A stretch of DNA of 64,000 nt. Origin: the human T2T-CHM13v2.0 reference genome, Homo sapiens. Positions 1 through 64,000 of the stretch are shown here, piece after piece (within the stretch, counting starts at the first letter, position 1; every line of letters begins with the position of its first letter). The translations under genes were made by a program, and so were the position numbers. The DNA is taken from NCBI GenBank assembly GCA_009914755.4, contig CP068257.2, positions 36,896,001 to 36,960,000 on the forward strand, read 5' to 3'. Below the pieces are notes generated by a model that saw only the letters and a program-made list of their open reading frames with translations, made no database searches and had not been told where the DNA came from.

Positions 1-617
1 TAAAGAAAATAAAAATAAATAAACCACCACACAATATTTGGGCCTAGCCAGATAACAACAATGAAAAAATGTAATATTTTGAAGTATTGGCAAGAATGTG
101 GAGGAAAAAGCATTGACATTCGTGTATAATGGGAATAAAATAATTTATCCTTTGTCTCCGCAATTGATATTCTAGAAATCTATTTTTTAGAAATACTCAC
201 AATAGACAGTTATAAGTACAAAGGATGTCTGCTATTACACTGCTCAGTAACAGTAAAATATGAAAATACACTGTACGTCTTTCAATCAGATATTGAATAA
301 TTATACTACACAGTATTAAGAATGAGATAGATATTAATGTACTGCATAGAAAATATTCAAAGTATAATAAGTTTTAGAAAATTATCACATATGTATATTA
401 GCATATGCAGAGAAAACATCTTAAAATACAAATTTCAGTTTTGAGGTTTGGATCATGGAGTAACTGCCCCCTTTTCAAGTCAAACAGTTGAGAAAATTTA
501 GGATAAAACAAGTGTGTGCTACCTTTGTAATCAGATAAAGTATTTTAAAATAATTCACATTATAATATAGAAATACTGAAATGCCAAGAAAATTTAAATA
601 TATTAATTAAAACCTAC

Positions 618-936
<319 letters not shown>

Positions 937-1439
937 TTATAGAATACATAAATATATTAATATAGCTACAAAGAGGTTGAAGCTTATTCATTGAGACAAG
1001 AGTATTTATTGAGCATCGACTTTATTAAATACACTGTTAGTAAGATAACAAGTGAAACTTGTTAAAAAAAAAGAAACTAGGACAAAAGAAATTTGAGTTG
1101 AGTTCCCCAAAAACAGGGAATATTCAGATTGTAGGGGAAATTGGGTAAAGGATTTGTTTCAGCATGAAAGGAGCAAGGAGCAAAGAAACTAAATGGGAGG
1201 TTATGCTGAGAAGTATATCAGTATGAGGAAATATCTTGACATCTACAGACAAATATTTGTTGCCAATTCATTTTGGGCATTGAGGATTCACAAGAATAAT
1301 TAAAAACACGTAATATAAAATCCTTCTGATTAGAGCACATTTTATGGCACTGCATAAAGAGATGGCTGTGGGAGTCATTTATATTTTAATACTAACTTGA
1401 ACAAGGCTTGGTTCTGCAAATAAAACAGAAGAGTAAATA

Positions 1440-3057
1440 TGAAGTGGAGCACATAATAATGTTACTGTTTCTGTGGGTGAGCTTCCATAGGAAAGAGGCA
1501 AAGGCATCAATCTCAAAAAGTTAGAAAAACCCAAAGAAAGAAGAAGAAAAATAACAAATGAGAACAAAATTGAGAAAATTGTAAATAATATGGTAGAGAA
1601 GATAAACAAAACCAAATCTGGTTCTCTGAAAAGATTAGTTATGTGTAAGTCACTGGTGATTACAGAGAGAAAAGAGGGAAGGTTAAAATAACCAAAGTCA
1701 ACAATAAAAAGGGGGCTATTACTACAGATGCTGTAGACATTGGAAGGATAATAGAATATTATGATCAATTTCCTATCAATAAATGTGAAAAATTAGTTGA
1801 AATACATAATTGGAAAATATAATTTACCAAAACTGTCAAAAGAAAAAACACAAAACCTGAACTCCTATAATTATTAAAGACATTGATTGAAAAATCTCAG
1901 ACCTCTTAAAGGACAACTCCAAAAATAAAAAAATAAAAAAAAGAAAGAAAGTTCCAGGCCAGACGGATTTATCAGCAAATTCTAACATGCATTTAAAAAA
2001 AAAAGGATGCCACTCTTACATAAGCTTTTCAGATAAAAGAAAAGAAAGCTTGATACCAAAATGTAGCTAGAAAATTATTTAAAAAGGAAAATTATGGGTC
2101 AATTTCATACATAAACATAGATGCAAAATCCTAAATAAAATTCTAGAAAACAAAACCCAACAGTATATACGACAATAATATATATTGTGAACAAACTGGA
2201 TTTATTTTAAGAATGAAAGCTTGTTTCAATCAAATAATCAAATTTACATTGTAAAGAAAATTTATATAACTTTAAACAAAAGAAGAAAAGCACTTAATAA
2301 CATTCAACATTCATATTAAAAATTCTTAGTAAATTAGAAATAAAGAGGAAGTTTATAAATCCTACAAATTGATAAAAGGAATCTACCGAAACCTACAGTA
2401 AACCACACATTTTCATGTCAAAACTTTAAAATTTAATCATTTGAAGTTGGGGGAAAAGACAAAGAAGCCCCACATATTACCGCATTTGTCTGAAATTGAA
2501 TTGGCAGTCTTAGTTAGTAAAGAAGGCAAGGAAATGAAATGCAATGTTAAAGGATTGGGAAAAAGTAAATAAAACTTTATTTACAGATGACATCATTTTT
2601 TTACACAGAATTTCCAAGAGAATTTGGAAATAAGTCATTAGAATTAATAAATGAGTTTTAAAAGTTTGCTAGATACAAGGTCAATATAGAATTTTAGTTT
2701 TATATATCAGCATAAACATCAATAGAAATCAAAATTTTTAAGTGATACTGTTTTCATTAGCATTAAAAATACCTTACAATATGGACATAAATCTAACATA
2801 ATACGTGCAGAACCTCTACACCAAAAACTACAAAATATTATTAAAAGAAGACCAAAATAAATGGATAGATATATTCATGGATTGAAAAACTTAATAATCA
2901 AAGGTAGAATTTTCTTCAAATTGATCAATAGATTCAATGCAGATGCATTCAATATTTCAACAAAGTTTTTGTGAAACTTGAGTGATTCTAAAATATGTAT
3001 GGAAATGCAGAGTCAAAAACAGACAAGATGCTCTTAAAGAAGAGTGAGAAATACAAA
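1440..3057 (+). mobile_element. Old L1 (L1M-type) ORF2 fragment; 5' half of an element later split by insertion of a younger L1
   Basis: Sense-strand A-rich sequence is colinear with L1 ORF2. Examples: ...ttccaggccagacggatttatcagcaaattctaac (SPGPDGFTAEFYQ-like) and ...aaataaatggatagatatattcatggattgaaaaacttaataatcaaag ([18 protein letters not shown]). Many stops and frameshifts indicate an ancient copy. It ends abruptly at 3057, where a second L1 begins. Confidence 0.75.
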
Positions 3058-5992
3058 AGATTATCAGAGACTATTACAAACTGGAAAACCTAGAGGAAAT
3101 GGATACATTTCTGAACACATACAACCTGCCAAGATTGAATCAGAAAGAAACTGAAAACTTAAACAGACCAATAACAAGTAATAAGATTGGATAGGAAAAA
3201 AAATCTCCCAACAAAGAAAAGTCAAGGACCAGATGGTTTCACTACTAATTCTACCAAACTTAGAAAGAAGAACTAATACCAATCCTCACCAAGCCATTTC
3301 AAAAAATTAAAGAGGAGAGAATTCTTCCTAATTCATTCTATGAGGCCAACATTACCCTCATAACAAAATCAGACAAGAACACAACAAAAAAGAAAACTAC
3401 AGGCTGATATTCCTGATGAACATCACTTCAGTTCAGCATGGATACAGGCCAATATTTCTGGTGAATATAAGTTTTCTAGTATTTTGTTCAGCAAAAGCTA
3501 TCAACAAAATATTAGTAGCCTGAAACCAACAGCACATCAAAAAGATAATGCACCATGGTCAAGTGGGATGTATCCCAGAGATGCAAGGATGGTTCAACAT
3601 ACACAAATCAATAAATATGATACATCACATCAATAGATAAAAACAAAAACCATATGATCATATCAATAAATGCAGAAAAGGCATCTGATAAAACTTAACA
3701 TTGTTTCATAGTAAAAGCTCTCAACAAACTAGGTACAGAAGAAACATACCTCAATATATTAAAGTCCATACATGATTAACCCACAGCTAACATTATACTG
3801 AACGGGGAAAGGCGGAAAGTCTCTCCTCTAAGAACTGGAACAAGACAAGGATTCTCATTTTTATCACTTCTATTCAATATAGGACTGGAAGTCTTAGCCA
3901 GAGCAATCAGGCAAGAGAAAGCAATAAAGGTCATCCAAACTGGAAAAGAAGTCAAATTGTCCCTCTTTGGAGATGACATGATCTTACATCTAGAAAAACC
4001 TACAGACTCCACCAAAAAACTCTTAGGTTTAATTAAAAAATTCAGTAAAGTTGCAGGATACAAAAAAATCAGTAGCATTTATATACCCAATAATGCACTG
4101 GCTGAGAAAGAAATCAAGAAGAAAATCCCATTTACAATAGGTATAAGGAAAAAATATCTAGGAAAAAAATTAACCAAGGAAGCGAAAAATCTCTACAAAA
4201 AAACTACAAAACACTAATGAAAGAAATGGAAAAGGACACAAACAAATGAAAAGACACTGCATGGTCATGGATCAGAAGAACTAATATCATTAAAATGACC
4301 ACACCACCCAAATAAATCTACAGATTCAATGCAATCCCTGTTAAAATATTAACGTCATTTTTCACAAGAATAGAAAAAAACAATCCTAAAATTTATATGA
4401 AAGCAAAAAGGAGCCTGAATAGCTAAAGGAACCCTGAACAAAAACAACAAAACTGGGAGCATCACATAACCTGACTTCAAAATATATTACAAGGCTCTAG
4501 TAACCAAAAGAGCATGATACTAGTATAAAAACAGACGCATAGACCAATGGAACAGAATTGATAACCCAGAAATAAATCCACATATTCACAGCCAACCGAC
4601 TTTCAACAAAGGCATCAGTAACATACATTGGGAAAAAGACACCCTCTTCAATAAATGGTGCTGGAATAATTGGATATCCATATGCGAAAGAATAAAACTG
4701 GACCTCTATCTCTTGCCATATATAAAAATCAACTCAAGGTAGATGAAAGACTTAAACTTAAGACCCCAAATTATAAAACTATTAAAAGAAAATAGAGAAA
4801 ACATTTCAGGACATTGATCTAAGCAAAGATTTGATGGCTAAGACCTCAAAAGCACAGGCAAGAGAAAACAGACAAATGAGACTATATTAAACTAAAACAC
4901 TTCTGCACAGCAAAGGAAAGAAAACAACCAGCAGAGTGAAGAGACAACCTGTTGAATGGGATAAAATATTTGTAAACTGTTCATCTAGTAAGAGAAAATC
5001 CAGAATATACACAAAACTCAAACAACTCAACAATTAAAAAGAAAACTTTTACAAAGTGGGCAAAGAACGTCAATAGACATTTCTCAAAAGAAGACACAGG
5101 AATGGCCATCAAGCATATGAAAAAAAATACTCAATATCACTAATCATCAGGGAAATGCAAATCAAAACCACAATGAGATATCATCATACCTTAGTTAGAA
5201 TGGCAATTATTAAAAAGACAAAAAATAACAGATGCTGGCCAGAATGCAGAGAAAAGGGAACTCTTCTACACTGTGAGTGGGAATGTAAATTAGTACAGCC
5301 ACTATAGAAAACAGTAGAGATTTCTCAAAAAACTAAAAATAAGACTCAATATAATCCAGATATCTCACTACTGGGTATTTATCTAATGAAAAAGAAATCA
5401 GTATATCAAAAAGATACTTGCACCCACATGTTTACCGCAGCACTATTTACCATAGCAAAGACATGAAATCAACCTAAATGTCCATCCACAGATGAAATGG
5501 TAAACAAAATGTGGTACATATACACAATGGAATACTATTTGGCCATAAAAATAAGGAAATCATGTCACTTGCAGCAACATGGATGGAACCGGAGGTCATT
5601 ATGTCAAGTAAAATAAGCCAAGCACAAAGGACAAATACCACATGTTCTCACTCCTATGTGGGAGCTAAAAATGTTAATGTCATGGAGATAGAGAGTGGAA
5701 TGATGGTTACCAGAGGCTGAGCAGAGAGTGGGAGTGGAGAGGAAGAGAGTTTGGATAATGGGTACAAACATACAGTTAGATAGAAGGAATAAGTTCTGAT
5801 GTTGTATAGCAGAGTAGCTGACTATACTTAACAAAAATGTATTGTATAGTTCAAATCAGCTAGAAAAGAGGACTTGCAATGTTCCTGACACATAGAAATG
5901 AGAAATACCCAAGGTGACAGACACCCCAAAACCCTGACTTGATCATTACACATTCTATGCATGTAACAAACTATCACATGTACCCCATAACT
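3058..5992 (+). mobile_element. L1 LINE (L1PB/L1MA-like), 5'-truncated: ORF2 from ~codon 300 through RT domain and 3'UTR; nested inside the older L1
   Basis: Begins ...agagactattacaaactggaaaacctagaggaaatggatacatttctgaacacatacaacctgccaagattgaatc ([23 protein letters not shown]). It continues through ggatggttcaacatacacaaatcaataaatatgatacatcacatcaatag, ...gtcaaattgtccctctttggagatgacatgatcttacatctagaaaaacc (ORF track 3957-4217+ shows [22 protein letters not shown]...SKVAGYK), and ...atacacaatggaatactatttggccataaaaataaggaaatcatgtcacttgcagcaacatggatggaaccggaggtcattatg. The 3'UTR ends ...ggtgacagacaccccaaaaccctgacttgatcattacacattctatgcatgtaacaaactatcacatgtaccccataac. Confidence 0.85.
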
Positions 5993-5993
5993 A

Positions 5994-6005
5994 TGTGTGT
6001 GTGTG

Positions 6006-6056
<51 letters not shown>
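5994..6056. repeat. Compound microsatellite: (TG)6-7 followed by perfect (ATCT)12 / (TATC)n
   Basis: tgtgtgtgtgtgt is followed by 12 uninterrupted atct units (6007-6054), then atttat. The repeat sits at the 3' tail of the nested L1. Confidence 0.95.
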
Positions 6057-6102
6057 TTATAGTATCCATTTTTAAAAGGCAAATCTTAAAAAAAAGAGTG
6101 AG

Positions 6103-7745
6103 GTAGGACAACCTGCTCTACTAAACATTTTTATAAAGGCACAGCAATTAGGTCAGAATAGTGTTCATGCAGGTAGAAACAAATCAGACAATGGAAAAGA
6201 AAGGAAAGTTCAGAAACAGATTCACACATATATGGACACACTTGATTTTTGACGAAGGTGGCAGTTGATTTTTTTTTACAAAGGGGCAGAGTAGTTAAAA
6301 AAGGGAGAAACTGTTGGTAAATGATGCTGGAAAATGAGAAATCCACATGAGAAACAGAAACTTGAGAAGTAACTCATAACATCACAAAAATTGATGTCAG
6401 ATAAACTATAAATCTAAATATGACAAGCAAAAACTATGAAGTTTCTGGAACATAATATAGAAAACTATATTCCTGACTTGGGAAGGGAAAGATTTTAAAA
6501 ACAAGGCACAGAAACACTAAGAGTAAAGGAAAGACTAATAAATTGAACTGCATTAAAATAAGAAAAAAATTAGGAACTTAAATTTTCATCAAAAGACACT
6601 ATTAAGAGAATCAAAAGGCAATGCATGGAGTGGAAGATGATATCTTTAACACATCTAATCTACTATTCATATCCAGAATATGTAAAGAACCCCCATCAAT
6701 CAATAAGAATACACACAAGTCAGAATACACACAAGGAAAAACAGGGAAGAAACTGCACAGGCAGTCATAAAAGAGGATATCCAACTGCTCATTAAAAGGT
6801 CTTCTACTTCATTAGTAAAGCAGGAAGTACAAATTAAAACCTGAATGAAATAACACCACAGATACATCAGAATGTCTAAAACAAAGACTAACAATGTTGG
6901 TGAAGATGTGGAGCAATAAGAACTCTCACACACAGCTGGAGTTTAGAAAACATCCTTATTTATCCATCAGGGCTGTAATAAGAGGCATATAGCATATTCA
7001 AATAGGTAAGTGAACAAAATTTAATGAAAGAATTTACAACGGTAAAGGTAGAATTTAGTAAAAACCAAAGGGTGAGGAAGTCCCCCAGGCTAGCAAGAAC
7101 AGGAAGCCATTACTACCCTCAGGCCTACAAGGGCAAGGGAGGTAGCAGTCACGCAGCACCGGTAGCTGTGAACACAGGAGAGGATAAACAATAGGAGCTG
7201 TGGCCTTCCATGGAGGGAAAAAGTCACTGCCAACCCATGACCAAAGAGAGAAAGCTGGAGAAAAAAACTCCCCAAGCTCTCTCCTCCTACTCTCAGGCTT
7301 CCTTGTGGTGACTCTCATTTGCTTAACCCAACAGAAGATAGAGGACAAAGGAGCCCATTTGATGTAGTCGACAGAAGTCAAACTCCCAGGACAAGAGGAG
7401 CAGAGAAGGATGAAGAATGAATTAGAGAAGTAAACAAAGAAAGTCGGCACATCTACTGTCATCAAAGACTGTGTAATTCCACTATTTAATACATGTACAA
7501 TAGAGATGTGTGTATATGTGCACCAGAAGTCACCTACAAGAATGTCCACTGCAGTATTATTCTCTCAGTTAAATGCTATATCTGGCTGCACAACTAGATT
7601 AGGACTGAGACCCTAACCACACATGTAGAAGCAGGGAGAAAGATGCAGTTGAGAAGCCCTTTGCCATCTGATATGCTTCCAAACAAGGGAAACTCAGCTT
7701 GGACACTGAAAGCATTTTGTATAAAATACTGTTTGTATGATATCC
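6103..7745 (+). mobile_element. Old L1 (L1M-type) 3' portion (ORF2 C-terminal third + 3'UTR); continuation of the element at 1440-3057
   Basis: Resumes L1 ORF2 at exactly the point where 1440-3057 stopped: ...cacatatatggacacacttgatttttgacgaaggtggcag (PHIYGQLIFDKGAK-like) and ...gtctaaaacaaagactaacaatgttggtgaagatgtggagcaataagaactctcacacac (KCWRGCGE.GTL). The degenerate 3'UTR runs to the A-run at ~7800. Confidence 0.75.
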
Positions 7746-7754
7746 CCATGTCAC

Positions 7755-7797
7755 CACACACACACACATACAGACACACACACATACACACACACAT
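7755..7797. repeat. Imperfect (CA)n dinucleotide microsatellite
   Basis: caccacacacacacacatacagacacacacacatacacacacacat; the 7599-7862 ORFs are poly-Cys/Val translations of it. Confidence 0.85.
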
Positions 7798-10700
7798 AAC
7801 AAAAACAAAAAAAAACTTCCAGGGTTACTTTTCTCCTCAGTTAGCAGGTCAAAACTTTTCACGTGTGAAATACTTTTGCAAGGAGGCAGATGAAACGGGG
7901 GAGAAGGGATAACCTTGCCTTGCAGTCATCTATCAATTCACTGCAAGGAAGGAACAGAGAGCTTAGATATGAAGCATCAGGAGTTCTTCCCAAGACCCTT
8001 CTTGTCCCTTGGGAAGAGCCAGGAGCTGGAGGGGATGGCCTTCACTGAGAAGTGGCATCAAATTAGAACCTGCACAACAAATAGGAACCAGCTACTTAAA
8101 GATCCAGAGAAGTAGCCCTCTAGACTGAAGGATCAGCTCCTCAAATATCCTTTTTGATTTTGAACTCACAAGTTCAGGGGCATCCGAGGAACAGACACAA
8201 GCCAGGGCTGAACAATCTCATCTGTGTCCATGAGGTGGGCAAGAGCCAGATCCTACTGAGGAGTTTGAACTTAATCCCAAACATGGCGGGAAGCCATTGG
8301 GGCCAAAGATGAATTAGGGATTGTCTGATCTCCTTGACACGTTCTGAAGGTTTTGTGTACAGAAAAGGTTTGTCAACATGCACAAAGGAAAGCTGGGATA
8401 ACCAAGCTAAGACGCTACCGCATCATTCTAGGGGACGGGTGACTCATTCCAGGAGTTTCTGCAGGAAGACCTATCAGGACTGGTGATTGACTGGAGGCAG
8501 AGAGCACGAAAAAAGAACAATCAGAGATGATCTGTGGTTTGTGGTTGTTGTGTAATGTTAAGGCTTAACAACTGCGAAAATAGTGTTTTTACTTTACAGA
8601 GAAGAAGACTTGAAGAATACAAGATTGGGGAGAGCAGATCGGGATTTGTACTTTATATCAGACGTGCTCATAGATATACATGTTGAGATATCAGTTGGGA
8701 GCTGGATATATCAGGATTCGAGACTGGGAATCACCAGTTTATAGATGGTTTTTAAGCCATGTGATTGGATCTCATTTCTTAGTGGGGAGAAGTGAGATAA
8801 CAAATAAAAGCCAAGATTAAAGCTGAACCTTCAGCCTGCCCATCACTTAGAAGCCCAGCAGGGACAGAAGAGCCAGCCGACAGCACAGAGTCGAGGAGGA
8901 GGATTTCCGGGCTTCAGTGAGTGTGCATCAGAGATTCATGGACACAACTTAAAGTAAGACCAGCCACACAGTTCCCTTCATTTTCTCAAGCAACATTCAG
9001 CATCTCAAAGTGCGGCTACTACACACGGAGCCAAGCCCTGGTCCAGTTATCACAAAACCTTACTAGATATGTCGATTATTAGCTGCATTTTATAGCTAAA
9101 GGTAGGCAGGCACAGAGAAGTTACGTCTCTTGCCCACAGTCACAGCAAGCAAACAGACCTCAGACCAAAGTCTTTCTAACTCCTTATTTCACATCTAAAA
9201 CACTATGTGACGCCACCTCCAAAAAATGTGGGGGTTACTCTAGGACAAAAGAAGCTCATGAAAGCAAAGAGAGAAGCATAGAGCTTAAATTTAGAACAAT
9301 ATTCAGGGTGATTGGGAAAAATAGCCTCCATACAAATATAATCGGTTCATCACCAGGTGAATAAAATGAGAGAGGAACCTGGTACAAGTGAAGTTCATTG
9401 AATTTGCTTGCAAAAAAACATAATTCAAGTGTGGAAGTTTGGAAACTAAAATAGTAATCAGCTAAAGAAATTTTCAGGCCAACTTAGACACAATGGTGAC
9501 AAAGCTCCCCTGAGGAGACAGGAACTATACTACTTGCAACTCTAACTGAATGGACTTAACTTAGCAATTAAGATCACCGTAAGTTTGATCAGATAAGTAT
9601 TAAAGGGTGTCTTGGGTACATTTGCAGATTCAGACACTCTTAGTTGTGAAATTCTTCACCAAAAATTTGCAACTTATGGCTTGCACATTAAAAACATGAT
9701 ATGAATGAAATTCAGATATCTCTTGGTAAATTTTATAATTATTCCTCCCATCAGCTAAAGTTCTCAGTATGAAGGGTTATAACTGATGTCATATACAATA
9801 ACTACAAGCTGTATCATACAAAAATTGAGAATTTTCTATTATAGAAAGAGTTGCTTTAATCTAAACCTAAAGTAGCATCAATAATTTTTCGTAAGTGGTC
9901 CCCTTCCTATGAGTAAGCCCCCAGGAAAAATAAATTGCTTTTAAGAAATGCTGTAAGTAAGCTGTTTCATATATAAGTTTTGACAAGATCTGGCTACTTA
10001 AATTACAAGATATAAAATGAGATTTGTACTTTTTCTCAAATGTAAAAAAAAAAGATTTACTTCTGAAATAATGGTCTTTATAAAATATGCATTTTTGTTC
10101 CTTTTTCTTATCATATCTATAAATTTACTAATAAAAGATTCTATCTTGATTTACTAACATTTGAAAAGATTGATTATATTGGTATTGCAAGAAGAGGATA
10201 CCATAAATTAAAAATCCATATATTAACCATATTCTTTTATTTGCAATATGACAAATGATTGTGTAAAGTTATAATCAATAAAAGCTATTTGAAAGTCATA
10301 AAATGGATATTGCCATAACTGCTTTCCTAGCAAGGTTAAAACACTTTAACTATTTTTAATCAACTTACAGTGTAGTAGATCAAGCATATCTAAATATTTT
10401 ATTTTAATCAAGCAAATATATTTCTGCTGTTCCTATGACAGTATGAAAGTTTGGTTCAAAATATTTCCAAGGTATTTAACACAGTTCAGTAGAGGTCCTG
10501 TCTCATAAATCAATTTCAGATTAGATAAAAGGAAAAAGCAAATTCTTGTTTACTTCAGAATTTTTCAAGCCAGTTCCAAAGACAGAGTTGTTACTCTCAT
10601 GTGAATTTTCAGTAGAAAGCTGAACAACGACGTTGCTCTGACAATCTTTTTAAATACCATATGATGGAGACAGAATAACAAAAACAAAGTAGGTATAAGC

Positions 10701-13700
10701 TGTACGAAATTATTTCTCTTGGACATAAAATATGTTTGGGGAAGAAATGCATTGTTCCATATGGACTAGGGTAGTTACTTCTCAAAGTGGGAGCAACTCA
10801 GACTCTGAAAAATGGTTTCTCAAAGGAGGCATTGTGTCTGGGTGAGGCCAGTTTTCTAGTCAAAATCATTTTATTAAATGCCATTGGATTGAATGCTTCC
10901 AGGTTTGCTCTCTGAAATATGCCCTATCATTCTTAAAAAACACACTTAGGTAGCAAAAAGGGCACACTAAAAATAACGTGGGTTAATGTTTCTATCCTGC
11001 CTGTGTTTTCTAAGTAGCCCCTGCCTGAGCTTTCGACTTTTTTAAATGAACCATCAAATAGTTGGTTGTCTATCACAAATAAGCCATCTATTTTGTTATT
11101 CCTGTAACTTTTCGTAGAATCCAGAAAGTAACATTCTTGCTGATATATCTTATATAACACCAAGTCCATTTTCCAAATGAGGATTCCAATGAGTATTCAT
11201 CACCAACATCTCCCCGAAAAATATTTAGAAAAAACAGACTCAATCCTTTATCCAAAGTCAGTGAGTAAGAGGCGGGGGCCAGGGTTGGACAAAAATCTCT
11301 TTGGCCAGGAAGCCGGTGGTCACCCTGATCTACTTCTCTAAGCTCCCACCCCTGATGAATGTTCAATATCTGAGTTTCACCCCACTCATTATTGTAATTC
11401 TCCGTAAAACCCCAGTTACCCACACGGAATTCTCATCTACATCTAGCCCAATTTGCTACTGGATTTCAATGTTATTTCATATGAAAACAATCACTAACAG
11501 AAAGAACCTGGATCTGGTTTCGAAAACATAATTTGAAAGGAATTCATTCTGAAGGCTGCAAAAGCCCAGTGATGGCCCATCAGTACCCTGAATGGGCTTC
11601 TCAGGTGCCTCCACTCTCCTCCGTATGTCTCCATCCATCTCAGAATACATGTCTGGCTCTTCCTGCTCATAAACAGAAACAGAGAGTTCCGGGATCCAAA
11701 GGCAAGACTGCGATTTAAGAGACACTTTGTTTTTGTAGGTGTTCAAGGATTTGGAATCAAAGCAGCAGAATTATTAAAATTAATCCAATTTTCTTGCATT
11801 TATTTTGTTAGTTCATACCTCTAAAAGATATATTTTGGAAGGCACCCTTCAACCCACCCATTTACAAATCAAAGCTTTCTTTGGAATCCCTGAGACCAAA
11901 CCCAAGCTAGACAGTGACACACTGCCAGCTCCAGAGCCCTGCCCACCTGGAAGGGGTATGGAATGCACTATTTGACTTGAGCTCACATTTAATTACAGTG
12001 TCAAAAATCAAACTTAAATTGCTTTAATCAGCTTCCAACACTATGAGCCTTTCTGGCTTGAATTTCTATAAACAAAGAATAAATTCAAATCTGTCACAAA
12101 GTGGCAGCAACTTGTTGACCACTGGACTAGGAATCGTTATGCAACCATGGCTCACTGTGGAAAAAGTCAACATCTTCCTATATGTGACTCTTTTCTGATC
12201 TTTTCGGACTATTAGTCAACAGAATCATCATAAAGCTAAATTATCTATCTGCACTGAAATTACTCAGCCTCAGACATCCAAACCAGTAGCTGTTCACCAA
12301 TGAAACCTGAATAAAGCTGTTGCTGACTTTCCCTGCTTCAATTTAGAGTATTTTTGGAAACATCATTGCATGTTTAAAATATAATAAGCAAAAGGACCTT
12401 TGGTAATTAAACATTCTGTAATTTAAAACTCCAAAAGACAGGAGCAGTGATAAGATATTAGATTTTCTTTACTGGGGTGAAAAAGACAGAAAGTGGTTAA
12501 CTGTTTAAAAAAAGAAAGAAAGAAAGAAATCCAAGGATTTTTAGAGCCAGAAACAGTAACAGTGTCCTTTATTCTGGAAATGTTTAAAAGCCTGTAAGCA
12601 GAGATCACCCAGTTCATCCTGAGCATTGGTGAGCAAATAACTTCTGAAATGCTCTTGAAAGAGAATTCTCCAGCCTTCTCTGTTTGAAATACTTCCTAAA
12701 GCAAACACAAAAGTGGGCAAAACACAAGAGCTCATGTTAATTCCAAACAAAGAGACCAACAGTCGCAAATTGAGAGTCCATCTTAGAAGCGGGTGCTGCT
12801 TCCACATCAAGCAACTATTGGAAAGAGTAGGGGTAGATGCAGAATTAAGATCATTTGTGACTACAGAAAGAGACAAGAAAATTAATTTTTAAAACTAAAA
12901 GAGAAATTTATTTCAGATAATCCAAGGAAATGAGCAGAGTCAACCTAACAGGATTCTCAAGCCCCTCCCTACTGGTGTGGTGTGAAGATCACACGTGGTG
13001 TAGCTGACACCCCTCACATCTTCCCCGCGCCCCTCCTGCCACCTCTTTTTGGCATTCACCCTCTCTCGGGTTCTGTATCCCTGCCCATGTTCTCCATGAA
13101 AGGCCATGTTAATGCCCATGCTCTTTCCTGCCTCTAACAGACGATGCCTTCCACAGTCACTCAAGCTTTAACCCTCTTCTGGATTCGGACCTGTACATCC
13201 AAAAGCCTGCCAGACATCTCTTCCAGATGCTCTCAGAGCACATGACCAGAAGCACGCGCAAAGCTCTCCTGAGCCTCAGTGCTTTCCCTCCAACACTTCT
13301 TCCACTCTCTCAGTTACCGAGCCAAGACACAGAGTTGCTTGTGAGTCATTTCTCTACCTCATCCCCCACCCAACCTTCCTGCGAGATCCTGCTCACGTTA
13401 CCTCCTAAATGCTGTTACGTGACTTCAACCACGTCAGCTTTTTATGGGGGAGGAGAGGCACCTGCATATCTGTGGGAGCACCAACCTCTAGACATCTCCT
13501 GCCAAGTTACTGCAATGTGCAGAAAAGAGGAAGAAAGCAAGCCCAAGTCGCAAAGTCTTTGCCAGTCCTTCTACCAACCACACCTTCGGTGGAGATGTGG
13601 GTCTGTGGAAATGCAGAGACGGACTGAAAGCCAAATGGGCCAATGAGAGCTCTGAACAAAACATTAAGCTTGTTTTTCTTTAAGGCAATACGATTAACAG

Positions 13701-15039
13701 TGGTCCATTAAGAATCCGTTTAAAAATAATAATAATAATACCTTTTCTGACTATTGTTGGGGAAGAATAACTCCTTTATGGGGAGTATGAACTCAAAGAC
13801 ATGATATTGTAAAGGAGGCCTTGAAGAAGAGAGGGACTAAGAAATGTGATGGCGTGGTCTGTTACATGTGCAGGTGCTGTGTGTGAGGGAAGCACTGAGG
13901 ACCACTGGAGGATGAGGGATGCTCTGTCCTTCTCGGGTATGGCTGAAGGACAGGGATTGCCCATCAAGGAGTAAATAATCCATGAGTGGACTAAATTCTT
14001 TAGAAACAGGAACTCAAATCCAGTAGGGATTAGGATAAAAATGTAAACTCTAATTTGCACCTCTCCCTCTCTCCCCTAAGTAGTCCGTTTCTATAATTTT
14101 ATACTAAATCAATTAAATGTATCTGCTATAATATTAATCATAATTTTGTCTGAAGTAGTAACAACTGGAAACTACCTAAAAGAGTCAGAGCAGGACTGTA
14201 AGACTATATTGTAGTCTACACTATGTCACAGCGGACTGCATCATGATAGAGAACGATACTCATGATTTAACTGATAAACACATATGGCAATGAATAAAAC
14301 TGTGAGTAAGATGTCTTTAATTTTAGCAAAATTATCTTCATTCTAATTTTCAAGTAAACTTAAAGATTTATATATAAATGCACATAATTTAATTAAAATA
14401 CATGCATATATTAACTAGAAGGCTAATCCCCCAAAATGTCCATAGATGTTATTTCTGAGTGAGGAGGGTCAGGAAGGTTTTAATTTTCTTTGTACTAACT
14501 CTATTTACTAAAATGTCCACCTGGATTAACGTTATAATAAAAATGTTACTGTTTAAAATAAAATGAATAAAATACACCGGTATGAAGGTATTATTAGAAC
14601 ATACGAAAGTACAAAATCAAGCAGCAAAAGGAGGAAATTATATTAAGAACTGAAAAAACTATGTTGAGAATTCTGTCTAAGAAACGCTGTAGCAATTAAG
14701 AAAAATCCCAGTTCTGCAAGTAATGGGAGAAAGATGATGACTTCCAGAACTTTCACCATCTACTAAGATGTTCACCAATTCCTAAGAAGGGACTGAATAC
14801 GTCTGCATCCTCAGATCTGAGAGTAATTTTCCACGACGCATACTGAGCACCATAATGAGTGAAGTCTCTGAGATGACCTCTCTGACCTCTCTAAAACAAT
14901 CAGGCACTGCAAACATGGCCTATCCCACACTAGCCCTTGGTGAAATTCAAGGGCATAATATTAGACTGAAACAGTGAGAAGAAGATTCGACATGGAGTGC
15001 GGCAAGAATGTGTTCTAGTCCTTGAAGGCCAGCGCTATT

Positions 15040-15195
15040 CCAAGTGTGGTCTCAGACCAGCAGCCTCAGCTGCAGCTGGGGGCTTGGAAATGGAAACGTA
15101 TGTGCTACGTCCTGGACCTGTGGAATCAGAATCTCTGAGGTGGACCAGGAATCTGTGTTTTTAAAACCCTGTGGTTGGTAACTTCCTGCTGGCTG
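15040..15195 (-). mobile_element. MER5-like (hAT-Charlie) DNA-transposon fossil
   Basis: agtgtggtctcagaccagcagcctcagc ... ggaatcagaatctctgaggtggaccaggaatctgtgtttttaaaaccctgtggttg matches the reverse complement of the MER5 consensus motifs (gctgatgctgctggtccggggaccacact ... tgaatcagaaactctgggggtggggcccagcaatctgtgttttaacaagccctccaggtgattc). Recognition is from memory. Confidence 0.45.
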
Positions 15196-15649
15196 AGGAC
15201 AGAGAGAATGCTTAGTGAACGCTGAGGAATGACGGGTTAAATAATCCCTGAATGATTCCTGAGCGGATCAATTTCTCAGCCAGAGTTTTGACCGCAGCTG
15301 ATGATGAACAGGGCTGTGACCACCAGGAAGGGTCTGAAGAGGAGGCATTGATTGCAGTTTTCTGCCTCTGATCCTCATGCATGGAGCCCCACCCCCCAAC
15401 TCTCTTACACGGAGGCCAAAGAAAAAGCTGGAATTCTCCAGGAGAGCAGGACCTGTTAAACAGCAAAGGGCAACCCAAAATTGTATGAGTGGCCTTGCCC
15501 TGAGAAGCTTTGAAGCCAGAGGTTACTGAACAACTACCCTGGTTAAAACCCTAACGTGACAATGATAACATGTGACTGTATGTGGCTGTCTTCAAAACAG
15601 CAATGATTTAGGCACAACGTGGATCTCAGATTGTTCCGTGAGTTTGGTC

Positions 15650-16030
15650 TGATAAGATTGTATGCGTTTCCCAGGGGTGCCATAACAAAGTGCCACACCC
15701 TGGGCGGCTTCCGCCACCGAAATGTATTTTCTCACAGCTCTGAGGTCGAAAGTCCAAGATCAAGGTGTCAGCAGGGCTGGTTCCTTTTGAGGCTGTGAGG
15801 GAGGATCTGTTCTAGGCTCTCTCTCCCCCAGCTTCTGGGGGCTGCTGCAGTCTTTGGTGTTCCTTGGTCTATAGAAGCATCATCCCAATCTCTGCTTTTG
15901 CGTTCACATGGCCTTCTCCTCATATACCTGTCTGTCTCCAAATTTCCTCTTCTCATAAGGACACCAAGCACTGGATTAGGGGTCCACCCTACTACATCTG
16001 CAATAACCCTATTTCCAAATAAGGTCACAT
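15650..16030 (-). mobile_element. Ancient MaLR-type LTR remnant (MLT1-like), antisense orientation
   Basis: tgccataacaaagtgccacaccctgggcggcttccgccaccgaaatgtattttctcacagctctgaggtcgaaagtccaagatcaaggtgtcagcagggctgg ... ctcttctcataaggacaccaagcactggattaggggtccaccctac ... ccaaataaggtcacattttgaggg. This is the reverse complement of a widespread ~400-bp LTR-like family whose sense strand ends ...gagaaaataaatttctgttgtttaagccacccagtct. The family name is not recalled with certainty. Confidence 0.45.
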
Positions 16031-16057
16031 TTTGAGGGACCAGCTAAATACAAAACA

Positions 16058-16122
16058 TTAGCCAGGCATGGTGGTGGGCACCTGTAGTTCCAGCTACTCA
16101 GGAGAATCACTTGAACCTGGAT
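16058..16122 (+). mobile_element. Alu fragment (right-arm piece with internal deletion)
   Basis: attagccaggcatggtggtgggcacctgtagttccagctactcaggagaatcacttgaacctgg is near-identical to Alu 17584-17660 but lacks ggctgaggtaggag. Confidence 0.7.
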
Positions 16123-16184
16123 TAGAACTTCACAATTACTGACACGATTCAACCCATATTAGGTTGTTTAGTATTATACATTAG

Positions 16185-16519
<335 letters not shown>

Positions 16520-17388
16520 CATAGCAAACTTTTGTAAACATAACTATTTATTAAAATTTGGTATAATTAATATTTAAATATCCTTTCTGGCAAGATTTAG
16601 CCAGTTTTTTAAGCTTCATTGAGAGAACCACAATATTAGCATTAATAATAGAATGGTCTATTAATTTTTTAAAAAGATACTATGTCTGCATTTCCAATAT
16701 AAAATTCACAGCAATGATTCAGGTAGAAATTAAATGAGGATGTCATTGTCAACCTTTTAAATTATATTACAGGAGCAGGGAGCACACGGGCCCTGAGGTA
16801 GAAATGAATAAGGAATATTCTAGAACCACCAAGAAGCCAGTGTGGCCACAGCAGAGTGAGCCAGTGGTGCTGGAGGCAGGTGAGATCTTGAAGGGCCTTG
16901 GCAACATGAACAGGAGCTTGGATTTTATCCACATTGCCGAGGGAAGTATGAGGTGGTGTTTAGCAGGGCATAAATCTCATCTGATCTGTACTTTGAGGAA
17001 AACACTCTGACTTCTGTGTGGAGAACAGTCTATAGGAAGCCAAGAGGAGAGGCAGGGAGATGAGGGAGGGGTGACTTCAGTCTCCAGGAGAATGAGCTAG
17101 TGATGTGAATTAAGGTGCTGGTGGTGGAGGAAGTGAGGTGGAGAACTGGACACTGGGATCTATTTTGAAGAGGGAGCCTACAGAACTTGTTGGTGGATGG
17201 CTATGAGGGAAAGAGGATTAAAGAATGATGCTAGGCATTTGGGCTTAAACAAACCCCTGAGTAAATGGTTATCCTATTATTAATACTAAGATGGGTAATG
17301 CTAGGGAAGGAGTAGCCTTGGGGAGCAGTGATGAGTTATTTTCTTAGAGAGAAGCCACGTTACCTATAGGAGGCTCAACAGAGTATCA

Positions 17389-17760
<372 letters not shown>

Positions 17761-17824
17761 CATGGGAAAGAACAATTGAGGAAACTGGGGACTTGTCCTG
17801 GAACAGAAGACACGAGGACTTTTG

Positions 17825-18130
17825 GTTTTTTAGTTTTGTTTTTGTTTTTGAGACAGAGTCTTGCTCTGTTGCCTGAGCTGGAGTGCAATGGTGCGAACTC
17901 AGCTCACTGCAACCTCCGCCTCCTGTATTCAAGTGATTCTCCCACCTTTGCCTCCTGAGTAGCTGAGACTATAGGCGCACACCACCATGCCCAGCTAATT
18001 TTTGCATTTTTAGTAGAGAGAGGGTTTCATCGTGTTGGCCAGGCTGTCCTCAAACTCCTGACCTCAAGTGATCCACCCGCCTCGGCCTCCCAAAGTGCCG
18101 GGATTGCAGAAGTGAGCCACTGCGTCCAGC
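17825..18130 (-). mobile_element. Alu SINE, antisense; forms an inverted pair with Alu 17455-17760 (64-bp spacer)
   Basis: ttttttagttttgtttttgtttttgagacagagtcttgctctgttgcctgagctggagtgcaatggtgcgaactcagctcactgcaacctccgcctcc ... cctcccaaagtgccgggattgcagaagtgagccactgcgtccagc. Confidence 0.9.
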
Positions 18131-21100
18131 AAGAATGAGGTTTGAAGGGAGGCATGATTGTGTTCTCTTCAAATAGTTGAAAGGTTCCATTTGAAAAAGG
18201 GATTTACTTATTCCTATGGTTCTAGTAAGTTGCAGAGGGTGGATCTAAGACCATTGGGTGAACTTTACAGAGAGGCCAGAAAGCCTTCTCCAGGGGAAGA
18301 AAGTCAAGAAAAGGTCTCAAAACTGTCTGGCAGAATTCTGCACAGGAGAGTCCTCAATTCGGTGTAGAATTGGCAAGTATAATAACTGTAAATCCCTCTC
18401 AATCTACCATCTACATCATTAGGCGACATCTTCATTTCCTGAAAATTCCAACACATGAAGGCTCACTTACTATCAAGATGAGCAAGTTTGTGCTACATAG
18501 TGAATTTGATTTCAATAGGACTCATTTTATACCTTTTAAGAGTCTTTAAAACGTTGAAAATGTAAAGATCTGCAAGAGCAACTGATCTTCAAAGTCCCGT
18601 CGAGTCACAGGATTTTGTAATGATGTCTAAAGAGGAAAATTCCCATTTCAGAAAAGGCTCAATAGTATTTAATAGTTAGCTCAAAAGGACGAATAAAGTT
18701 CTACATGGGAAGCTGCTGAACTAGAGTCAGGCCAAACCTTCATACTCGGAGAAGATGACTGGGCCTGTAGACACAGATATTGATGATAAATCATCACAAA
18801 CCACAGCTTTCCTTAATTGGGGTGGTGGGCAGGGAGAGCAGGCTTCAGGTTGGCCTTCCTCCAGCAAGGGCACACACACAAAGGGGACCTGAACACGTGG
18901 AGCTTATGGTCAGGAAGCCTGAAGTGCCTGACCCAGCACATCTGGTGACTAGTAGTGTAGATTCCCCACAGAAGGAATGACAAGGCGTCATTATTCAAAG
19001 TGACCTTCCCTCCATTGGAATAATCAGAAACAGCTCACAAATAAAGTAATCTGTAAGATGCTTCATCTTCTCTAGGTAACCTCTCCCCAACATGATGACA
19101 TCACTTCACATGAGGCGACATGGTTTTGTGAGGACTTTTCTTTCCTTCCAAGTTTGGAATCTGGCTGAAGGCTAAAATCACCATTTACAGTGTTTGAGCC
19201 CTCCTTGACACTTTGAAGAAGGGTCTGTGTAAATAGCCATTCCTACTTCTCAGACTCGCCAGAGGCAAAACCTGTTTTGCTTTGGTAGTACACGCTCTTC
19301 CTTAACTGGTAAAAGACTTTAAAAAAAAATAAGATGCCATTTTTAATTGTTTCATAAATCTGGCTTAGATATATTAAGGAAATTGCTATTTTATATGTAG
19401 AACAGCGGCAAGCAAATCTCAAGAGATTAAAAATCATGTTCTTGTGGTTTTCTTTTAGAAGCTGCAAATTTGAATTCAATTTAAAAAATCATGGCACAGG
19501 GACAAAATAAGAATGAACAAAGATGGGAAAAATGTCCGCAGCATTCTGCAGAGTCAAGCGCTGCTGTGAGTGAGTGTGCATGTTTCCAATTACACATCAG
19601 GGCTTGGCGAGCTCCAGGAGTCAAATTCAGACAGAACCCAAGTGCAGTGCGTTACACAGAACCCAGGCCAGGAAAAGCTTCACAGAGTCTTTCTTTCAAC
19701 TGAGGCAATTGTGTAGACAATTTGGTTCATTTCAAGAAAAAAATAAAACTGACAGAAGAAAGAAAAATATTATTATATTTTGCCTCTCAAAACAAAGTCA
19801 AATTGTGTTGGTGTATAAATCAAGATTCAGTATTTCCTTGGCTGCTTCCAGAATAATAGTAGATCACAAAGAGAATAAGAACAAGAAAGTTCAGTTCTCA
19901 GCCAGACGATCCAAGGTAACAAAGGGTGAGACCCTCATTCCGTTACTCACAGGAGCAAACAGACAACCAATAATAATTGGGCACATGGGGGTTTCAACAA
20001 GATAAACTGTTATGTGAGTCCAGGGTGCTAATTTCTGGATTCTTTTGAGTTGCAAGGAAAATATATACCGATTCCCCACCCCCACCCACCCACATAACAA
20101 GACACAATAGTTAACAGCTGGAAGACTGTGGTTAGGGGGAAATGTGATTGTAGGCTTCCATTTCAAATGATGGAAAATCATTTCTGAAGTCACTACGAAA
20201 GTTACTTCACAAAACTAAAAGAAGCCTTGACACCTTGTGTTATCCCATCATCTAAAGCAATTCTAGTTTGGAAACACTTGATTCTTGGCAGGGGATTCTA
20301 AAGAAGGTGCCGTATGTGAAAGGCTGGTGTGTCAGAAGGAGCTTTAAGGAACTGGAATGAGAACAGCCAAAAGCTAAGATTTCTGATTATAATCACAGGT
20401 CTGGATGTGTTCAAGGTAAAAAGAGATCATCCCCATCATTTGCAATATTTTCAAGAGAATGGGGCTTTAGTGACACTGATCAAAGTCTGACATGGATTTT
20501 CAGCTGCCTTCCAACTCCACATACCTGCAATTCAATGATCTCTATGGATAGTAGAAGTAACTGCCACCCTGATGTTCTCATCGGTGATTTATACGTGAAG
20601 TGGACTCAAAAGAAATACAACGAAATCCCTTAATAAAAATTATGTCCATTGACCCAACAAGCTTCCCAGTGCTGTATCAGTTCTCAACCGATTTTAGAGA
20701 CATTTGGTCAAAAATGATCTACTTGTAATAAGCCATCTGAGGGCACTAGCTCTTTTTCACCTCTGTGTTCCTTGAAGCAGGAAGTCAGTAAAATCACTAT
20801 TGAATTAAAATGAAGTAAAGCACTTTGAGATTTCAGATTTCTAAATTAAGGAACACACAACATACGGTACTTTATTTGCACAAGAATTATTAGAACCCAG
20901 GGCTAACACCCAAATGAGGTCACAGGTAAATGAAAATCTGTCTCAGTTATTTGAACTCAGGTCAACACACAGACAGAGCAAAGCACCAGCTGACCTCTGA
21001 TGCACAACCCAGTGTTCTTACCATAGAATTCCAGAAGGCATCTCAGTCATTCTCTTATGTAAATACAAAGACGACAACTGGTTTAAAAATTCATTTATTT

Positions 21101-22284
21101 TTATTTTAGCTTCTTTGTGTCAAACTCAAAGAAGCCTCACATAAATGATCAAAGACTTTTTGGTGGATCTTCCAAACGTACATGCCGGGAAGGCCTGCTT
21201 GCACTTTTTCCTTCAATCCTCTAAAATGAAGGTTTTGAAGATGCTTGCCAATGGAACGTTGTGCCTTACAGCTATAATATTTTTTAAAAGGCATTCAGTT
21301 TAAATTAATATATTTGGCCAGACAACTGTATTAAAATTCTTGTTGTTTTTTCTGTTATAATGGTAGCCTGTGGTATGACTAGTCTTCTTCAAAAATATGT
21401 ACAGTTATTGCTTCTCTCTTGCCTGGGGTATATCATGTGTTTTTCATTTGAGTGTACATTGCAATACCTCATTAAAACCAACACTTAGGCTACACAAAAG
21501 TCTTCATATCATGCCGCAAAGGGCGTAAACTAACGTGGAAAGTTTCAGAGCCTCATAACTCATTGCATATACCTCTTATACTAGCTGCTCAACTGATATT
21601 TAGCTCTCCTGGATGATGTCACAGTTTTTATCCTCTTAAAATAGCCTGCCTTCAGAAAATATATAGTTTCCTTCATGCACTAATCATGGGGAGTTACGAT
21701 GTAAATAGAGCCATTTTTTTTCTTATACAAGGAACAAGTGCTCTCACCCTCCTCCCTTCTCTCCCTCCCCATACACAGAAGCACACTTCACTTCACTTAT
21801 ACTAAACACTTCACTTATACTTACACTGCAACAAAGAGTTGCAAATACATGCAAATAAAGCCTTTATAACTCCCCTCTCTCCTGCTGGACAGCTCCTTGA
21901 CTCAAGTATTTCCGAAGACAGACACTCTGATAAGGGTCTGCTCTGAGCTTCATTCTCAGCATACAGTCCTGGGATTATTTACCTACCAATATTCACCTCT
22001 GCATGAACCAGTAAGTCATTACTGACAAGAAAAAAACAATTTGTGATTTTTTTTAATGTCACAATTTTTCTTTTTAAGGTTTGGGAGAGAAAGTTGTTTT
22101 GAATGTTTCATCAGTTTCTATTGCCAAATGAACACCTGTTTCAGAGTCCCTGAAAGTCACACATCAGAAGCTTCTGACTTCAACATATAGTCTGCTTTGA
22201 AGAATTATTTTAAAAAAGCATTGACTGCTTGAAGATAAGCAAGTGACACTCAATAGCTTCATTCTTTAGTCTTAGAAAATAATT

Positions 22285-22702
22285 TTTACACTTCACACCT
22301 ATTAGGATGGCTACTATGAAATATAAAAAAAATTAAAAATAACAATGGTGGCAAAAATATGAAGAAATTAGAACCCTTGTGCACTGCTGGTGGGAATATC
22401 AAATGATACAGCCTCTATGGAAAACAGTATGGTGGCTCCTCAAAAAATTAAAAATAGAATTACCATATGATCCAGCAATTCTACTTCTGGGTATATATTC
22501 AAAAAAATTTAAAGCAGGATCTCAAAGAGTTCTTTGTACAGCCATGTTCATGGCAGCATTACTCACAATAGCCAAAAGGTCAAAGCAACCCAATCGTCCA
22601 TCCACAGATGAATGAATAAACAAAATGTGGCATACAATAAAATGTCATTCAGTCTTTAAAAAGAAGAAAATTTGGACACATTGTACAATATAGATGAATC
22701 TT
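22285..22702 (+). mobile_element. Old L1 (L1M-type) ORF2 C-terminus/3' region, part A (interrupted by a nested insertion)
   Basis: ggcaaaaatatgaagaaattagaacccttgtgcactgctggtgggaatatcaaatgatacagcctctatggaaaacagtatggtggctcctcaaaaaattaaaaatagaattaccatatgatccagcaattctacttctgggtatatat ... caacccaatcgtccatccacagatgaatgaataaacaaaatgtggcataca (ORF 22379-22615 shows CWWEYQMIQPLWKTVW..LKIELPYDPAILLLGIY). Confidence 0.75.
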
Positions 22703-22905
22703 TTTTTAAATTAAAGTGGTTTTTTTAATCGTTTTATTTTAAAGTTCCGAGGGACATGTGCAGGATGTGCAGGTGTGTTACATAGGTAAACGTGTGCCAT
22801 GGTGGTTTGCTGCACCTATCAACCCATCACCTAGGTATTAAGCCCAGTATGTATTAGCTATTTTCCCTAAGGCTCTCCCACCCCCACCATCCCCCAACAT
22901 ACACC
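22703..22905 (-). mobile_element. L1PA-type 3'UTR fragment, antisense, nested in the L1M; flanked by 13-bp TSD
   Basis: T-rich tail then ...aagttccgagggacatgtgcaggatgtgcaggtgtgttacataggtaaacgtgtgccatggtggtttgctgcacctatcaacccatcacctaggtattaagcc. This is the reverse complement of the primate L1 3' end (...ggtgcagcaaaccaccatggcacgtgtatacctatgtaacaaacctgcac...). The TSD ATAGATGAATCTT occurs at 22690-22702 and 22906-22918. Confidence 0.75.
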
Positions 22906-23232
22906 ATAGATGAATCTTAAGGACATTATGCTGCGTGAAATAAACCAGTCACAAAAAGACAAACAGTGTATGATTCTACTTATGTGAGGTACCTAGAGTA
23001 GTCCAAGTTCAGAAAGTAGTAATAATGGTTGCCAAAAGGTGGGAGCATGCAGAACACGGGGAGTGTTGATTGACATCAAGTTTCTGTTTTGCAAGGTAAA
23101 GAAGTTCCAGAGATTTGCTGCACCAACAATGTGAATATACTTAACACTACTGAACTGTAAAGTGGTTGTGACTACAGATTTTATGTTTTATGTGTTTGCC
23201 ACAACCAAAAATAAAGATTAAATTAAAAAATA
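22906..23232 (+). mobile_element. Old L1 (L1M-type) 3' end, part B (continuation of 22285-22702)
   Basis: ...aaggacattatgctgcgtgaaataaaccagtcacaaaaagacaaacagtgtatgattctacttatgtgaggtacctagagtagtccaagttcagaaagtagtaataatggttgccaaaaggtgggag ... ccacaaccaaaaataaagattaaattaaaaaataaaag matches the L1M 3'UTR. Confidence 0.75.
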
Positions 23233-24789
23233 AAAGATTTTATAGCACCTATCACTTACCAAACCCACTGTACATCTTACACTCGTGAATATTTTATGAT
23301 TTTCAAAACACCTTTATTTTTTTCCCTTATTTGTTCATTCCTTCATGTATAACCCACAATGTGTTAGGTTATGTGCTGGGCAGCCTGGAAGACCCAAAGA
23401 CGAATTAGGGAAGTACCCTATATTTAAAGCCTTGCAAGGACATAAATATCAGTAATATAAAGTAAAATATGTTCACTGCTGAAAACTGCTATACTTCCTA
23501 GATTTTTCAATTCAATTGCAATTTCTAATATTTTGCCATGTTGATCCCACAAATTCACTTGTGTTTAAAAGTTAACGTGCTTGATTATCATACAGCTGCT
23601 TCTTTCATAAGAGGAATACAGATAAAACGCTATGGGATTTCAGGGGGAGAAAGAACTTCTTATTAAATTCATATTTTCAACCAATAAGAAAACACAATTT
23701 TTTTTAATCAACACTATCTTCTTGGTGCTTTTTTCACATCTCATCCTCTTTCCTCCTTTACCCTGCCTAAGCAACCATTTCTGGACCCAATCTTGGGTTA
23801 TTACATCTGACGGCAAGTGTTATGTGGGCCATGGACCATGAGCAATTAGCCCCCTCTCTACTCCTAGGGATGGAGTACATGTGATGATTTCCATCAGACT
23901 CAGATTAAATATCTTGCTGGTAAGTTACCCCTAAAAATCGATTAATGGACTCTCCAGGTAGACACTGAGGTAATCTCCAACCAAACCTGACTTATACTTA
24001 GGGGCTTTGGAAGCCCACCAGAGTCATCAAGCCATATCTCCACCTAGGCTCTATACTGGAAAGCTGGTCAGTAACACAAAGAACAAGCCATTTGGGAAAA
24101 CAGCCCACATGAAAAGAACTGTGGTTTCAAGAAGAGTCATTCCATCCCAGGTTTAAAATACTCTTCTCCTCTTTATCTACCTTGAGGACTCCTATCTATC
24201 CTTCCATACCAGATCCAGCCTCATCTTCTAAGTGAAGCCCTCCTCTGGGACGTCAGCCTCTCCTCTGCATCCCCTAGCATTTTATGCATCCTCTGTTAAA
24301 GCAACTGTTTGCACAGCTGTATCCACCACTAAACTTAGAGGCAACAGACCATGGCTTTGAATGTGCAGAACCCAACACAGAGCCTGAGACCTAGTGGGTA
24401 TTCAGTGCATGTTGAAGGGAAGAATGAATGCATGAGCAAACAAGACAATGTGGAAGTCTGTCATCAGTATTTACATTTCAAAATGCAAAGTGAAAATTGT
24501 GCAAATCTCTAATCAAGCTGTACTTTAAAATGCTAAATTGATTTGGCTAAAAATATTTCAACACTGAAATTTCTTTTTGCAAGTTAAGTCTTCGCATAAC
24601 CAAAACAGAGAAGAACATATCAATGAACTAAATAGATAAATTTATGGCTGACAAAATCTCAAGATTTAGTGTGTGAGAGGAAAGTAAAATTCAATGTGTC
24701 CTTGAAAGTTCTGGGGTCTAAGATATACAGGCCAATGGAATAGAATAGAGACTTCAGAAATAAACTATTGCATATATGGTCTGATAACT

Positions 24790-26160
24790 TTTGAAAGTGG
24801 TTCAAAGATCATTTAATGAGAAAAAAAGGAGTCTTTTCAACAACTGGTGTTGGGAAAACTGGGTATACATATGCAAAAGAAAAAAGTTGGGCTCTTACCT
24901 TATACTATATACAAAAATTAACTCAAAATAGAACAAAGACCAAAAAATAAAAGCTAAAACTCTAAAATTCTTATGAGAAAACTCTAAAATGCTTAGGGAA
25001 TAACTTCATAACACTGGATTTCACAAGCCTGTCTTGAATATGACACCAAAAGCACAGGCAACATAAATAAAAGAGACAAATTTGCCTGCACTAAAATTAA
25101 ACACTTTTGTGAATCAAACAAGCTATCAACAAAGTCAAAAGACATCCTATAAAATAAGAGAAAATATCTGAAAATAATTTATCTAATAAGGGATTAATAT
25201 CCAGAAAAAAAAATATATATATGTATATAACCTACAACTCAACAACAACAACAAAAACAACCCAATTTAAAAATGGGCAAAGGACTTGAACAGAATTTTT
25301 TCCAAAGATAACACTAATGGCCAATAAGTACATGAAATTATGCTCAACATCACTAATCATTGGGAAAATGCAACTCAAATCCACAATGAAATACTTCGTA
25401 GCCATTAGTATGACTATTACCAAAAAATCAGAAAATTACAAGTGCTGGTGGAGATATGGAAAAGTTGCAAATCTTATGCACTGGTGGTGGGAGAGTAAAA
25501 TGGGAAAGTCACTATAAAAAACAGTCTAGTGATTCAAAAATTAAAAATAGAATTAACATATGATTCACCAATTCCGCATGAAGATAGCAGGAAATTGAAC
25601 TGATATTTGCACATCCATGTTCATAGCAGCATTATTTACAATAACCAAAAGGTGGAGGCAACCCAAGTGTCCATCCACAGATGAGTGGATAAACAAAATG
25701 TGATATACACATATCATGGGATATCTTCAGCCTTAGAAAAGGAGAGAAATTCTGACATATGCTATAACACAGATGGACCTTTGGAAAGTTAAGAGATTGT
25801 CTTATTTATCTTACGCTAAGAGAAATAAGCCATCCACAAAAGGACAAATGCTGTACGATTCCACTTGTGTGAGTTACCTAGGGCAGTCAAATTCACAGAA
25901 ACAGAAAGTAAAATGATGGTTTCCAGGGGCTGAGAGAAGGGTAGAATGGAAAGCTATTGTTTAATGGGTTGGAGTGTCAGTGTAAGAAAATGAAAAAAGT
26001 TCTGGAGATGGATGATGGTGAGTTTTGCACCACAATGTGAATGTATTTAATACCACTCAACTGTACACTAAAAAATGGTTAGGATGATAAATTTTATGTA
26101 TATTTTACTATAACAAAAAGTCATAAAAATCAAACATGGTTCTTCTCATTAAAAAAAAAA
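24790..26160 (+). mobile_element. L1 (L1MA/L1MB-like) 3' ~1.4 kb: ORF2 C-terminal third + 3'UTR + poly-A
   Basis: ggagtcttttcaacaactggtgttgggaaaactgggtatacatatgcaaaagaaaaaagttgggctcttaccttatactatatacaaaaattaactcaaaatag (DSLFNKWCWENW..C.K.KLDPYLTPYTKINSKW) ... catgaaattatgctcaacatcactaatcattgggaaaatgcaactcaaatccacaatgaaatac ... ggtttccaggggctgagagaagggtagaatggaaagctattgtttaatgggt ... poly-A at 26150-26160. Confidence 0.8.
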
Positions 26161-27660
26161 GAAGATTCCTGGGTCTAGTTGGTTCTCCCTCCTTCTTAGT
26201 TCTTGGATCAAGGAGATAGAATTGTGTCCAAAGTGACCAAGTGACCTACGGAGTAATGGGCTTCCATCTAGCCACTCCCTGCTTTATGACTGAGCTGCAC
26301 TGGGAGAGGCATTGTCAGGGGAAATTCCAGGTTTCTAGAATTGGTATCTAGCCAGAATTTGTCCCAGGGCTAAGTGGCTAAGGCAGTGAACTAGTCTGTC
26401 AGCTTCTCTGTTTTAAATGGAGTCATGTAATTCCATTACATACCCTTTGCTTTCAACTATATGGCCAAACATGACTGGCCAGCAGGCTGGGGGACAGAAG
26501 ACATGTGGGCTTGTGCTTGTTATCTGGAATTGAAAAGAGCTCTTGGCATGGTTCTTGTTCAAGCTCCATGGTTGACTAGCACATGACCACCAAGAGAGCT
26601 ACTGTACTTCTCCGAGACTCATTTTCTCTTCTGTAAAAAATGACTGAGTTTCTTTCACAGTGCATAAATCTTTTCCTCCAGGAACAGAGACTGCCCAGGG
26701 CCTGTCCAAGACAACTAGGAAACCAGAGCAGCAGTTAAGCCATTCCTGGGCAGGAATAAATGAGCAGATGTCAGCTCTCAGAATCTCAGTTTTCTCACTC
26801 ATAAAATGGAAAAGAATACTATTTCTTTTATGTCATTCACCATATTGTGAGCTGAAGGCACTTTAACGATGCTGAGGCTGTAAACTAATGCATAATGTGA
26901 TGTTTATCATTCTTCACCTATGTTTTAGTTACTGAGCATCTCCTGACACCAGAGAGGACGCAACAAAAATCACAACTCCTAGAACTGCACAGTCTAAATG
27001 GCAACCACTAGCCCCTGTGACAACTGATCACTTGAAAAGTGAGTAGTCCAAATTAAGATGTGCTGTAGGTGCAAAATATATGCTGGATTTGGAAGATGTT
27101 CTATGAAAAAAGTATCTCATTAGTCATTTTTATATTGATTACATATTAAAAAGATTCCATTTTGGCTATGCTGGACTCTTCAGATATATCCTGGGAGATT
27201 GTATTAAAAGAAAATACATGATGGAAATTAGTGTAGGTAGTTACTAGAAAATGTAAAATTACATGATTCACATCCTATGTTCACTGTTCTAGACATATAA
27301 ATATAACTTTGAGTTATTTTTAAGCATGAGAAGACAGAAATCGACGAATAAAGTGAAAAAGCTAAAGATTAAAGATACTTACAAATCATTGTTGTATTTT
27401 TTAAGAGGTCATTTTGAGCATATTCCTTACCATTGAAGCCCCTGCCTGTCTGGCTCCTCTGCCCACCTTGTTTTGCTAATGGGTCATGCTCCTATATGTG
27501 CATAGACGAGGAGCGGCTCTCAGGGACTGACCGTAAGCATAGTCAGCACAGCACGTATACCCATGCTCTGACCCCAGGTTGGCGTCTTGGAGGGTGAAGC
27601 ATTTTCCCAGTCCTTCTTTGACTCATCACAGAGGTATAAAACAGCGTCTCCAACACGTGA

Positions 27661-27957
<297 letters not shown>

Positions 27958-29554
27958 TAAAAGAAAAAAAATATTCAAACATATTTGGTTTCTTATTGAG
28001 GTGAAGTTCACATAACATGAAACTAACAGTTTTAAAGTGAACAATTCAGTAGCATTTAATTAACAATGTTGTCCAACCAACACCTCTGTCTAGTTCCAAA
28101 CATTTTTGTCACCCCAAAAGGAAACCACGTGCTCAGAAGGCAGTCACTCCACATCACCCCTCTTCCTAGTCCTATGCTTTGCACACAACTGACTCACCCT
28201 GACAGTTATAACCTAAAAGTTAAATAAAATTATTAGTAAACTGCAAACCCCTGGCAAGTGAATTACTTAATATCTCTTAAAATCCTGACATCAAATGATT
28301 CCCCTGTAAGGCCATGAGATGATAAGAACATCCACCTCCCTCTCTTGCTCCAGTGGAATGAAACCCCCTCCTCAAGGAGGGTTACACTCAGGCATAGGCC
28401 CGATCACTCATCATATATTGACAGATGTGCAGGCCTGAGACCCCGCCTTCTGGAGCTTTCTAATGCTCCTTGTTTCTCAATCCAATCCTTGCTAGGAATT
28501 AGGCTCTTCTGCTGAATGTAAAATTTTTCCATCTGCCTCCATAAAGTATGTGCCACCTGTCAGCTGACTGGTCAACCCCAAGCTCAAAGTATATGGACAT
28601 TTTGGGGGTGACAATGGTGGGCATACATCTTTAGCAAAGATTAAGAAGGTACCAGAGGAGGACCAGCACAACCCAGCAATGCAGCAGAATCCATCAGGAA
28701 AGCTTTGGCTCTGGGTGGAGCTCCTTGCTTTAGCTCTGCCTTTGAGCGCTTGGGTGGCTGGGGAGGCACTGGGGTGGAAGGGAAGGAAGCAGGAATTCTT
28801 GCGCTGCAAATTTCACTACACTTGACCACAACTTGGAGTGGAAAGGGCACTGTGGTGCGTCTATCTGGCCTTCCTTTACAAGCCTTAAAATGCTGTGGAA
28901 TCCATCTGGATGGAAGACGCCATCCAATTATAAATCCTTAGGATACTTTTTATTGCCCTTTAAGAGTTCTGATGCTTGCTCTTCCATACCCATATGTTTC
29001 TGCTTAAGAGGCTTCATTCAAATCAAATTGGAAGAGAAGTCCAGATTACCCAACTACAATTACCTGAGCAAAAATCCCCTCAATTATCTTGGTAATCCAG
29101 ATAAATTCGGAGTACAAAGGTGAGTTGCCTGGATAGCACTGGCTAAGAACTGCTTTGTCTCCCATTTCACCTTGCATTATTATAATCTACTTGATTACAC
29201 TTCATTTATAACAATAGGGAGGGCTTGTTTTATGCCACACATTGCCACTTGCTCAAGTGTAAAATAAACCTTAAATGACTGATGTACTGCTAAATTTATC
29301 TCAAAAAACAATCATAACAGGAATCTTAAGGCAATAAAGTCAAACAAATAGAATTTTACAGAATTTAAAAATTATTTTGTGAGTGATTTATGCTAAAATA
29401 CCTCAAATTTATTTCAAAAACAGTCTTACTTAAAACTGACTTAAAATATATGTAGGATAAATAATCTGTAGTGAATTTAACGAAACTTCAGCAATTCAAA
29501 TGAATGCACGTTATTCTTCTTAAAAACAGATATCCTGAAAATATCCATCAGGAT

Positions 29555-29700
29555 AAATAGCTAATGCATGTGTGGCCTAATATCTAGGTGATGGGTTGAT
29601 AGGTGCAGGGAACCACCATGGCACATGTTTACCTGTGTAACAAACCTGCACATCCGGCACATATATCCTGGAACATAAAATTAAATTAAATTAAATTTTT
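29555..29700 (+). mobile_element. L1PA-type 3'UTR terminal fragment (~140 bp) with A-rich tail
   Basis: gctaatgcatgtgtggcctaatatctaggtgatgggttgataggtgcagggaaccaccatggcacatgtttacctgtgtaacaaacctgcacatccggcacatatatcctggaacataaaattaaattaaatt. This is the sense copy of the primate L1 3' terminus. Confidence 0.65.
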
Positions 29701-29756
29701 AAAAAGCAGATATTTGGAAAGTACCAATAGCTTCAAAGTAAAAATACTCTATACAC

Positions 29757-30059
29757 TGTTTTTGTTTGTTTGTTTATTTTCGTTTTTGTTTTTCTTTTTT
29801 GAGATGGAGTCTCGCTCTGTTGCCCAGGCTGGAGTGCAGTGGCGTGTTCTCAGCTTACCACAACCTCTGCCTCCTGGGTTCAAGTGATTCTCCTGACTTG
29901 GCCGTGCCACCATGCCCAGCTAATTTTTTTACATTTTTGGTAGAGATGATGGGGTTTCACTGTGTTGGCCAGGCTGGTCTCGAACTCCTGACCTCGTGAT
30001 CCACCCGCCTCAGCCTCCCAAAGTGCTGGGATTACAGGCGTGAGTCACCGCGCCTGGCC
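29757..30059 (-). mobile_element. Alu SINE, antisense, with ~30-bp internal deletion; 10-bp TSD with one mismatch
   Basis: ...gagatggagtctcgctctgttgcccaggctggagtgcagtggcgtgttctcagcttaccacaacctctgcctcctgggttcaagtgattctcctgacttggccgtgccaccatgcccagctaattttt ... ggcgtgagtcaccgcgcctggcc. The usual ctcagcctcccgagtagctgggattacaggc block is missing. Flanks are ATACACTGTT (29741-29750) and ATGCACTGTT (30060-30069). Confidence 0.9.
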
Positions 30060-31455
30060 TATGCACTGTTAATTTTATCACGACAGTTATAAATCCATCA
30101 AGATGTCCTGTGATTTTTCAACACAAATTACTCAAATTATGAACTTCTCTGTGTGCATTTTCCACTGGCTTGTTTATGAATCCTGCTGATATGTCTGCTA
30201 CAATTTCTCCAAAGGCTAAAAGATGTTTACAGGACAAATGACATCATGACCATGTCAGGCTTAAATGTGTTTATATCAGTTGGGTTTAGAGGGTCTTCAA
30301 AACATGGCTTTAAAATCTCAGTTATTATGGAGCTTAATGTGTTCCTGATGTTTCTGGAGTCATGTATTTCTAAAAATAGAGAAATAGATTGGTTAAAAGA
30401 AAATGAATTGTTGGTCTAATCTGTCTTATGCATGGCTAACGAAATGCATTTTCACTCTCTTCCGTGATAATACGACACTTAAAACTGTGAGGACCAATGG
30501 GGTGATAAGAGACAAAATAAACAGTAAATAGATACTCCATGTGAGTTACTACTCTGTAATAGATAGAAAAGATATTTTATAGAAAAGGGAAAATACCCAC
30601 AGACATATAAGCAATGTCCTGTGGTTGCTATCAAATTTACTGTTAGCTGTTTAAAACTGCCTTAAAGGTTTTTTAAATGTGTCTTTTCTACCATAGATTC
30701 TTTAGACGACAGCCATCAAGCAGCAAATACCTCGCAGGAGGCCATTGTGTTTCTATTTGAACTTCTATGGATGTCAAGCTCTGTTCTTCAAAATTTAGCC
30801 CTACAGATGGGTGGCCCACCGGAGAGAATTAATCTCACTATGCAGCCAACACTACCCTTTCTGGATCTTTCCCCAGTAGTGTGGATTCTGCTCTAGTCCA
30901 GAATTATGCAGAATAAGTATACTTCATCTTAGACACCATAATTCTTCAAATATCTAAAATGTATATTATGCTCTCCAAATCCTGGTCATCTCCAGGTTAA
31001 GTATCTCTCAAAAACAGTCCATCAGATAATATGATTTTAAATCTTTATCCCCTTGGTCATATACCCACAATCTCATTCTATTTACCAATATCCCTACTGA
31101 TGTATAAACTACATATGTATATGTGTGTTTTTTTTTAAAAAAAAAAAAGCAATTCCACTGTAATTTTAGCAGAGGTTATTTCCACATAGAGCTATGTATA
31201 TGTGTATATACACATATCTTTATATTATATAGTTTTCTGTGCTTTCCCAGTTATCTACAATGGGCATATATGACTTTTATAGCCAGGTAATTCAATATTC
31301 ATTCATTCAGTGAACATCATTGAGCATCCACTATGGGCTGGGAAGTGAGGATGGAGCCACAAACAAGCAAAATAAAAACCCCTGCTCTTGTGGAGTTCCC
31401 TTCTCATTGGAAGAGACGTACAGTAAAGAAAAAAATAAAAGAGTAAAGTTAATAG

Positions 31456-31814
<359 letters not shown>

Positions 31815-34800
31815 CTGGGGAACACTATTGAATAGTGTGGTCAGGGAAGGCTTTACTGTGAAGGTGATGAAGACCCAAAGAAAGTGAGGAACTAAGTCAT
31901 AAATGATGGGTAGAACATTCCGGATTGCGGGAGCAGCAAGTGCAAAGGCCCTGGGGTGAGGAATACCAAGAATGTTTGTGTGGGCAGAGCAGAAAGAACC
32001 AAGGGTAAAGCATTAGGAGATGAGGCTGAAGAAGTAACCGGGATCAGGTGGTTAGGGCCCTCAGGCCCTGGAGGAAGGCTGGCAGCGCTGGAGCCACACG
32101 GACTGACAATGTCTAGCAGTCATCCCGGCTCCCTGTGAAGAACAGACCCTCGCTTGCAGAGAAGCGAGGACAATTAGGAAAGCAGAGTCATGATCCACGC
32201 ACAGGATCACGGTGACTTGGACCAGAAAGAGAGCAGTGGAGCTGGGGAGTGACTCTTTTCAGTATTTCTCAGGTGGTACCAGTGGGATCTGCAGAGAATA
32301 CATAGTTAAAGGAAATGTCTGGAACTAAACATGACTCTTCAAACGTGATCCTACTGTGGCAGAAGAGAGGCGACTTTACATTTCCTTTCCCAGGATATCT
32401 TATTCTAATGAACACAGAAACCGTAAAATCAAGCCAACCAACATGATGAAAATGATTATATAAGGTACACAGCCCAGGCTGGATTTGAACTGATGAGGGA
32501 AAAAAAATCTCTAGTGAAAATTCCTCTCTCTAACCACAGCCTTCTCTCCTTCCATCTCTGCCTCACCCTTGCTCTTTCTGAAGCCTTCCTGGATGCTCAT
32601 GAAGCTCTCTCCTTCTTTGACTCATCCTATTTTCCCAGGACCTTTATCAACTCAGGGCTCTTCTCCCCTCCCCACAGTCAGCTCACTGTGCTCTGACTAG
32701 TTCCCTGAAATTGCTCATCCTCTTACTAACCAGGAAGCTTCTACCCGCTCTTGGTCTTCTTTCTCCACCCCAGTGCCAAAGAACTAAGCACTGATGGAGA
32801 AAAAGCATGCGGCTAATACTGTCTGTCTCTACCACAAATCTCATAATTTTTAAAATCCATTTGGAATTTACATTCACTCCTTAACTTCTTTTCATTCACT
32901 CCTAATTCACTTCCTATATAATTCTCTACACAGCTGCTGAAAACCTTCCTTTCTGCTGCCTCTTACCCCAAAACTACTCTCACATTACTCACAAAGGTTG
33001 ACCTTGTTTTCTATATACTTTTTTAGAGTAACGAAGCCATAAAATGTAAGTTCTTTCAACCTGGACCTCCCACTCTTGGGATTTCTCAATAGCTTCACCT
33101 GTATTCTCCCCCTTCACTCTTGACTCAGAGGTAAACGCTCCCTTGCTCCCAAATCCTTTAGCAACGTAGGGTTGATAATTGCTCCTTTCCAAATTTAATC
33201 CCTGCATCTGCGCCCCTGAGACAGACACTGCCATGATTTCCCAGCTTGCTGTCTTCTCCCTCCTGCATCTCCTCCCTTTCTCTGTGACGGATATTTTCCC
33301 TGTGCAAGAGAAATTTCTTCTGCCCTAAAATAAATAATCCAAAACATCTCTTGACTCCACTTAAGCTAACATTCAATATCTCACTTTCCCTTGTATTAAC
33401 AAAAGTTAATTGAGTCAGTACGGTGCTACAATTCTCAGACACAACGATAAACATGATAGAGACCATCAACATGCCTTGGCATTTTGCCTGCTTTCTCTTC
33501 AATTACTTGCAACTTGGCTTCTACTGAGCTCCACTGAAAAAGCTTTCATGACATGACCACATCCAATCCCAAAGAAACTGTCCCCTTGCCCAGTGGTCTT
33601 CAAAACCCTCCAACTCCACAGTGTCTCATTAACTCCAACTCATTTCCTACTAAACATCTCTTCTCAGCTCTTCAAAGTCAAAGATTGCGAACCAAATCTA
33701 CAGACTTCTCCTCTCTTCTCCTTTGGGTCCAACTCCATCCTTCTCCATGAAACTTCTTATTCCTAGAAATGGTGTCTGCACCTTTTAGGCTTCCAGGCTT
33801 GAGCCTAGAGTCATCTTTAACTCTTTCCATACCCAGACTCCCAAGACCCAGTCAGCTGTTTAGGTGTCTCCTCTGTATGCAGCACTTACTGTCATTGCCC
33901 TGGTCCATCTCCCAGAGCCCACATCTTGTCCCACTGTCTGCAAAGCCTTTCCTATATGCTGGATATAAGTGCAAACTCCCCCTAAAATCCCATTGAAGTT
34001 TTTACTTTTTTCTATCTTCTTTTTTTACTTCTTTTTATCTTCCTCTACTCACACAGAAGTGCTCCAATTATGAGGACCTTATTTTATTCCCTTTACTGTC
34101 AAACACAAAGCCAACATGCCATACGAAAAGATAGTACTGTGCTTCCTTCAGTGCCACTCTAGCACGCCCACTCCAGCACACCCTTCTTGTGCGGGTGTAT
34201 GCTCATGTGATACTATCACAGGCAACACTTACTATGCAATACGTTTTCCACAATCACAATATTTCCACAATATTGTGATATGAGCTCATTCTTCAGGCCT
34301 TGACACAAGCGCCCACAAACCTAAGAGAATGCATTTTCATTTTTATGATACACAGTTTTCGACTGCTCCACTCTGGCTGCCAAGGCATTCCTCCTCCAAA
34401 TCACAATGTCTATATCAAAAGAAGAACAATGAGGGAGAGCTGGAGGTAGCGCTAAGAAACAACCTGGTCCAGCTCCCAGGTCTCATAGAGAACACTCAGA
34501 ACACGCTTGTTAGAGGTATCTGCTCCTGGCCTCAGCTTCTCAGAAGCAATTACACATCTTCTGGGTAAACGTGGAGTGTGCAGCACAGAATACCAAAGCT
34601 GAGCTTCCCATTGTACCTGGTTGTTGATCTCCTCGTTGACCTCCCTCAGCTGAATATTTCTTAAGAACAGTGTTCAATTAATCCAACTATCCCTGGTGGC
34701 TGGCAGGATGAATCAGTTATGACTTATTTCATGTTTGTGGGTGGGTGTATGAAGTGGTCCTCAAAGGAGATTTTTGCTCTCTGCAGACAGTCTGCCTGTC

Positions 34801-36192
34801 TGTAGGTCACTTCCTGCCATTTCCTTTGAGTGGGAATATGAGCCAGGGTGTTGGAAGAAGGAAGAGTCCAAAAGATGTCTCAGGGAATGTCCCATAGCCA
34901 TTGGCCTGGTCTGCCCTAGATAACTTCTGAGCCAGGTCACCCTAAAGTGCTACATGAAAAGTCATGGATTTTTTTTCTAACTTGTTGATCTCAAATGTCG
35001 TGATTTGGCATGAATATCTAGCTTCCCATGTTGCAGCTATGGATTTATTCTTGCCAAAATATTGGGGATTGGGCTGGAGAGGGAAGAAGGTACGAAGATG
35101 CATTCTGTGTTGCTCAACAAGATCTGCATGGCCTCAACCAATGCGTGTTTGACCATATGGATATTTACAAACCCCACCATCAACTCACCAAAATGAAGAG
35201 TGTCTTAGACTTATTCTCACAAGACAAGAGGGAACGCTGCCTCTAAGGAGTCTCTCTGGGACACCTGGGAGAGATTTATTTAATGGTAAAGCAAGGAAAG
35301 GAAAAGATGAACAGTGACCTGCAAATCATTAAAGAGGGCGACTCGATCATAGGCAAGGGCTTTTATTAGTGCTAAAATTCCACTTCAAAGTTTGCTGATT
35401 CATGGATGCTTTTTGTTTTGCTGTTTATGTTGTAGAAACTGATTTGATTTTCATAGACAAAATAACTAGGCATTTATAACCACATATAGGTATGAAAGAA
35501 AGATAAAATGATGCCCTTAGCCCAGTCAGAAATACTCTTAACCATCAAAATAGTTCCCTGAATCTAATAGGCCAACAATATTCCAACACCAGAACCTTTG
35601 CTACCATAGCCAGAATTTTTAAGACTGCACCACTGTTAAGTAGAGGCAATTTTTAATACTTAGGGTCTAACCACAAGGCATAAAATGCAAAAAAAAATTA
35701 CATAATCCTGTACTTTTTAATAATTAAATGAAAATACATAGACTCTAAGCAGGAAAATATCTGAGATCCTTAAAACGGTATAATCATAATTGTTCTACAT
35801 TGGTAATATGTGTGATGATATTTTTCTCCAAAAAAAATTCTCTACCATTTCATTCTCTTTAATTTCTTCTAGCCCGTAAGGTCTAGCAAAGAGGAATACC
35901 TGAAAAGATGCAAATTGTACCCCTGTGCTGTTCAATGACAGCAAAAATTGCAGCTCCCCAACCCCACCTCTTATGTCCCCTGAGCAATCTGTGATCACTT
36001 GAGGGTGAGGACAGTATATTGCCCCAATAAACTGGCTTTCCACCAAGTACCACCAAGAAATCAAAACAGCTTTTATTTTATTGTGTCATCATATATAAGT
36101 TAATAGTTCATAATTAGTTCAAAATTTAAAATTATGTTCTAAAAATAAAGCTTTCTAAGTCAATGTAGGCAACGATTCCAAGATCCTTATAG

Positions 36193-36537
<345 letters not shown>

Positions 36538-36600
36538 AGTCATATGATTTCTAAAGAGAAACTGAACAGTTATTTGTAGAAACTCTGCAAAGCATGACTT

Positions 36601-37042
<442 letters not shown>

Positions 37043-38089
37043 CTAAAGGCATCATCTGAAGGCTCCTAGAGTATAGAGAAGTTCAGAATAAGGACCCCAA
37101 ACTATTGCACATCCTGACACTAACTAGCTGTAGCTGTGCACCCTGGACAGGGAGAGATCTAAACAGCTAGTTATCTTACTTCACCGAAATCTACAACTAA
37201 AGATGTCTATCCACGTGTTATAGCTTTGGCTTCCCTAATCTAGATGTTCAATCTACTTTTCTGCAATTTGGCAAAGTAAAACACACATATACAGTAATGC
37301 ACAATGTCCTGATTGTTGGGGTTTATTATTTGTTTTGCATTTACGCTTCTTAGGTATGTAACATGCCAAAGTCATGGGAGCTGAGTCTTTTGAAACAGAG
37401 GCTTCTTTGGGTGCAAATATTAATTTTCTATGAAAAAAAGAGAAAGTACAAAGAAAAGAAAAAACAGCAGTAATACAGAAATGAATATCTTCCTTGTCTA
37501 GGACACAGTGTTTTTTTTAACCTAGATTTCTTTGAACACAGACTGACACAAAAATTAAATACTATTGCTCCATTGGAGAGGTGCAAACCTGGGGCGGTGA
37601 GAGTGAGGGGAAGCGAGTGAGATTGTCACTACACTAGCTTCTGGGGACATGGAGACAGCCAGTCACTGAGCCCCTGCCTTCCCTTGGCCATGCAGATGCC
37701 TCTGATAGGTTACACGGAAAAATTCTACCTCACAGCAGCCCATGGGGTGGAGGAAAAATAGGAACTTAGTTGCCTACATTCTTCCTGCATCCCCTTCCTC
37801 ATTGGTCAGAGTCACCCTGCATGTCTGGGTTGTCACCTGCTCCCAAGGTGACCACTCCAAAAGTCAGGTTCTACGCCCGGTGGTGGGGTGCTTCATCCAA
37901 GTACAGAAATGCCAAGAGGATCCGGAAACCTTTTGACCTGGTTGCTGAGTCACAGGAAAGAAGGGCCAGCCCTCCTGGGACAGGTAACAGGCTGGCCCTG
38001 AGCTGTGGAAGCCCTCACACCCAGAAGGAGTCAATCTGCTGGGGTGGCCACTGAGACCGAGCAGGAGCTGAGGGTCCTGGAGTAATAGA

Positions 38090-38500
38090 TGGAGGCCCAT
38101 GAGATGTGTTCAGACACATAGTGTGTTTGTCAACTGCAATGTGTGTGTGCCCCCAAAATTCATGGGTTTAAATCCTTACCCCCAAGGTAGCAGTATGAGG
38201 AGGAGGGGCCTTTGGAAGGTGACTAGGTCATAAGGATGGAGGTCTCATGAATTGCATTAGTACCTTTACAAAAGGGACCCCAGGGAGATTCCCTCACCCT
38301 TTTGTCACAGTGTGAAGACCCAGCAAGAAGATGGACATCTATGAATCAGGAAGAGAGCCCTCACCAGAACCCAACCCTGCTACACTCTGATCTCAGACTT
38401 CCAGCCTTTAGAACTGTGAGAAATAAGTTTCTGTTGTTTATATGCCACTCAATGTATAGCACTTTGTTACAGCAGCCCAAGCTAAGACAGCCTATTATGT
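38090..38500 (+). mobile_element. Ancient MaLR-type LTR remnant (MLT1-like), sense; same family as 15650-16030
   Basis: ...ccttacccccaaggtagcagtatgaggaggaggggcctttggaaggtgactaggtcataaggatggaggtctcatgaattgcattagtacctttacaaaaggg ... ctgatctcagacttccagcctttagaactgtgagaaataagtttctgttgtttatatgccactcaatgtatagcactttgttacagcagcccaagctaagacag. This is the characteristic MaLR 3' end (...ccagcctccagaactgtgagaaaataaatttctgttgtttaagccacccagtct.tggtattttgttatagcagcc). Confidence 0.5.
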
Positions 38501-38821
38501 ATGAGCAGGTGGCTTTGAGATAATTGAGAAAACAGAGACTATAACTACAACCAGCCAGAGATGGGATCATTGCAAATGGGACTCGGGTTCACACAAGGTT
38601 TGTGACACACACACAAAAAAACATAAGGCAGATAAATCAGCAAGGGTAGCAGTCAGGAATTGACAGACGATTAATGGATTGAGGAAACAGAATAGATAAT
38701 TTAAAAGCAAACCTTTGTACACAAAAGAATTCAGGAGGTGATAAAAGTAACATTTTCATATCAGTTGGAAAGTAAGTTATTCAATAGCAACAGAACAATC
38801 ATTTATTGAGGAAAAATAACT

Positions 38822-39903
38822 ATTTCTTTCCTGGTTCAATCTTGGGGTGTTGTATGTTTCCATAAATTTATCCCTTTTTTTCTGGGTTTTCTAATTTTTG
38901 TGCACAGAAATGTTTTTTAATAGTCTCTGAGGTTTTTTTTTTATTTCTGTGGGTTCAGTGGTAATGTCCCCTTTGTCATTTCTGATTATGCTTATTTGGA
39001 TCTTCTCTCTTTTTTCTTTATCAGTCTAGCTAGTTGTCTATCAATCTTATTTATTCTTTCAAAAAACCAACTTTTATTTTTGTTGGTCTTTTGCATGGTT
39101 TTTTTGTATCTCAATTTCATTCAGTTCAGCCCCGATTTTGGTTATTTCTTTTCTTCTGCTAGCAGTAAGTTTGGTTTGCTCTTGTTTTTTCTAGTTCCTC
39201 CAGGTGTGACATTAGGCTGTTAATTTAAGATCTTTCCAACTTTTTGATATCAGTGTTTAGTGCTATAAACTTTCCTGTTAACATTGCTTTAACTGTATCC
39301 CAGAGATTCTGGTATGGTGTATCTTTGTTTTCATTTGTTTCAAATAATTTATTGATTTCTGTCTTAGTTTCATTGTTTACCCAAAAGTCATTCAGGAGCA
39401 GGTTGTTCAATTTCCATGATTTTGAGAGATATTCTTAGCATTGATTTTATTTTTACCGTGCTGTGGTCTGAAAGTACGGCTAGTATGATTTCAGGGTTTT
39501 TTTTCATTTGTTGCAAATTGTTTTATAGCCAAGTGCGTAGTCAATTTTGAAGTATGTGCCACGTGTAGGTGAAAAGAATGCATATTGTGTCGTTGTTGGG
39601 TGCAGTGTTCTGGAGATGTCTGTTAGGTCCATTTGGTCAAGTGTCAAGTTTAGGTCTCAAATATGTTAAGTTAGTTTTCTGCCTTGATGATCTATCTAAT
39701 ACTGTCAGTGAGATGTTGAAATCTCCCACTATTATTGTATGGTTATCTAAGTCTCTCACTAGGTCCCTAAAATTTGATTTATGAATCTGAGTGCTCCAGC
39801 ATTGGGTGCATACATATCTAGAACAGTTAAGTCTTCTTGTTGAATTGGACCCTTTATCATTATATAATGCCCTTCTTTGTCTTTTTTGATCATTGTTGGT
39901 TTA

Positions 39904-39905
<2 letters not shown>
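38822..39905 (-). mobile_element. L1 ORF2 5' segment (EN domain to ~codon 340) in INVERTED orientation; 5' part of a twin-priming L1
   Basis: The reverse complement reads colinear with L1 ORF2 from ...cagactttaaaccaacaatgatcaaaaaagacaaagaagggcattatataatgataaagggttcaattcaacaagaagac (TDFKPT.IK.DKEGHYIMIKGSIQQED) to ...ggataaatttatggaaacatacaacaccccaagattgaaccaggaaagaaat (MDKFL.TYN.PRLNQEE). The minus-strand ORF 39225-39410 translates to [51 protein letters not shown], which matches L1 ORF2p. Confidence 0.85.
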
Positions 39906-42632
<2,727 letters not shown>

Positions 42633-42818
42633 CTATCTCACATTATACATCTAAAAAATCCAAATAGATTAGATTTAATTAAAAATTAAACCATAAAACA
42701 CAGAAAGAAAATACAGATGAATAGTTATATAATTTAGGATGAGAACAGCCTCTGTCAGGATGAACTAAAGAATTCACAAAAAAAAATGTTAACAAATTAA
42801 ATGACATGTTAAAAATCT

Positions 42819-43120
<302 letters not shown>

Positions 43121-43479
43121 CTATATATTGAAAGACTATAAAAAATAGTTTTGGTTTTTTTCTCAGTAAAAAAATAATATATCCATTGTCAAAAATTTTC
43201 TATTTTCAATATTATTATTTAATAGAAAAATTTCAACAATTTCTGGAGAAAATATATGAAACACATTTGACAGAGTTTTAACATCCTTAACATAAAGGAT
43301 GTAACTTATATGTTACATCCTTAACATAATTTTCTTTGTTCAGTTAACAAGTTTTTATTGAGTATCTATATTGAAATATGCACTATGTCTGACACTGGCA
43401 ACACATTTGAGGAAATAAAGAAGAAAAATTCAAGTCCACATGGAAAAATGGACTAAGGACATGAAAAAGTATAAATCAT

Positions 43480-44170
43480 CAGTACACTTCTAATAAAGTT
43501 AATAATCAAAGAAATGCAAATAAATGTGACCTATCAAGGTCTTGCTATTTGTACTGTCAAATTATAAAAATACAATAACAAATATTGGCAGATATTGGGG
43601 AAACAAGTAATGTCATATACTGGTATGTGCTTAAACTGGTAAAAGTCTTCAGAAAGGAAATTGGAAATATATGTAAAAATTTTGGACAGTTGCATATTCT
43701 TTGTTCTAGAAATTCTACTTATATGATTAGAACCTAAGGAAGTTATCATAGATTTAATCAAAGATAGTTACAGGATATTCAACATAGCCCTGTATATAAC
43801 AGCCAAGAATCTGAAGCCAACAAAAAATATTTAGCTTAAAATGTATAGAATATACATAGGATGAAATTGCATAGGTCACTAAACAGTTTCTAGGGACATG
43901 GAAAAAAAAATGCCATATTGCAGAAATGCAATATTTTGGGATGATAAAAGGGCAGTTTCAAAAAATTGAAAAAATAGCAGTTACTATGACCTCTTTTGGC
44001 AAAAATAATTATATGTAATATTGTTCATGGAAAAATAGACTGGAAATATAACGATTAAAATGTTAATTGTATCTGGGTTGGTGAGATTACATATAATTAT
44101 TATATATAATCTTTACTTTTTTAGATTGTTGTTCACAGTGACATCAAGATTTGTCATGGGAGAAAAAATG
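43480..44170 (+). mobile_element. Possible very old L1 (L1MC/ME-like) 3' fragment
   Basis: agaaatgcaaataaatgtgacc ... ggaaattggaaatatatgtaaaaattttggacagttgcatattctttgttctagaaattctacttatatgattagaacctaaggaagttatcatagatttaatcaaag. This has loose colinearity with the L1M ORF2 tail ([11 protein letters not shown]...GEIGTL.HCWW-like order). It is highly diverged and remains a weak call. Confidence 0.35.
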
Positions 44171-47150
44171 AAGAAGATTATTATTTTGTAGTCACCCAAG
44201 GAGAGAAGAAGTCACATCTCTGGAGATAGGAGGAGATAGGGCATATGAGCCAATCACATTTCTGCAGCCTTTTGTGGATACAAAAGGGGTGGGCCAAGCC
44301 TTTCCAATATCCCTTTTCCTCCTTGGTACCCAGACAGACTATATTTACCAGCCTCCTTTGCAGCCAGGTGTGGTCATGTGACTCATTCCTGGTCAATGAA
44401 AGGTAGATGGAAGCCTGGCCTAGGAAACAGGTCTACATGCAATCTTCCATTCTTCTCCCACCCACTGGCTGAAAAGAAAGGCTTCTGAGGACACAGAGTG
44501 GGGGGAAGGCTAGGTAGAGGCTGGATGGGAAGAAAGCGGGGTTCTCTTGCTCCTCTCATCAGAGAGCTACTGAGGAGACCCACCGCACCCAGACCCCCAT
44601 ACTGGACTGTTACAGGAGTGAGAAATAAACTTTGTTTAGACCACTGAAATTTGAGAGTTAGAGCTATTAGCCTACCCTGATTAACGCTGGGGTAGCCCCT
44701 CACATCTGCCCAGCACCCTCAGCAGAGCCTAACCCAATCATCCAAGGTTACCCAATAGAGAACTCAGGCTTCCACTAGAGTAGCCGTCACATAGAGTTAC
44801 TGGGTCTTCCAGGTTCTGCCACCTCCACCGTGTTTTGTGGGACTCTCCACTGAACTCACAAAGCACATGTATTCAGCTACTCCAAAGCTATGTGTACTCA
44901 GGAAGAGAAAGTTCTAAATGTTTCTGTGACCTTGTGCCACTGATATCATGGGTTCTATCCTTCAGAGTGCTAAGAAAAGTGTTAAATCTCCAGAATAGCT
45001 TTGGAAAAGTGGAGAAATTTGAGACTTTCTCTATTTTTAGTTGCTAATATGCATTCCTGAAAAGTTTATTTAAAGCCACAAGGAAATATTTCCATATTGA
45101 ATTTCAATATTGCAATATACTATTTTAGAATAAAATGGAAAGATCCAGGACATAGAGCAGCTGAGAAGCTACACAGTTGGCCCCTGGGCTTCACTCAGAC
45201 AGTGCTTCTCTAGGCTGCAAGTCATAAGTCTTTGTGTCACCCACTTTTAGAAGACATCCCCCGGACTTCTGGGACCAACCTGAGGTTTGTAGGAATCTCT
45301 GAGGATCAATGATCAAACATATATTAGCTTGAAAAAAAACTAATATATGTGTATGTTTTTTTAAAAGGTTAAGTTTTTAACAATTTAGACGTCTTGGCAT
45401 TATACTCTGAGAACGTTAACCAATGAGAATAAGAGTGACAATTTAGATGTAAAACCTCTTAAAGGTAAAGATAAAATCCTAACCACATGGGGAAAACCAT
45501 GTGTTCTGTGGATGATTTCCCTGGATTTCTCAAAAGACTCTTAGAATGTTCTGGGTATGACTTTGGGGGCATCTGTTCTATGAAGATGGGCACCCCAGCA
45601 TCACCTGCATATTAACCCTTCTTCTTGCTCCTAAAGATGCAGAATTAGCTGAGATTAGGAAGATGTACAAAGTGTTCTCCCTGCACTTCAACTAATGAAC
45701 AAAACTTTTTAAAAATTACTTATGATTTGGAACTATTTTATCATTTTATATATCCTATGGCAACTGGCATTTTATATTTAATTTTATCATCTTTTGCTTT
45801 TTTTCTTTGATCTAAATCAGGATGCTAAGTTTTGGGGGGTCCTACAGTTTTGGCAGAGACCTCATTCTAAAAAAGAGGTACCAGACTATTAAGGCAGAAT
45901 CTGCTGAGGGTGGCCCCAAACCTGGTCTGGTGAACCTCACTCAACTCATCATTGATTTCAAGGGCACAGAAGAGGCAAGGAGATGACAGCAGGAGAAATG
46001 GACATGTACCATGGAGAAAGGGGACCAACCACACCTTCTGTCCAAACTGAGATTTCCCAGCCTGAAACAGGTCAACACTGGGGTTAGCAAGAAACTTTAA
46101 ACTGAATAGGAGATTAAAGTAATAAGAAGATGAGTACTATTATTGTTACAAATTATATTGGTAATAGTTTTAAGTTTCATTCTTTAAGACAGGGTGAATC
46201 ACAGTCCCTTCTCTCAAGGTCCTTGTCAGCATTCTACTTTTCCAAGGACATTCAAAAATTTCTCATCCAAAGTCAAACATTAGTGTGTGTGCCTCAAACA
46301 AGAAATAGTTTTCCATCAGTCTCCAAATCCTTGAATAGTAAATGGCAAAAGTATGGAAATGCAAGATGGAGTGGGGCTTAATGTTGCCACAACATTCCTA
46401 CAATACTGGGATAGTCTTCCTTGGGAATTACTTTCTTTCCTATCACGTATCAATAAGGAAAGCCAAATGTAGAAATAAAGAAATCTCCCCGATTTACTTA
46501 ACACACGGAGGTGACAGTTACAGCGCAAATTGAGGGAAGAGTAAATGATTTCAACAAATGAACCAAAAACACTTAAAAGCCACATTTAAGAGAAATGGAG
46601 TCATAAAGGCAATATTTGTGAGCAGATAAAAAATCAGCACAGAAAAAGGTGAGAAATACACAATGTCTTTCATCAAGGTGCAAGGAAATGTAAAATAACA
46701 TTAAAAGTACCAACTACATAATTTGAATATAAAGAGAACAATAGCAAGAAAGGAGAGGGGAAGTGATGGCGATATGGAGACACAGTCTCTTTTGCATGCA
46801 CAGGGCAGAACCGGTGCCTCAGGCTGGAGGGTGTCTGTGAGTACCCCACAATGAAGGCAAAAGAGCACCCAGCATTGAAGCCACAGACCTTGCTCCATGA
46901 ATCCTAGCTGATGGGCTGGCACAGAGAGATCAGGAGCAGAACAAGGAAATCCATAGGAGGATCCTCCCAAAGTACTTTTTTTTCTGGTCCAAAAATCCTT
47001 AAATCTGTCAGAAGCAGGAGGTTGGAGTGGGAGAATTGCAGAGCCTGGAACACACCTGCCTGCTGATGACCCATTCTGAGGGGGTTCTTTCCACTTGGCA
47101 GCAATGGACTTGGTAAAAAAAATAATAGATCCTTCTCCATGGATCCCATT

Positions 47151-47180
47151 TCCCTTTTTTTTTTTTTTTTTTTTTTTTTT
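47151..47180. repeat. Mononucleotide T30 run (followed by gagatggag, possibly an extremely truncated Alu tail remnant)
   Basis: ccc + 30 x t + gagatggagcc; no further Alu body follows. Confidence 0.8.
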
Positions 47181-47457
47181 GAGATGGAGCCCCAGGCAGA
47201 ATTAAAGACCAACTCTGGGACCCAAATTTTTAGAGGACAAAGGTTGATATAATGGCCAGCACGATTTAGTCATTTAGATTTCAGGTCTAACTAACTGATG
47301 ACAGACTTTAACAAAATCACTGAAAGAAATTTAACGTCAACCTTAAATAACAGTAGAGGCAGGTAATATAACAAATAGAGTCAAAATGGTTTATCTAAAG
47401 GTCTAAGCCCAAGAAACATCCAACAATAAAATTAATCTAAAACAAATTTTTTAATAA

Positions 47458-47799
<342 letters not shown>

Positions 47800-50700
47800 T
47801 GACAGTAGTGGGACTGTCCAACAGCAAATGACCCCATCTAAGCACTCAGGACAGAAGCCATTTTAGGTCATGAAAATTATACAGATTTTGTGAGTGAAGG
47901 GCATTTAGTTCTGAGCAGAAAGTAGTCTTGCAAAAGGGAAATTTGCAACAACAACAAAAAAGGACAAGGAGGGTGACAATGTCAAGCAAATGATAACCCT
48001 GCTGGAGCTTCAGAAGGAACCAGCTACATCCCTTTCCTGCTTCTACAGATGCTATGGCAGCCCCAGAGGCGTCCCACTAGGATCTCCCTTCAAGAAAGAA
48101 TCTAGCATGCATCTGAACAACCTCCAGCTGTTCACACCTCAGGCCCTGCCTCATCCCAGACAGCCCTGAGCCAATCACTGACACAGCAGGGTACTAGAGC
48201 CTGGTCATTTCTGCCCAACCCGGGGCCCCTCCAAAGGCAAGCTCTGCTCCAGACCTCCCCGTTGGGTTGGTCAAACTATCAAATCTGTACCTGGTCTGAG
48301 GCTCTCCCTGCCCAGTCTTGCTTCATCCTCATTTTATCCTTCACAGGCACAGCCCCCTTCCCCCTCCAATAAAACACTAACATTCCTAATTCCGTCTCAA
48401 CATCTGCTTCCCAGGGAACCTAACTAACACAATACTCCTAAAACCAATACCAGCAAAAAGTGACTTTCCAAGCCCCTACATGAAGACTCATTTTCTGGAA
48501 AATAAAATTTAATATAATTCCAATTACCCATGACGCTATTTAGCCATTTCAAAGGAAATGAGAAAGCTTCCCAAATTGTGGTCCTCATGGAGTGAACTGA
48601 TCATCAAATGTTGCTGTTTACATGAGGGCACACAATAATTAGGGTTGTATGTAACATGCTACTTTCAGATTTTCAGGTAAGTCTAAATGCTTTTAATTGA
48701 TGCAAGAATAATAAGTCCTTCAGTTGATTTATGTCATGCATTAATATCAATCAAAAGGTTTTCTAACACATACTTTTTAATACTATAAAATGTGGGGTTT
48801 TTTTTAATGTCTTTTTTTTCTTATTCAGAGCCACATTTCTTCACATGGTATGTTTTACCTAACCTAAGGGTTATGTTGTTCGTTTGTTTTTAATTTCAGG
48901 TTTGAGGAATCAAGTAACAGGTCTTTCTAAATCCTTTTATTGGATATATGTTAGTTTTCCATTATCATAAAAGACTGAGGAACAGGAACAGCAGCATATT
49001 GTTTAAATGATTCACAGGTAAAAATATCTTCTCCCTCTTGGTCTGTTTTCTTTCCTGATGTCTTTGCTCATTGCCAACATTGTCTATTTTATATATAATT
49101 CTTGCAGGACATTGTGCCCTGAAGGTGAAGTTGGACAGGTAAGGAGATGACCCAACACCCCTTGTCACACCTGCAGGCTCTAGGTCACTTTTGTAACACA
49201 CAATGAAATGGGTAAATTCTACACAATCCTTTTTTTTTTTTTTTCAAACAATAACAGAAAGTAAATATTTGAACTGGGGGCTTTTTCAAACAACACAAGT
49301 CAGAAAAAATTGACTTGTTTTTGACTGTTACTTTAGGCATATATTTTTGATTAATGACAATTAAATGTAAATATAAAGATATTTTAAACTTGAGGTTTTA
49401 AAACAAAGAATGCAAGAATCACCTGGTTAAAGTTAGATATTTTGTCAGTCTCAAAGTCAGTTGGCTGGATAATACCATATCATAAAATTTTATAAGACTA
49501 ATTTGAAGGTCCATATGAATTGGTATTATTGTTCATTTTTCAATATTGATCTTAGCAGTGTATTTACAGCATACAGCAGAGTTAATGTTTAATACAAACA
49601 AACAAGACTTTCCAGAAAATCTACAAAGAATCACTAACTAATAGCCATGCTTCAGTTAAATTTGTTTACTTTTTAAAGTACATTCTCAGAAGTAACATGT
49701 ACTCTCAATTAAGCAAAACACAACCAGAATTTTGGAATTTGATCTTTAAAATAATAAAAAAACTTTCTCTGCTATTTACAGCCTTGGTTAAAATCCCAAC
49801 ATCTGGATACCAGAATCTGAGCAGCAAAATCCACGGAGACACATGTGCAATTTTATGCCTGCAAGCTCACTATTATTTAGAACGAAACCAACGTAGTGCA
49901 TCTACCCTTGTTTCTTGCTACACAGAATGTATCCAGAGTACAAACTAATGTAGATTATTATAAAACTCAGTGTGTAGATATTATATATATATACACATGC
50001 ATACATACACGCACATATATAACTAAAACAAAATCTTCAAAAATAATACTTTTTCTTTCTGTATGTGATGTGCCCTGATAGTTTCCACTTTACTCCATCC
50101 CATTTCCTTTTGTTAATACTGGCCTTGACTCACTTAGACAAATGGGTCATGACCTGTAGTTTGGAAAACAGGGCTTTCCAGCCTGGCTTTAAAGAGGCTG
50201 GTCCTCAGGCCAGCAGAACCAGCAGCACCTGGGGGTAGTTTGTGGCGCACAATCTCAAGGCCTGCCCTAGACCTACTGAACTAGGATCTGCTCTTAGCAA
50301 GGTCCCCAGGTGACTTATGGATGTATTAAAGTTTGAGAAGCCGTCCTCCTGCATGCAAAAGTACAGAATGAGTATCTGTGATCTGAACTACATTTAAATC
50401 GATAATGCACCTCTTAAACTGTCTTTGTTCAAAGAACTTCTATCCTACTGAGCTCAAGGAGCAACACAGTTTCTAGCAAGATAGGTGCAAAGAAAAATTC
50501 ACTTTCAATTTCATCAACTGCTTCAAGAGGTTGCAGGGACTGGCTGACCTGGTATCCCAGCTCCTGCAGGACCGAGAGTGTGGGAGGTGGGTTGAGGGGA
50601 GGTACTGAATTGACTGCAATAGATCCATGAGCATATAAAAGTGTGCGTGTTTGTTCTTATTCCTGGGAGAAAATATATAGTATTCACCTAATTTTAAAAG

Positions 50701-53700
50701 AGTTTTATGGTTTAAAAAGTTAAGAAGAGCTACTAAGCCATGAAAAGACGAGGAGGAAGCTTAAATGCACATTACTATACCAGATAAGAAAATCTGAAAA
50801 GGCTACATAGTGTATGATTCCAACCATATGACAGTCTGGAAATGGCAAAACTATGGAGATGTAAAAAGATCAGTGGTTGTCAGGGCCTAGGAGGTCGGGA
50901 GGGATGAACAGACACAGCTCAGTGAATTTGAGGGGCAGTGAAACTAATCTGTATGATATTATAATGGTGGATCCGTGTCATCACCTGTTTGTCCAAACCC
51001 ACAGAACATATAACACCAAGGGTATACGGTGTTTATATTAAAGTATAACCCTAATGAGAACTCTGGACTTTGGGTGATAATGATGTGTTGATGTAGGTTC
51101 AGCCCTTGTTACACGTCAGCCACCCATGTGGGAAAATGTTGATAGTGGTGGAAGCTATGTATGTATAGGGGCAGGAATTATATGAGAACACTTGTGGTAT
51201 ATGCTCAAGTCTGTTGTGAACCTAAAACTGCTCTAAAAAATAAAGTCTGTAGGTATCTATGAAAGCGCAGACACATGGTCCGTGAGAGCACGTCCTCTCT
51301 GCTATAAATTGGTTGTATGGTTACAATCATACCTAGAAAGGAGAGAAAATAAAGAGTAAGTGAATACCGACATGTTCAATTCTGCCCCAGAATACAACAA
51401 AGTCCCTGAATCACTCTTGTTTCATTGTTGCCATTGCTTATTCAATTCAGTCAACTCGTATATGTGAAGCATGTGCTACATACATAACGTATAATGCAGG
51501 ATGCAAAAATGATTATGTGATCACTTCAAGTAATTTATAATCTAGCAAACATATAAAACAGGCACACAGATAATCCTTACATAGTAAATGCCTCCTTTTT
51601 CCCCAAAATGGCAAGGAGACAAATAGCAAGGATCCGAGGACAGAGAGGCAAAATTCAGAAGGCCAGAAAGGCATGGAGCCAGAAATCCAATTCACTCGCG
51701 AGTAAGGTATCGGGAGAGAGTGGTGTACAACGTGACAGGGACACCTGTTGCTCCCAATTGTAATCTTTTCTGATTGGTTTATGCCCCTTTCCAATTACTG
51801 TGTCCATGCTAATTATCAACTATTTTTATTATCAACCCTGCAGAGGGGACTAAGAGAAAAAAAAAAACTGCTGCAAAGTGATGCTGTGTTCATTTTGCAC
51901 AGAACCCAGAAATCCTGATGAAGGAAACTGAATTGGATGCCACAAGCCTTATCTCCTGTGAATGCTGAATGACTTTGTCGGTGGGTTTTACGATAAGATG
52001 TACTTTCTTTTATATCTATTAAACAAGCTATACAGAATACTGGTAAATACACAGAAGTAAAAAGAAGAATAAAATAGATAAAATTTTCTAAGTTAAAAGC
52101 TAAGGGAAAAATAAAAAGAATTATCAATTGATGTGATCAAAGAAAAATGTTTATCTCATGGGGTGTTGGAAAAGGAACATCATAAAAATTAATAGGTAGA
52201 ATAATCATCAAAAACAATCTGCACAACAAATATGACATAGCTGAGGGGAACTATCATTAAAATATAATGTATACAAATTGCTGAGAAACTCACTACACCT
52301 TCTAAATCATGTCAAAAGAGTTGTTTGCATATAAGCTGTCTGCACTTCTTCTCTCTCTCTCTTTTTTTTTGTTCATATTCACTGCAAGGTGGCTTTTGTC
52401 CACCCATGCAAATCACTCATATGAAGGTCACAATGATGTCCAGGTGGCCAAAGCCTGTGGCTAATCCTCAGTCCTCATCTCACCGAGACAGCAGTTTCTT
52501 AGCCCTTCTCCTACCTCCACTGGCTTCTCTTCTCAGCTCCTCTGTAGTTCCCCCTCCTCTTTCCAACCTGTAGGCATTGGAGGGGCCCAAAGCTCAACCC
52601 TAATGCTCTTCTGCATCTTGGTCCCTAGGTGATCTCACCTAGTCACCCAGCCTCAGATAGCCTTAGGCTTAGGAATCACAAATATATCTCTCACATGACC
52701 TCTAGACTCATATCAACCTCTCAACATCACAATTTGGATATCCAACAGGCATCTCCAACTCAACACAGCCAAACCCCACTTTTGACTTCCTGCTCATTGC
52801 AACTGTCCCCTCTTGCAGATGTCCCTTTTAGAGTAGGTGGCACCATCATATACCCAGTTACAAACAAAATCTTTAAAGTCATCCTTGACTCTCCTACACT
52901 GCATATCTAATCCATCAGCAAATGCTGTCTTTTCCACCTTCAAAGTAGATCCCCAGTCTGATCATTTCTCACTACCTCCCCTTTCGCTGCCTGGTGCCTG
53001 GCAATGGCCTCCTAATTGGTCTTCCCTGTTTCAACTCTTGGTCCCCCTCTAGACTGTTCCCCACACAACAGCCAACATGGTTCTTTTAGAACTTCAACCA
53101 ATGTAAATTATACTTCAAGAAAGCTTTAAAAAATTCAATCAGATCACATCTGCTATGAACCTTCCAATGGTTCTCCTCCCGCAGTGTGCCAAATAAAATG
53201 GAAATGCCCTTATCCTTGCTTAACAGAAGTCTACAACACAGCCTCACCAGCATGCCTCCAACTCACATCCTGCAGCTTTAACCTCACTCCACACCAGCCC
53301 CCAGTCTCCTTGCCGTTACTTGAAAGTGCCAGGAGAGCTCCTGCCAAAGGGCCTTTGCACATGCTGTTCCCTCTCTCTGCAATACTCTTCCCCGTGTGAT
53401 CATACGGCTCATGCTCCCACTCCCTTCGGGTCTCAGCTTGAATGTCACCTCCTCCCTATGACCTTCCCTAACCTTTCGTGTAAAATTCTACCTCTCCCTT
53501 CCTCAGTCTCTTGCTTCTCCTGCTTTGTTCTGGAGAATACCAACCAGCACCACCTGATTTGTAACTATTCCCTTGAGCACATTCTATCTCAGCCACGGGA
53601 ATGGAAGCTTCATGCAGGCGGGGACATCATCTGTTCAGTTCATGCTGTAGCCCAGCAATTCTGAATGATTAGATTGAAATTGGATCCAAAAATATCACAA

Positions 53701-55499
53701 ATGAGATAACGTAACTTGTTGATAAGTGTGTAAAGAGTATGAAGAGATGATCAAGCTCACAAGTTTCCAAGTGCTAACATCTATAAAACTCCATTGTCAC
53801 CCATCAAATCAGCAAAGATTAAAAACCACAATAGAATGTGATAAAATAGTGCTCTCAGATACTTCCTGGAGAAGTATAGATGGGCAGAATTGGGTGATCT
53901 GGTATCAATGATCATTCTTTCATACCAATACACCATGGGATTTTGCAATCAGAAGGTAAAGAAGACACAGAAGGAAAAGAAGGTGAAGATTAAACCAGCA
54001 AAAACCCATAATAAGTAGGACTTCTTCCTATTCATTAGTAAGAAAGAGTTGGGTGTCCCCATGGGAAAATGCTAATTTAGTGTCCTGAACCACTGTACCC
54101 TCCAATTCCTGCTTCCCCCACAACAGTGGCCCCACACTGAGTCCTACAACGAGGATAATGATCCTCAACCCCCAATTGCACAGACAGGGCTAAGTCAGAG
54201 ACAGTGATGCCAACCTTGCTGATGTCTCTAAAACACTCAACTACTGGGGGCTAACCCTAAGAAAAATTATTGACTCCGATTCCTAAGTTAATTTCCTATA
54301 AGGTGGAAGAAGCAACAAGTGTCACTTCTCTTCTGGGCTCTATGACACCAAATAGTGGAGCCGAAGAGACTTGCTGATGTTTTGAAACCCAAGGCCAAAT
54401 AATGCTCTCTAAACCCTTAGAGGTGTGACTAGGATATTCACAGAAGCCACGCAAAAGACAGCAGCCTTCAATGAAGAAACAAAGAAACAAAAAACATGGT
54501 TCCTTTTATAAATATTTATCGATTATCTAAGGCTAGGTTAATTGTTGATAACTATCAATTATCTGAGCAAGATACGCAGAAACACTTCAGGTGCTTGAAC
54601 TGCAGCATCCTGGGCTCCAACCCAAACTTACTGGAGAAGAAGCTTTAGATACCAGGAATCTGCATTTTAACCAACTCCTCAGGGAAACTGCCCCAGAGGG
54701 GGTCTAGGCTAACCATGCGCAACTTCCACCCATTCTCCTGGGAAGTGATTGTGAATCTCCTCCAAACCCCTCTTACACTTCCTGATTAAGTTGGTGCCCC
54801 CTACTGAATGTCAGCCTCACTGAATCTTAACGAGGAATCGCCAGACTGGGGGGGGGATTGTGCAGCATGTCTGGGGAACACTTCACTACTTCACTAAACC
54901 CTGCTGCACACATGCTGAACACCGTTCCAAAGGCTACAGGAACTGAGCACCGCATTGGAATCTGGCCCTGGAGGGTGCCCAGCATGGCGACCCTGAGGGG
55001 TGCAGGAACCCAGTGAGAAGGAGAAACAGAAGGTACAGTCCAGCTCGAGACCACGCACATAAAGAAATCTGTAGGCAGGGTCTCTATTATTGTGCCATAT
55101 TAAATATCTTGATATTTTAAAGCAATATTATTTTTCTGATTATAAAAGTACTCATTGTAGAAATTTTAATTGTGCCATCATCCTGCAGAAAAATGAAAGT
55201 ACAAAAAATGAAAAAGCAGCTATACACGGCCACAAAGTCACAGGGCTCATCGGGATGTGCTAACCAGGCTGGAAACTGATCAAAGCTGATTTATTGAGAA
55301 AAAATAGGCAGCATATCAAAGACTTACATCAGCTTCATAGTAGACAGACTTTGGGGGCGGGGGAACTCTGTCTCTTTTGAGTATATTCTCAAAAGGATAA
55401 ACTTTCACCTTCCTGTGAAGCACAGTTACTATAAATCAGATTTGCAAACTGTGAGAAATGCTTACAACTCAATGAGTCTTTTGTCAGCCAGTGGGGGCT

Positions 55500-55870
55500 C
55501 CATCGTGAAATCCACCCTTCGCCATAGCGATGGGATAAATCATCACCAGCCCCGAGACATCGCCTAATCCCTTCCTCGCAAGGCAGATTCGGGCGCTTTC
55601 TGCATCTGCTTCGTGTTATTGAAAAGAGCTCGGCTCATCTGCTGGGCTCTCAGGCTTCACAGTGACCTCGCACAGAACGCTGCTACTTCTGAAACTGTTT
55701 TAGACTCTTCCGTCTATGAAACAGACACAGAGTTTAAGTTTAGCGTCTTTTATGGTCAGAAATATTTAGCGTTACTTCCAGAGCGGCAGCCGTGGAACAA
55801 TGTGGGAAAGAAGTGCTTCAGTTCACTTCTTGGGAAGTACTGACCCTGGGTCAATTTAATTTTTTCCGTA
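55500..55870. promoter_or_regulatory. CpG-retaining (non-depleted) ~370-bp block; candidate unmethylated regulatory element or promoter-like island
   Basis: There are 18 CpG dinucleotides in ~370 bp (atCGtg, ttCGcc, agCGat, ccCGag, atCGcc, ctCGca, ttCGgg, ggCGct, ttCGtg, ctCGgc, ctCGca, aaCGct, cCGtct, agCGtc, agCGtt, agCGgc, cCGtgg, cCGtaa) at ~47-50% GC. I estimate an observed/expected CpG ratio of roughly 0.8, against ~0.2 in the surrounding kilobases. Confidence 0.3.
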
Positions 55871-55890
55871 AGATTTCCCCTTCTTACTTT

Positions 55891-55980
55891 TCTCCTTCCA
55901 CTGCTATATGTAACAGTATCTCCCCTTCCACTGCTATATGTAACAGTATCTCCCCTTCCACTGCTATATGCACCAGTATG
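55891..55980 (+). repeat. Minisatellite: 3 tandem copies of a 30-bp unit tc(c/t)ccttccactgctatatgtaacagtatc
   Basis: Copies sit at 55891-55920, 55921-55950 (identical except one base) and 55951-55980 (3' end diverged to ...tgcaccagtatg). ORF 55792-56004 translates it as SPSTAICNSI x3. Confidence 0.9.
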
Positions 55981-56097
55981 CTAGTATACAACATTATAGA
56001 TTAATAATATGCTATATTGTTTAAAAATATTAATGTTATATAATTAACATGGTGTGCATATTATTATATTGACAATACGTAATGTGATGTGATAATA

Positions 56098-56275
56098 AGT
56101 CTCACTGAGTGCCAGGCACCGCTTTGAATGCTCTAAACTCATTAGCTAATTTATTCCTCGTGATTCTATGGGGTAGATGCACTATTTCATTCCCATTTTA
56201 CAGCTGAGGAAACTGAGGCAGCTAGTAACAGGTGGAGCCAAGCTTCACACTGAGATCATCTGGCCCCAGCACACT
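56098..56275 (-). mobile_element. MIR SINE core, antisense
   Basis: ctcactgagtgccaggcaccgctttgaatgctctaaactcattagctaatttattcctcgtgattctatggggtagatgcactatttcattcccattttacagctgaggaaactgaggcagctagtaacaggtggagccaagc is the reverse complement of the MIR consensus (...ccccattttacagatgaggaaactgaggcacagagaggttaagtaacttgcccaaggtcacacagc...). Confidence 0.7.
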
Positions 56276-59015
56276 CATAAAAATGAGCAAAAGTATAAAA
56301 GCCAAAGGGAAAAGGAAGCCAAGGGGTGAAAATCCTAATTACAAACAAATCCTGGGTAAGCTGGGTTTTTAGTCCTTCCCCACATGTGAACAGCAACTAG
56401 AAACCTGAACAGTGACTTTGTTTCCCCTGTCATCCATTGTTGGTGCCTGATCCTCACACAAAATCTTACGGAGCAGTATCTAGTGATTAGCTTAGCTGAA
56501 TTGAGCCTGGACACCCTTCATGAGCTGGAGGACAGAGGACGTGTCGATGGAGGGTCCAACTTCAGGCATCTGTACTCGCCTGCTACAGGTGAGTGGACCT
56601 ATGAACCCCCAGCCTCATCAAGCACCCGAGGGTCACCTGCCTGCTTCACCTGGAAGAGACAGCAAGGTGTGATCCCAGGAAGATCCTCTGCCAGGAGGCT
56701 TACAGGCAGAAGCAGCGGCTGCTGAACATAGATGCTGTCGGCAGGACACAGGGGTGATAGGGGGTGAGCCAGTGGAGCAGGTGAAGGTGCAGACTACAGG
56801 CAGCCCCCCTGAGATCCTGCCCAGACCCCAGCAGCAGCTCCCCTGTCCCTCTCTAGCAGCTTCGCTGTGCCCGAAGTGTTTGAGAACAGGTGACCCATGC
56901 CCTGAGTGGCAGATGCTGTGTCTTTTTGATCCCTTCTCTCCCTCCCCCCCCACCCCCAGTGGGGTACATGGAAGGTTTGCTAAATGTTTGTTGAATGAAT
57001 AAACGAGCCCAAGTCAGAAGCAGTCTCCAAATCATTCCTCATCGCAAAAGGGTGCGGTGGAAAAACTCACAAAGCCAAGGCAGGAGGACACACTCAACTT
57101 GGAAACGGCCCGTGCCCAGCTTTGGAACAGGCACAGCCTGAGCTTCAAGGAAGTCACTTGACCAGCAGTAGCTCCCACCTTTCCTTGCAGCTAGAACAGC
57201 ATCAGACCAAGTGATCTCTAATGTGATGATTTGCTAAAGTACAATGAGTTTTACAACTAGAAAGTACCTTCCTCTCAAGACTGACTTCACTATGAGCCAC
57301 CTAATTTTTCCTCTCTCTTCTTTTGGTATTTTTGTTGCAAATAGTACACACAAAACAGGATATATAATCTATTTGTGCAATTTAAAGAATAAGAAGCAAA
57401 CACCTTTGCATGTACTCCCTAGTCCACAACAGTCAGCCCCAGGACCTCAGAAGCCCCTTATGCCTTTCCCCTAAAACTCTCCCCTCCCTGACAAGGTAAT
57501 TCCAATGCTGAGTTATGTGGTTTTTTTTCCTTATTTTTCTTTTCAACACATATTACGTTTCTCTGAATAATATGCTTTTTAATGTTGCCTCTTTTTAATC
57601 TTTATTTGTGGAATCATATTGTATGTAATCTGTGACTTTTTTCTACTCACATATGAGAACCATCCACACTGATACATGGCTACAGATAGACACTTGGAGT
57701 TTATTTTTCACTGCTGTATAGTACTCCATTGGTGGAGTACAATAGGTTTATGTATCCACTTTTCTGTAGATGGACACTTGGGTTGTTCTGTTTTTGCTCA
57801 TACATACCTCCTGGTGCTCAGGTACAAGGGAATACAGACCCAGGGTGAGACTGCTGGATCACAGGCTAGGCACATCTTCAGCTTTACTAGGTAACACCAA
57901 GCCAATACAAAAGTGCTTGTACAAACTCATGCTCCTGCCAGCATGGAGGACCCACTGTGCCACATAAAAACATCACTGTTATTAACTTGTTTTATTTGCA
58001 TATGATTATTTTTTCCCTTATCCCCAACCACTTCTCAAAGCAACTAGCCAGCATGTGCCACATAGGCAAGCACCCACTCCAATGTGATCTATATGGTTAG
58101 GTATGTATGTACCCTGGAAAACCCTGTGATGTTGCTTGAGGAGTATATAACTTTTTTATGTATGTAAGTAGCATGTGCTACAAAGCGCGTTCTGTTTTCT
58201 GTATTTTTCACTCCACTCAGTGTTTTGTAAAACATGCTCATGTTGCTCCATAGGTATCAGAGACAGGATGATGTTTTATCTTTAAGATGGGTACGCCACC
58301 CTCATTTTATAGATCACAGTGATAGCTCACAATTGTTTAGTACTCAGTGGGGTCTAAATGTACTAACTCGTTTAATCTCCCACGAACCCTGCAAAACAGA
58401 TGCTTCCGTTTCATATAAAATGAGACCAAGGCACAAAGAAACTAAGGAACTTGTACAAAATCACCAAGTTAGTAAACATCAGAGCAGGATTTGAATTGAG
58501 CCAGAATGTGTTCTTATCCACGACATGAAACTGGATAAGAATGCAAAGCTCAGAGAATTTTCATGACTAGCATCTCTGGGATTCACAGCTGGCGACCACG
58601 GAGCAGAACTAATATACAGATGGTTCCCCTCTCAGTCCAGTCCTCATTCCATCGGCTCCAAAATGTGTATTATTCTATATGATTAGCTGGTGAACAACAA
58701 AGGCAATTAGTTAGTCCTCTTCAGCAAATGTTAGTAAATGAAAATATTATAGAGACAGAACTCTTTTTAGGAAATGCAATCATGTGAATTTAAAAATGCT
58801 TTATCAGAAATAGAATTAATGACAAAAATATTTATAGGATCCTAAGAAAATGGATTTGCTATTTTTTTTGTCGGCTGATGATAATCATCTGGGTGCATCT
58901 TTGGTTGTGACAGCTCCACCCCTTCAGAGAGTTGGATCTTCATACACACCTAACATGCTAAGAGTAGATGTGCATGATATGGTAGTTAGTATAATTTCTG
59001 TAATAAAAAAAGTAC

Positions 59016-59320
59016 TTGGTCATGCCTGTAATCCCAGCATTTTGGGAGGCTGAGGTGGGAGGATTGCTTGAGCCCAGAGTTTGAGACCAGCCTGGGCAAG
59101 ATAGTGAGACCTTGTCTCTGCAAAAAAAATAAAAATTAGCTGGGTGTAGCGGTGCACACCTGTAGTCCCAGCTACTCAGGAGGTTGAGGCAGGAAGATCG
59201 CTTGAGCCTGGGAGGCAGAGGCTGCAGTGAGCCATAATCATACCACTGCACTCCAGCCTGGGCAACAGAGCAAGACTATGTCTTAAAAAAAATAAATAAA
59301 AATAAATAATAAATAAAAAA
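59016..59320 (+). mobile_element. Alu SINE, sense, 5'-truncated by ~15 bp, (AAATA)n-rich tail
   Basis: tggtcatgcctgtaatcccagcattttgggaggctgaggtgggaggattgcttgagcccagagtttgagaccagcctgggcaagatagtgagaccttgtctctgcaaaaaaaataaaaattagctgggtgtagcggtgcacacctgtagtcccagc ... gcaagactatgtcttaaaaaaaataaataaaaataaataataaataaaaaa. ORF 58958-59251(-) is the Alu peptide. Confidence 0.85.
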
Positions 59321-59745
59321 TTTTTAAAAAAGGTACCTGGAACGGCCTGCAAAGAAAGGGAAATCAAATTATGCTTCAAGACAGTCACTATTATCACTGA
59401 CAGAGAAGCAGCTAAAATAAACAGCCTGCTCATTTTGTTTGTAAATGAATTGCCACAATTCTTGCACTATTTAAATCAAGAATATTTTATATTCCATAGT
59501 TTTCAACCACCCCTCCTTTTTTTATTGTTTCCAGCTCCTTAAACATATAAAAGGATAAAAGCCATTTGTTCTGGCAGAAAAGAGTCATCATAAATTTTGC
59601 AGAGTGAATTTCTCTAAGATGAAAGGAATGTTCCTCTCCTCCAGGACAGCCTACGGACAGGACTGTGATGACACAGAGTCTTCACGGGAATCACACCTGC
59701 AGTGTTAAGCCACTTCTGTGGAAAACTCAAGTCCTTCTCAGATAA

Positions 59746-60238
<493 letters not shown>

Positions 60239-60631
60239 TCAAAAACTCCCATATCAGGCATTTTAATGAATCAGTGGAAGAAAATTATCCTCCCAACTTT
60301 GTTGTCAAGAACCCCAATTTCATATGCAGAAAAAAGAATTACAAAAATAATTATTCGAATTCTAATTGGTGGGATTTTGATAGGTTTATAAAGGAAATAA
60401 ATATCTTTAACACAATTCTACCTCGCAGCCAACATCAGCTATTAGCAACCACACTTCTTATTGCCAGTTCATCTCTCCAAACACACAGAAGCCATGTGAG
60501 TTGAAATTTATTTTTTAAAAACTCTCAGTTATGATTTCTCAAAATTATATTTCATATATTGACATCAACCAATATGATGATGATATTATATATTGACATT
60601 AACCAATACGATCAACCAATATGATGATAAT

Positions 60632-61657
60632 TGTAGGGAAAAGAAAGAGAGATCTGACTGTTACTGTGTCTATGTAGAAAGGAAAGACATAAGAGACTCC
60701 ATTTTGAAAAAGACCTGTACTTTAAACAATTGCTTTGCTGAGATGTTGTTAATTTGTAGCTTTGCCCCAACCACTTTGCCCTAGCCACTTTGACCCAACC
60801 TGGAGCTCACAAAAACATGTGTTGTATAAAATCAATGTGTAAGGGATCTAGGGCTGTGCAGGACGTGCCTTGTTAACATGTTTACAAGCAGTATACTTGG
60901 TAAAAGTCATCGCCATTCTCTAGCCTCAATAAACCAGGGGCACAATGCACTGCGGAAAGCCGCAGGGACCTCTGCCCTTGAAAGCGGGGTATTGTCCAAG
61001 GTTTCTCCCATGTGATAGTCTGAAATATGGCCTCGTGGGATGAGAAAGACCTGACTGTCCCCCAGCCCGACACCCGTAAAGGGTCTGTGCTGAGGTGGAT
61101 TAGTAAAAGAGGAAAGCCTCTTGCAGTTGAGATAGAGGAAGGCCACTGTCTCCTGTCTGCCCCTGGGAACTGAATGTCTCAGTATAAAACCCAATTGTAC
61201 ATTTGTTCAATTCTGAGATGAGAGAAAAACCGCCCTATGGTGGAAGGTGAGACATGTTTACAGCAATGCTGCTTTGTTATTCTTTACTCCGCTGAGATGT
61301 TTGGGTGGAGAGAAACATACATCTGGCCTATGTGCACATCCAGGCATAGTACCTTCCCTTGAACTTAATTATGACATAGATTCTTTTGCTCACATGTTTT
61401 TTGCTGACCTTCTCCTTATTATCACCCTGCTCTCCTACTACATTCCTTTTTGCTAAAATAATGAAAATAATAATCAATTAAAACCGAGGGAACTCAGAGG
61501 CCGGTGCCGGTGCAGGTCCTTGGTATGCTGAGCGCCGGTCCCCTGAGCCCACTGTTGTTTCTCTATACTTTGTCTCTGTGTCTTATTTCTTTTCTCAGTC
61601 TCTCGTCCCACCTGACTAGAAATACCCACAGTTGTGGAGGGGAAGGTCACCCCTTCA
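60632..61657 (+). mobile_element. Solo LTR of HERV-K (HML-2), LTR5 family (LTR5A/B-like rather than LTR5_Hs), 1026 bp, TG...CA termini, 6-bp TSD GATAAT
   Basis: Starts tgtagggaaaagaaagagagatctgactgttactgtgtctatgtagaaaggaaagacataagagactccattttg. Contains ...ctgcggaaagccgcagggacctctgcccttgaaagcggggtattgtccaaggtttctcccatgtgatagtctgaaatatggcctcgtgggatgagaaagacctgactgtcccccagcccgacacccgtaaagggtctgtgctgaggtggattagtaaaagaggaaag ... gtctcagtataaaacccaattgtac ... ggaactcagaggccggtgccggtgcaggtccttggtatgctgagcgccggtcccctgagcccactgttgtttctctatactttgtctctgtgtcttatttcttttctcagtctctcgtcccacctgactagaaatacccacagttgtggaggggaaggtcaccccttca. Flanks are gatgataat|TG...CA|gataataag. There is no primer-binding site (tggcgcccaacgtgggg) or internal sequence downstream, so this is a solo LTR. 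Confidence 0.85.
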
Positions 61658-64000
61658 GATAATAAGATAAATCAGAGCCGAAAACATAGTTCATTCCTGA
61701 AATCAAATATAGAACGTTTCTACCAACACACATTTTCAAAGATGGTGTTTTCAGGTTTGTATGGGATTGTTTCACCTTTATGAATTAGCTTTTTAAAACC
61801 TGTAATACTTTCTTGCTGACTTCATCATTTCCTTCTGGTTGCCTGGAGGGGTGGTGTGGAATGCTAATAAAATGAATTTCAGTTGCCGTCCCTCACAATC
61901 TGAACTATAGAAGATATTTATTGTCTCAACTTCCCTATGAGCTTTTCTTTGCATCATGCAGCTTCATGGTCAGCAGACACTAAAAATTAAAGAAAGTCTT
62001 TCTCCCACTTTACTTGTGTAGCACAGACACACTGATCAAATATGTTCCCAGCACTTCCGAAGAAACCTTATCACATCCACAAGAGATTTCCTACTTGCAC
62101 TTTTTTTGATAAACACAACCATCATAGCCCAACAAAACATCACACAGAAATCAAATTATAGTGTCCCCATAAGCATCTGCTCCTCTATGGCCTTGGGCAA
62201 AATTTAGAATCCTCGACATCCCTAGAGTTACCACAATCTCTGAAAGTGAAGGAGCACCCACAAAGCTCAAGGAATGCATTGAAACTCTTATTACTTCCAA
62301 TTCCATTTTCAAAAAAAGTAAATGTGTGTGCATGTGAGCTGCACATGGTCCAGAATGCCTCACCAAATGTATTGTTTTAAAATGTGTGTACGTCCATGTG
62401 TAATTGTATGTGTGGGATTTTGAAAGGCTTTTTATATTTTATTCAAAAAGGTACACTTTTCAATATCACAAACTTTGCTTTCAATTATAAGCCCTTCCCA
62501 TTTTCAATTAATGTTTTAGGCAAGGAATATACATTAGTAAAACCAACCACACCACTTAGGGAAAATGAATTAGTATGGGGAAAGTGAAGAACTGGCCATG
62601 CAGTCAATTACTTTGGCCAGCATAGATATAGTTGAACTAACCAGCACAGGTGTAGACAGCCTGTTTGGATAAGGTAGCTTAAGCCCCAATTTTTTCTGCA
62701 GTCTTTATTTTTGTCAAATATATGAAAACTACCATCTCATTTCCTCCCTGTAGCTATTACCCACATGTATGTGTAGTGTCAAAATAAATGGCCAGAGTCC
62801 TCTCAGGGACCTCCCTTGGCACAAGTCGCACTTCCTCACCCTCTCACCTCCAGAGCCTCAGGAAGTGCAGGTCAGAAAGCAGCCAGGGCAGGTGTGAGGT
62901 GATGGAGCGCTGAGTGTCGGCGAGCCCAGATAAAACAACGTTCCAACATCGGAAATCCAATCATTCACCTACTTGTCTCCTGCTCGCTAACCCCAGGCAA
63001 GTATAAAGGAGATGGAATTATAACAGGAGTTAGAAGAATTTGGATGTGATTTCATATATTAACTCAGCAAAATTTTTTCTGAAAAGGTCCAGACAGTAAA
63101 TATTTTCAGCTGGCAGGCCATATGGTCTTTGTCGAACCTACTCAACTGTGCCATTATGGAGTGAAGGCAGCCACAGATGATATAGAAATGAATGCATGGG
63201 GCTGTGTTCCAATAAAGCTTTCTTTATGGACACTGAAATGTAAATTTCATGCAATTTACATGTGTTACGAAATATGCTTCTTTTGATTTTTCAACCATTT
63301 AAAAAAGTAAAAACCATTTTCTTAGCTCCTGGGCTGTGTTGACTGACCCCTAATTAACTGATATGTGGGCTGCTATCCATGAAAACCTAGGCACAGAGGA
63401 AGGCAGAGCTGGCTTCCCAGCCAAGACGGGACTTACCTTGATATGAGCTGCTGGGTCCGGGACAGTCTGAATCATGTCCTTCAGTAAGCCAGCCCATCTA
63501 CCAGCTGTTCAGAACCTGACGGCTAGAAGACAAAAGGAACAACATACATAATAATAAACAATTGCATTTCTGTGTTTTATGTTCTAGCAGGACAGGACAC
63601 AATTCACCAATGGCAAAAGAATCATAGCTTTACATTAAACATGTTTGCCTAAAGGCATCCTCTAGGTACGTGTGGTCCATGAGGTGACTAGATAACTCAC
63701 TTCCCTTCCATTGGGAAAATCACTTACAATGAGCCCAAGAGAACCCTAGTCCGACAGGACAGAAGAATCTAGCTCAAGCTAACCCACATCACATGCAGCA
63801 TCCACACATCCTTCCACGTGGGCAGCATCTAATGAGGGATCCATTAAAGGAAGACGTGGGACTAAAACAGGGCATACTTCTCTATCATACTGAGAAAACA
63901 GGACTTTGAAATCCCACCAAAACTCTATGCGATCTGCACATCCTTTTCAGCTTCGTTATTAAGTTCTTAGTAAACAGCACAGCTACCGTTCATTGAGTAC

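What the first reader, a model, noticed from the sequence alone, without database searches (positions are those of the whole stretch)
55500..55870. Island of undepleted CpGs (~18 in 370 bp) in otherwise CpG-poor DNA; candidate unmethylated regulatory element or promoter
Vertebrate germline methylation erodes CpG to ~20% of expectation, as seen throughout this window. This block keeps CpG near expectation without being very GC-rich. That implies protection from methylation (promoter, TSS or enhancer-like element, possibly for a non-coding transcript) or very recent acquisition. I do not recognise it as any repeat family. It lies directly upstream of a 30-bp minisatellite and ~700 bp upstream of an ORF ending in a consensus splice donor (56596). 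Of the findings here, this is the best candidate for an undescribed functional element.
Basis: partly seen in the sequence, partly recalled or inferred. Interest (0 to 1): 0.6.

Follow-up and report, generated by a model that had tools for sequence, protein, structure and literature searches.

The report
Small orphan CpG island, human DNA
A 290-bp patch of human non-coding DNA has kept all its CpG sites while everything around it lost them, which most likely marks a small spot kept free of DNA methylation in the germline; this is a known and common kind of element, and its function could not be shown here.

Summary
55500-55870 holds 18 CpGs (O/E 0.86); the core 55504-55792 holds 17 (O/E 0.95, GC 49%) with no TpG/CpA decay excess, against O/E 0.23 window-wide. 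GC-matched non-Alu 300-bp windows never exceed 8 CpGs.

The window is human: it carries a Ya/Yb-type Alu with a 38-A tail and intact target-site duplication. The only other CpG-rich patches are young Alus.

The block is not Alu, L1 5'UTR, SVA, LTR5_Hs, an Rfam RNA, a tRNA, protein-coding, or bacterial, plasmid or phage DNA. It has no poly-A tail and no second copy. Older Alus here keep only 0-38% of their CpG sites, so retention by youth would need a human-age insertion, and no matching family was found.

The best reading is a borderline, orphan-type CpG island kept unmethylated in the germline. It may be the core of an old 968-bp LTR-like element (55091-56058, TG...CA ends, 6-bp duplication, p~0.013, post hoc).

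Promoter function is inferred only. The block contains no SP1, NRF1, CRE, NFY or TATA motifs, transcription direction is unresolved, and no orthologues, methylation data or TSS data were reachable. The nearby "ORF plus donor" matches no known protein. This is ordinary in kind.

The parts
55504..55792 (.). CpG-retaining core: 17 CpGs in 289 bp, O/E 0.95, GC 49.5%, no TpG/CpA excess
55481..55852 (.). Longest interval that meets the Gardiner-Garden & Frommer CpG-island criteria (372 bp, GC 0.50, O/E 0.73); borderline on GC
55091..56058 (-). Candidate discrete 968-bp LTR-like shell around the core. It runs TGTGCCATATTAAATAT...ATAATTAACATGGTGTGCA, with an 11/13 terminal inverted repeat. Family unidentified. 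The orientation is inferred from the minus-strand AATAAA and the position of the tandem repeat.
   Evidence: the combination is seen at 4/300 control loci; post hoc
55085..55090 (.). Left copy of the putative 6-bp target-site duplication TATTAT
56059..56064 (.). Right copy of the putative 6-bp target-site duplication TATTAT
55894..55979 (.). 30-bp minisatellite, 2.9 copies, 96% matches. Each unit holds an imperfect palindrome ACTGCTATATGTAACAGT.
55353..55363 (.). GC box GGGGGCGGGGG, 140 bp left of the core, at the centre of a weak imperfect palindrome
55430..55436 (+). TATAAAT on the + strand, ~70 bp upstream of the first core CpG. This is a consensus match only.
   Evidence: read directly
55290..55295 (-). 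Minus-strand AATAAA, followed by CA at 12-20 nt and the GU-rich run TGTGACTTTGTGGCCGTGT (55242-55224). A plausible poly(A) site, inferred only.
55707..55712 (-). ETS-type core CGGAAG. Further GGAAGT cores lie at 55774-55779 (-) and 55833-55838 (+).
   Evidence: GGAAGT x2, P=0.016 uncorrected
55520..55525 (-). YY1-type core ATGGCG, a single occurrence, not significant

Best explanation
The block is a small, borderline CpG island of the 'orphan' type. It is a ~290-bp stretch of unique, non-coding human DNA that has been kept largely free of cytosine methylation in the germline. Its CpGs have therefore escaped the deamination decay that erased about 80% of CpGs in the flanks.

What is shown:
- The CpG retention is extreme and local.
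- There is no decay signature inside the block.
- The block is not any tested young repeat, RNA family, coding sequence or foreign DNA.

What is inferred:
- Bound factors, or unmethylated-CpG readers such as CFP1 with H3K4me3, exclude de novo methylation.
- The element acts as a weak or tissue-restricted (germline or early-embryo) initiation site, or as a distal regulatory element, probably for a non-coding transcript.
- The island may be the surviving regulatory core of an old solo LTR (55091-56058) whose other 669 bp decayed normally.

The direction of any transcription is unresolved.
For: CpG statistics come: core O/E 0.95, TpG 0.87 and CpA 1.14, against flanks at 0.19-0.30 with TpG/CpA excess. 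Formal CGI criteria are met over 372 bp.

Local calibration: Alus with 2-14% non-CpG divergence keep 0-38% of consensus CpG sites, and a genuine LTR5-family solo LTR 5 kb away has O/E 0.31. Methylated DNA in this neighbourhood does decay.

Only a human-age insertion could keep its CpGs by youth. The window's Ya/Yb-type Alu, with a 38-A tail and perfect TSD, shows what such an insertion looks like. The block has neither tail nor long TSD, and matches none of Alu, L1HS 5'UTR, SVA or LTR5_Hs.

Inside the candidate 968-bp shell, the non-core 669 bp has O/E 0.18 with TpG 1.26, so the retention is specific to the core.

[quoted passage not shown] About half of CGIs are orphans, and 42-60% of human orphans show initiation marks (PMC2944787).
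Against: No methylation, chromatin, CAGE or conservation data could be consulted.

GC is only 49%, low for a long-standing CGI, and the Takai-Jones criteria fail.

The block contains no SP1, NRF1, CRE, NFY, E2F, TATA or CTCF consensus; it has only ETS-like cores at uncorrected P=0.016.

Orientation cues conflict. A GC box and TATAAAT lie upstream on the + strand, and the + strand has no poly(A) signal for 1.5 kb. The core's GC skew (-0.12) and a well-formed AATAAA/GU-rich site favour the minus strand.

Confidence: 0.55

Rival explanations
1. Relic island. The block was germline-hypomethylated in recent ancestors but is methylated and inactive now, and its CpGs have not yet had time to decay.
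For: Qu et al. report that regions with lineage-specific loss of hypomethylation still show CpG o/e above background (PMC5793779). The block lacks classical promoter motifs and has modest GC.
Against: O/E 0.95 with no TpG/CpA excess allows almost no decay. Alus at only 2% non-CpG divergence have already lost about 60% of their CpG sites, so the loss of protection would have to be very recent.
Confidence: 0.13
2. Young insertion. The block is a recently inserted repeat, LTR piece or non-coding retrocopy, and its CpGs persist only because it is young.
For: The edges are sharp. A TG...CA element with a perfect 6-bp TSD and an inverted terminal repeat encloses the block. The adjacent tandem repeat is 96% uniform. 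Dfam was not available.
Against: The host is human. The families active recently enough do not match: Alu; L1HS 5'UTR, SVA and LTR5_Hs (with a positive control for LTR5 at 60.6 kb). No frame has a protein homologue. There is no poly-A/T tail and no 7-20-bp TSD. The rest of the candidate LTR shell is fully CpG-decayed. The window has no second copy.
Confidence: 0.12
3. Selection, not hypomethylation. The CpGs are kept by purifying selection on a transcribed product, such as a non-coding exon, a structured RNA or a small ORF.
For: Folding gives weak signals (z -1.9 on +, -1.6 on -). GTAAG donor-like sites flank the block pointing outward on both strands.
Against: Rfam finds nothing, even at E<=10, and there are no tRNAs. 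No open frame exceeds 91 aa and none has a homologue. The short ATG frames that end at donors share no words with any protein. Selection would have to act on essentially every CpG and on nothing in the flanks.
Confidence: 0.07
4. Foreign or artefactual DNA. The block is a bacterial, vector, phage or viral fragment, or a mitochondrial insert, whose CpG content reflects a non-vertebrate or non-nuclear source.
For: GC near 50% with CpG O/E near 1 resembles enterobacterial DNA.
Against: blastn finds no match in 28 Gb of E. coli genomes, 72,556 plasmids or 50,697 phages. Three k-mers have no exact match in viral contigs, and two have none in the prokaryotic genome or metagenome contigs. The core's GC skew is only -0.12, whereas primate mtDNA strands are strongly skewed (my own knowledge). 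No frame matches a mitochondrial or any other protein.
Confidence: 0.02

Closest known systems
Orphan CpG islands (Illingworth et al. 2010, PMC2944787)
   Same: It is a local cluster of undecayed CpGs away from any recognisable protein-coding promoter, in DNA that is otherwise CpG-depleted. The size and CpG count lie at the low end of that class. The class is typically unmethylated in sperm and often marks tissue-restricted non-coding TSSs.
   Different: The defining property, an unmethylated state shown by CAP-seq or bisulfite, was not testable here. GC (49-50%) and length (~290-370 bp) are borderline. No TSS evidence was available.
Germline (sperm) hypomethylated regions outside promoters (Qu et al. 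2018, PMC5793779; Molaro et al. 2011 as cited there)
   Same: In that work a high CpG o/e relative to the flanks is used as the sequence footprint of long-term germline hypomethylation. The block shows that footprint in extreme form.
   Different: Those regions are defined from methylomes. Here only the footprint is seen, and the age and current state are unknown.
Solo LTRs of ERVK-type endogenous retroviruses, including exapted LTR promoters
   Same: The enclosing 968-bp candidate has TG...CA ends, a short terminal inverted repeat and a 6-bp target-site duplication. It also has an internal tandem repeat and a same-strand AATAAA about 200 bp from the 3' end. A genuine LTR5-family solo LTR in this window (60632-61657, TSD GATAAT) shows the same hallmarks.
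   Different: It has no sequence similarity to LTR5_Hs and no family was identified. The terminus/TSD evidence is post hoc (p~0.013) and lies in AT-rich, low-complexity flanks. The genuine LTR5 copy has CpG O/E 0.31, so a core at 0.95 is not a generic LTR property.
Young CpG-rich primate retroelements (AluY, L1HS 5'UTR, SVA)
   Same: They also form roughly 300-bp patches of retained CpG in CpG-poor DNA. The other two CpG-rich patches in this window are such Alus.
   Different: The block has no sequence similarity to them, no poly-A tail, no long target-site duplication and a lower GC.

Membership tests
CpG island, Gardiner-Garden & Frommer criteria | Length >=200 bp | tested here: met
   372 bp (55481-55852) satisfies all three criteria together
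CpG island, Gardiner-Garden & Frommer criteria | G+C >= 50% | tested here: met
   Exactly 0.50 over 55481-55852, but 0.495 from the first to the last CpG; borderline
CpG island, Gardiner-Garden & Frommer criteria | CpG observed/expected >= 0.6 | tested here: met
   0.73 over 372 bp and 0.95 over the core
CpG island, Takai & Jones criteria | >=500 bp with GC >=55% and O/E >=0.65 | tested here: not met
   The best 500-bp window has GC 0.46 and O/E 0.71
Orphan CGI / germline hypomethylated region | Unmethylated CpGs in germline or ES cells (CAP-seq, WGBS) | not testable with these tools
   Only the evolutionary footprint is seen: no TpG/CpA excess, and O/E four times the flanks
Orphan CGI / germline hypomethylated region | Remote from annotated promoters | tested here: inconclusive
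   No Pfam-recognisable exon among 300 open segments of the window except L1 RT/EN, and no protein homologues.
RNA polymerase II promoter | Mapped transcription start (CAGE, RNAPII, H3K4me3) | not testable with these tools
   No expression or chromatin data available
RNA polymerase II promoter | Core or proximal promoter motifs above chance | tested here: inconclusive
   Inside the block only GGAAGT x2 (P=0.016 uncorrected); no SP1, NRF1, CRE, NFY, E2F or TATA. A GC box (55353) and TATAAAT (55430) lie just upstream on +, which are consensus matches only.
Young human retroelement (AluY / L1HS-PA2 / SVA / LTR5_Hs) | Sequence similarity to the family consensus | tested here: not met
   No Alu match to the block. 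Dfam not available.
Young human retroelement (AluY / L1HS-PA2 / SVA / LTR5_Hs) | Poly-A tail and 7-20-bp target-site duplication at the block's edges | tested here: not met
   No A/T run >=7 in 54900-56300. Flanking direct repeats >=8 bp number 2, against a control mean of 5.7.
Solo LTR (ERVK type) | TG...CA termini with a short inverted repeat and a 6-bp target-site duplication | tested here: met
   55091-56058, TSD TATTAT, TIR 11/13. The combination occurs at 4/300 control loci. Post hoc and AT-rich.
Solo LTR (ERVK type) | Match to a curated LTR family consensus (Dfam/Repbase) | not testable with these tools
   Only LTR5_Hs (from memory) could be compared, with no similarity
Known structured RNA (Rfam) or tRNA | Covariance-model or ARAGORN hit | tested here: not met
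   0 hits at gathering threshold in the whole window; only E>2 noise in 55000-56400; 0 tRNAs
Protein-coding exon | Open frame with a homologue or domain | tested here: not met
   Longest frame 91 aa. No homologue among 5.8 billion proteins and no Pfam hit.

The most novel reading that the evidence does not exclude
The CpG core is the regulatory (U3) heart of an old ERVK-type solo LTR (55091-56058). It has been held methylation-free in the human germline for tens of millions of years while the rest of the same LTR decayed. That would make it an exapted LTR promoter or enhancer, driving an unannotated germline or early-embryo non-coding transcript.
Probability: 0.2. Interest if true: 0.45.

Novelty: new member of a known kind. 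Interest (0 to 1): 0.25.

Why it matters
If the island is truly unmethylated in the germline, it marks one more small regulatory or initiation site in a gene-poor, repeat-rich stretch of the human genome. It might also be an example of an LTR core co-opted and shielded from methylation. That matters locally, for annotating this locus and for interpreting variants at its 17 CpGs. It does not change any general picture: thousands of orphan CpG islands and non-promoter germline hypomethylated regions are already catalogued. Human methylome, CAGE and ENCODE tracks almost certainly cover this position already.

Tried and rejected
- **Exact-product look-ups.** Four mechanical ORFs in or near the block were looked up in public assemblies, with nothing on record. 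That index does not hold random human ORFs, so this route to orthologues failed.
- **Homology searches.** Three searches found no hits: the block's frames, the 38 best open segments of the window, and the two short ATG-to-donor frames.
- **Pfam.** A scan of 300 open segments >=55 aa found only L1 RT/EN and chance-level zinc-finger matches. No host gene was found, so intron orthologues could not be fetched.
- **Strand-asymmetry profile.** Tried in order to infer transcription direction. It is dominated by L1 and poly-A content and is uninformative.
- **Exact k-mer scans.** Viral, prokaryotic-genome and metagenome contigs gave 0 hits. This excludes a microbial or viral source but says little about primate repeats.
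- **blastn.** No match against E. coli, plasmids or phages.
- **Literature string searches.** Strings from the block, the minisatellite, the element termini and the young Alu's junction gave 0 papers.
- **RNA and DNA folding.** The block and the adjacent palindrome gave z of about -1.6 to -1.9, not distinctive.
- **CTCF site by eye at 55485-55498.** Rejected: the spacing is wrong, and the regex panel found none.
- **My first reading of the young Alu as a plain Ya5 that had lost 27% of its CpGs.** Corrected against printed Ya8 and Yb8 sequences. It is a Ya/Yb mosaic with almost no decay.

Full report
**Observation**

The window is AT-rich (GC 39.4%) and strongly CpG-depleted (575 CpGs, O/E 0.23). 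The CpGs sit at 55504-55791: 17 in 288 bp, O/E 0.95. TpG O/E is 0.87 and CpA 1.14, so the products of CpG deamination are not in excess there. The 700 bp on either side have O/E 0.30 and 0.19, with TpG/CpA at 1.1-1.3.

The edges are abrupt. There is no CpG in 55359-55503, and only one between 55792 and 56077. Against the non-Alu background (2.3 CpG per 300 bp), P(>=18) is about 5e-11, or about 3e-6 after scanning the window. In 251 GC-matched non-Alu windows the mean is 3.2 and the maximum 8.

The interval 55481-55852 (372 bp) just meets the Gardiner-Garden & Frommer criteria (GC 0.50, O/E 0.73). The Takai-Jones criteria are not met.

**Host and local calibration**

The window carries at least 13 Alus, so it is primate DNA. 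The only other CpG-rich patches are Alus at 16.2 and 36.6 kb.

The youngest Alu (16238-16519, minus strand) has a 38-A tail and a perfect target-site duplication. I first read it as AluYa5, and checking printed sequences corrected me. Its 3' half has the Ya-lineage changes seen in an AluYa8 insertion (PMC10988039). Its 5' half matches a Yb8-type polymorphic Alu (PMC12779367). Both lineages expanded in humans (my own knowledge), so the window is human. This Alu shows what a human-age insertion looks like: intact tail, intact duplication, almost no CpG loss.

Older Alus (2-14% non-CpG divergence) keep only 0-38% of consensus CpG sites. A genuine LTR5-family solo LTR at 60632-61657 (TGTAGGG...CCCCTTCA, 6-bp duplication GATAAT) has O/E 0.31. 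Methylated DNA in this neighbourhood does decay. A sequence still at O/E 0.95 is therefore either of human age or protected.

**What the block is not**

- It has no similarity to Alu and no second copy in the window.
- It has no Rfam family at gathering score anywhere in the window, only E>2 noise locally, and no tRNA.
- Its longest open frame is 91 aa. No frame has a homologue among 5.8 billion proteins or a Pfam domain.
- It has no blastn match in E. coli genomes, plasmids or phages. Exact k-mers are absent from viral, prokaryotic-genome and metagenome contigs.
The same LTR5 query found the 60.6-kb LTR5 copy, and the SVA query found Alu-like parts elsewhere in the window. This test rests on recalled consensi, not on Dfam.
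- It has no A/T run of 7 or more nearby, and flanking direct repeats are no more frequent than in controls.
- Folding is unremarkable (z -1.9 and -1.6).

**A possible shell**

A systematic search for TG...CA termini with duplications gave four candidates, about the control mean of 4.8. One stands out. The span 55091-56058 is 968 bp, starts TGTGCCATATTAAATAT and ends ATAATTAACATGGTGTGCA (an 11/13 terminal inverted repeat), and is flanked by a perfect TATTAT duplication. That combination occurs at 4 of 300 control loci. The p of about 0.013 is post hoc, and the flanks are AT-rich.

Read on the minus strand, the layout is LTR-like:
- an AT-rich 5' end;
- the 30-bp x 2.9 tandem repeat;
- the CpG core;
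- a GC box;
- AATAAA (55295-55290), with CA 12-20 nt later and a GU-rich run;
- the terminal CA.

The same logic recovered the genuine LTR5 solo LTR. No family could be assigned.

The 669 bp of this shell outside the core are fully decayed (O/E 0.18, TpG 1.26). So even if this is one element, it is not uniformly young. The core specifically escaped decay.

**Most likely mechanism**

The best-supported reading is a small orphan-type CpG island kept unmethylated in the germline. Qu et al. show that CpG o/e increases with the time a region has been germline-hypomethylated, and that regions which lose hypomethylation stay CpG-rich for a while (PMC5793779). Illingworth et al. show that about half of CGIs are orphans, that 42% of human orphans (60% when H3K4me3 is counted) bear initiation marks, and that unmethylated CpG density tracks H3K4me3 (PMC2944787).

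By analogy, the block would recruit unmethylated-CpG readers and act as a weak, probably tissue-restricted initiation or regulatory site. These steps are inferred, not shown.

Evidence for a promoter as such is thin. A pre-specified motif panel, tested against 500 dinucleotide-preserving shuffles, found no SP1, NRF1, CRE, NFY, E2F, TATA or CTCF in the block. It found only two GGAAGT cores (P=0.016 uncorrected) and single CGGAAG, ATGGCG and TGCCGC cores.

Orientation cues conflict:
- On the + strand, a GC box (55353) and TATAAAT (55430) precede the block, and there is no canonical poly(A) signal until 56998.
- The core is G-rich on the minus strand (skew -0.12), and the minus strand has a well-formed poly(A) site 200-500 nt downstream.

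**Context**

No host gene was found. Pfam on 300 open segments gave only L1 RT/EN and chance-level hits. The 38 best segments have no homologues.

It shares no three 5-residue words with any protein in the database. The same holds for a 13-codon frame ending at a weak donor on the minus strand inside the block. Nothing ties the island to a coding gene.

**Rivals**

- Relic island, recently re-methylated: 0.13.
- Young insertion: 0.12.
- Selection on an RNA or exon: 0.07.
- Foreign DNA or artefact: 0.02.
- Chance: excluded.

**Verdict**

'Promoter' is unproven.

The element belongs to a well-known and abundant class. For human DNA, the decisive data (WGBS, CAGE, cCREs, multi-species alignments, Dfam, gnomAD) already exist but were outside these tools. 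Interest is low to moderate. The most novel reading still open is an old LTR core kept methylation-free and exapted.

Noticed in passing
window 60632-61657 (+): Genuine LTR5-family (HERV-K HML-2 type) solo LTR, 1026 bp, TGTAGGG...CCCCTTCA, with a perfect 6-bp target-site duplication GATAAT. It is about 80% identical to a recalled LTR5_Hs consensus, so probably LTR5A/B. CpG O/E is 0.31.
   Followed up: yes
window 16238-16519 (-), tail and duplication to ~16180-16545: Very young Alu with a 38-A tail and a perfect ~14-bp target-site duplication (GTTTGCTATGG...). It is a mosaic: the 5' half carries Yb8-type diagnostic bases and the 3' half Ya-type ones, without the Yb8 7-bp duplication. It may be a gene-conversion hybrid or a minor subfamily, and it may be polymorphic in humans.
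   Followed up: partly
window 55894-55979: Each 30-bp minisatellite unit contains an imperfect palindrome, ACTGCTATATGTAACAGT, the form expected of a dimeric factor site. No known motif was assigned.
   Followed up: no
window 55281-55444: Imperfect ~160-bp palindrome centred on the GC box GGGGGCGGGGG (55353-55363). DNA folding gives z -1.9, with 8 of 200 shuffles folding as well, so it is not distinctive.
   Followed up: yes
window 56090-56270 and 56950-57010: A MIR core (86% identity over 56 nt to a recalled consensus) and a MIR-like tail (...AAATGTTTGTTGAATGAATAAA). The GC-rich but CpG-poor stretch 56400-56960 between them has O/E ~0.2.
   Followed up: partly
window 3780-4214 (+) and 22343-22612 (+): L1 ORF2 remnants (Pfam RVT_1, E 1.5e-6, plus an endonuclease hit in the second half of the window). 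+ strand L1 and poly-A content explains the window's A>T skew and makes strand-asymmetry analysis uninformative.
   Followed up: partly
The ATG frame ending on it is only 23 codons, has a weak Kozak context, and has no homologue.
   Followed up: yes
second half of the window (segments from 32.6-62.4 kb): Single marginal Pfam hits to CEBP_ZZ (E 7.5e-4) and zf-B_box (E 2.7e-3) among 150 open segments. This is about what multiple testing predicts. The segments responsible were not among the ten re-tested individually.
   Followed up: partly

What the first reader, a model, noticed from the sequence alone, without database searches (positions are those of the whole stretch)
60560..61665. Solo HERV-K (HML-2) LTR5 with intact 6-bp TSD (GATAAT) and retained CpGs; potential promoter/enhancer; target site sits in a locally duplicated motif
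A 1026-bp LTR5 with canonical TG...CA ends is flanked by GATAAT on both sides (60626-60631 and 61658-61663). It has no PBS or internal region, so it is a solo LTR formed by LTR-LTR recombination. HML-2 LTRs carry bidirectional promoter and enhancer activity and are frequent sources of lineage-specific regulatory innovation. It differs from my memory of the LTR5_Hs consensus in the U3 region around 60850-60950, so it is probably the older LTR5A/B type and fixed. The ~70 bp immediately upstream is itself a tandem duplication (tattgacatCaaccaataTgatgatgatattata / tattgacatTaaccaataCgatcaaccaatatgatgataat).
Basis: partly seen in the sequence, partly recalled or inferred. Interest (0 to 1): 0.5.

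Follow-up and report, generated by a model that had tools for sequence, protein, structure and literature searches.

The report
Ordinary solo HERV-K LTR5A relic
This is a single leftover long terminal repeat of an ancient HERV-K (HML-2) retrovirus, of the older LTR5A subtype, in a primate genome; it is one of a few hundred such relics and nothing about it is unusual.

Summary
Window 60632-61657 (+) is a complete 1026-bp retroviral LTR (TGTAGGG...CCTTCA). It is flanked on both sides by the same 6-mer, GATAAT (60626-60631 and 61658-61663). Homology to LTR copies in 39 unrelated contigs starts and stops exactly at those ends. The window holds no second copy, no tRNA-Lys primer-binding site and no polypurine tract, so it is a solo LTR.

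The subfamily is LTR5A. The first 394 nt are 97.7% identical to the published first 399 nt of the Dfam LTR5A consensus, against 90.2% for LTR5B and 80.8% for LTR5Hs. All three published diagnostic indels point to LTR5A.

Divergence is about 2-3%. About 14 of 24 inferred ancestral CpGs survive, which is mid-range for LTR5A copies, so the "retained CpGs" are not special. The element lacks the OCT4 octamer and the two p53 sites that published work ties to LTR5Hs activity. Published work also reports much weaker promoter and enhancer activity for LTR5A.

The small tandem duplication just upstream is real but trivial.

Verdict: a correctly spotted, already-known kind of repeat, most likely a neutral relic. 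Low interest.

The parts
60626..60631 (.). Left copy of the 6-bp target-site duplication, GATAAT
   Evidence: Read directly. It is identical to 61658-61663. Chance probability is about 5e-4. HERV-K target-site duplications are typically 5-6 bp (PMC5488345).
60632..61657 (+). Complete solo LTR of HERV-K (HML-2), subfamily LTR5A, 1026 bp, TG...CA termini
   Evidence: The first 394 nt are 97.7% identical to Dfam LTR5A DF0000556.4 (first 399 nt as printed in PMC9430305 Table S2), against 90.2% for LTR5B and 80.8% for LTR5Hs (alignment A1). Homology to LTR5A copies in 39 contigs ends exactly at these coordinates. There is no second copy in the window.
61658..61663 (.). Right copy of the 6-bp target-site duplication, GATAAT
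   Evidence: It is followed by AAGATAAATCAGAGCC, which is not a primer-binding site. The PBS-Lys pattern has 0 hits at up to 3 mismatches anywhere in the window.
60707..60712 (+). 6-nt insertion (GAAAAA) shared with LTR5A and absent from LTR5B and LTR5Hs
   Evidence: Alignment A1, columns 76-81.
60760..60801 (+). 14-nt tandem array (CTTTGCCCCAACCA, about 3 copies). It contains the 27-nt LTR5A-specific insertion at about 60767-60793.
   Evidence: TRF finds period 14, 2.9 copies; repeat family D4. Alignment A1 columns 140-166 are gapped in LTR5B and LTR5Hs. Subramanian et al. define an LTR5A-specific insertion at position 135 of the LTR5A consensus. The same array is visible in the LTR5A provirus 4q13.2.
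61183..61188 (+). TATAAA, homologous to the element called the TATA box in LTR5Hs (Liu et al.)
   Evidence: Motif scan. Liu et al. give TATAA in LTR5Hs against TGTAA in LTR5B 12p11.1. That it functions here is an inference.
61236..61268 (+). Region homologous to the two p53 sites of LTR5Hs. The window reads TGGTGGA and TTTACAGC where LTR5Hs has GGGCTGG and GGGCAGC, so neither site sequence is present.
   Evidence: Sequence, compared with the motif sequences in PMC9430305.
61313..61335 (+). AAACATACATCTGGCCTATGTGC, the LTR5A/B-type segment that replaces the POU2F1 site (TGTATGCATAT) of LTR5Hs
   Evidence: Liu et al. give the LTR5B counterpart as TAGAGTCAAACATAAATCTGGCCTATGTGC. Subramanian et al. 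report an insertion shared by more than 99% of LTR5A/B. Coordinates.
61477..61482 (+). ATTAAA, where other LTR5A copies have AATAAA (A-to-T change at LTR position 848). This is a variant polyadenylation hexamer close to the inferred U3/R border.
   Evidence: The border is inferred from the -792/+177 numbering of LTR5Hs in PMC9430305. Function was not tested.
60549..60625 (+). Small tandem duplication in the host flank: about 34-nt units at 60549-60578 and 60583-60612, with a nested 13-nt repeat at 60601-60625. It ends at the target site.
   Evidence: Family D1; TRF period 13; 26/30 matches against a maximum of 23 in 500 shuffles. It is host flank, not part of the retroviral element.

Best explanation
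A HERV-K (HML-2) retrovirus of the LTR5A lineage integrated into the germline of an ancestral catarrhine or hominoid. Integration duplicated the 6-bp target GATAAT. Later, homologous recombination between the provirus's two LTRs removed the internal genes and left one LTR between the two target copies. Since then the LTR has drifted as methylated, neutral DNA: about 2-3% substitutions, two small deletions, and loss of about 40% of its CpGs. It keeps a TATAAA and a variant polyadenylation hexamer. It lacks the OCT4 and p53 sites that make the younger LTR5Hs a strong embryonic enhancer and promoter. Its most likely present role is therefore none, or at most weak context-dependent promoter or poly(A) activity. 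What is shown: the element's identity, subfamily, boundaries, target-site duplication, solo state, divergence and motif states. What is inferred: the recombination origin, the age, fixation in the population, and the lack of function.
For: Ends and target-site duplication. Solo state: no second copy in 64 kb, no PBS-Lys at up to 3 mismatches, and the left flank ATATGATGATAAT is not a polypurine tract. Subfamily: 97.7% identity to Dfam LTR5A, 90.2% to LTR5B and 80.8% to LTR5Hs over the first 394 nt. LTR5A-specific insertions are present (definition in PMC3228705; 4q13.2). The LTR5A/B segment is present. The LTR5Hs 4-nt insertion is absent. The length of 1026 bp fits Dfam LTR5A (1033) and catalogued LTR5A solo LTRs (about 1010-1036). 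Drift: 3.3% from a consensus of contig copies, which itself matches Dfam LTR5A at 397/399; 17 strictly private substitutions, or up to 28 counting those shared with at most 2 other lineages; 14 of 24 ancestral CpGs kept, mid-range for the family. Low regulatory expectation: no octamer on either strand; the OCT4-motif region reads ATGACATAGA where LTR5Hs has ATGCAAAGA; p53-site sequences are absent. In the literature, LTR5A/B show no OCT4 or H3K27ac enrichment and only local CRISPRa/i effects, and the LTR5A reporter is significantly weaker than LTR5Hs.
Against: Only the first 399 nt of the Dfam consensuses were available. The 3' 630 nt were compared with contig-derived LTR5A copies, literature fragments and an LTR5Hs consensus recalled from memory. 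That recalled consensus was validated at 397/399 against the printed part. Lack of function is inferred from motifs and family-level literature, not measured at this locus. LTR5A did show some reporter activity, and the TATAAA and ATTAAA hexamers are intact. The species and genomic locus were not identified, so fixation and orthology are untested.
Confidence: 0.93

Rival explanations
1. The LTR is a co-opted regulatory element (alternative promoter, enhancer or poly(A) site) for a nearby host gene.
For: TATAAA at 61183-61188 and ATTAAA at 61477-61482 are intact. An LTR5A reference (11p15.4) has measurable though low reporter activity in both orientations. This copy is among the less diverged LTR5A copies: 2.3% from Dfam over the first 394 nt, with all 5 CpGs of that part kept.
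Against: There is no OCT4 octamer and no p53-site sequences. Family-level data show no OCT4 or H3K27ac enrichment and only local effects for LTR5A/B. Ten of 24 ancestral CpGs are lost, as expected for a methylated silent repeat. The window has no CpG island, no Pfam-recognisable coding ORF of 100 aa or more, and no Rfam gene that it could serve.
Confidence: 0.06
2. It belongs to LTR5B, or is a 5A/5B intermediate or recombinant, rather than LTR5A.
For: LTR5A is nested within LTR5B in published trees, and RepeatMasker sometimes mislabels the two (PMC3228705). Position 31 (T) matches LTR5B and LTR5Hs rather than the Dfam LTR5A consensus. The 3' 60% could not be compared with the Dfam LTR5B consensus.
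Against: Identity over the first 394 nt is 97.7% to LTR5A against 90.2% to LTR5B. Both LTR5A-only insertions are present. The 3' part is 95-97% identical to LTR5A-insertion-bearing copies over the full length. T at position 31 is also the majority state among the LTR5A contig copies.
Confidence: 0.03
3. It is one LTR of a provirus or of a rearranged or segmentally duplicated structure, and the GATAAT match is coincidental.
For: Only 2.3 kb of sequence is visible downstream of the LTR. Many LTR5A copies sit in segmental or tandem duplications.
Against: The same 6-mer abuts both ends (p of about 5e-4). The base after the LTR is not a primer-binding site, and no PBS-Lys exists in the window. The left flank is not a polypurine tract. 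No other LTR5 homology exists in the upstream 60.6 kb or the downstream 2.3 kb.
Confidence: 0.01

Closest known systems
LTR5A (Dfam DF0000556), an LTR subfamily of HERV-K (HML-2)
   Same: 97.7% identity over the 394 nt that could be compared. It shares TGTAGGG...CA termini, the 6-nt and 27-nt LTR5A insertions, the LTR5A/B segment in the 3' half, a similar length (1026 against 1033) and a 6-bp target-site duplication.
   Different: Only copy-specific decay: about 17-28 private substitutions, a 3-nt deletion (AAA after LTR position 246), a 1-nt deletion in a C-run, and AATAAA changed to ATTAAA.
LTR5Hs (Dfam DF0000558), the young hominoid-specific HML-2 LTR with OCT4-dependent enhancer activity
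   Same: Same retroviral group and overall architecture. Long conserved blocks, for example CTGCGGAA.GCCGCAGGGACCTCTGCC...GTATTGTCCAAGGTTTCTCC. Both have TATAAA.
   Different: About 80% identity. The window copy lacks the LTR5Hs 4-nt insertion, the OCT4 octamer, the POU2F1 site and both p53-site sequences. It carries about 50 nt of extra LTR5A or LTR5A/B insertions.
LTR5B (Dfam DF0000557), the oldest HML-2 LTR subfamily
   Same: 90% identity over the first 394 nt, and the same 3'-half insertion relative to LTR5Hs.
   Different: LTR5B lacks the 6-nt and 27-nt insertions present here and begins TGTGGGG rather than TGTAGGG.
SVA SINE-R module (derived from HERV-K env and LTR)
   Same: It shares part of the LTR5 sequence.
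   Different: An SVA has hexamer repeats, an Alu-like region, a VNTR and a poly(A) tail, with a 12-16-bp L1-type target-site duplication. None of these is present. Here the whole LTR from TG to CA is present with a 6-bp duplication.

Membership tests
HERV-K (HML-2) LTR5A | Best sequence match is to the LTR5A consensus rather than to LTR5B or LTR5Hs | tested here: met
   97.7% against 90.2% against 80.8% over the first 394 nt, using the Dfam consensus fragments printed in PMC9430305 Table S2. The 3' 630 nt could be compared only with LTR5A copies from contigs and literature fragments, at 95-97%.
HERV-K (HML-2) LTR5A | LTR5A-specific insertion at about position 135 of the consensus (Subramanian et al. 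2011) | tested here: met
   The 27-nt insertion at LTR 136-162 (window 60767-60793) lies inside the 14-nt tandem array. It is gapped in LTR5B and LTR5Hs and is seen in the LTR5A provirus 4q13.2. Definition.
HERV-K (HML-2) LTR5A | Insertion shared by more than 99% of LTR5A/B and absent from LTR5Hs (alignment position 806) | tested here: met
   AAACATACATCTGGCCTATGTGC at 61313-61335 matches the LTR5B counterpart sequence given in PMC9430305. The extra segments relative to LTR5Hs fall at LTR 654-684.
HERV-K (HML-2) LTR5A | Absence of the LTR5Hs-specific 4-nt insertion (consensus position 461) | tested here: met
   The window reads GAGGAAAGCCTCTTGCAG, the same as the 4q13.2 row GAGGAAAG----CCTCT of the published alignment. 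A 4-nt AGGA gap appears against the recalled LTR5Hs consensus.
HERV-K (HML-2) LTR5A | Canonical LTR ends (TG...CA) and a length of about 1004-1033 bp | tested here: met
   TGTAGGG...CCTTCA, 1026 bp. Catalogued LTR5A solo LTRs span about 1010-1036 bp.
Solo LTR (product of 5'/3' LTR recombination) | A single LTR flanked directly by identical 5-6-bp target-site duplications | tested here: met
   GATAAT on both sides. The typical HERV-K duplication is 5-6 bp.
Solo LTR (product of 5'/3' LTR recombination) | No primer-binding site, polypurine tract, internal sequence or partner LTR adjacent | tested here: met
   PBS-Lys has 0 hits at up to 3 mismatches. There is no second LTR copy and the flanks are non-retroviral. 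None of the 17 ORFs of 100 aa or more in the window has a Pfam hit. A direct search with HERV-K internal sequence was not possible: the two-LTR contigs fetched turned out not to be proviruses.
Solo LTR (product of 5'/3' LTR recombination) | Empty pre-integration site in an outgroup species, or a full provirus at the orthologous site | not testable with these tools
   No primate genome collection is available. A search for the flank in genome contigs and viral contigs found nothing.
LTR5Hs-type OCT4/p53-responsive enhancer-promoter | OCT4 octamer motif in U3 | tested here: not met
   No ATGCAAAT, ATGCAAAG or ATGCWWWW on either strand. The homologous stretch reads TTATGACATAGATTC. The literature states that LTR5A/B lack the motif.
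LTR5Hs-type OCT4/p53-responsive enhancer-promoter | Two p53 sites (GGGCTGG and GGGCAGC) and a POU2F1 site in the -263..0 segment | tested here: not met
   The window has TGGTGGA and TTTACAGC, and the POU2F1 site is replaced by the LTR5A/B segment.
LTR5Hs-type OCT4/p53-responsive enhancer-promoter | Active chromatin or LTR-initiated transcripts at the locus | not testable with these tools
   No expression or chromatin data are available, and the locus was not identified.

The most novel reading that the evidence does not exclude
This particular LTR5A copy is unusually little diverged: 2.3% over its first 394 nt, with all five CpGs of that part intact, and TATAAA and ATTAAA both present. It might have been kept hypomethylated and used as a tissue-specific alternative promoter or polyadenylation site of a neighbouring host transcript, even though LTR5A as a family is weak.
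Probability: 0.05. Interest if true: 0.3.

Novelty: already known. Interest (0 to 1): 0.07.

Why it matters
It matters little. Solo LTR5A elements number about 300 in the human genome: 306 LTR5A insertions are quoted in PMC6158008, and many are catalogued individually in PMC3228705. Standard repeat annotation finds them. The value of this check is negative and clarifying. The element is real and correctly delimited, but it belongs to the old, regulatorily weak subfamily. The features that made it look interesting, namely CpG retention, promoter/enhancer potential and a target site in a duplicated motif, are ordinary.

Tried and rejected
1. I tried to find this exact copy among the 43 hg38 LTR5A sequences in Table S2 of PMC9430305, using private k-mers in both orientations. 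It was not found; two k-mers hit a different copy at chr20:29758964. The genomic locus therefore stayed unidentified. The table holds only a subset of LTR5A copies and only 400 nt of each.

2. I searched for the left flank in genome contigs and viral contigs to find the same locus or an empty site. There were 0 hits.

3. I tried to use contigs L007 and L023, which each carry two LTR5A copies 7.66 kb apart, as a source of HERV-K internal sequence for a provirus test. The sequence between the LTRs is not retroviral. These are tandem duplication units, each carrying a solo LTR with the target-site duplication CTTGGA. The blast result is therefore uninformative about internal HERV-K sequence.

4. 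Rfam on the region and on the whole window gave only sub-threshold Alu-derived hits (SRP, mir-1268, mir-3135, mir-1285, mir-1972) and nothing in the LTR.

5. Pfam on all 17 ORFs of 100 aa or more gave no hits, so no gene context could be established.

6. A consensus built from the metagenome contigs is dominated by one amplified lineage. I did not take the 3.3% divergence at face value and used lineage-by-lineage comparison instead.

7. The solo-LTR catalogue of PMC3228705 lists LTR5A elements of the same span, for example chr1:113359399-113360425 with span 1026. Span alone cannot identify the locus, so I did not pursue it.
Full report
**Observation.** An element begins TGTAGGGAAAAG at 60632 and ends GTCACCCCTTCA at 61657, a length of 1026 bp. 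The hexamer GATAAT lies immediately before it (60626-60631) and immediately after it (61658-61663). With the local base composition a 6/6 match has a probability of about 5e-4. Across the window, 6-mers at that spacing match at 39 of 62962 positions. HERV-K target-site duplications are typically 5-6 bp (PMC5488345).

**Element boundaries.** The boundaries do not rest on the TG...CA rule alone. I fetched 39 contigs that carry related LTRs; they are host DNA in metagenome assemblies, found with an LTR5A-specific pattern. I then blasted the LTR plus 600-bp flanks against them. Homology starts at query 601 and stops at query 1626 in nearly all full-length copies, which corresponds exactly to window 60632 and 61657. 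None of these contigs is the same locus.

**Solo state.** A sensitive self-blastn finds no second copy of the LTR anywhere in the 64 kb. The HERV-K tRNA-Lys primer-binding site TGGCGCCCAACGTGGGGC has no match at up to 3 mismatches. The base after the LTR is the repeated GATAAT followed by unrelated sequence. The left flank...CAATATGATGATAAT, is not a polypurine tract. A single LTR between identical target-site duplications is the signature of a solo LTR. Its origin by recombination between the two LTRs of a provirus is the standard inference (PMC3228705) and was not tested directly.

**Subfamily.** Dfam itself is not available here. However, Table S2 of Liu et al. 2022 (PMC9430305) prints the first 399 nt of the Dfam consensuses for LTR5A (DF0000556.4), LTR5B (DF0000557.4) and LTR5Hs (DF0000558.4), and of three reference proviral LTRs. 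Identity of the first 394 nt of the window LTR, counted over ungapped positions, is as follows:

| Reference | Identity | Mismatches and gaps |
|---|---|---|
| Dfam LTR5A | 97.7% | 9 mismatches, 3 gap events |
| Dfam LTR5B | 90.2% | 40 gap columns |
| Dfam LTR5Hs | 80.8% | 41 gap columns |
| 11p15.4 (LTR5A provirus) | 93.7% | - |
| 12p11.1 (LTR5B provirus) | 81.8% | - |
| K113 (LTR5Hs provirus) | 80.8% | - |

- The multiple alignment (A1) shows that the window shares three features with both LTR5A sequences: the TGTAGGG start, a 6-nt insertion (60707-60712) and a 27-nt insertion (about 60767-60793). LTR5B and LTR5Hs lack all three.
- The 27-nt insertion consists of extra copies of a 14-nt unit, CTTTGCCCCAGCCA. 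TRF finds these as a 2.9-copy array at 60760-60800.

**Published diagnostic features.** Subramanian et al. 2011 (PMC3228705) define the subgroups by three features: an LTR5A-only insertion at consensus position 135, an insertion shared by more than 99% of LTR5A/B, and a 4-nt insertion at position 461 in LTR5Hs. All three point to LTR5A.
- The first is the 27-nt insertion just described. It is also visible in their aligned LTR5A provirus 4q13.2.
- The second corresponds to AAACATACATCTGGCCTATGTGC at 61313-61335. This matches the LTR5B counterpart of the LTR5Hs POU2F1 site given by Liu et al..
- The third is absent. The window reads GAGGAAAGCCTCT, like the gapped 4q13.2 row.
- A full-length alignment with an LTR5Hs consensus that I recalled from memory gives 80.3% identity and places the indels at the same positions. 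I checked that recalled consensus against the printed 399 nt, and it matched at 397/399.
- The length of 1026 bp fits LTR5A (Dfam 1033; catalogued solo LTR5A spans of about 1010-1036). It does not fit LTR5Hs (968) or LTR5B (1002).

**Divergence and CpGs.** A majority consensus of the contig copies matches Dfam LTR5A at 397/399 in the part that can be checked. The window LTR differs from that consensus by 3.3% plus two deletions.
- That consensus is dominated by one amplified lineage, so I compared lineage by lineage. Seventeen substitutions are private to the window copy. Eleven more are shared with at most two other lineages. Seven are shared with at least four other lineages and look ancestral or polymorphic. 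This gives about 1.7-2.7% change since integration.
- With the 0.34%/My clock used for solo LTRs in PMC3228705 this would be under 10 My. With a single-lineage neutral rate of roughly 0.13-0.2%/My (my own knowledge) it is about 10-20 My. Published LTR5A ages are about 11.5-25 My for solo LTRs and about 15-21 My for the period of activity. The copy is thus on the young, little-diverged side of an old family.
- The copy keeps 14 of about 24 inferred ancestral CpG sites, against 4-18 in other copies. Its CpG o/e is 0.31, against 0.23 for the window. Loss of 10 CpGs is what a germline-methylated neutral repeat shows. The "retained CpGs" are therefore not a signal.

**Regulatory potential.** The LTR keeps TATAAA (61183-61188). 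The usual AATAAA has become ATTAAA (61477-61482), a common variant hexamer. It lacks the elements tied to LTR5Hs activity:
- It has no octamer or OCT4 motif on either strand. The homologous stretch reads TTATGACATAGATTC.
- The two p53 sites read TGGTGGA and TTTACAGC where LTR5Hs has GGGCTGG and GGGCAGC.
- The POU2F1 site is replaced by the LTR5A/B segment.

Fuentes et al. 2018 (PMC6158008) report that LTR5A and LTR5B lack the OCT4 motif. They show no OCT4 or H3K27ac enrichment in NCCIT or naive hESC, and only local effects under CRISPRa/i. Liu et al. report significantly lower reporter activity for LTR5A and LTR5B than for LTR5Hs in all cell lines tested. A regulatory role for this copy cannot be excluded, but the prior is low, and nothing in the window suggests a client gene. 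There is no CpG island and no Rfam gene at gathering threshold. None of the 17 ORFs of 100 aa or more has a Pfam hit.

**Flank.** The roughly 80 nt upstream of the insertion point contains a genuine small tandem duplication. Segments 60549-60578 and 60583-60612 match at 26/30, with a nested 13-nt repeat at 60601-60625. None of 500 shuffles reached that score. The target hexamer is the end of the second unit. The direct repeat across the LTR is only 6 bp, so this is not one of the long target-site duplication cases described in PMC5488345. I see no mechanistic link; it is AT-rich, low-complexity host sequence.

**Context.** Numerous dimeric Alu elements appear as sub-threshold SRP, mir-1268 and mir-3135 hits in the Rfam E-value scans. 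Two lie at 59056-60139, just upstream of the LTR. They show that the window is primate DNA. The species and locus were not identified.

**Verdict.** This is a correctly spotted, complete solo LTR of HERV-K (HML-2), subfamily LTR5A, with an intact 6-bp target-site duplication. It is an already-known, routinely annotated kind of repeat and most likely a neutral relic. Interest is low.

Noticed in passing
L007:522-1580 and 8195-9224; L023:852-1894 and 8509-9528: Two metagenome (host-contaminant) contigs each carry two LTR5A copies in direct orientation about 7.66 kb apart. The sequence between them is not retroviral. The first LTR is followed by CTTGGA and the second is preceded by CTTGGA. These are therefore tandem duplication units that each contain a solo LTR, not proviruses. 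Most of the 39 contigs fetched share just three left flanks, which suggests a few LTR5A insertions amplified by segmental or tandem duplication. From memory this resembles the FAM90A 7.6-kb repeat units, but that was not tested.
   Followed up: partly
window 620-899, 16236-16518, 17456-17740, 18014-18130, 27678-27827, 29944-30058, 31534-31676, 36241-36888, 42820-43102, 47471-47755, 59056-59286, 59850-60139: Many paired sub-threshold Rfam hits to Metazoa_SRP and to mir-1268, mir-3135, mir-1972 and mir-1285. This is the usual footprint of dimeric Alu elements and marks the window as primate DNA. None reaches a gathering score.
   Followed up: partly
window 55894-55979: A 30-nt minisatellite, 2.9 copies at 96% identity (CCTTCCACTGCTATATGTAACAGTATCTCC).
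   Followed up: no
window 6006-6060: A (TATC)n microsatellite, 13.8 copies.
   Followed up: no
window 1-7000 and 40001-43000: Long stretches with strong positive AT skew (0.2-0.39) and low GC (26-38%). This is compatible with A-rich sense-strand L1 sequence, but it was not examined. ORFs of 100 aa or more in these stretches have no Pfam hits.
   Followed up: no
window 33001-34000: The strongest local GC skew in the window (-0.376), i.e. a C-rich + strand. The cause was not examined.
   Followed up: no
window 60055-60504: A 149-aa ATG ORF on the + strand just upstream of the LTR. It starts inside an Alu and has no Pfam match, so it is almost certainly spurious.
   Followed up: partly
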